A model generated the notes under the pieces. The model saw only the letters and a list, made by a program, of their open reading frames with translations. It ran no database searches and was not told the DNA's origin. From Pecten maximus (lineage: Eukaryota), in NCBI RefSeq assembly GCF_902652985.1, contig NC_047018.1, forward strand, positions 50,220,001-50,284,000: a stretch of 64,000 bases of DNA. The letters run 5' to 3'. Below, piece after piece: positions 1 to 64,000 of the stretch. Position 1 is the first letter of the stretch; every line of letters begins with the position of its first letter. The translations under genes and the position numbers were made by a program.

Positions 1-1401
1 AACGCTGATGATAAGCATCACTAACAAGAAAAACATTTATAAAGATAAGAATATTTTAAACATTGAACAAAAGTTTGATTAGAAACTGGGAAACGTGTGG
101 GATCATAGTCTGATTGAATATTATTCTAACAAAATAAAACGAATTCTGATATACCATAGCTTTACAAACTGACCTTAAGCTGTACGCAGTAGTGACCAAG
201 TGGTGTTTCGGACACCTGGACATCACGAGCTAACGTTCCAAGAATGGAACATGAGTCACACTTACCATATACTACTAAGTAGTTACGATAATTTTTCATG
301 GCGTTTGTTTCAGAAGAGAAACATATTCAATAATCTACATAAAAAGGCAAACTTTAGATAGCTTACCCTAACAAAGAACAATATTTTGATTTATTCCTTA
401 AACAAAGAAGCTAACAGACCATTGAACCCTGTAACCGCTCTTTGTTTCTCATCGGATACAACGTGGCTACAGAAACATGACCGTACTTATCTCAATCAAG
501 GCTCACCGCAAACTCGGCTGAAGGAATATACGCGCGGCGATGCAATACGTACTGTACGCAGTTACACCATACACAGTACATGTATATAAATGTATGTATA
601 CCCTTTGAAGTAAATACAAAAGAGTTCGTACTTGAGTATAACTTATAAAGAGTAACTATATCTTTTACGTATTTTATTAACAACTTCCATCATCCTTTCT
701 TCATTTTGATCTACGGTCTAAAAATATTTTCATATCATCATCTCACAGAAGGTTCGTTATCAACCATTTTTATATTGAGTAGGAAAACATTTAATTTTGA
801 AAATCACTTTACGTCTCTCTCAATCCAGGCCGTCTTATCATTGTAATTTGATCTTATTTAATTTTTATGTTTGTCTTATTTATTCATTAATGAACTTATT
901 TATTCATTAATGAACTTATTTACTTATTTACAAACAGACATGCGTCCGCGTCAGTTAGTGCAGAGAGTTCGAATAGGATAATGCACGTGGGATTAATGAA
1001 TGAATAAAAGCTCATAATTAAACAAGTGATGCACAGAGGCAATCGTCGAGGTACGGTACGGTATATGACTGTATATGATGCTGCGTCATTTCAGGCTACG
1101 CATACTAATTATACAATACAGTACATAACCAAGTGTTGAAATAATGATTTGAAAACGTGACCAGGGCACGCGATGATAATCGATAAAATTATGCAAGCTT
1201 TTAAAATTCAGGTCACGGCATGCTCAACATATTGACACATATCAGTTTGAATACTCGGAACAAAGCAATCTATATAGACATATATACGTAATTACACATA
1301 TGATGACATATGGTATATATATAGCTACACATGTGTGTATATGGTGGATACCTAACAGCTTACTGTACGGACCATGTCTAACATATACATCATATAAATA
1401 C

Positions 1402-1529
1402 CTTGCAAGGATATTTTCGTTCAAGCTTTCGAACACTTTGATCCTCCATAGTTTCAGTTTTTCCCATCCATTGTGTGTCTTAACCCATTCGTCGCCATTC
1501 GATCTCCAATCACGTCCTAAATACGGCAT
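1402..1529 (-). CDS. FBXO32: First coding exon of an F-box only protein 32/25 (atrogin-1 family) gene; no further exon could be assigned in this window
   Basis: MPYLGRDWRSNGDEWVKTHNGWEKL matches the family N-terminus MPFLGQDWRSPGxxWVKTxxGW. The exon ends AG|GTATTT (phase 2) at 1402/1401. FBXO32 versus FBXO25 cannot be resolved from this exon. Confidence 0.8.
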
Positions 1530-1589
1530 ATTGTCTCGAATTATGTCTTATTCCATCTATATTCGTTCTTTGTTTTGATTTTGCGCAAC

Positions 1590-1740
1590 TGTTTACGTTT
1601 TGCAGGAAGTGTGTCGGAATTCTTCGCGGAGACGACATTCTAGGCCACTGATTGGCTAGTATGAAAATTGGATCGAATTTGATTGGTTAATGTCGCTTCC
1701 ATGTTAATGCCACATGGCAGGTCACATGGTTTTGTTTACA
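1590..1740 (-). promoter_or_regulatory. Putative proximal promoter of the F-box gene: CCAAT boxes and FoxO-type sites
   Basis: ATTGG at 1651, 1667 and 1682 (CCAAT on the - strand). TGTTTAC at 1590 and TTGTTTAC at 1732. All lie 60-210 bp upstream of the ATG. Confidence 0.45.
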
Positions 1741-2784
1741 TCGATCAGCTGAGTGGTTGGAGAAGGCTCAACACTTAGTTTACTTCGCAGTTTCGGGATA
1801 TGACGCATTTCAACACCAATATCGAGTAGAGTTGATATAAGTTATTACATTGAGATACCTAGCAATTACACATAACGTTTGTAAATACATATTCTGTACC
1901 TTGTATCTATAATCTTAAGTACAACAAGTTACTTTAATTAGTGCTGATGTAAAATATGGTTTTGATTTCAGCTTTAATTGAAAGAAGCAGTTTTGAAATT
2001 CCAAACATAGATTAGCGAAATAAGCAACGCCATGTCTACAAATTAGTTAAAATGAAGTTAAGTAATTAATAAGAAAAACAACAGTATCCCTTTATTTTAT
2101 GCGGCTGCACGCCATGTATGTGTTTTTGTTTATTTTGTTTTTTGTACAAAATATCTTATGCATTTTATGCTATTTTTTTCTGATTGCTTGTTTATTTTTC
2201 CGTGATTTTACAGTGTTGGTCTGATATAATTCCTTCGATGGAATTCAACACAAACATGTACGTATACAACGACAATATATTATCTCCATAGCTACATAAA
2301 TCACCTGCCCTGCTTACATTGTTGAGATATTGAATTATAAAGTCTTTTAAATAGTTTAGATAAGATAACAAATAACTTAAATCCAATATCTAATCACCCC
2401 TCCGTTAAATACATGTATGTGTCCGTAAAATATATCCTCGGACTTGAGCAAGACCACCAAAGAACTAGACCACCTACATTGACAAGCAATAGTCTTTACA
2501 GAGTATACAATTTCCGAATTACACAGCGAGGAACTTGGTTTATCGGGACATGATTGGACATTTCCCGGACATTTCCCGGACACATGGATGCCTTATCCAT
2601 CAGCGCTGTGTGATTCCTTATTCCGGAGTCATCCATGATTTTTAGATACTTTTTTCTATCCATATTCCGTACGTTTTTTTTTTAACAAAACCTAAAAACG
2701 AAAAAGTTTCTGTGTTACAATTCTGGTATGTTTACAGCGATTCAAATACATTGATGTAGTTACGTTATAGAACAGTAGCATATA

Positions 2785-3030
2785 CGTCACACGCGTTCTC
2801 CGTGTCAAATACAATATATAACTTGTACTTTACATGCGTTCTCAGTGATATAATGTAACTTCTGCATCACACGCGTTCTCCGTGATATATACAATGTAAC
2901 GTATACATCACACGCGTTCTCCGTGATATATACAATGTAACTTATACATCACACGCGTTCTCCGGGATATATACAATGTAACTTATATATCACACGCGTT
3001 CTCCGGGATATATGCAATGTAACTTATACG
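2785..3030. repeat. ~41-bp tandem repeat, about 6 copies
   Basis: Unit ATCACACGCGTTCTCCG(T/G)GATATATACAATGTAACTTATAC recurs directly. Confidence 0.85.
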
Positions 3031-3691
3031 TTATATATTAAAGTGATATATATTACGTTATAAACTTGCTGCGTTATCATATACATTTCTTTGTACATGT
3101 ATACCTATACATTGTAACATACTGAAGACAAGCGTCCTGGAGCATTCGCCTGCATTCCTTAATAAGAGTTTTATCGTAAACAATCTCACCTTGCCAAATA
3201 GATATGCGCCGTACGTTGTACTTGTTAATGGAAGGGATGTAAGTAAGGCTATGCATATCTTACATGGTAAACTGTACCAAAACGTTCGTCAAGTAAGACC
3301 TGTGTCTGCACGGTTTGGCAAACACCCAACTAATTATTCTGAGCATTGTACACAAACACTTCATTAATGGCCTTGTGAGAAAATTTTTGTGTCGTCGCTA
3401 GCTGTGAAATTGACGACTGACTTTGATGATGATGACGACAACGGCGAGAACGACGTCGACGGCGATAATGGCGAAGGCGATGACAATAAGTCGCCGTCGT
3501 CATCGTGGCGACGACATGATTCGGTAAATAACAAGCAAGCAGACGATGGTGAGAGCCAATATAGACCACATAGGCCTCTTATTTATGCGACAAATGATCT
3601 TCGTTCCCTTATCATAATTGAATAATTTTCTGTAAGTACAAGTCCCGATTGATATGTACGTAAAATAAAACCTGCAGTTTTATAGGTATAC

Positions 3692-3910
3692 TTTGGTTTG
3701 TTTTTGTTTAACGTCCTATTAACAGCCAGGGTCATTTAAGGACGTGCCAGGTTTTTGAGGTGGAGGAAAGCGGGAGTACCCGGAGAAAAACCACCGGCCT
3801 ACGGTCAGTACCTGGCAACTGCCCCACGTAGGTTTCGAACTCGCAACCCAGAGGTGGAGGGCTAGTGTTAACGTGTCGGACACCTTAACCACTCGCCCAC
3901 CGCAGCCCTC
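3692..3910 (-). mobile_element. Full-length tRNA-derived SINE with V-domain-like core
   Basis: On the - strand: A box, B box GTTCGAAAC, core TTTTCTCCGGGTACTCCCGCTTTCCTCCAC and an AAAC-rich tail. 12-bp TSD TTATAGGTATAC at 3680-3691 and 3911-3922. Three more copies occur in the window. Confidence 0.9.
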
Positions 3911-4679
3911 TTATAGGTATACATGTTAGGTGATCAAGGATGAAAAGCATGTGAGGCATATTTCTAGACAAACTCCAAAACCAAGAGAAGCGAAAGATCA
4001 TAATAGCAGTGAATGGGACACAGGACTAAATTCAGTACGGGGCATTACGTCCGAAACAAAATACCCATAGTAAACACCAAACAAAGGGCAATAACTTCCT
4101 ATATATAGCCGGACCGCAGACTCGATTTTTTCAAGCAATGTATACTCAAGGCAGTCTGGATTATCATACATGGGTTCTTACAAAACAAATGATATATAAA
4201 ATGAAGAGAAAAAAAAACGAGAAAATTTTTTTTTTAAATATAAAAAAAAAAAAAAAAAAAAAAAAATTCGTCTGAAAGAATGTACAGGATACTGTTCTGA
4301 CAACAATAACGATAGCAAAACCGAGTAATTTTACTACCTGGATAGGTTCATAAAAGTGTCAAGGAAGCAGTGGTGCCGTGTGCACATACCCGTAACACGT
4401 GACACACTTAATGATCAGAAAACTTTCACGTAAACATCAAGATAACAATGCTACAATAAAATTACAAGCAATCGTTTAAATACATATTTTATGCAAAAAC
4501 ATGTTGTGTGTCTGATATATATCTTAGGACTGTGTAGATTAAATTCTAGCTTCAGTAGACGTCATATGTTTACACAGGCAGAGTTTAACTTGAACTCGTA
4601 AACCTTTATCATTTACATCACATCTAGGTCAACAGTCAAGACCCCCGGTCTAAAATACAGCGTACTAGTCAAGGTCGGC

Positions 4680-4780
4680 GATCTGCCGACAAACTGTGAC
4701 GACTATACCCGTCACAGATAACACTTTATTGAAGGGGAGAGGACGTTCATTACAGCCTCTCATAATATCGACCTATACAG
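4680..4780 (+). other. Candidate non-coding first exon of SELENOP
   Basis: Strong donor CAG|GTAAGA at 4780/4781. The ATG-containing SELENOP exon starts at an acceptor (TTTCAG|, 8887), so an upstream exon is expected. The start coordinate is a guess. Confidence 0.3.
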
Positions 4781-5569
4781 GTAAGAATTATAACTATAAA
4801 ACAATTAGGATAACATATTATATTATAATCTAGTGTGAATGTTTTAAGTTTTTCGTCGGAACTTTCAGTTCCTTTTTCATTAAACAATACTTCTCTCTTT
4901 TTACGTAATTACCAAGTCTATAGATGTCCATTGATATTCTTATTCCATTTTTAAGACAATATAAACACTATAGGTGAATATAATCGTAAAAATAGCATTT
5001 CATAATTAACAATTTATTAATTGATACCAAAGTTATAATATAAATTTGAGAAATTTGTGACATGCGAAAAAGATAAGGTGGGGTATGGGTAGAAACAAAG
5101 TACAGCGACGGGAACAAGTGAGAGGCGGGGACAGGTGAGAAGTGGGTACAAGTTAGAGATGGTACAGGTGAGAGTTGGATACAGGTGAGAGTTGGGTGCA
5201 GGTGAGAGATTTGGGTACAGGTGAGAGATGGAACAGGTGAGAGATGTGTTTAGGAGAGAGTTGGGTATAGGTGAGAGACTGATACTGGAGAGAGATGGGT
5301 AGAAACGAAAGATCGGTACAACTGAGAGGTAGATATAGGTGAAAAGTTTGGTACAGGTGTCCTCATATGACCATAGCTGAATTAAGCCCCCCCTTACTAG
5401 ATAGTGCCCCTACACAGTGTCCCCCTACTAGATACTGATATCCATTTGTCAGTGGCTGTCTGTGTTTCCATCTACTCCAGTACAGGTACAGGGAAGGGAT
5501 TCGTCAAGGTAACACATGCGTCAGCTGAGATATGGATACAGGTATGAGATTTGTACAGGTGAAACATGT

Positions 5570-6958
5570 GTACAGGTAATAGAATGATGTGTACAGGTGA
5601 TAGAAGGATGTGTACAGGTGATAGAAAGATGGGTACAGGTTATAGAAAGATGGGTACAGGTGATAGATAGATGGGTACAGGTGATAGAAAGATGGGTACA
5701 GGTGATAAAAAGATGGGTACAGGTGGTAGAAAGATGGGTACAGGTGGTAGAAAGATGGGTACAGGTGATAGAAAGATTGGTACAGGTGATAGAAAGATGG
5801 GTACATGTGATAGAAAGATGGGTACAGGTGATAGAAAGATGGGTACAGGTGATAGAAAGATGGTTACATGTGATAGAAAGATGTGTGGTGATAGAAAGAT
5901 GGGTACAGGTGGTAGAAAGATGGGTACAGGTGGTAGAAAGATGAATACAGGTGATAGAAAGATGGGTACATGTGATAGAAAGATGGGAACAGGTGATAGA
6001 AAGATGGGTACAGGTGGTAGAAAGATGTTTACATGTGGTAGAAAGATGGGTACATGTGATAGAAAGATGGGAACAGGTGATAGAAAGATGGGTATAGGTG
6101 ATAGAAAGATGGGTACAGGTGGTAGAAAGATGAATACAGGTGATAGAAAGATGGGTACATGTGATAGAAAGATGGGAACAGGTGATAGAAAGATGGGTAC
6201 AGGTGGTAGAAAGATGGGTACAGGTGGTAGAAAGATGGGTACAGGTGGTAAAAAGATGAGTACATGTGATAGAAAGATGGGTACATGTGATAGAAAGATG
6301 GGTACATGTGATAGAAAGATGGATACAGGTGGTCGAAAGATGGGTACAGGTGGTAGAAAGATGGGTACAGGTGGTAGAAAGATGGGTACAGGTGATAGAA
6401 AGATGGGTACATGTGATAGAAAGATGGGTAAGGTGATAGAAAGATGGGTAAAGTGATAGAAAGATGGGTACAGGTGATAGAAAGATGGGTACAGGTGATA
6501 GAAAGAGTGGTACAGGTGATAGAAAGATGGGTACAGGTGATAGAAAGATGGGTACATGTGGTAAAAAGATGGGTACAGGTGGTAGAAAGATGGGTAATGT
6601 GATAGAAAGATGGGTACAGGTGATAGAAAGATGAATACAGGTGATAGAAAGATGGGTACAGGTGGTAGAAAGATGGGTACATGTGGTAAAAAGATGGGTA
6701 CAGGTGGTAGAAAGAGGGGTATAGGTGATAGAAAGATGAATACAGGTGATAGAAAGATGGGTACATGTGGTAAAAAGATGGGTACAGGTGGTAGAAAGAT
6801 GGGTACATGTGATAGAAAGAGGGGTATAGGTGATAGAAAGATGGGTACATGTGGTAGAAAGATTGGTACAGGTGATAGAAAGATGGTTACAGGTGATAGA
6901 AAGATGGGTACAGGTGATAGAAAGATGGTTACAGGTGATAGAAAGATGGGTACAGGTG
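5570..6958. repeat. 21-bp purine-rich minisatellite, about 65 copies, with degenerate flanks ~5100-7320
   Basis: Unit GATAGAAAGATGGGTACAGGT. It produces the spurious MGTGDRK, YPSFYHL and PVPIFLS ORFs. Confidence 0.95.
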
Positions 6959-8011
6959 AGGGATAGATACAGGTCAGAGATTAGTACAAGAGAGGGTTTG
7001 GCACAGGTGAGATGCCTTTTTGATGGATACAGGTTAGGGATATTTACAGGTGAGTGGCATAACAGGTGAAGGATAGATACAGGTGAATGATTGGTAAAGG
7101 TGAGAGTTTGTTACAAATGGGAGATGGGTACAGGGGTGAGATTTGTACACGTGAGGAAGGGATACAGGTGAGAGATGAGTTCAGGTGAGGGATGTCTACA
7201 GATAAAGGGTAAGCCAAGGTGATAGATATATACAGAAATGGATACAGGGGTGAGACTTGTACACGTGAGAGAGGGATATAGGTGAGAGATGAGTTCAGGT
7301 GAGGGAGAGATACAGATGAGAGTTTGTTTGATAAAATGAAACATAATTTGCATATAAACCTCGTTACTCCTATTGATGAAAACATTATCGGGTAAATATA
7401 ATAAACACATACAAAATGAAAAAGACTAGACAGATCAATTTCCGTTGATTTGAATTATCCGAATTCAACGTCGTAGCTGTTCTACCTTGTGTGTACGTGA
7501 TAAAGGGTCAGTAGCGGTCAGATAAGTCTCACAAACAATGAGTATACACTATGGAATTTGCTCCCCACAGTACAATCAACATGTCCACGTGATTACCCAA
7601 CCTTTAAAACAATATAAACAAGATAAGAATACTGTAATTGGGTCATTTATCAACAGTAAATTTATTAAAATTAGGTGATAATGACATAATTAATACAAAT
7701 TTTCAGTCATGGGCGAAGTATTTTAGTGCATCTAAACATTTATATACCATCCTGGTCTAAGTCAAGTACCACCGGGACTTGTCGAAATCCCCAACCGCGC
7801 GGTCCGTATATCTATATCCAGAATAAGCTGGGTTGGGAATTTGTATCAAAGTCCCTGTGATGAATACAATGAAATGCTAACTTTTCTTTTTTCCTCTCCG
7901 TATATAGGTGAACATCAAACTCAATACGTATATACTATATACTATTTTTACTACGTAATTGGCCTGCTAACCAGTTATCGTTCCCAATTCTTAATTTTTG
8001 CTCTCCAATAC

Positions 8012-8141
8012 CAGTTGCCAGGTACTGACCGTAGGCCGGTGGTTTTTCTCCGGGTACTCCGGCTTTTCTCCACCTCCAAAACCTGGCACGTCCTTAAATG
8101 ACCCTGGCTGTTAATAGGACGTTAAACAAAAACAAACCAAA
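8012..8141 (+). mobile_element. 5'-truncated copy of the same SINE
   Basis: CAGTTGCCAGGTACTGACCGTAGGCCGGTGG...GGACGTTAAACAAAAACAAACCAAA, flanked by CTCCAAT at 8003 and 8142. Confidence 0.88.
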
Positions 8142-8609
8142 CTCCAATGCTCCTTCTAAAACCTGTTTCATACAATTTCCTATGTAATGAAAACTCATTT
8201 TAGATCCTATATCAATCACGGAATGTTATTAATTATATTTGTACTTTGTACAATTATTTGATATTGCTGGACGATTAGCTCTGTTTGTGTACAGTGTTTT
8301 ACCAAAATATATCATTATCCATCTTTGCTATCCAAGGGTTCATTTCGTATTCACCTTTAGCTAGCGTAGATGGCTATGGAGTACCCTGTAAGAAACTTTT
8401 AAATATTATGAATATTGGCACCAATGCTGAATCCACACAGAATTCCATCTCTTAGTACCAATAGGAGAAAACAGCTGTATACAAAGTAATATTATATATA
8501 TTTCCTCAGTTCAGATACACAAATGCTGTACTCTTTCATGTGTATAAATGTAAGCTTATTGATTTTTCAACAATTCCGAAACAGGTTATACCAACTTATA
8601 TCTTATTTA

Positions 8610-8745
8610 TCAATCTTGTTGGCCCGGATGTAAGCGCATAAAAGGTCTTACTGTGGGAGGAAACCGGAGTACCCGGGGGAAACCCACGTGGTCGGGCAGG
8701 TGACCCCATATCTTTTCACGTCCGATCGGGGAACCTAACCCCACG
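8610..8745 (-). mobile_element. Fragment of a second SINE family with V-domain-like core
   Basis: GGGAGGAAACCGGAGTACCCGGGGGAAACCCAC is the reverse complement of the V-type core; its flanks differ from the first family. Confidence 0.6.
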
Positions 8746-8901
8746 TGGACGTCAGATCTCCAAGATGTTCATTATCGCTGCCAGATTAGAACTTGACCGA
8801 AAGGTTTCCAAGAGGCTTTTTATCGCTGTCTTTTTCTTGTCGAGTAATTGCTGATTGGTGATGTTCTCCATATTTCTCTGTTTCAGGTGGAAATACTAAA
8901 A

Positions 8902-11900
8902 ATGCGGGGCCCCGGCCCTTTGCTGGTCGTGTGGTTAGCCGCCATTCTCGTTGCTTCCGCGGGTGCTCGACGCTGTGCCCGTCCCCCAGTTTGGAGGACG
9001 GTGAACGGCACGAGCCCCATGCTGGAAACGGAAGGCAACGTACGTTTGGTGGCTCTACTGAAGGCCAGCTGAGGTTTTTGTGTGAGAGTCGCCATGACGT
9101 AAGTACTTGTGAAAATTTCAAGATCGACCCTCATAGCTTATTAAAGCGCAAGAGATTGACCTGAAATGATATTCATGCTCCACCCTTTCTCACATATTCA
9201 AAATACAAAATGGGATCGCTGAAGATAACGTATTGGAATTATTGGGCAAAAAAAAGGCCAAATCGACTGAAATATCAAGAAAGTTTTTCTCAAGACCTGA
9301 ATAAGGTAGAATCAAATACTCTTCATCAGATAGAAGGGTCTAAAGGTGCTTTACCAAAATTGTGAATTTCATGATGCTCACGTTTGCCCTGGGGAGGGGA
9401 TAAACTTTTAAAAAGTTTATATTGGGAAATCACAATTTTGACTATCGTTTGTTTGATTTATATTAATTCATTCTAACTTTGTAAACATTATCAGTATGGA
9501 ATGATAGCTTGAAGGGCACATGTTGGCCCTGACTGACCCCCCCCCGGGAATGATGGGCGGGGCCAAAAAGGGTCGGTTAAATTAACTCAAATATTTCAAA
9601 ACTCAGGTGACCGTTAAGGCCCATGGGCCTTTTGTTTAGATATCGGTTAAACCTACTTCTAATAGATCTATAGTTGCACAATTATGTTTGTTTTAGGCTC
9701 GAGCGTATCCGATCTAGGTTCGAACGCCGTGGCCTAACTGGTTTCGAATTCATGATTGTTAACATGAATCTCGATGAAGCTCAAGAGCAAGTCGAGAATC
9801 TTCGAAACGTCGTGAACGAAGCAGAAATGCCCATTTACCAGGATAACGACCAACTGGAAATATGGAAAAAACTTGGAGGAGACAAAGACTATCTCTACAT
9901 TTATGACGGGTAAGCATATGGGTTACTATAGCAACACTAGAGTGTTTATATGGCGGGAGAACGCTTAATTAGATAATGAAACCATAATAGTTTATTATTC
10001 ATCTAAGACAGAGTTGAGTTCAAAGACGTATTTTGATTGGCTAAATTATGGATATGGAATTTGAATTTTAGAAAAGCCGGTTGCATCCACCATGTTAATT
10101 TCGTCCAAGTTCAATTTTGAGATTAGGCACATGTCCTCACTTATAAAACAAAAGTTATTTTTATGTAACCACATTTTACAATACCTGCAACCTCCAGAAA
10201 AGATTAAATTCTTTGAAAAAAAACTAACCATATTAAGATTTATGATCCATTATGTTTCTTTTTTCTGGTTGGCCAATTTGATCTGCTAATTCATTGGTAT
10301 TTAACTGTAGAATATAGAAAATATCATATTTCAATTAGAAGTGAAAAAGAGGCCAAGTGGGCCTACATCATTTACTGGGATATATTTCAGTGATCATGGC
10401 AAAACACTATCATAAATGTTATATTGAAAATATTTTCCGATTTCTTGTATCTGTATCTCCTAAGGCTGGTTCAGACATAGTATCCTCCATTAATAAAACA
10501 TGCGATCTTCTCCCAGTAATGTTACAGAACTAAATCTGATAAAAATCCAGTCCTTTTGGATTAGTAGCGTTTAATGGGATTTAGCTCTGTATCCCCTATT
10601 TCGCCATCCCCTCTGAAAACATAGTAGCCACACTCTCAGACAAAATATGATCACTATCCGTTAAGCCGTTCATGAGTCGTAGTAACTCACATGGCATTTT
10701 GACGGACGACGGCCGCTGGCCATGACATTTAAGTTCACCAGTCCTTCAGACCAGGTGAGCAAATAAATGTATGTTATCTTGTCGAGCGTGATAACCATGT
10801 ATTTCGTTTTTGTTTTCAGTTGTGGAATGCACCGATATCTGCTGACATCTGATGATATCTTAGACCGCGATCAAAATTCCATTAATATTCGTCTGATCAA
10901 ACGGCGTCTACGTCAGGTGACACGACGCGACCGGTGTGCTAGGCAGTGTCGGCGGTACAGACGCCGCCTCATGTCCGCGGAGGACATGGACCGGATGCAG
11001 GGACACCAACCACATGTCGTGTCAATGTCTCGTGGAAGAAGTTCCAGCGCAGACGAAAACCGGACACCAACGTGTATGGAGCGGAATTGTCGTGGACGAA
11101 ACACTCCGCAAAGTAGACATAGAATGATCCACCGGATGTGACGTCACATGCGGAGACGAGGACTTGTTGGAGATTCGACACAATCTTGATTGTGTCCGCG
11201 CAACTTCCGGGACGAATGTTCGTGTACACGTTATCGTCAATCAAGTAGAACGCGTTTCTGCGCATGCTCTGAAATCACACCTGCTATTAGCGTGCGCTGT
11301 CTTTGATATGACTGTGACGCGTTCGTTGACGGACATGACGTAGATATTCCGCGCGTCCGACCGTCTTGACGACTGTTGACCAGCTGACACTGTGACACTG
11401 ACGATCATTTCCAGTCGGCAACGTGTCAGTGACCGACGGGCCAGTCGACTGACGTCGCCAGGTCGGCGTCAGTCTCCTGATCTTGTGAGGTGGGCGTCTG
11501 CGTATGACAGGGAACTAACGAGTCGTGTATGTGACGATCAACTGACACTGGGACGTCATGAGAATGACATTCGGACGCGACGTCATGTTTTTGACCTAGC
11601 GACGCGTCTCACGGTGACATGTGACATTGTCAGACGACGTCTACTGGCGTCAGCGACAACTCTTGACAGTGACACGGACAGGAAAGTGTCGGAAGTAGCG
11701 ACAGTATCGTCTGAGACTGACAACACACGACAGGAAACTGTCACTGAAACTGCGAGGTTTCCAGAAATGGAAACCTTCAGTGTCAATGACCGATAGGTCC
11801 AACTCCAACCGCAGTTGTTCACTGACGAACCGGAAGTGACACCGGAAGTAGATGACATTGACCAACAACCGTAACAACTGGGAAAACCTGAGAATGCGCT

Positions 11901-12302
11901 TCACGTCGCAACGGCCAACAAGGTCCTTGCACGTGAGGCACCGACCAGCAGACGTGCAGGTGACAGTCCTTGACGTCTGATATGACATCCGACGTAACAT
12001 GACAGTGCGACGGGCAGAACGACACATCAGAAATGTGCACGTGACCAAGTCTGTCTGGTCATCCAGATGGCACGTGACACTGTCACTCCGTCAGCACGGA
12101 CTGACAATGACAGGGTCTGACCACAGACGGAAGCATCTGACAGGAGACTGGGATCGTGGGCGCGCCCGTGTGACCTTGACAACAACGATGACAATGACCC
12201 GTCGCCACGTGACAATGACGTAGCAGCCGGAACGGGAAGTCGCTTTGACTTTGACAGTCGGCTGGACAGAACTGACAATGATCGGGGTCACATTTACAGT
12301 AA
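8902..12302 (+). CDS. SELENOP: Selenoprotein P, about 630 aa, 42 in-frame TGA (Sec); exons 8902-9098, 9697-9909, 10820-12302
   Basis: Signal peptide, then C..PPVW....GTSPMLETEGNVRLVALLKAS-U(TGA 9070)-GFC, the SELENOP UxxC motif. Exon 2 reads ...PIYQD..LEIWKKLGGDKDYLYIYD and splices to GCG (family DFLIYDRCG). Both introns are GT-AG and phase 2. Lengths 197+213+1483=1893 nt, ending TAA at 12300-12302. Two SECIS elements lie downstream. Confidence 0.95.
10820..12302 (+). CDS. SELENOP: SELENOP last coding exon: Arg-rich linker plus Sec-rich tail with 41 TGA
   Basis: GC-rich island in an AT-rich background. The frame carries 41 TGA (first at 11139) and no TAA/TAG before 12300. The TGAs sit in CxC-like motifs interchangeably with TGT/TGC. 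Confidence 0.93.
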
Positions 12303-12643
12303 ACATTAGATTTAAATCACGCAACTAACTTTCCATTCCGATGTCTGAAAAATATTTTAAAAATTAACAACATTGTAAAAAAACTATACATGTAAATATT
12401 GAAAAGATGCAAGATTTTTTTCTATCAAAAATATTGAAAGTTACGTAAACAAAAATATTGAAAGTTACGTAAACAAAAATTTTAAATCGTTAAAACAAAA
12501 CATCGTCGCTTCCGGTAACAATTTGGTAACTTGGTAAGGGCATTCAATGAGTAGACTAAATGTACCCCCTGCAACTGACCGAAACAAGACATATATACAT
12601 TTATATCTGTATCCGTAGTCTCAAGGACGACTTGACCATACAG

Positions 12644-12714
12644 TGGATAGCCTAAATGACGGCATTTGGACAAAACCCAAAAGGTATCCAATGCTCAGAT
12701 AACCCGGCTGACCA
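12644..12714 (+). promoter_or_regulatory. SECIS element 1 (canonical AUGA core, form II)
   Basis: Helix I TGG.TAGCC/GGCTG.CCA. Core ATGAC (12656-12660) opposite AGAT (12697-12700). Helix II GGCATTTGGA/TCCAATGCTC with two bulges. AAAA at 12672, 11 nt after the core, then an apical mini-stem ACC/GGT. Confidence 0.88.
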
Positions 12715-12992
12715 GATGGCCAAAGCTCTGATCTGACATTACTGATATCACTAAAGAAATGGACCATCTTACGACAATTAAAATAGTACTGTCGTAGACA
12801 GTGTAATAGATGTGAGCGTGGAAGGAAGTGTTAGAGTGCTTGCTGCTAAGAATGATGTACAATTGTTTGTTGAAATTTGTTATATTAACAACAAAATATG
12901 TTTGAAAACAAATATAATAAATCAAATATAAGGTTGGTTGTCGCTTTAGAAATGTCCGTCAGTAGCCAAAAATATCAAGAAGATAAAAATTT

Positions 12993-13240
12993 ATGGGTAT
13001 TCCCCAGTGACGTCACTGACCAAAAATATCAATAAGATAAACTTTATGGGTATTCCTCAGTGACGTCACAGGCCATGGGTATTCCTCAGTGACGTCACAG
13101 GCCATGGGTATTCCTCAGTGCCGCCACAGGCCATGGGTATTCCTCAGTGACGTCACAGGCCATGGGTATTCCTCAGTGCCGCCACAGGCCATGGGTATTT
13201 CTCAGTGACGTCACAGGCCATGGGTATTCCTCAGTGACGC
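12993..13240. repeat. 29-bp tandem repeat (7 copies plus one upstream copy) containing TGACGTCA
   Basis: Unit ATGGGTATTCCTCAGTGACGTCACAGGCC, located between the two SECIS elements. Confidence 0.92.
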
Positions 13241-13680
13241 ACGTGTATAAAAGTCGACCAAAACCCCATCTTCAAAGACCGGGGTCCAAAACCTGTGGTA
13301 CCGATTATTGTATATGTTTGATTTATTATAATAGTTTTAAATTGTTGTAAAATTATAAAAACAGGTTAGCCACAAATAAAGCACATGCAAAACGTGTTCG
13401 AAAAAATCAAGAGACGTTTATTTAAAATTTATCTATTTTTTTTTTAACAATTGACTTTCCAAAAGTGGAAGTTTTAACCGGATGGAGATTCCCACCCCTA
13501 AATCATTCGGTTTGGAAAATGTGACGACGCCTTTTTGTTTTGCGCATGTTTTGTTTGTGACTTTCCCTCATCAAGCCTCTGTGTTCACTGTAAGAATGAT
13601 TGTGTATAAGAAAGTTATATTATTTTATATAGAGTTCTAGTTCGTGAAAGCCTGTGTGAGAGTGTATGAGAGATGTTACA

Positions 13681-13781
13681 GTCGGTATGATACACCACAC
13701 GGCTCTGTGACGACCCGCTATAAAGCTAGGGATAGAAGTAGTGGAGTCTGAGAGATTTAGTCGACTGTGTATCATAACGAC
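13681..13781 (+). promoter_or_regulatory. SECIS element 2 (GUGA core variant, form II) inside a long closing stem
   Basis: Core GTGAC (13707-13711) opposite TGAG (13749-13752). Helix II GACCCGCTAT/GTAGTGG(A)GTC. AAA at 13722 and mini-stem CTA/TAG. Outer stem GTCGGTATGATACAC/GTGTATCATAACGAC, 14 of 15 paired. Confidence 0.82.
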
Positions 13782-13849
13782 TACACGGTGTATGGACAAA
13801 AACGCTTCCTTCCTTGTTCAATAGCAATGCTTATGTAAAAACATTATAT

Positions 13850-13855
13850 AATAAA
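13850..13855 (+). terminator. Candidate SELENOP polyadenylation signal
   Basis: First AATAAA after SECIS 2, followed by a U-rich tract at 13880-13905. Confidence 0.5.
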
Positions 13856-14383
13856 TATGATACAATACATATAAAAATGTCTTTCTTTCCTTTTTTTTTT
13901 TGCTCTATTTTTCATAACATACTTGTAAAGTTGGTAATTTTCGCGGGGATTAAATTTCGCAATTTTCGCAGTCATAAAGATAGCGCGAAATTAATTACAC
14001 GGTAAATATTTAACCTTAAGTTTAATCTCTGTGGCTGTATATTATACACAGGGCGATGTGTTTAACTGTTTACTGTCTTATTTCGATAAAGCGATGTTGT
14101 GCGAAATTTAATCCACGCGGACTGCTCAAAACCATGAGAACCGCGAAGTATTAGCACCATGCAAAATCAAACAGAATGTACACTGAATGGTTGGAGCCTG
14201 AAATGAAATTTTATACCCAGAACATAAAAAGTTTTGGCAAGCCGAAGTGGAAAGTTATCTTGGTTTATGTATGTTAGAAAACGGAGACTTTTTAAATTCC
14301 ATCTGCCATGGATTTCCATCAGTATTGTAGAGTGTTAATAGAGAGTAACGATAACAATACAATTTGGTGAATTTTAGCAGACA

Positions 14384-14414
<31 letters not shown>

Positions 14415-15549
14415 TTTCCAATGTGAAATAATATGCGAAGAATGCAAAATGCAGAGATGATCAATTCTGTCAATAAGTGCATGACCTTAGCTGTTGATAG
14501 GATGTTAAACAATGCATACCAAACCAGGCCCAAAGTAAGAATTTTCAGTGAAAGTTTATATGCAGATCAGGCCCGAAGAAACGTTTTCTTTTAATGTAGG
14601 TCAAAAGGTTAAAATAAGGTGACAGTGACCTACATTTGGCACCTGTTAATGACACACCGTCTCACCTAGGTTGGCCAATGCCTTTGTGAATATCCAGTAT
14701 ATAGGAAATTAAGCAGGACATTTTTTTCTTTAACTAGGCCAAAAGGTCAATATATAGGTCAAAGACAAAATGTAGGTCAGAGTGATCCACGTTCGGTACA
14801 GGACACATTGCATCACCTAGGTGAACCCATGTCCCAAGTATGAGGTGACAAGTAGTGTAGGAAATATAGCACGAACTAACGTTTTACTTAATGTAGGTCT
14901 AAGGTCAAAGGTCAAAATGCAGGGTGACCTATTTTGATACAACACATACCTCCTCCTCACCTTAGTGAACCAATGACCCAAGTATGAAGTTCCAGTAACA
15001 AGAAGTGCAGGAGACAAGATAAAATGTGGAAAGATGGAAGGATGGAAAGATGGACCGACGGATAGACACAATGCAAAACTATAGTTCCCCTCACTGGCGA
15101 TTTAAGGGGGGGGGGGGGGGGGGGGGGGGTGGGTGAAGAGGAGAAGGGCAAAATTAACAAAATGTGAAAAAAAAATCATTCCTGTAGATTCGGGTACATC
15201 AATTATTATGATTTCATTGAGCCAACCAAGATCAATATCAGTTATAATATTCTTTGCCGTTTCAAAAAGAAATCCTTAATTGACTGAGAACATCCTCTTT
15301 TTTCTGCCTAGCGCAATCAATATCTAACAAATATCATAGTCATTGATTTTCTTTATTTAACAAATACAAAACAAACATATACAAAATATTTTTTTTTTAT
15401 ATTTTGTCTGATGGGGTGGCAAGTTTAATTAATAGCACAATAACAACAAGCTTAACAGTAAACAAAGCACAGCATGTGATCTAGACACAAAACAAACAAA
15501 TACATACATGTATATATAAGCAATGTATGTCATGATCAAAGTATAGGAA

Positions 15550-15722
15550 TCCAGTCCTGTTAATATCATTATCAAGTTATAACAAAATGATCCTGTTAAT
15601 ATCATCATCAAAGTATCATAATCTGATCCTGTTAATATCATTATCTAGTTATAATAAAATGATCCTCTTAATATCATCATCAAGGTACAATAAATTGATC
15701 CTGTTAATATCATCATCAAGGA
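15550..15722. repeat. 36-bp tandem repeat, about 5 copies
   Basis: GATCCTGTTAATATCATCATCAAG recurs at 36-bp spacing. Confidence 0.8.
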
Positions 15723-17493
15723 TGATGATATATTCCGGGCTATATTTCCTATATTTCCAACCTAGGTGAGACGGTGTGTCATTAACAGGTGCCAAATGTA
15801 GGTCACTGTCACCTTATTTTAACCTTTTGACCTACGTTACAATACTCTTATAAGGTGTGTGAAACAAACAATTTGTATAGTGTAGCCATGTTGATTCATA
15901 TTTCCCGGATAATTCAAGTCATATGATTATTATGCTGTATACATCACAACAAAATGTTTTTCTAAATCATTGTAAATAAACAAATCATAGGTTGAATAAA
16001 CTTAACAATAAATTTAAAACATAAGTATGGCAAGTGATATTTTCAATGGCAAGTGATATTTTCAATATTGACTAGATTTAGGCATTGTAAAAAAGAAATG
16101 ACACCTCTTGAATCATTATATGTCACAAGACAAAGTGATATAGCAACAAAGTTATAAGAGTAGTTATAAAAATGATGATTGTAATTGTATTACAATTGTA
16201 TTACAATTGTTAATTATTACAATTAACAAATTTTCTGGATAATTATCATTTTTTTGAAAATAAAATTTGAAATAAATCTGAAAATTTCTCAAGGAAATAA
16301 CTAAAATTCATATTCTCCTTCAGTTACACTCTATCAATCAAACAAACAAAATTTGTTTTAACATCAAGTGAAAATACATATGAAAAGACCAAAAAACAAG
16401 ATATTATTCCCAATTAAAGTACACAAACTTAAGGGAAAAGAATTGAAATAAAAAAAAAAAAATCCCAACCATTAATGAAAAAACTATAAAATCAAATCTA
16501 ACAAACAGGAAATATTATTATCAGATTAATCTAATGAAAATGAAATAGCCTATCTGTATTTTTTAGTTCTTGATACTTGAGTTGTTTACCTGTAGGTCTC
16601 CCACATTACTACCAATGACTCAATCCCCTCAATCGTTCATTTAAAGTTCAAATATTGTGAAATTTATATCAAATTAAAGTTTGAAGATTTCTCTACCAGA
16701 AAAATGATGTTATTGGATAGGTTTAATAGCATATAAGAGCTCAACAGTACTTGGAAGACAGTAACCCTGATATTTACAATGGACAGGGGAACCCCCACCT
16801 GGGGAATTCCCACCTTTTTACAGTACCCATTGCATGTGTTTTTTTATTCAGGAAATAGCTACAAACCTAAGAAACAAATTTTCGTCAGGGACTTGGTTCA
16901 GGTGAAACACCAGCTGATTGGCTAAATAGTTGTGCCAAGACATGTACTCAGGTTTAACTGTAAGTAAAATATCTGGCAAGCAATATTTTGAGATTCAATA
17001 CGAAGCACATTAGCATGTCTAATGATACATGTATATATGATATGATGAGTATCAAGAGGCATGACCACGTTTGAAAAAGATTTATAAGCCAAATTAAGCC
17101 ATACTAGGCTCCTAATTGGCAAAACAGTCTAAATTGCAATATACAGGATTTTGCTAAAGGGGCATAACTCACATGAAAAATCTGAAGTCACCCAAAAAAA
17201 TGTCTTTGCGCAAAATTCAATTGGTCATTTTAGAAGATACATGTTTCTGAACAAGTTATGGTCTACAGACAGATGGACGGACAAACAAAACGATAGACAG
17301 ACAATTTGATTCCAGTTAACTTCCTGATCAGTCAGAAGCCAAATCAATGCATTTCTAAACAGACCTATACTAACATGACAGAAAACAAGTTTTACAGCAA
17401 CACTAATACACAATTGTATGCCATATATTTGATATGTGAGTAAATTTTGATCGACAGAAGCGTTGGACAAACATATATATTCCATTAAATCAT

Positions 17494-20379
17494 TCACAAT
17501 TCTCCTCCGTGAGGATCTAAAGTAGACTTAGATTCTGTAACCACAGTATCAGATTCATTATCCTCAACTGCTTGTTTAATATCTTCATAAATTTCTGCAA
17601 CAGACACCCAAGGACCCCAGGCATTTAGTAAGTATCCATTTCGATCAACAAGGTACTTCCAGAAATTCCAATTTGGTGGTTCTCCAGTCTGTTCTGTAAT
17701 TGCCATTAAAAAGATAATTATTTGATATGACAACATTCAGTTTGAAATGTTTTCTGATACTCCACAGGCAAAATGTCTTGTGGTAAATTTGACCTGAAAA
17801 AATATTCATATAAAATTCAGGTCAATTTCTTGATATGAATTGACTATTTTGATTAATTGCCCTTTCAGGTCAATTTTGAACAGAAAATATTGACCTGAAT
17901 TTGACGTGAATTGAAAAGAAGTCATTTTGTCTTTAAATGATACAATTTTATCAAAATCTGTTTAAACTTTACATTGTGACTTTAACAACATAAATTATTA
18001 ATACATTGTTTCTTTCTATTTGTTATCTTTCCAAAAAATTAAAACATTAAAATACTGTCTTTGCCACCTTTCTTACCTATGAGGTATTTCCATTCATCTG
18101 GCACATTGTCGTTGAGCACATTAACTTTGGCAAACATTGGAAAGTCAACTCTGTATGTGGACCTTGCAAACTTTTCTATTTCATAGTTGCTCTATAAAAA
18201 AGAAAATACAATGTAGATAATTCTTGTTATATGTCAACCATTCAAATGTTGGTGTTTATAACGAGGTTTTGTAAATCAGTGAGGAAAATGAAACATATCT
18301 TAGAAGTAAGTTATTTCATATACTCAAAAATGTGATAGCTTACAGGTTGGAAAGAAACATACATTGTACATAGATCTATAAGTCAGAATGTCACATGATG
18401 AGTATGCAGAATGTATAATTATTGAGAATGAGCCAAAACAAGATGGCCGTATTCAGTCCCATAATTATAAGAACGAATGTTACATACAAAATACAGAAGT
18501 TCAGCTGTCAACATGAAAAAATATGTGCAAACATGACATGTACATTTTACTGTTATTGAAGTGACTAAGTGAAAGAAACTCGTATCGTAACTGGCTATCA
18601 GCAAAACTATACCAAACTACAGGTGACAAAACAAAATATTACATATAAATGTAAATGTATTGACCAATCTTTTTACACTAAACTGATGGGTGAGAGCAGA
18701 GTTATAATGATTATATAATGTTGAAAAATATTGACCAAACTTTGCACCAAAAATGACAACTCACTTAATTCGTACACTCAGATAACTCGTAGTTTTCTTA
18801 TGGTCCTGTCAACTTCGAGTTAACGAAGTTCCACTTTACTTTTTATTAACCTTAGATACACTCAAAATTTTGGAGTGTGATAATTATGTATGTAACTTTC
18901 GATTTTCTTATTTTTAATCAATCATAATTATATTTTTGTCACAGGTGTAGCAACTGTAAACATAAACATTTTTCTACAATTCACTAAAAAACATTTAAAA
19001 GTTTATTACAGCAGGTTCCTGGGCTCCAAACTGATTGCAAGGAAATGCCAGCACGGTGAAATCCTCCTTTCTGTAAAACTCCTGCAGTCTGACTAAGCCT
19101 TTATAATGATCATCTGTAAATCCACATTCTGATGCCACGTTGACAATGAGGGAAACCTTTAAAACAAAAGTTATTGTAATATACATGTAAACATATCAGT
19201 ATTATGTAATATAATAAATAACACTGTCAACACATACTTTTTTATGAGATGACTAAACTCATAATTGATTATTAATTCCAATATATATATATCTATATGA
19301 AAATGACGATGAACATTTTATTCAATAATGTTTTCTAAAGTTTGATATATCTATAACAACTAGTTATGCACTGTAGAGCTAATTACTACTTCATTGTAAA
19401 GGGAAAATATGAATACACGTTTCAAATTTGGGAGCAAAACTCATCTAGTCATAGCAGAAAAACCAAATGCAACATGACATGGGTTTGGGAAACTACCCAA
19501 GTAACCAAACAATATCACTGCATGAGAATCCAGGTACATTTTGCCATTCAAAGGATTGATTATAGCTCCTGTCAGATTAATAGTCAAAGTTATGAAAGTA
19601 TCATTTTAATTCTTTCTCAAAAACAAAACTGCATTTGAAAGTAAAAATACTTCACTTAAATTAGTTTTATGTATAAATAGAGAATTATTTTCATAATATG
19701 AAAAACGAATGACATTAGTTGATTTGTGCTTTAGGCTAGTAAATTTGATCAGTGAAGTGGTCTTTACTGGAAAATGATAAATAATTTGTTGTAATGCAAT
19801 ATCATTTTTACAGAAAAAAATATATATTTAAAGTCTACATTTGTCTTATATCTGAAATTATAATGACTATAAGTGCTAAAACAGCAGTAATCATTGGAAA
19901 TATATAGAGGGTACTGTAAATGTATATGATTTCACAATAATATATTTTATATTATTTATTTACCATTGTAAATTACTAAATTAATAATAAAAATCGGCCT
20001 ACGCATGCTATCTAGATCTACATGTATGCTGAAACATCATTTTCGGTGCATGATGTACCTTTCCTCTGTATTGTTCTAATGAAATGGGATTTCCAGTTAT
20101 GTCAGTAGTATTAAATGAGTAAAAGTCTTTCTCTTCTGTTTCAAAATTAGTGTCATCAGCATTTAATTCGATTTCGTCGTCTGCATTTGTTGTCTCTTCA
20201 TCTGTTGTTGACGTTTCCGAAGTACTGCTTTCACTTTCATCGAGTGCATCTGTTGCAGTAAACTTCAGTATAGATACAAGTATGACGGTAACTGCAAACC
20301 ATCTCAAAAATGTCTTAAATGCTGTTTTTTTCTTAAACATGTTATTCTGCAACGTGTTAATGTTGTTGACGGAAGCCAT
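17494..20379 (-). CDS. GPX7: Cys-type ER glutathione peroxidase, GPX7/GPX8-like, about 260 aa; exons 20379-20059, 19156-19010, 18191-18077, 17693-17494
   Basis: Motifs LEQYRGK|[14 protein letters not shown] (catalytic codon TGT), [23 protein letters not shown] and [11 protein letters not shown]. Hydrophobic N-terminal anchor/signal and C-terminal HGGEL. Splice phases 0, 0, 1 give 783 nt. GPX7 versus GPX8 is not resolvable here. Confidence 0.92.
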
Positions 20380-20632
20380 TTTTGTTCTTGGTCTCGCCAA
20401 TTATCGCAAATGGCGAGATATACGCGAGAAAGCAACTTCAAATATTTCGGCCAATCAAACGCCGTATTGTTCACCCAATCAAGAAAATGATTGGTCAATA
20501 TTTACAGCGGCAATATCAAATACGAAAACAGCAACAACCTGCTCAGACTTGAAAACCATACGAACAACATTTAGTGGAACCAATGTTTTAATCCTATTGA
20601 TGTGACTTGAAAGACGTGAATAAGCAAGAACC
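20380..20632. promoter_or_regulatory. Bidirectional GPX7/8 - CDC20 promoter and CDC20 non-coding exon 1
   Basis: CCAAT boxes at 20451, 20475 and 20490 (reverse). CHR-like TTTGAA (reverse, 20437-20442) and CTTGAA (20548). Donor CC|GTAAGT at 20632/20633. Confidence 0.65.
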
Positions 20633-21449
20633 GTAAGTATTAAAAGGATTTTGCCTCCATTTTAAGTACAATTTTTTGAGATCGCATAAAAAAGTCTGGT
20701 GGTGTCCTTGTCAAATTGACAACATTCTTTTTCAATGTTTACTGTAATAACGTTAATGGCGATTTGTGAGCATTTTAACTCATAATGTTACGAGTACGAT
20801 ATTTCAACTCCGACAAAACTGGTGTATATTGGAAAGAACAGTCATGTTTAGGAACTTTATGGCGGTCCTACATGTTTTAATTTGTCGTGATTTGTGTCAC
20901 AGCACATACTGTACAGGTACGATACTTGATTGACGTGAGACCGGGGTAAGCGATAATAATTAAATGTATTTTACGCCCGTTTTGTTACCCGACGACTGAT
21001 ACTGGAAAATGTACTGTAAAAATATAGACTGTAAAAATGTAGTAGGTTTTGTTATATCCACAATATTATTAATTTTAATTTAGATATATATATACAGTAA
21101 GCCTAAATGATCATAAAATCTATTTATATTTTACAATACATGTGTCATTATGAGCAGAAAAGGCCAATTTGTAATTATTACAACAATTATGTATTAAACA
21201 CACAATAAAAAGTTTTGTATTATATATATATTTTTTCTATTATATTCACTTGTGTAGAAAATCTAAAGTATAATGTTTTGATTATTTCAGATGAAACATC
21301 AACAAATATGACAAGAATGGACCATTAACATTTCAATATAAAGAGTTAGACCTTCCAGCATTAAACAAAAACAACAACCAAAAACAAAAACTTTTTTGAT
21401 TTCATGAAAAGCCAGCACAGGAATTATTATAGATTAGTGGTTATTGACT

Positions 21450-33520: not shown

Positions 33521-36197
33521 GAAGCAGTATTGATTTCCTGGTATTCATTTGCTAATGCCGGAAGAAGTAGTTTTAAATGGATTTCTTGATTTCTTTCCCC
33601 AGATTTACAAAATATGTAAGTTATTACCTATATCACAGCTTTGTGTATTGGATCATGACTTGTAATAATCAATTGCTGTAGAATCTGTTCCATCTTTTTT
33701 GTGATTTTGCTTTTTGAGGTTTAGAATGTACCAAATAAACCATACCTAATAGGTTCTGTAAGACAAAAACATCCTCCTGTAAATTTATGATACATATGTA
33801 TGGCATAGCTATACAGATCATGGCCACCTCTTGTTTCTCTACCATTTCATTAGAGGACTGTTTGATATATGTATCATAATTGAAGAATACAGTCGAATAT
33901 TTACAATATTTGTTATACATTGAATTTGTTTTGGTCGCCAAAAAATTTTTAATCACTGAAACTATAAACACTTTAAATTATTTAAGTTGTTTATTGCTTA
34001 CAATCTTTAATTGTTTTCACAATTTTCAATCTATACTTTAGATTGAATTCTTGCAAAATTAAATTTAACTGGGGGATATTACAGAGATGTATTAATTCTT
34101 TAACAAATAATCTATGTTGAAATTATGAATAAAATTTGAGATGATGCTTAATTTGTTGAATGATTTTTTTATATTCATCAAGATTTGATGCATCGTGGAG
34201 ATATAACTTTTCTACCACTCTCTTTGAAAATTGGAATTAAAGCTACTTCATTTCCGAAAATTGCCAACTAAATATCCAGGTGGAAGAACTTTAATCTTGA
34301 TCAGGAAATATCCTGGGCCCAGTTGTTCAAAAGATAATTAGGCTAACCACAATTTAACAACAATATCAAAATCATTATAAAAAGAATTTGTGGTAAATGT
34401 AACTTTGCGAAAAATGGTGAAATTTCAGCACTCTTAATTCTCTCCGTGCCTGCAGATTTTGAGGAATGCTTACATATAGGGTTTGGAGTGAAGGGGAAAT
34501 GAGATTTTTACTAATCAAGTGATTAAGCTAATTACCTTATGGGTCCTGATAATACAAAAGGAATTGCCGATCTATACTGGTACACAAGATCAGCAGAACA
34601 AAAAGGGAATATGCTAAAACATCAGAAAACACTGTCTTAGAACAGTTACAATCTAATTAAAATAAGGCTTGCAATTTCCGCTCCTTTATGATACATTGGA
34701 ATTACAATGCTTGTGTGCAGTGTATCGTAGAGGAGCAGAAATTGTACTGCAGTGTATTGTAGAGGAGCGGAAATTAAGTCTTATTTTAATCACATTCAGA
34801 ACGGTTGATATACATATGCATGTACAATGTATCTGAAACAGCCAACCACAAAGAAATTATATCAAAAAATTAAATCTTTCGTATTCTCTCTCGATCTTTA
34901 CTGCAGAAATATCGTTATACTAGCTATTTCATAAATAATCAATTGTATTACATTTTAAGAAAAATGTTCAGACAATGAAATACTGACTATCAATTTACAT
35001 GGATATATCACGCAAGTCCATATTATGTAATCTGAATTTTGAAATATGATTTAAATTGTCATGTTGATAATGATATCATAATCCTGTACAGAACTTTGTT
35101 TTAATGTACTGTACAAACAGCAAAGGACTCAAATCCTTAAATCAGAATATAACATGTAGTTATGAAAACTAGGACACTGACAGGTTAGCAAGTGTCCCAC
35201 TGTTTAACAGTTCATCTCGGTTACTGTGCATCATCAATTTTTACAGTGTGTAAGCATGTGAATTTCAAAAAGTTCAGCCTTCTGTTAGGACCTTTGACTG
35301 TTATAGAGACCTTAAATTGACCTTAGACACATTTAAATCCATATTGCACATCACTATTGTGAGATTTCAGAAATTTTGATCTTGAAGAATTCAGAGATGA
35401 TATTTAGAAACGAAAGCATTGATAATCGCTGATTATTATAGTGTATCTTCTTTTTCATACAAGGTCCTGATTAAATATTTCATTTTAATCAAAATCTTCG
35501 GAAAAAAAGCAGTGTAACACAGTATTGGGTGAAATGATAATTTATTACATGATTTAAAATGAATGAAATCATATGTCTCTCACATCCACACAGTTTCATA
35601 ATTAAATTATATCTCAAATTGGTATTAACAGTTTGTTCAGTTCTACACTTAGATGAAAACAAAAATGTACAACTTGTACAAGTATTCTGTAATTCCATTA
35701 AAAGTGTCTCAAAAGTTATAATTAATGCGTACAGCTTGATTTTAGAAATAAATCAAAATCATAGACATCGCCCAAAACTGTGTAAAGGGAGGTAACTTGC
35801 ATCTTTTCTTTTTGTTTAAGTTTGTACCAGGTATGGTAAGTGTTCAAAGTAGCATGCTGACTGTTTTAAATAGAGTTATCTCCCTTCCCTTTATACACGC
35901 ATACTCTGTTACCAATTCTGATCCCTTAAAAAAAAAAAAATAATAATAATTAAATATCCTAGTCCAATGTGTATTTCAAATAATTGTTAAAACAACATTA
36001 TCATATATCACATAGTAGCGACTATCAATAAAATTGCACTTAAAAACATCCAGACACATTTTTAACATTAACTGATTCTGACATCCTTGGTAAGAAGTTC
36101 CAAACCTCATTCTCACCCAGACATCACAGCACTAGAACACATTTACAGTATATTAAAACACTACACGACAGACATCTCCTTGTTTATAATGTTTAAC

Positions 36198-39100
36198 TCA
36201 TTTGCCCTCCACCATCTTATCACGGATGATCACAGCCTCGTCAAATTCAATCATGAATGTTGTTCCCTTATGCCAATGAGCTGTCACTTTTGCCGGCTGG
36301 AAAATAATATAACAAGAATTAGTTTTATAGAGAGCTTTAAGACAAAAGTAGAAAGATTAGTCTATATTGACTCTCACATTCAGTACTCGTAGGAGAAATA
36401 AAAAAATTAAAATATATCTTAAATTCATAAGTCTAGTAAATGACTAAATTTTACATACAATATTTAACTGGACACATGTAAACTTTGCCCTTACGGAGGA
36501 AAAAACTTGTTTCAGGTTATAGAAGTTGTCTCAATTCGCAGAAATGAGATTAACCTGCATTCACTTGACTAATTGTAGTATAAGTTCAATCACTGTGTAG
36601 ACCAGTATCTCATCACAAGAAATCTTAGCATTTCAAGAATCTTATGTATACCCTCAAAATAGCCTCGTGAGTCCGAGCAGACCAAAGTACTGGCTGTCAG
36701 GGTCAAATTTATTGCGTGATATCAGGTTGAAACAACATACATGTAAGGCAGTGAATTAAAGCAAATTGGTTCAAGCCATTTATATAGGTCAAAGAGTCAC
36801 TGCCGACCTAAATATATCAGGTTAAAACCCTTTCTACAGGTCGATCAGTGACACCTCATCTAAATATATTGGGGTTCAAACCGTTTACAATGTATATAGG
36901 TCAATGAGTCACAGTTGACCTACATATATCGGGTTCAAACCATTTATATAGGTCAAAGAGTCACAGCCGACCTAAATATATCAGGGTTACCAAATCATTT
37001 ATTTATGCCATTGAGTCACAGCTGAGTTTAGCACATCAAGGTTTAAATATTTTAGGCCTATGAGTCGCAGGAGATTCGCTTTGATAGTGAGGTTAGTTCT
37101 GGACTTTATTATGATAATTAAGCTCAAGGGCTAGAAAAACCAAATACTTCTGAGTGCTATTTTGTAGTATGTGTGTCAGTGGGTTAATATTTGAAATAAC
37201 AGTCTGTCTTAATTAGTGTTCCTGCATGTTAATTAGCTATTGGCATGTGTTTTGTAGAACTGCAGGTATCCACACATTTACATTTCTTCTGAAATTCTAG
37301 AAATATTTGTCTACTTACGAAGTTGGCACCGTTTAATATGGCTTCTATGATTCCAGCAGTGAAAGCTGCACAGTTCAATTTGCCTGTCAATAAAAAAACA
37401 AGAATTATGACGACATGGAATTCCACACTATATACAGTGGTTACACAAAGAAAACTGAAAATATTTTCTAAAATGAAGGTTATCTTGAAATTGAAATCTC
37501 AGACCTCTAACATTTTAAATGAAGTGCTATGTGACAAAATGACATCACTTTCCTTTTAATGAATTGATCAATTTTATTTGTCTATTTAATCAATTTGCAT
37601 GAAAGAAATCAAAGAAAAACTTCAACAGCTCTAGTGAATAAATAATTTGAATAAAAGTTGACAGGCATGATAGACCAAGAGGCCCACAGGGCCTGCTATT
37701 CATTGTTCTAATAATGATGTGTGTACTGACTATATATTTTGATGCTTTTCAACGAAGATGTAACATATTTGATCCCTGTGATATTGAAAGTAGGTTAAGG
37801 TCATTCTTTGAATTTACATGGTAATCGTTCATCCCAGCATGCTACTTGGCCATTATCATGACCCTAGACCTAAAGAGCAAAGGGCCACAACTTTTAAAAT
37901 CAGATTGGTCCCAACTGTTTTTCATGAAAATTTATTCATATTTACTCAAGTCCAATGGTAGCAAAACTACAAAGGGCAATAACTCTGTAAGTTACACCTG
38001 AATTTGTCTGATCGAGGAACTTGTTCTGAAAATTTGTTGATGTAAGGCTGCAAACAACGTTTCATCAATTCTCACATGGGCTTATTTCAAAACACATACT
38101 TATTACAAAACATGGGCTTATTACAAAACACATACTTATTACCAAACATGGGCTTATTACAAAACACATACTTATTACCAAACATGGGCTTATTACAAAA
38201 CATGGGCTTATTACAAAACACATACTTATTACCAAACATGGGCTTATTACAAAACACATACTTATTACCAAACATGGGCTTATTACAAAACACATACTTA
38301 TTACAAAACATGGGCTTATTACAAAACATGGACTTATTACCAAACATGGGCTTATTACAAAACACATACTTATTACCAAACACATACTTATTACAAAACA
38401 CATACTTATTACAAAACATGGGCTTATTACAAAACACATACTTATTACAAAACATGGGCTTATTACAAAACACATACTTATTACCAAACATGGGCTTATT
38501 ACAAAACACATACTTATTACCAAACATGGGCTTATTACAAAACACATACTTATTACCAAACATGGGCTTATTACAAAACACATACTTATTACCAAACATG
38601 GGCTTATTACAAAACATGGGCTTATTACAAAACACATACTTATTACCAAACATGGGCTTATTACAAAACACATACTTATTACCAAACATGGGCTTATTAC
38701 AAAACACATACTTATTACAAAACATGGGCTTATTACAAAACATGGACTTATTACCAAACATGGGCTTATTACAAAACACATACTTATTACCAAACACATA
38801 CTTATTACAAAACACATACTTATTACAAAACACATACTTATTACCAAACATGGGCTTATTACAAAACACATACTTATTACCAAATATGGGCTTATTACAA
38901 AACATGGGCTTATTACAAAACACATACTTATTACCAAACATGGGCTTATTACAAAACACATACTTATTACCAAACATGGGCTTATTACAAAACACATACT
39001 TATTACCAAACATGGGGCTTATTACAAAACACATACTTATTACCAAACATGGGGCTTATTACAAAACACATACTTATTACAAAACACATACTTATTACAA

Positions 39101-42100
39101 AACACATACTTATTACCAAACATGGGCTTATTGCAAAACACATACTTATTACCAAACATGGGCTTATTACAAAACACATACTTATTACCAAACATGGGCT
39201 TATTACAAAACACATACTTATTACCAAACATGGGCTTATTACAAAACACATACTTATTACCAAACATGGACTTATTACAAAACACATACTTATTACCAAA
39301 CATGGACTTATTGCCTGATATACAGGTATATTCTGTCAGCTGGGTACCTGAGTTACACCAGCCAGATATCTACCAGATTCAAATTATCATCTGACACATT
39401 AATAAAACTCAAAACCGATTATCCAATTACATTATGTTTGTATGTCCCTGACATTGATTGTATTTGGGTCAAACTGTACAGTAAAGTAACCTACAATCTT
39501 ATCCCAAAGCTGCCTATGCTGTAACTGTCACTACGACTGTCGACTGTCGGTTAATTTGACTATATTGGATATACTCACCTTTATCTTTAGGTACAGATAT
39601 AAACCGGTTGACCAGGTGCTCGGATTCTATGATGTAATCTGAACTCAGGTTAAGACATATTTTTTTTTCCAAATTTTTTCATTATTTTTTTAATTTAATT
39701 TTTTTTTGTACTGACATAACCTTGTAACATGTATGTTTTATTAATAACATTTTCTATCTTAAAAAACCTAGAAGTATTATAAACATACTTATTATGGCAA
39801 TAGAAGAATATAGCTAAAACTCTTAATGATTTCTTAGGAAGCTGAGAAGCTCAGGAAATGGGCCAGTCTGTGTTGATGTGGCTGTGTCCTTGGGCAAGAC
39901 ACTTAACACTAATTTCTCTGGAACACATGCAACCGTCCTCTTGTATGTTGTTTAGTGAGGTAGTCACAAGCTACCACAATGAGACCCCGCCTCTACATGA
40001 CTCTGACAATTCACATGATAAGCAACCTAACAAACAAACTCAATAACTCAAACAAACAAACGCAATGAATTTGTTGAGACATAAAGGTAGACTCCTTCTA
40101 TTTGAGGATATTACAAAGGGGCATAACTCCCCAGAAATTCATCAAAATACATGTATATCACTTAAAGGCTAAAGTAACCACTATAGGTATAATCAGGAAC
40201 ACCAAGTTTTATTTGAATGGAATTCCAGGAGTAGTTCAACAGTACCAGGTAATATTACTCCCTAGACAGAATCCTGTCCAAAGATGGACACATTTACATG
40301 GACAAATCCACAGATATCCGATCTTCATTTTGAGGTTTACATGTCCAAAATTAGGGTGGGGTACAGTACGTGAGCTGACATTTTCAAAATTCTGCAAATT
40401 TACAGCATTGTCTTTTTTTAGGCAAAACTCAAATTTAATTATTCTCTTATCTATCTCACTATCATAGAACATTGATCAATATTAATAATCATGAAAAAAT
40501 GTAGCTTCAAAAATATATATACATTATAATTAAAATTCACCAGAAAATGTTACTGAATTGTCTGAAAGGAAATTTAGTTTTACCTCACATTATTATAGCT
40601 AATGGTATATTAGCTGACTGGTATCAGGAAATTAATCGACTTGCAGGTGTGATTCTACTAGTATTCATATGAACCCAATTTTATCTTGCTAATCTAAACA
40701 TGACACCAGCAGTTCATAAAAACAATTACTTACTCAAATTGGTTTCCTGCAACAGGCCTCGGCTGATATCACAGACACCAGAAAATTAACACATGGTTCA
40801 TACAGTAACCCCTCAGACTGGGACAGACCCTGACACACATGTGTAATAGTAGGAACTAGAAAATTAATTTTCATCAAATACAATGGCGGAATATTAAATC
40901 CAGGATTTCGTATCATACACGTAATACTCCATTCCCAGAAACAGGATTTAACATATATTCCCAAAAAACATTTTAATACTGAATTCAAACTTTAAATTAT
41001 TTTAATGTATTTAAGTGTTTACAAACACCTTTGAAATATTCCACTGAAATCAGCTAAAAAAAATTTGAAAAATATTGAAATAAAGAAAACAAAAAAAAAC
41101 AATTGAAAGTAATGTACTGCAATCACAAAGACCTCAGATGTAAATTTAACCCTTAATTATTGTTATTCTAGAATAATTATATATATAAGCACACCCCACC
41201 TTTTTATTTCAGGAAAAGAAGATTGGTGCTGAAATACAAATGTATACAAGAATTCCTATGACTCACTGATCTGTTTTAAATATTAATCTTCCATCTTTCA
41301 ACCAAAGACTCCGGATTGTTTTTGCTATATATACATAAAGCTACCGGTATGTAAATAAAAAAAAAACATAATTTTCCCCACCCAGATTTCACATGAGAAC
41401 TGTTTCCTATAAATAGTGTTACCAAGTGCAGTCCCTTTTAATGTGTTTTTGATAGCGAACAGTGTGCTTGTTTGGACAAATACGGTAACGATATGCATTA
41501 TGACCTTGAACCAGACTGAGCTAAAATAATGTCCTACATTTCTTCAGCCTGGTTACATAATTAAGCTCGTTATGATTATCGTATAACATAACAAGCATGC
41601 CTCTATTGTTATCCCAAGGATACAAGTTCTCTCATCATCGTTCGAGTGCTCCAGGGTATCGGCTTGCTTTCCGAAAAGAGTCTGAAACAGAAAAAAATAT
41701 TGAATCTTTATTAGTGGTGTTCTGATTAAACAAGTTCATTGAAATCCTCGTTTTTTTTTTCTGTCTAAAATTTTTTTGGTGTATATTTGAAAATGAAGCC
41801 TTTCAAAAGGAGTTCAGACTACTATTTTCATAAAAAAAATTTGTTTTGTTGATTTTCTGATGGTGAATCTTGCAATGAATAAATCAAAACACTTGTATGG
41901 AAATAAGAAAGAGTGTTATTTTCTTTGAGTACAGAATTAGCATGCTACAAATATTGATTTCTCTCATTATACCATTTTCTTAGTACCTGTATTTTTCAGA
42001 CAGGGTCATATTTGAGCATATTTGGGATTTTTTGTCAAATAATCTATTTGACGAAATATCTTTTTTCTTTCAAATTTTGGCTCTTCATGACCTAGATAAT

Positions 42101-45100
42101 AACTGAAAATAAAATGAAAGTTTCCTATTCACAGTAAAATTTTAATGTAAGGTGTAGGCAGCCGCCTTAATTAAGCAAGAAATCTGAAATCAGGTTTCGT
42201 CACGAATGAACGACATCATGATAAACAAAAGAGCACTCGCTGATCAATCGACTGATATAGCATGCGAGATAAACTTCACTATCGATTACTTGATTGTGGT
42301 TCTTGTTAATATCATATAAAACACAAGCATCTAGAAAATTGAAATGGTGCATTTAGCACTACAGGAGATGTAAGGCACATGTAAATATCAAAGACATATT
42401 AATTTTAATCAATTATAGATTGGATATACAAAAGTGATGATCGATCAGGAAATTTCAACCAATTCCCATCACTAAATCTTTATCAACAAACTAAATTTAT
42501 GAAACGACTAGAAAATCAGAGCGGATACTTGTCAAATTTGCCAGGATGAAGCACAAAATGTTCAGGTGTCAAAATACCAAAAAACAAAACCCACAGGCCA
42601 CTAAATTGGCCCTTCCAACACTTGTTGAATCAAAATGCCACACAGGAAATCCTGATTGCATGTCATGATGATAAGGTCTACAAAAAGATCAGTTAAAAGC
42701 TGAAAGAGGAGATTTCTGGACAAAAAAAAGGTTTTCAAAGGATGGATTGGATGCCATACCATGCATATCTTAAAGTATACTCGTACAAAAAAGGTTTTCA
42801 ACAGCAGCAACCATACCATATATTTAAAAGTTACAACTCAAACTCATTAAATATTAAATAAATTCAATATCCAGTGAAGATCTCAGCCTCTTTAGACAGG
42901 CTGCTAATTAAAGCGGCTGAAATCTTCACTGAATATTGAACATATTTAATATTTAAAATTTTGAGTAGAAACTTATAGATATATATGGTATGGCTACCGT
43001 CATTAAACTTGCATGCTCCGTTAAAAATTTTCATCTTTTTTTTCATAAATGACCACACATTAAGACAACACCTGCTACTGTGATTTTTTTGTCGACACCT
43101 GATGCATGTAATGCCATTTTTTGGGGATGTGTATTGGTATCATTTTGATGTCACCATAATTTGTTAATAAGAGTTAAGGAGGTATGACACATTTATGACC
43201 GACACTGGAATATTCCTACTCCAACCCTGATAAGATAATTACTCTACAGTTATCTTCAAATGATGATTTTTTTTCACTTTTTTTTTCATGCATGTTTTCC
43301 TTTCCACCTGCAACTGAGCATGTAACTCCTACAAGCAGATCGGCTGACACACATGTACATGTATTTATAGTACCATGAACTACATGTTGTTGATTATACC
43401 ATAAATACCATGATAAACCTACTTAACACCACTTGAATACTCCTGTAAACTTGTAAACCATGCCAGCTGATCTTTAGACCAGAGAACGTGTGTTCCACCA
43501 TTTATGTTCAAATGGAACTCTTTTGTGTTCTATTTATAGAAACAGGTGATTTCCCAGATCATATCAGACATCGTTTTCTTTGACATAATAATTGATTTAC
43601 AATGTCTTTTACTAGCTTTTTGTTCTGAACAAAAGTTATTTATCAACAAGAATGAAGTCTTTACTTTACCTTCAAATAAAGATGGTAAGTTATTATTTGT
43701 ATGTGTGTTTAGTTTTGGGTGCTCTTTGCACTGACATGTCATCTGTAGCCTGTAGGAATACACAAAATGTGGCGAAAACATGTGTTCCAGTTACTTAATT
43801 TGCTGAAGAAAATTGAACACATAAAGTAGCAAAATATTTCACATGAATTATTACTTTTGAACACCATTTTGACACTCAGTCAAAGATTTATTTCCTTGAA
43901 AAAAGGTAGGGGCGCCCTTATTAGGTCAAATACGGTATATGTAATAGAAGAGGAAAATGCAATGACCAGACTGGGACTCGAACCCAGAACCTCTGAACTC
44001 TAAGACAGACATTCTTTCCATTTGATATACCTGGCCACAGGCGTTCAGCCCAGTCCAGTTCCACTACATTCCTCCCTCCTTCCACAAAATCTCTGAGTAA
44101 ATTCATCAACCAGACCAAGACCTCCAAACTCTGGACACTCTAACCATTTAAACTACCTTGCCAAAATGAAATATGAAATTTGAGAAAGAATTTTCCTTTA
44201 CTTTCTTCAACTGTTGAAATCTAGGAAATCTGCTTCCAACTTTTGTTTTTGTTTTAATTGTTTTAATTTTTTAACGTCCTTGCTATTAACAGCCAGGGTC
44301 ATTTAAAGACATGCCAAGTTTTGGAGGTAGAGGAAAGTTGGAGTACCCGGAGAAAAACCACCGGCCTATGGTCAGTACCTGGCAACTGCCCCACGCAGGT
44401 TTCGAACTCGCAACCAAGAGGTGAAGGGCTAGTGTTTTTGTTTTTTTTTTTTTTTGTTTCCAACTGCACAGATAAACTTGAAAAAGATCCATGGATCGTG
44501 AGTTGTTCCTAAATAAGAAGATTAAGACAGCATCTGCAACTGGTGGTCTGATTAATGTTGGGTAACAGTGTATTTTCGGATAATGGGTAACAGTCCAGTG
44601 TTTGAAAATTTGTGATCTAACACCAACACCTTGATAACCAAGTAAAAAAAAAAGGTTTTTATTTCTTTATATTTTCTTTTTATTTCAATTCCCATTATAT
44701 TTCAGCAATTAATTATCTAAATTGTCTGAAATTGTAAAAGCCCAACCCTTTTTTTGGAAACAATAAAATCGTGAAAAAAAGCTTAAGGTGCACCTGGTTT
44801 TGGCGCATCAATATTTTTCAGTTCTATACATTCAGAGACGGAATGCCCCTTTAAAGGCACAACATATTTTGTCTTAGTTTTAAAATCTAATTATCAAACT
44901 ATAGTACATTAGCAAGTGTCTTCAAATGATAACAAGCTTAGCTTTAATGAATTTTTATTCATATAATGCTATACTATATGAAATCTTAAATACACTGTAA
45001 TATGACAATTAAACTCTGATTACGACTATAGCCCCCATAAGGACCAGGATATGCAACCGTCTATCACACAGGTATATTTGTAATATCCGAATTCATAAAT

Positions 45101-48100
45101 ACCATTATCCATAAGACATTTACCTACCAATTAAGAAGGGGATGCGGATGCAATTTTAACTGCAGCAAAATATAAATGGACTGTCAGGATTACTTAACAC
45201 TGACCTTCATGTTAGTGAGCAACAGAAATATTGTAAATGTATTGGCGGATAAATTAATCATTGACAGATTATACTAGAGACTACGATTTTTTATACTCAG
45301 CATCCGTAGCGATATCATTAGGGGTGGGGTGATTCATCTTCCTCAATAGGATGTACATTACCGGTAAACGAAATTAACATCCATAGTTTCATATACATGC
45401 TCTGGATTTAATAGGACAACTTTTTCTGAACATTAAATTGGATTAAATAGGACAATTTTTCCTGAACATTAAATTAACATTTTTATTTTTCAGCAACAGA
45501 AGCCGATGAAGATTTAACACATATCAATTCTTCCCTAAATTGTTTGGATTGTGAAATCCCAAAATACCTGAATACTGAAAATCTTGTCATAAAATATTAT
45601 AAAGTTTCACAATGTTTTACATGTAGTTTGTCATCCATAAACTAAGACTTTTAACTTACTAATTATTTCACAGCATGAAGAAATTTCAATATAACTTTAT
45701 GAAATAGTTATTACCAAGGCTTTTTATATTTTCTGTAAAGAAATTCAAAATGTTTGCGAATGTACTAATCTAAATTTGAACACAGGTCGAGCTCAGCTGG
45801 TTACCGGACAGCAAAATATAAGAACCTTGTTATTCTGTAAAGAGAAGGCGTGATTATAAGTGTCGTCCCAGAAACTCATTTTATGCAATAATTAAGTACT
45901 ATATATTTTATTAGGACATTTAGAGGGACTTACAAATTATAAAAATAAATGAAATTCAATAGACTATAGGACCTTAAATTATCCAATAGTCAATAGTCAC
46001 AACAGCTAGGTTATCCTGATGTTACGCATCAGAGTTAGGATATGGTAACTATTGGATAAGGATCGAGTAGCATTCAAAATTATAGATATATTCTATTTAA
46101 CGGACGATTCCCCATTCTCCTCCCTCTCCCTCTCTTTCTCATCTGTCACTCCATACTACCACTTCTTCTCATTTTTCTATCTTTTCTCATCCACTGTAAG
46201 TGGCCAAAGTGGCTGAGTGGTTAAGGTGTCCCAACACTTTATCACTAGCCCTCCACCTCTGGGTTGCGAGTTCGAAACCTATGTGGGGCAGTTGCCAGGT
46301 ACTGACTGTAGGTTTTTTCTCCGGGTACTCCGTCTTTCCTCCACCTCCAAACCTCAGGCACGTCCTTAAGTGACCCTGGCTGTTAATAGGACGTTAAACA
46401 AAAATAAACCAAATTCTCATCCTCTGAAAGGCTGCATAGCGGACTATGACCCCGTTAATAACAAAAACTTGCATATAGAAGACTCATTTTCTGTTGCAAA
46501 TACACAAATACAATTAAATTGAACCAAACCATTGAGCAAATGCCAGAATGAATTAAACTGTCCTAGCTCTTATATAATCTGATAATATTTTAAATTTTAA
46601 GTGTAGAAAATCATTTCTTGGCAAATGTAGACAGTTTTCAATATATATACACCATATGGGTATTCTATAATATATCAAATGAATTTCATTCTCACTTTTC
46701 TGAAAGAGTGTTTTAGGGGGTAAAATTTATAATGTCATAACTATGTGGAAAATTGAAATAAGAACATCCTTGATTTGAAGGTTGAATAATTTGTATAGAT
46801 TTTAAATGATATGTAAATTACCCTACCACAGCAAATTGATTGTCTATTGACATGTTTAAAACTTGTGACCAAATGGTGTCGGAGTTTACTATTCAACCGG
46901 ATATACAAAGATAGTGTATAGCGGTTCAAGATACCAACAGGTAGGGGCTCATCGTCCTCAAATACCCAATATTTTTTTTCACAAAACGTTTAGTCAAAAT
47001 CGCTAAAGGGCTTCATAATGACTAACAAGAAATATTCCTCAGGTGTCTGACAAAATCTAACTGCATCAGGTGCAAATTGCTGGGTATAAATTTACATACA
47101 TGTGAGTTAAATAAGTATCATTATAAATGGAGTGAAATTAGATTTTGTGGGCTAAGGTACCAGCTGGTTCATTACACTAAATTGTCAACCTTTCTTCTCT
47201 GATAAACTGATATAAGAGTGTTTCTGTACATTCCAATATCTATACTAAACATACACGCAGCTGGAGTCTAATTAGACAGTTCGAATATAGACCTATATAG
47301 ATACAACAATACTTATCACAGGTGGCAAATGAAATATATGTATGATCATAATGATTGACAGCATCACTGCTGAAATCAGACATTGTATTGCTAACCTTTG
47401 ACCTCTAGCGATTGCACAGGTAAGCACACCTGTACCTGAGAAAATTTAAAGTCATTTTTTTGCAAAAAAAAAAATCAAAAAATCTTGAACTTTCAATTTA
47501 GTTTAGATAGCAGTCATAAATTATGAAACACCAGATGTATATTATAAGAATTGTAGTATATTCTTTATTCCTCGTAAAACTCATTATTATAGTCTTCAAT
47601 GCTGCATGAAATTCCACTCATTGTCTGCTTTAAAACCTTGTGCTCAAATATACAAAAGTCATAATTGTTAGCTTTAAAACATATCATAAAACTATAAATC
47701 ATTTCATAAATTTCTTATTTAAATTTTTAATAAAGCTTATCACTTTTATTGAATTAGGAATTGATTATTACTGAAAAATACTTTTACATTTAAAATTTGA
47801 AAATGAAGTAAATTATATTTAAAAGAGATTTTCATGAAGCTTTATCAAGCTAACAATGCTTTGTAGAAAGCGTTTGTAGGGGTATACCTCCCACTGAGTA
47901 TAAAGAGGAAGGAAAAGATGCCTTACAGAATGGCTTCGGAAGCTTCAGTGCTCAACCCTCTAATTTACAATGTAAGACAAATTTTATGAACATAATTATC
48001 CTTAATTTTAAAGATGTGAACTTCAGGATGGAAATTAAAGTACACCAATTTAATGACATCAGCGTCAGAGCTTTGCCAGACCCAGCCAGTTTAGCAAGAA

Positions 48101-51100
48101 GTAATTTTTTATCCGAGGATGACAGGAAAAGTATTGGGGTTGGAGGGAAGGAAATATTTTAGGCATGATAACATACCCGGTATATATGACATCATGTAAA
48201 ATACAACGCATCATAATTACACGATACAAATCCTCTCTGGTGCCAAGTATACCCACAGAAATATCCTGCTACATATATATGAGCCAACAGGCTAACTTGT
48301 TTGAGGTTTGTTCCATTATCTTGACAAATATATGAAGTTAACTGAAATCTGTTTTCTTATGTGGCTTGAGGGGTGACAAAATATTTTTTTGACAAAATAT
48401 TTTTTTAAATAATTTCTTTAAATAGTAACAGTGACCTTAAGTAACCTTGGGTGTCCAAATATAAATTTTTTATATTAAGTCATTATTCGTACTGTTAGTA
48501 ACTTAGTCTAAATAGAAGGAGAAACGGAAGAATGCGGTTCCCAGAAGGTAGCTTTCAGTTTGTTTGGTAAAGCTAAAAGTGTGATATTCAAACACCTGTG
48601 CAGATCGAGACTAATACAAGGATTATCTTATACAACGCCTCTGAGTCCTTCAAGTATTAAGCTAGTTTTTTTTCTCTTTGACATCACAAGATTGCATAGA
48701 AGAGAATGAAATTCCTTACAGACAATACAATCGGAGTGGTATTGTTTCAGAGAGATTTTGCTTAAACAATTGATTCGGACAGTATCTGTGGTATTGTTTT
48801 AGACAGATATTACTACAATTGATCCGGACAGTATCAGTGGTATTGTTTTAGACAGATATTACTACAATTGATTCGGACAGTATCTGTGGTATTGTTTTAG
48901 ACAGATATTACTACAATTGATCCGGACAGTATCTGTGGTATTGTTTTAGACAGATATTACTACAATTGATTCGGACAGTATTTGTGGTATTGTTTTAGAC
49001 AGATATTACTACAATTGATTCGGACAGTATCTGTGGTATTGTTTTAGACAGATATTACTACAATTGATTCGGACAGTATCAGCCTTTGTTACCTTTCATC
49101 TGACAGGTGTGAAGTTTGGAATATTTGGCATCAGTTAATATTGATATTAGCAACGGTAGAAATCCATGTTAGTCTTTAATATACAGCGAGACCTGCTAGA
49201 GTCAGAAAAAGTTCACTGTATAGCACAGCATTAAGGTCTGATAATGGTTTGGTTCCAATTACTGCTAATGTATGCTTAGACATCCATTTAATGGTGCATG
49301 GATCAGTTAAAACATTATATAGAGGATATCTAACAATGTTTTCATTAAAACCAAATATATTTCACGAGTGGGGCTAATATTTTGATATTTTTCACGAGTG
49401 CGCAGCACGAGTGAAAAATATCTAAATATTAGCCACACGAGTGAAATATATTTGGTTTTACTGAAGACACTGTTAGATATTCTGTTTATTACATTTTTTA
49501 TCAACGAAAAACCTTCCCCGTATGCTAACTAGGCCTACAGCGATAATTTGCAAACAAAAAATGTAGTTCCCCCTGTCCAGGTGCTGAGATATATGTCGGG
49601 CTTTCTGATTGGTCAATTATTTTGGTATTTTCTAATCATTAATTTGATTGGTCAAATCAGCAAAAGTGATATTTTTCACTAGTGATAAATATGATATTTT
49701 TCAGTGAAAAATATCACTTTCATAGAATGAATAATTTTTGATATATTTCACTGGTAAAAATGTAATTAAATAAGTCTTTATATAATAATCCAAATTTTTA
49801 TGTTAATGACCGTAGCGACTAAACAACAACTGTTCTGAATACATTATGACAAAATTAGATGATCTGACCACACGGGAATCGTGTACGATGTTTACTTGCC
49901 GAAATATACGCATTTTAATTCCAATCCAAACTGCCTCACAGCTTCGGGTCGCCATCTTTGCTCAAATCAAAACATCTGTGCGTTTGAAAGAGTCAATACT
50001 GCAAAGCTTCTAAATGATCTTGTGTTACAAATTTTAAGACTATAATAGAAACGAAATATGGATTTTAAAATAATTTGATTTAAATTACTTATGCATTAGG
50101 TTAGCAAATCGTAGCAATTACTTACAATACACTCTAACGTTGTACTCAATACTGATCACAATGTTTTTATTTAAACATTTTCTATATCTTTCGCTTCATA
50201 TCATTTTAAGAAGTGATTTAGATTTCCCAATAATTTCGCTGGAAATGAATTTGATGACGTAACATTAAGTCTACAGGCTATATAATCAGGCATCTATAGT
50301 CGATAAATGGAGGTTTGTAACACTTCGGTCCATTAGTTACCATTACAACAGAAAGTAACACAGATTTAATTCATAGCTATCGTATCGTAACCTATGTAGT
50401 TGTACTAGACCTACTTTCGTTTTACAGTTTACGGATATGGTCATAAAAATAATTCATATTCTGAACCATAGTCGATCTAATTACTTAATTGCGGGATATT
50501 TCTATCAAGTATATTTGTACTTCTCATGTACAGGGTGCATCTTTGTTTAAAATTGACTGGTCTGCAGGTCTGATCTGACTCCCTCAGCTGACCCTTACCA
50601 CAGGGCCACGTTAATATCGTATCCTTTTGTAAACACCTCATAATAAATGTATCAACGGCAGAATCGTCTGGATTACAATTTTTACCGTTTAAATACTTTA
50701 ATATATAAATACTTATTACCAGTTAGCTTGTAAATATATATAATAATTATTATGTGATTAATAAATTTGCTATTTTCATCAACTTATAATCAAGTAATTA
50801 ATACATTGCTTGTAGAATTTACATACCAATATAAAGGTACATTGCTCAATTCAAATCTTGATTCAATTTCAATTATCAATTTTGACACCATAATAGCAAA
50901 TCTTGATCTATAGCTGTATCGGCCATTAGTCTCCATATATAATAATCGTAATTCTTGTATCATCATTTTATAGCTTTGATCCAGACAGCTATCTAGAATC
51001 AGCTGTAAGCCAGCATTTATTTGGTAATTGCTACATGTAACAATGCATACCTTATTCTGAGAACTATTTTATTTGCTGGTGAAACTGAGTTCAACCTCCA

Positions 51101-54100
51101 AGTTTCTTTTAATATTTAATAGATTTAAGTTGACACATGTACAAGTGCTTGATTTTTACAAACCATCTATTATCATAAATCGATCCATAGACAATGTTTT
51201 GTAAAATGAAAAGGGTCACAACTCTGTATATATAATGAAAAAAAAAAATTCACATATTGGTGCATGATTTCGTAGATATTTCTCTTTCTCTTCACAATTG
51301 ATCAATTATTGATCATCATCAGCCATTTGAGTAATTGTGATGATCAACAATATATTTTAAAGCGATTCTCAATGTAATAAGCAAAAGACCCGATTCCTAA
51401 CTACAAAATATTCACTAGTTCATTTTTCGTCATAACAAGAGCCTTTGATCTGCAAATTAAATATGGCCATATTCAGTAGCATGAAAAATGTCTCAGATAA
51501 TTCAAATTAATTGACAAACACTGTCCCCCTGGGTAAGTAATAATTAAAAACATCCGGATATACAAGTATACATCTGAATTCCATTATTTCAAAATATCTA
51601 TTCATGCAACATATATTTTACGGCATGTTTCAAAAATGTTTAGAACACTTAAGTGCAAATTTTACTGACGTCTGTACCAATCACAGGACCTACCCATCAG
51701 ATAAAATATCTCAGCTGGTCAAAGACCCAATCGTAATTTGTCATACCCGAGTTAAAAACCACAAATTAGTCTGAAATGAAATCAACATCCACTGACTCAC
51801 AGGTTTCCATTTTAAATGTTTAGAAATATTTCCCAGGTGTTCCCATAAAGGTGATTAGCGGACAGCCTATAGAAGAACCGCATATCAAAACACCATGGAA
51901 ATCCAATCTGACACCTGTACTCTGAGGGGTATCAAGATTTTAGTATTTAGTATGAAAGGTTGGGTAGATGTTTGTATATATCTGTCTGCACCCCTACATG
52001 TACAAATTTGACACACCTGTGCGATACATACATATATATATATATATATAGCATTTTTAGATTATTATATATGTTTTATATACATTAAAACTTCAGACTA
52101 GCTGAATGGTACACAGCTGTACCCCATGATTAGAGCATTCAGCGAATGAAAAAAACTGTCGCAATGATGGGAAAAAAAACTTTAATCACCACCAAACTAA
52201 GCACTTTGTCACTATTTTTTTTAGTGTATGTAAATTACACATGCAATGCATAGAAATTTTTGCGGTGTATATATATATATATATAAGTAAGAAAATCAAA
52301 CTTCCATAAAAAAAAAATCCCCCCTGGTGACTCATCCAGCCTCCATTATTTTATTGGAAAAGGTCTAAAGACTTTTAATGAACAAATATATATGTTGTAT
52401 GTATGTGAGTGTGTGTGCATTTTACTGTGCTAAGTGTCGGTGTCGACTGTGTATATATAAGGTGCCCTTCATATGATACTGTCTTCATGTAATTACTGTA
52501 TATCTCATACTTATAGATCGATGTTAAGTGTTAAATTATCATATACGACCGATTTTCAATTTTTTTTTGTTCATGGGATTCCGGTAAAATAATTATGCTA
52601 CATACAACCAGCGTCCTCTTGTGTGATGAACAGCCGAGTCATTACCTGTACTTACTGTAACACCTTGGATCTGCATAACTTACAGGTAAGTTATAAATAT
52701 ATTTAATTTGCATATACCATAAAGCCGGAGTTTTTCCACTTATATTAAAAACATATATATATATATATGATCTAAGCTGAGTTTTGCATACATGAATGCT
52801 AAGCTGGATGCATTTTAATTGAAGAAAATAGGATTTAATGTACAGTATTATAAATAATTGGACGAATTCCTAAAATATTGACAGAGCCTTTATCACTGAT
52901 TTTTTTTCCTTAATACTGCAAACTTTCACCCAGGAAAACATAATTATAAAGTTTTTCTTTCTACAGATAAAACAGTTTATTTCCTAAATGCATTAAATAT
53001 GTGTATCATTCATTATTTGAAAAATAAGGTAAAAATACCTTTTTTATCTTAAGCATTTTCATAAAATTTCATTTCTAACACAACGATCAAATAACAAATT
53101 ATGCAAAATATTGTTTTCAGAATCAGTTTTGGGACACAAACAAAATTTTTAAGTACATGTACCTGTATCTGTATAAAATTTCCTCTGATAAGATTATAAA
53201 TATTCAAAACTTTGAACTAATGACACATATAAATACAACAGTAGGATATAGTCCTCAGGAGCTGCTCTCAATCTTCAATATTATTTTTCTGACAATAATA
53301 CATGTTCGTTAATAAGCCCATCCATGTCCATTTAAATTCAGCAGAAATTCCAGTTTGTGTAGACAATTTGAGTGTTACTTGAACTTAAATCCCTTAGCAA
53401 ACTAAAGTTATTTTCAAAAAAAAAAAATTCAAACTGGAACTAAAATTCACCTTTCTGAAATATTTATTTTGTGTCAAACACTCAATATCTGTGATGCATG
53501 ACTGTGACATTTTTACACCTCGTCTTGGTTTTTCTCAACAAGATCAGCTTTCCCATAGATAAATTTAAACTGCATCAGTAGTTTTAATATTCTTAAATCA
53601 TTACACCCACTTAACCATGCTACAGAATATGACCTTATGACTTTCCTATTGAATTCAAATCTTTCTTGCATCTGTTGAGAATGAAACAGACTGATTTATG
53701 TACAGCATTAAATTACCTGAATGTACAATTTTCTTGCATTTTGAAAAAGGTTGTCAAAGTGGCAATTTTCCAATAAATAAGATTTTCTGTTGTACACTAT
53801 CATTTTAGAATACATTTAGGGTACATATCAAACAAAATTGCAAGATGTTAAGTTTTGAGTTGAAAATAAAAGCGGAGTTGGAATTGCCAATGTAATTTTC
53901 TGTCCATGATCAAATAATACTTAAAATTAAATATTATTAAATATCATTATCAAATTTTATTATTATTGATAGGAAAACTACTCTACTGAACACAACAAGC
54001 TGCTAAAATAAGTAGAAATATGATTTTCTTAGAAAGAGACAAAATGCAACTTAATTATTACTTAATTGATTTTTGTATAATTAATTTATTGATCATGATC

Positions 54101-57100
54101 AGGAGATCAAACAATTCAACCTCCATCTTCATAAAGAAATGGCATTCATGACTACATTTGTTTGAATTCTGCTTCAATTTGATAATCAACCAGGTAAAAC
54201 AAATTTGATGAAACTCGAGAAAGATTTCCCCACAAATGAAATGTTAACTATAATAACTAAAATTTGTACCAAATTATTACATTAGCTAGACTAAGTTCAG
54301 TTGTGACAGTGTAGTATAGAAATTCAGAAAGTTCTGATCTTCAGGATGTGTGCAAGCATTTTTTACGGCTTAAGACAATTTACCACATGTACATTGCTAA
54401 TTAATTAATAAATAACTAATTAAAAGAAATTCAGAAGGGGCTGTAATATAACTGACAAAGCAAATTACAATGGGCAATGCACAGATGGACAGGAGTCAAA
54501 TGTAAGCAGACATCTTTGGGGAGGGACTGATATTAAGTAATTTATGATTGACTTGTAAAGGGTTCGTGGAGCGTACACCATGACCTACATCCGAGTTGTG
54601 TTTATGTTTTGTAGCCCTCACACGCCCTTATAATCCGTCACCGTGTCTCTCCGTACAACTGTCATACCATCAAAGACAATCAATATGACACCATTTAACA
54701 GTCTGCTTGTTTTCATTAAGTGAAAAAAAAACTGTGGAACAGAATTTGTCTTAATACTGGTGTATATAGCTGAGTTTGGTATAGAAACAAAATACTTTTT
54801 AACCTCAGTATTAGTGTGAATACTGCATTTTAACAACTGTAATTCACTAGTACATATCACTGAGGTTTTCTCTTCATTTTGGTAGTGCAATATTAATATA
54901 TAATTTGTATAATTTTACACAACCCAAATGGTGTGATTTTCTATAGTATCATTACCTATTTTACAAGTTAATGAATGTTTAATGGGGCAGAGTAGAATTT
55001 GATTATCAGCCAGAAGTAACAAGTTTTACTGGTAGTAACTTTGTGTGTGCTTATACTTTGAAATTACATGTATGTACATGTACATTAAAAAGAGATTTCT
55101 TTGGGCAAAAATGTCAATAATAGGATTTTGCAGTTTCTTGAGGTAAGAATTTTAATTACTTATGATAGTAAAAATGAAATTATATTGATTGGTTGTTCAG
55201 GACTGTGAGTTATACAGCAGAGGCTCATTCACTTAAATACCCTTTATTCGTTGAACTGTGTGCTTGGCTCTGATCATGTTGGATATATATTCCTTGTAAA
55301 TCAATCTTGGGATAATATGAACCACTATCTATCACAACCCTGCATTCCTGAAACTAATATTCCCCCTACCCTTCATTTTTATTGTGATTAGATATAGCAT
55401 CCAACGTACAGGTGTCACACCCAACGCAAAAATACCTTAGTCACACATGTACATGCATGTATATCAGACCTCGGGTCACACATGACCGTATATCAAACCT
55501 CAGGTCACACATGACTGTATATCAGACCTCAGGTCACACATGACTGTATATCAGACCTCAGGTCACACATGACTGTATATCAGACCTCAGGTCACACATG
55601 ACTGTCTATCAAACCTCAGGTCACACATGACTGTATATCGGACCTCAGGTCACACATGACTGTATATCAGACCTCAGGTCACACATGACTGTATATCAGA
55701 CCTCAGGTCACACATGACCGTATATCAGACCTCAGGTCACACATGACTGTATATCGGACCTCAGGTCACACATAACTGTATATCAGACCTCAGGTCACAC
55801 ATGACTGTATATCGGACCTCAGGTCACACATGACTGTATATCAGACCTCAGGTCACACATGACTGTATATCGGACCTCAGGTCACACATGACTGTATCTG
55901 ACCTCAGGTCACACATGACTGTATATCAGACCTCGGGTCACAACTGACTGTATATCCGACTTCGGGTCACAACTGACTGTATATCCGACCTCGGGTCACA
56001 ACTGACTGTATATCCGACCTCAGGTCACACATAACTGTATATCGGACCTCAGGTCACACATGACTGTATCTGACCTCAGGTCACACATGACTGTATATCA
56101 GACCTCGGGTCACAACTGACTGTATATCCGACTTCGGGTCACAACTGACTGTATATCCGACCTCGGGTCACAACTGACTGTATATCCGACCTCAGGTCAC
56201 ACATGACTGTATATCAGACCTCAGGTCACACATGACTGTATATCAGACCTCGGGTCATACATGACCGTATATCAGACCTCAGGTCACACATGACTGTATA
56301 TCAGACCTTTGGTCACACATGACTGTATATCAAACCTCAGGTCATACATGACTGTATATCAGACCTCAGGTCACACATGACTGTATATCAGACCTCGGGT
56401 CACACATGACTGTATATCAAACCTCAGGTCACACATGACTGTATATCAGACCTCAGGTCACACATGACCGTATATCAAACCTCAGGTCACACATCACTGT
56501 ATATCAGACCTCAGGTCACACATGACCGTATATCAAACCTGGGGTTACACATCACTGTATATCAAACCTGGGGTCACACATGACCGTATATCAGACCTTT
56601 GGTCACACATGACTGTATATCAAACCTCAGGTCACACATCACTGTATATCAGACCTCAGGTCACACATGACCGTATATCGGACCTCAGGTCACATGACTG
56701 TATATCAAACCTTGTGTCACACATGACTGAATATTGGACATCAGGTCACACATGACCGTATATCAGACCTCGGGTCACACATGACCGTATATCAGACCTC
56801 AGGTCACACATGACTGTATATCGGACCTCAGGTCACACATAACCGTATATTGGACCTCAGGTCACACATGACTGTACATCAGACCTTGGGTCACACATGA
56901 CCGTATATCAGACCTCAGGTCACACATGACTGTACATCAGACCTTGGGATGACGTAAATCGGACCTCAAGTCACACATTTATCTTTTTGTTTTTGTGTAC
57001 TTGGAAACATGCAATATGTACAACAGTTGGAAAGCCTTCAAAATGTCAGTTCTGTTTAAGTTACTGTGGCTCATACTGAGAAATGATTCAGATCAACAAA

Positions 57101-59212
57101 ATGCAGGAAAACGTACCTTCCAAAAGTTGTTTTTGATAAACAGGAGCATGTTGAGTAGCTTGACTTCTCGTTTGTAGCCTTTCTCCCTGACGAACAGTAG
57201 ATCCAACAAGTGAGAACCAACATGCTGGCCCATGTCTGACAGTCTGTAAAAAACAACAAGAAAACAATAAGCATATCCTGACCTAATTACTGAACTCTTC
57301 AATTAGTAGTAATACCAAGATTTACAATTTACCACTGAACAATGAAAGATTAGAATGTCACTCAGGGCTTTTCCCACTGGTTTGGGGAAAGGGCCTTTTT
57401 GTCTCATTTTGGGGGGAAAATTGGTAAATTGGGAAAAATAATTTTCAGGAATAAACTGTGAATTTTGGAAATTTGGCTTTAACATGATATAATTTCAATT
57501 GGGAATGGGGCCCATATAAACGGCCCTGGGAAAATCCCTGGTCATATGGGGCAAAGAAGTAATTCTAACAATGTGGACAATGACAAATGTCAAATTTTCG
57601 AGGCAATTCGCCCTTTTTTCAATTAAGACACAGAGAATGTACAAATACAATTATATGATATATAAACAGTACAAGAAAATACAATAAGATACCAAAAATA
57701 TTACTCTTACTGTATCTTATTGTATTTTCTAGTACTGTTTATATATCATTTGATTGTATTTGTATAAAGTGGCGGATTGCCTCAAAAATTTGGCGTTTTT
57801 CATTGTCCACACTGTTAGAATTACTTCTTGGGCCCTTTTCAACATTTCAAGTAATTTGTATCCTGCAGACAAAACCTTTGCAAAGATCCAGTGTTATCCG
57901 ACTTATTACCATTTATATTACTTCTTTGACCCATATACACACACAATAATCAAACATCTCTTTGTACGTTTTTGTACATTTGTTCTATTTATTATTATAA
58001 ATCATGCCATTGATCAGCCAGGAACCTAGCTACAACTGTTGTAGTGGAAAAGCATTTGACACTTGTGACTGTCTTTTGATATAAGTGTTAAAAACTTTTC
58101 CTCTGCAACCGTAGCTATTTAGCCAGAGTGTGCACTGTGCATTTTATGACAGGTTCATTTTCAGAATAAACAGTTCTCATTGTATTGTTTGAATGAACGT
58201 CAGTTCCAGAATATAACGTAGGTCCCTTTTATTTGATATGTTTTAAAATACTTCAAAGCAAACTCTGCATTAGCTATATATATGATATCACAGAAAATGG
58301 AAAAAATGATCCTTTCTCCCACAAAGAGAATTTCTCAGTGATCACATAGCTAAAATTGATAGCATCCGTTACTGCATACTAAGATAAAGATGATAAAGTA
58401 AAAAAGAATATGGTGGAATTAATTAAGGCTTTATCAATTAACAAAATATTGTGTCCGATAGATGCAATACTTATATCATGTGTCCTAACACTGTTAACAA
58501 AATTTAACAAAATATTGTGTCCGATAGATGCAATACTTATATCATGTGTCCTAACACTGTAGTCTACATCTGTACAGTATGTACCGACCTTAATATAAAT
58601 GACCATGGCTAGGCATTTTGACAGTATGTTAAAAATATCCGGAAGAGACATTTTAAACCAATAATTCAGATATATGGATATAGAGGCATATTGCCTGCAT
58701 CCATTCATTATCATATAATAATACTCAGATACTTCGCAAGAATAGTACTACAGTACTTATGTTTTCATGTTTTTGTAATATGCGACGTTAAAAATAAAGC
58801 TGCTTGAATCTTCGGGCTAATCACAATCACAATACAATTGTAGGCGTGGTTGAAATATACTCGTACAGACATTTTAACAACATGGCCTCCATTAAAATGT
58901 ATTATTAAAGTAGCATCTTGAACATGTGATGATTGAATGCACCCCGACAACACACGTCACTCACTTGTTCTGGAGTTCTGATACACTGTACACACGATTC
59001 TGGCTGTACTGGACGATTTCTGAGAACAGCAGAGCAAACGTGGCTACATTCACCTGTAAATATACACATATTGACACAATTAACAGATTTTAAACAGAAA
59101 ACACTCCAATTTAAATGTGTGTGTATATATTTAGACTCCAACATACCTCTGGTTTCCCTCTGCCGAGAGGTTTGTCGAGATTGCTGGACTTCTGTTTTGT
59201 TGTGGTCGACAT
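36198..59212 (-). CDS. TRAPPC5: Trafficking protein particle complex subunit 5, about 187 aa; exons 59212-59147, 59053-58965, 57243-57117, 41681-41624, 39638-39579, 37383-37319, 36296-36198
   Basis: LDKPLGRGKPE|VNVATFALLFSEIVQYSQNRVYSVSELQNK|LSDMGQHVG...KREVKLLNMLLFIK...WK|TLFGKQADTLEHSNDDERTY|YIIE...VNRFISVPKDKG|KLNCAAFTAGIIEAIL...|PAKVTAHWHKGTTFMIEFDEAVIIRDK. Phases are consistent; total 564 nt. Confidence 0.95.
38070..39315. repeat. 18-bp minisatellite with a 36-bp two-variant higher-order pattern
   Basis: CATGGGCTTATTACAAAA and CACATACTTATTACCAAA mostly alternate. This produces the spurious 314-482 aa ORFs. Confidence 0.95.
39639..41623 (-). other. U12-type (minor spliceosome) GT-AG intron of TRAPPC5
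   Basis: 5' splice site GTATCCTTG. Branch site TCTTAAC at 39655-39649, 12-13 nt from the AG, with no polypyrimidine tract. Confidence 0.85.
44242..44457 (-). mobile_element. Partial copy of the V-type SINE
   Basis: 44270-44434 is near-identical to the 3692-3910 copy. TTCCAACT occurs on both flanks. Confidence 0.85.
46201..46413 (+). mobile_element. Full-length copy of the V-type tRNA-derived SINE
   Basis: A box TGGCTGAGTGG, B box GTTCGAAAC, core and tail. Imperfect 17-bp TSD TTCTCATCC(A/T)CTG(T/A)AAG at 46184 and 46414. Confidence 0.9.
48725..49081. repeat. 49-bp tandem repeat, about 6-7 copies
   Basis: Unit GACAGTATCTGTGGTATTGTTTTAGACAGATATTACTACAATTGATTCG. Confidence 0.92.
49322..49482. 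mobile_element. Long imperfect palindrome, probably part of a non-autonomous DNA element extending to ~49770
   Basis: Arms of about 75 bp (GATATCTAACA...AAAACCAAATATATTTCAC...GATATTTTTCAC and its reverse complement) centred on GTGCGCAGCAC. Confidence 0.65.
55440..56978. repeat. 29-bp minisatellite, about 52 copies
   Basis: Unit GTCACACATGACTGTATATCAGACCTCAG, within TRAPPC5 intron 3. Confidence 0.95.
57363..57812. mobile_element. Two adjacent MITE-like elements
   Basis: 57363-57540 has terminal inverted repeats CAGGGCTTTTTCCCA/TGGGAAAATCCCTG. 57571-57812 folds back along most of its length (TGTGGACAATGA...TCATTGTCCACA, with internal inverted arms). Confidence 0.7.
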
Positions 59213-60171
59213 CTTGGAACGGAAGTAGAACTCTCTAAAACCACCTTTTTTTTAACAGACAACAATATATTTTCGCGGGAATTTTAAAGTTTCTTTTTTT
59301 TTAATAAGATAAAAAGTGAACCCCTGTTCTTATGGTATCATGTGTGCTAGTTAAAGTTATTAAAACAAAAACAGAATATCGCATAAGGAAATACGAATAA
59401 ATGACTTCACAAAATATTGCTAGAATCTAAGTCAAAACCACAGAGACTTAAATATTGGCATGGGATACATAAAATGTATAATATATATATATATATATAT
59501 ACATGCACAATGGGCTGGGAATCCAAGTCAAATCTCTGTGGTGAAACATAAAATGTGTAAATGACCTATCATCTGAGCAAAGATTATGTTCTCTCTGACT
59601 GAAACAAAACCCCTAGGCAAAATTCTAAGACCTTTAGTCCATAAGTACACCCTACATCGAACACGATCTCAAATGGAACTCGGTCATCAATAATATCTTC
59701 TCAAAAGGTAGATTTTTCCAAATAGAAAAAGTTTTCCCCGGACAAATCCTAAACTCAGCGTAGTAGTTTAAATTGACAGACTTTAATCCCTGGGGCAAAG
59801 TTAGCTATTTCCGTGTTTCCAAATCACTACTGTATCTCCAAAAGTCTCATATTTATTGAAATTAACCACCCGCAACTGTGAAAATCTACACACTTTTCCC
59901 CTTTTTTCGGCATAAGTGTATAATATTCTTTTGTCCCCGGAAATGACGCGACAGGTGGCGTTACTGGTCAAGATGAAGTATGTGATTGGTCAATGTAGCG
60001 GTAAACGCAAAATGCAGATATGCAGTTAAAAACGGAACAAATTAGTTAAGATTGAATGCAAGCTGAATAAGTGGATGCATCTTATCAAATGAAACATTAA
60101 TAAAATTATATTCCTGATTAAAATGCAGTCGCATTCAGGCGCGTATCTGCCTATACGCAAATACGCAAGTT

Positions 60172-60313
60172 NNNNNNNNNNNNNNNNNNNNNNNNNNNNN
60201 NNNNNNNNNNNNNNNNNNNNNNNNNNNNNNNNNNNNNNNNNNNNNNNNNNNNNNNNNNNNNNNNNNNNNNNNNNNNNNNNNNNNNNNNNNNNNNNNNNNN
60301 NNNNNNNNNNNNN
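60172..60313. other. Assembly gap (142 N)
   Basis: Run of N. Confidence 1.
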
Positions 60314-63300
60314 ATATGAACTTATCTATACACAAACTATGAATGTTGTCCCTAGGTGATGGTTCTAGTCAAACCCACTAATTGATATAACTAGTCATTA
60401 CGTGGTAGGGAACGCAATCAATCGGTCGGTTAAAGTGGGACAAAGAAAAACCCGAAGACCTGTTTCTTTGGAAGACATTTCAGCTCACCCCGCAGGAACC
60501 ATCAGCATCAGAAACAAGTCAAAATGGTACACCTGATGTAAAAAAAAAAAGCTCCCTGGTGCTTTCAGAATTGCAAAATGCTTACGCTAACATTTTAGAG
60601 CATTCAGGACATAAAAGATCAATGCCAAATTTATGCATTTTATATACATAATTTGCAAGATATATGTATATATGAGAGGTTGAAGCAAATTCTACTTAAA
60701 TGTGTTTCGATGAATTTAAAATGAGCTTTGATACAAAAACGTTAAGTCCTAAACATAGGAAACTTAAATTAGAAGAAAAAAATAGAATAATTCAATAATA
60801 TTTTTTTTGTAACTTTACTCTACTAAATGATTATTAACTTGATTCCGGTTTGGTGTCCTCCACCTCTTTTGTCTTGATCAATCAGTCTATATTGATATTG
60901 TACCTTCAAAATAGAGCAAATTATTTTCTAAATTCTCCTAATTTTCTTCTGTTTATCCCTTTTAAAATACATATTTATTTGATACAATTCAGATTATCTT
61001 TTTTATACTAAACAGATTATATTTTTAAATATGTCACAAGTACACGTATTTGCTTTTTTGCAGTTAGACGTACATACAAAACCATTTCAGGTAAAAGTAG
61101 ATTTCAATTGATTCCACCAGGAAAATGGGTATCTGAAAGCTCTTTTTACACATGTCAGACAATCTAACAGCTATATTCAGATACGTGCTGAATGTAAACT
61201 ATATAGCATTGTTAGATCTCCTATCCCTTAAAATGTATTATCTTATATAAGATATGTTATCACGATAATATGCACAATACATTATAAAATTATAATTTAA
61301 CTCATTCCATTATAACAATTATACACAACGAGAAAAACTTTTTTCCCCCAAGTATGTGTGTGTGTATTTCGGCACAAATTGCATGAAACTTGTAGAAAAA
61401 ATAATCTGATACTTTCTCAATTAAGAAAAGTAAAATAAGCGCCTATATCATCTATTGTTAAACGTACATGTAGTGAATGAGCGAATAGTGAAAATTGGAG
61501 ATAATATCTCATTTGCATATTTAAATTAATTTGAGCATAGTAACATTTAACATTTTTTTTTCTGGGGTCTGATCTAGCCCACCATCCTCCCTTTGGTGCC
61601 ATTCCTATAAAGGACTACTTACAACCGGAAACCAGGGTAAAGCCTGATTTACATATTTGTTAGTTTTAATCTTAAAATTAATTATAAAACATTAACCAAA
61701 AGAACAGGTCCTGAGTTATATATGCGCATATAGTACAAAATTCACTATTGGAATTTTCCTCACTACATGACAGTTGGTAAGATGCAGAAATGAATCAATA
61801 CTTTTAGGGAAATCGTTTGCTTTCAAACGTTAGGTGAACGTTACTATACGTATGCTTAGGAATGTTATTGAATATAATGAAACACAGCTTTCTGAACGCA
61901 GATAGACACAGAAATCTAATTTTCAAATGTACAGATTTTGATATTATATATGTACCCTTTGTCTGATCTTCAATGAAATTAGTAAATTAATGTATTTTTA
62001 AATCATTAGGTTTGCACACCAACGCTGTCACGAATGTTTTGCCTTATATATGAAGGCTGCTAAATAGTGGGATTAACGTCTCCAAACGAGACAAAGTGTG
62101 GTTTTCCTAGCTTGCCTGGGTTGTCACATGAACACAGTTCCCTGGTAGTTAAGCTTCTGAACTCTGACCCCTATCTGAGAGAGTGTCCTAGGCTCGGCTA
62201 TAACCGGAACAAGGACATTAATCTTCGTCAATCAACCCCTATATGAGTATAATGATAATCGTTATAATTCCAACTTTTAACTTGACTCTAGAACACATGT
62301 CGTGCTATGTTATGACCACCGGTACAGTTGAAAGATTAATTTATATTAAATTCAATTCGTCTTTACTGGACCTTTCATAACTACAACTGTATTTTTATAT
62401 ATAAATGTATTTTACCTACACATACCGTCATGAAAACATCACCCATTATCGCAATGATCATCCCAAAACGTCGTGTAACGGTAACGCGACTTAAATACAA
62501 GGTTGATCTCAAGATTTTGATCTTGATTTCTTTCTTTTACAGCCCTTCCCACAGGAAAGATATTGCTTTGCCCAATGGACTATGGTTATGTACGTATGGT
62601 TATTGAACACATATTCGGACATTATGTAAACGTGTTCCACGCGTGCAAAATAAGGAAAAGTCAACACAAATTATCATTCTAAATGCTGTACAAGGCTCGT
62701 CGTTAGTTCAAGAAAACAGGACAACGTAACTATTCGGACATCGTTAAATGACGGACTTAAATTGTCCAAACACTTAACTGTATATCATAATACGGTACTC
62801 ATCCAACCCTCATTTCATTTCTCGGCATACACATACAAAATAACTTGGCTACGCGCATGGTATTATCACCAAAATGATTCAAACTGATATCATTTTGTTA
62901 TCTTTATTTCACCAGCAGTTTTATATTATAAACACCTGCATTAAACTATGCCGTTTATCTTTTTTTAATGATATTTCTTGTTTCTTTTGATTTTCTCTTG
63001 TTTTCTTTTTTCTTCTTCGTTCTTTAAATGATAAAATCTCTTAGAAGAAATATAGATGTACTATACAGGTGTTTTCACATTTCAATATGGCCGAAGCAAG
63101 TTACAAATGAAGATATTGTAAAATCATCCATAGTGTTTTATTATATGGTAAAACAATTTATGTCCAAAATAACATATAAGTAACTATTAACATCTTAATA
63201 CTATCTTAACAATTACCCACGAAGAACAGGTGGGCGTGACAAACGTGCATTCGTTCCATGCTTAGTGGCACGTGCACACATCATTCAGTCGCGGACCAAC

Positions 63301-64000
63301 AAGGTTCCCCATGATTTTATTACGGGCCCGCCATTCCGTCATAGTTTCGTTTCCGCCTATATATATTTTTAACGAATACAGATATACAACTGTAATTTGG
63401 TATGTTAGTAGTTGTACGTAATGGTAAGATGCAGGTCATCTTCTGGTCATGGTCAATTTATTTTTAACCAGAGTTCTGGAATTTTAATAATTCTATATTA
63501 ATATAAAAATGTCCGGAATGTTGCAGCCAGCAATTATGGTCGATCTTAGTGGACTAATCCAAGTGTAATAAGCGAGAATGACCAGACATCATCTTATCCC
63601 CTTAGTAAAAATAAAATCATTAAAAAAAAAAAATTTCCCCAAAAAATATTATTTAATATTTTAGAGCCTTGTCTAACTCCAGTGAAAATTTTGAAAAACA
63701 CAGAGAAAACGTATTGCTTTGTAGTTTGAATTCTATTTTTTCTGAACAATCATGGTATTTATAACATGTATTATTTTAGATACTACATTTTAGATTATGC
63801 AGTTAGAAATTATTCTGTTTCAGATTAGTTACCATGGCTACTTCAGACAAAGCCACAATCTTATTCTAAAATATATCAAAAGTATCCTATTTTATGTAGC
63901 ATATCAAATTTTGATTCTATTCATTTTCATCCACATTACAATGTAATGCATTCTAAATTATGAAGAACTATTTTATCCGGTTCGTCAGATGAAAAATGAA

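What the first reader, a model, noticed from the sequence alone, without database searches (positions are those of the whole stretch)
8902..13855. Hidden hyper-recoded gene: selenoprotein P with 42 UGA-Sec codons and two SECIS elements
The ORF track breaks this locus into short unrelated ORFs. With TGA read as Sec it is one spliced 630-codon frame. The last exon runs 494 codons with 41 TGA and no TAA/TAG before the final TAA, which neutral decay would not produce. Tail from 11139: URHMRRRGLVGDSTQSULCPRNFRDECSCTRYRQSSRTRFCACSEITPAISVRCLUYDCDAFVDGHDVDIPRVRPSURLLTSUHCDTDDHFQSATCQUPTGQSTDVARSASVSUSCEVGVCVUQGTNESCMURSTDTGTSUEUHSDATSCFUPSDASHGDMUHCQTTSTGVSDNSUQUHGQESVGSSDSIVUDUQHTTGNCHUNCEVSRNGNLQCQUPIGPTPTAVVHURTGSDTGSRUHUPTTVTTGKTUECASRRNGQQGPCTUGTDQQTCRUQSLTSDMTSDVTUQCDGQNDTSEMCTUPSLSGHPDGTUHCHSVSTDUQUQGLTTDGSIUQETGIVGAPVUPUQQRUQUPVATUQURSSRNGKSLULUQSAGQNUQUSGSHLQ*. 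Known: human SELENOP has 10 Sec, and very Sec-rich SELENOPs have been reported in bivalves (Pacific oyster about 46). The class is therefore known, but this member is likely missed or truncated by standard annotation. Inference: a secreted high-capacity selenium storage/transport or metal-binding protein.
Basis: partly seen in the sequence, partly recalled or inferred. Interest (0 to 1): 0.95.

Follow-up and report, generated by a model that had tools for sequence, protein, structure and literature searches.

The report
King scallop selenoprotein P gene
This is a real, expressed king scallop gene for selenoprotein P whose message carries 42 UGA "stop" codons read as selenocysteine; proteins of this kind are already known from bivalves, but the public annotation cuts this one down to a 179-residue "uncharacterized protein".

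Summary
Window 8902-12302 (+) holds three coding exons with GT..AG introns: 630 codons plus TAA. There are 42 in-frame TGA, one in a UxxC motif and 41 in the last 387 codons.

- **Family.** Exons 1 and 2 match Pfam SelP_N above its cut-off.
- **Expression.** Transcript contigs from four studies show both predicted junctions. They run unbroken through the TGA-rich tail into a 1.55-kb 3'UTR.
- **Selection.** Of 20 variants in those contigs, 16 are synonymous in this frame, and one changes TGA to TGC (Sec to Cys). An orthologue's overlapping ORF keeps all 14 Sec sites and all 9 Cys sites it covers.
- **SECIS elements.** Two SECIS-shaped hairpins lie in the 3'UTR (12656-12699, AUGA; 13707-13751, GUGA). 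They beat every shuffle in my rule-based scan. Neither Rfam nor models trained on this genome's GPx SECIS score them significantly.
- **Annotation.** RefSeq gives only XP_033738984.1, the 179-residue piece between UGA1 and UGA2.

Verdict: a new member of a known kind (oyster 46 Sec, other bivalves up to 132). It is worth an annotation fix and is of moderate interest. One unexplained extra is a strong SECIS-like hairpin inside the coding tail (12215-12270).

The parts
4763..4780 (+). 3' end of a non-coding first exon (5'UTR); its start was not determined
   Evidence: 15 loose letters ahead of 8884 in the transcript contigs match 4763-4777 uniquely in the window. They are followed by CAG|GTAAGA.
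8887..9098 (+). Exon with the start codon (ATG 8902), a signal-peptide-like N-terminus and the start of the SelP_N domain
   Evidence: Contigs begin at 8884-8887 behind a ...TTTCAG acceptor and end at 9098|GTAAGT. Pfam SelP_N scores 27.5 bits against a cut-off of 23.2.
9070..9072 (+). UGA 1, the Sec of the N-terminal U-G-F-C redox motif (codon 57)
   Evidence: Direct reading. The genome-wide SelP_N match reads through this TGA at profile positions 2-42.
9697..9909 (+). Second coding exon, the core of the SelP_N domain
   Evidence: Pfam SelP_N scores 41.3 bits, E 1.5e-10. Joints 9098>9697 and 9908/9>10819/20 appear in 4 of 4 runs.
10820..12302 (+). Last coding exon: an Arg-rich linker (10821-11138), then the Sec-rich tail, ending in TAA at 12300-12302
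   Evidence: Single contigs span 10819-12342 and 10819-12571.
11139..12299 (+). Sec-rich tail of 387 codons with 41 UGA and 23 Cys. There are 30 (U/C)-x-(U/C) pairs, and 32 of all 42 UGA are followed by C
   Evidence: Variants in the tail read S S S S S N S N in this frame and are almost all non-synonymous in the other two frames.
12279..12281 (+). Polymorphic Sec/Cys codon 624: TGA in the window, TGC in the transcript contigs of all four runs
   Evidence: 12281 A>C in X1, X3, X12 and X8, mapped to the codon.
12215..12270 (+). SECIS-like hairpin inside the coding tail; unexplained and possibly chance
   Evidence: It is the best hit of my rule scan in the whole window. Only 1 of 400 codon shuffles of the tail reaches its score. 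Rfam and the covariance models do not find it.
12303..13853 (+). 3'UTR
   Evidence: Contigs cover 12303-13075 and 13210-13853, and the adapter follows 13853 in X1. The break at 13075-13210 coincides with the 29-nt tandem repeat.
12656..12699 (+). SECIS 1 candidate (core to core): AUGA, a 9-bp helix II with one bulged U, unpaired CAAA, a 3-bp mini-stem and AGAU. Helix I spans about 12644-12716
   Evidence: A contig joins it to the coding tail (X8 record 22, 11728-13075). Model R3 gives only 9.2 bits, E 4.2.
13046..13239 (+). 29-nt tandem repeat (6.7 copies), each unit with the palindrome TGACGTCA, lying between the two SECIS candidates
13707..13751 (+). SECIS 2 candidate: GUGA core, a 10-bp helix II with one bulged A, unpaired AAA, a 3-bp mini-stem and UGAG. 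A long lower stem spans 13680-13782
   Evidence: Fold of -39.8 kcal/mol, z -2.5. Also. It is the best hit in the window with model R2, but only 15.6 bits, E 0.34.
13850..13855 (+). Last AATAAA poly(A) signal. Others lie at 12777 (ATTAAA), 12916 and 13375, between the SECIS candidates
   Evidence: Depth collapses after about 13853.

Best explanation
Window ~4780-13853 (+) is the single-copy selenoprotein P (SELENOP) gene of the king scallop, Pecten maximus. Its mRNA encodes a secreted protein in three parts: a thioredoxin-like SelP_N domain with a U-x-x-C redox motif, an arginine-rich linker, and a 387-residue tail. In the tail 41 UGA codons are redefined as selenocysteine, most of them in (U/C)-x-(U/C) pairs. 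By analogy with vertebrate SELENOP, decoding depends on the two SECIS hairpins in the 3'UTR. These recruit SBP2, eEFSec and Sec-tRNA(UCA), so that a ribosome which has passed the first UGA reads the rest processively. The UGA-C context at 32 of 42 sites, the weakest termination context in eukaryotes, should help. Shown here: the gene structure, its expression, its family membership, selection on the UGA frame, a Sec/Cys polymorphism, and Sec machinery in the genome. Inferred: actual Sec insertion at all 42 sites, secretion, and a role in selenium transport or storage, possibly with metal binding.
For: Gene model and counts. SelP_N matches over the cut-off on two exons. It is the only SelP_N locus in the 918-Mb assembly. 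Spliced contigs from four runs in four studies show zero depth in intron 9909-10656 and unbroken coverage of 10819-12571. Of 20 coding variants, 16 are synonymous where 22% would be expected (P 5.6e-8), and one is TGA>TGC. In-frame TGA enrichment has P about 7e-9 and was never reached in 20,000 shuffles. A +1-frame ORF of an unidentified relative found in public read assemblies (P0005, 68% identical, presumably another scallop) aligns without gaps: all 14 Sec sites keep GA at codon positions 2-3, and all 9 Cys sites keep G+T/C. Visible differences fall 28 at this frame's third position against about 9 at its second. ORFs called or annotated in Ylistrum balloti and Argopecten irradians, in Mizuhopecten yessoensis (P0006) and in read-assembly ORFs of its 90% cluster (P0003, P0007) all end at the column of UGA2. 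The two SECIS-shaped hairpins are the only rule-scan hits in the 3'UTR. No shuffle of 400 reached the weaker one's score. The same scan finds the SECIS of four Sec-GPx genes of this genome. Sec machinery is present. A tRNA-Sec(UCA) scores 77 bits, and there are at least eight GPx exons with an in-frame TGA, one with a SECIS over the Rfam cut-off.
Against: There is no protein-level evidence, so the fraction of ribosomes reaching codon 630 is unknown. Rfam SECIS_1 finds neither SECIS candidate. Covariance models trained on this genome's GPx SECIS score them at noise level (15.6 bits, E 0.34; 10.1 and 9.2 bits, E 2-4). SECIS 2 has GUGA instead of the usual AUGA. No single contig links SECIS 2 to the coding region, because assemblies break at the tandem repeat at 13075-13210. 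Cross-species evidence covers only 14 of the 41 tail UGAs, and it comes from an overlapping-frame protein, so TGA cannot be told from CGA at the DNA level. Three of the four runs are only guessed to be RNA, although the spliced joints and empty introns argue for RNA. The vertebrate-type SelP_C profile does not match.
Confidence: 0.92

Rival explanations
1. The gene and mRNA are real, but the main product is a short protein that stops at UGA2 (the N-terminal domain with one Sec) or at UGA1. The 41-Sec tail is made only rarely, for instance at high selenium supply.
For: From general knowledge of vertebrate SELENOP, isoforms ending at UGA2 and later UGAs occur in rat plasma. UGA2 is kept at the same column in four to five scallop species. 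Poly(A) signals between the SECIS candidates could give mRNAs with one SECIS, as described for human SELENOP (PMC5133445 abstract).
Against: The tail shows codon-level purifying selection within and between species, so it is translated often enough to matter. The UGA-C context at 32 of 42 sites favours read-through. All 41 stops are UGA and none is UAA or UAG.
Confidence: 0.15
2. The region after 11139 is untranslated 3'UTR or a decayed coding remnant, and its in-frame TGA pattern is a by-product of TGAC-rich repeats.
For: 4.3% of shuffles also lack TAA and TAG in frame. TGACG-type words are common in the tail and in the 3'UTR repeat.
Against: Tandem Repeats Finder finds no repeat array in the tail. 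41 of 58 TGA lie in one frame (P about 7e-9). Variants are synonymous only in that frame. Between-species changes concentrate at its third codon position, with all tested Sec and Cys sites kept. The tail has 53% G+C against 34% for the window.
Confidence: 0.02
3. The UGAs are translated, but largely as cysteine or another amino acid rather than selenocysteine.
For: Cys insertion at UGA is reported for human SELENOP (PMC4599804 title and abstract). The TGA/TGC polymorphism at codon 624 shows that Cys is tolerated there.
Against: The genome has tRNA-Sec(UCA), Sec-GPx genes and SECIS elements. Keeping 42 costly UGAs rather than TGY implies selection for Sec itself. Cys codons and UGA codons are each conserved as such at the 23 sites tested.
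Confidence: 0.04

Closest known systems
Pacific oyster (Crassostrea gigas) SELENOP, 46 Sec (Baclaocos et al. 2019, J Mol Biol 431:4381, as cited in PMC8230778)
   Same: A bivalve SELENOP with an N-terminal SelP_N domain carrying UxxC, tens of in-frame UGA in a C-terminal tail, and Sec decoding directed from the 3'UTR.
   Different: It comes from a different family (Pectinidae) and has 42 UGA in this genome, 41 in the four transcript data sets. I could not read the primary paper, so I cannot say whether any scallop was in its survey. No paper in the searchable library mentions a scallop SELENOP.
Human and other vertebrate SELENOP (10 Sec in human, two SECIS elements)
   Same: A SelP_N domain with a UxxC motif, a Sec/Cys-rich tail with (U/C)-x-(U/C) pairs, two SECIS-shaped hairpins in the 3'UTR, and poly(A) signals between them.
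   Different: This gene has four times as many Sec. The tail does not match Pfam SelP_C. An Arg-rich linker replaces the His-rich stretches. The distal SECIS has a GUGA core.
Record-holding SELENOPs: 132 UGA in a bivalve and more than 130 in lamprey (PMC13134290, section SELENOP)
   Same: The same architecture, with all internal stops being UGA. That paper uses this as its argument for selection.
   Different: The UGA count here is far lower. The lamprey 3'UTR has a CA-rich region between the SECIS elements, whereas here a 29-nt tandem repeat with TGACGTCA palindromes lies between them.

Membership tests
Selenoprotein P (SELENOP) | N-terminal thioredoxin-like SelP_N domain (Pfam PF04592) | tested here: met
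   Exon 1 scores 27.5 bits and exon 2 scores 41.3 bits, against a cut-off of 23.2. The same two exons are the only matches in the genome.
Selenoprotein P (SELENOP) | UxxC redox motif whose U is an in-frame UGA | tested here: met
   U57-G-F-C60, with TGA at 9070. The TGA lies inside the profile match 2-42.
Selenoprotein P (SELENOP) | Several further in-frame UGA in a C-terminal tail, with the frame closed by a non-UGA stop | tested here: met
   41 UGA in 387 codons, then TAA. The enrichment is far beyond the shuffles.
Selenoprotein P (SELENOP) | The tail is coding, with purifying selection in the UGA frame and Sec/Cys exchange | tested here: met
   16 of 20 variants are synonymous and there is one TGA>TGC. 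The orthologue comparison covers 14 Sec and 9 Cys sites.
Selenoprotein P (SELENOP) | Two SECIS elements in the 3'UTR | tested here: inconclusive
   Two hairpins have every formal SECIS feature and beat 400 of 400 shuffles. Rfam SECIS_1 gives no match and the GPx-trained models score E 0.34-4. As a control, Rfam finds only 1 of the four Sec-GPx SECIS tested in this genome at its cut-off.
Selenoprotein P (SELENOP) | Signal peptide (secreted protein) | tested here: inconclusive
   Read by eye only. MRGPGP is followed by a 12-residue hydrophobic core and then SAGA|RR. No predictor was available.
Selenoprotein P (SELENOP) | The mRNA is expressed, with the tail and the SECIS elements on one transcript | tested here: met
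   Contigs span 8884-12571 and 11728-13075, which includes SECIS 1. Coverage runs to 13853 except for an assembly break at the tandem repeat.
Selenoprotein P (SELENOP) | Selenocysteine actually inserted at the UGAs | not testable with these tools
   This needs 75Se labelling, Se-specific mass spectrometry or ribosome profiling.
Vertebrate-type SELENOP C-terminal domain (Pfam PF04593 SelP_C) | Sequence match to the SelP_C profile | tested here: not met
   No match at E<=1 in the whole genome with stops read through. The control rang nowhere, so the test is weak. This feature does not define invertebrate SELENOPs.
Sec-decoding organism | tRNA-Sec(UCA) and other selenoprotein genes with SECIS elements | tested here: met
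   tRNA-Sec scores 77.3 bits and has anticodon TCA. GPx exons carry an in-frame TGA, with SECIS hairpins downstream.

The most novel reading that the evidence does not exclude
The strong SECIS-shaped hairpin inside the coding tail (12215-12270, 30-90 nt before the stop) is functional. It would be an in-ORF third SECIS or recoding structure serving the very dense final cluster of UGAs. No such element is described for SELENOP in any paper I could read.
Probability: 0.08. Interest if true: 0.6.

Novelty: new member of a known kind. Interest (0 to 1): 0.35.

Why it matters
The finding corrects a public record. The king scallop's only SELENOP gene is listed in RefSeq as a 179-residue "uncharacterized protein", and the same truncation affects the Ylistrum, Argopecten and Mizuhopecten entries. 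The true product has about 630 residues and 42 selenocysteines.

It adds a well-supported pectinid example, with transcript, population and cross-species evidence, to the set of highly recoded SELENOPs. It also shows a segregating Sec/Cys site. It gives a concrete substrate for studying processive UGA redefinition and selenium handling in a commercially fished bivalve.

It does not reveal a new kind of system.

Tried and rejected
- **Rfam on the locus.** Scans at E<=1 over 8 kb and at E<=10 over the 3'UTR gave no SECIS match. I do not take this as evidence against. Rfam reaches its cut-off on only 1 of the four Sec-GPx SECIS tested in this genome, and a second scores 23.5 bits.
- **Own covariance models.** R1, R2 and R3 were trained only on GPx SECIS. 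R2 recovers the held-out GPx SECIS (E 4e-4 to 0.013). It ranks SELENOP SECIS 2 first in the window, but at E 0.34. R3 puts both candidates in the noise (E 2.2 and 4.2). This gives no significant support, and I report it as such.
- **Overlapping-frame searches.** The +1-frame ORF worked. The two minus-strand ORFs covering 11653-12278 found nothing, so 27 tail UGAs have no cross-species check.
- **Pfam on other parts.** The Arg-rich linker gave no family. SelP_C searched genome-wide gave nothing.
- **Primary paper.** Baclaocos et al. 2019 is not held. Statements about it rest on how PMC8230778 and PMC13134290 cite it.
- **Tail as a tandem-repeat artefact.** Rejected, because Tandem Repeats Finder finds no array there.
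- **Processed retrocopy as the source of the spliced contigs.** Rejected, because the genome has only this SelP_N locus, matched exon by exon.
- **Joined protein.** The spliced protein was never sent to a search or folding tool.


Full report
**Observation**

ATG at 8902 opens a frame that runs through three exons: 8902-9098, 9697-9909 and 10820-12302. All borders are GT..AG. The joined frame has 630 codons plus TAA. It contains 42 in-frame TGA and no other stop. One TGA is at 9070 and 41 lie between 11139 and 12281.

The last 387 codons were tested against chance.
- Of the 58 TGA trinucleotides in the tail, 41 fall in this frame (P about 7e-9).
- Dinucleotide shuffles average 13.4 in-frame TGA and never exceeded 28 in 20,000 trials.
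The tail is poor in those words in every frame, and 4.3% of shuffles lack them too.

**Family**

I searched exon by exon, by reference.
- Exon 1 (residues 21-56) matches Pfam SelP_N positions 2-36 with 27.5 bits.
- Exon 2 matches positions 47-116 with 41.3 bits. The curated cut-off is 23.2.
- The TGA at 9070 falls between these two matches, in the motif U-G-F-C. That is the redox motif of selenoprotein P.
- A six-frame search of the whole 918-Mb assembly finds SelP_N only at these two exons, so the gene is single-copy and has no retrocopy.
- The vertebrate SelP_C profile does not match.

The tail has 41 U, 23 C and many S, T, Q, G and D residues. Thirty (U/C)-x-(U/C) pairs occur, and Sec density rises towards the C-terminus while Cys density falls.

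**Expression and gene structure**

Contigs from four public runs in four studies were laid on 8600-14200. One run is on record as RNA and the other three are guessed to be RNA.
- All four join 9098 to 9697, and 9908/9 to 10819/20, across GT..AG.
- All four have zero depth over 9909-10656.
- Single contigs run unbroken through the TGA-rich tail (8884-12342; 8884-12571; 11728-13075).
- No joint removes any part of the tail.
- Coverage continues to 13853, just behind the last AATAAA at 13850. The only break, at 13075-13210, coincides with a 29-nt tandem repeat.
- Fifteen loose letters ahead of 8884 match 4763-4777, followed by CAG|GTAAGA. The gene therefore has a non-coding first exon and a 4.1-kb first intron.

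**Selection on the UGA frame**

The contigs carry 20 single-base differences inside the coding sequence.
- Sixteen are synonymous in this frame, where 22% would be expected (P 5.6e-8).
- The eight differences in the tail read S S S S S N S N in this frame. They are almost all non-synonymous in the other two frames.
- One of the tail changes, 12281 A>C, turns TGA into TGC in all four runs. This is a segregating Sec/Cys exchange, the signature change of selenoprotein genes.

I used a detour instead.
- The +1-frame ORF 11392-11793 found a 134-residue ORF of an unidentified relative in public read assemblies (P0005, presumably another scallop), 68% identical and aligned without gaps.
- Translated back to the SELENOP frame, all 14 Sec sites in that stretch keep GA at codon positions 2-3.
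- All 9 Cys sites keep G followed by T or C.
- The visible differences fall 28 times at the SELENOP third position and about 9 times at its second.
- This cannot tell TGA from CGA. An open SELENOP frame in the orthologue would, however, presumably have been called in place of the overlapping one.

**Annotation**

The piece between UGA1 and UGA2 is identical to RefSeq XP_033738984.1, 'uncharacterized protein LOC117326371 [Pecten maximus]', 179 aa. This identifies the organism and shows the truncation. Entries for Ylistrum balloti, Argopecten irradians and Mizuhopecten yessoensis are cut the same way, and all end at the column of UGA2.

**SECIS elements**

Two hairpins in the 3'UTR have every formal feature of a SECIS element.
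- **SECIS 1 (12656-12699):** AUGA, a 9-bp helix II with one bulged U, unpaired CAAA 12 nt after the core, a 3-bp mini-stem and AGAU.
- **SECIS 2 (13707-13751):** GUGA, a 10-bp helix II with one bulged A, unpaired AAA 11 nt after the core, a 3-bp mini-stem and UGAG. It sits on a long lower stem (fold -39.8 kcal/mol, z -2.5).

My rule-based scan gave these results.
- In all 128 kb of the window (both strands) it finds 16 hits. The top three all lie on the + strand of this gene.
- None of 400 shuffled 3'UTRs reaches the weaker candidate's score.
- A relaxed scan finds no competing hairpin in the 3'UTR.
- As a positive control, the same scan picks a hairpin on the gene strand downstream of each of four Sec-GPx genes of this genome.

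The model-based evidence is against, or at best neutral.
- Rfam SECIS_1 finds neither candidate. It also reaches its cut-off on only one of those four GPx SECIS elements.
- Model R2, trained on two GPx SECIS, ranks SECIS 2 first in the window, but only at E 0.34.
- Model R3, trained on five GPx SECIS, scores both candidates at E 2-4.

I therefore rate the two SECIS elements as probable, not proven.

**Mechanism**

The genome has what Sec decoding needs. It holds a tRNA-Sec with anticodon TCA. It also holds several GPx genes with an in-frame TGA and a downstream SECIS.

Thirty-two of the 42 UGA are followed by C. From general knowledge, this is the poorest termination context in eukaryotes.

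The most likely working follows vertebrate SELENOP. The SECIS elements recruit SBP2, eEFSec and Sec-tRNA. UGA1 is decoded slowly, and the later UGAs are then decoded processively. The product is a secreted protein whose tail carries up to 41 selenium atoms for transport or storage, and possibly for metal binding through its (U/C)-x-(U/C) pairs. Secretion, function and full-length synthesis are inferred, not shown.

**Comparison and novelty**

Sec-rich bivalve SELENOPs are known. PMC8230778 and PMC13134290 cite Baclaocos et al. 2019 for 46 Sec in oyster and 132 in another bivalve. I could not read that paper itself. The searchable library holds no paper on a scallop SELENOP.

This is a new, well-supported member of a known kind and a clear annotation error. 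It is not a new system.

**One unexplained item**

The best hit of my scan lies inside the coding tail, at 12215-12270. Only 1 of 400 codon shuffles of the tail matches its score. I give it about 8% as a functional in-ORF element.

**Limits**

- There are no protein data.
- Cross-species evidence covers only 14 of the 41 tail UGAs.
- No contig bridges the tandem repeat between the coding region and SECIS 2.
- The N run at 60172-60313 was left untouched.

Noticed in passing
window 12215-12270 (+): A SECIS-shaped hairpin lies inside the SELENOP coding tail: AUGA, 7+2 bp helix, unpaired AA, a 6-bp mini-stem and GA. It is the top hit of my rule scan in the window, and 1 of 400 codon shuffles reaches it. 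Rfam and the covariance models do not support it.
   Followed up: partly
window 19010-19168 (-): A glutathione peroxidase exon (Pfam GSHPx, 64.7 bits) has Cys instead of Sec at the active site (NVASECGFT). It lies about 5 kb downstream of SELENOP, in convergent orientation.
   Followed up: partly
window 12966-13239 (+): The 3'UTR carries tandem repeats between the two SECIS candidates: a 53-nt unit in 1.9 copies, then a 29-nt unit in 6.7 copies. Each unit carries the palindrome TGACGTCA, a CRE-like word. Transcript assemblies break there.
   Followed up: no
window 12426-12480 (+): A 24-nt tandem repeat (2.3 copies) varies in copy number. One unit is missing in the contigs of all four runs.
   Followed up: no
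window 8600-8786 and 9161-9721: Intronic and flanking stretches have contig depths in the thousands, many short contigs and irregular joints. They are probably high-copy interspersed repeats transcribed elsewhere in the genome.
   Followed up: no
window 38076-39521 (+): A 482-aa ORF matches the Pfam LED repeat (PF20854, 88.6 bits, three stretches).
   Followed up: no
window 5640-6850, both strands: Overlapping long ORFs (261-305 aa) lie on both strands inside SELENOP intron 1, with no Pfam match. They may be a repeat or a composition artefact.
   Followed up: partly
G000:C2:37503771-37523532 (L004, L007, L008, L009, L014): A cluster of at least five GPx exons with an in-frame TGA lies within 20 kb, on both strands, with near-identical SECIS hairpins. 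This is a tandem expansion of Sec-GPx genes.
   Followed up: partly
L011-L014 (GPx 3' regions): Rfam SECIS_1 reaches its gathering score on only one of four Sec-GPx 3' regions of this genome. A blank from Rfam is therefore weak evidence against a SECIS in this mollusc.
   Followed up: yes
G000:C11:21674355-21674440 (L015:1501-1587): A single clear tRNA-Sec gene with anticodon TCA scores 77.3 bits.
   Followed up: yes
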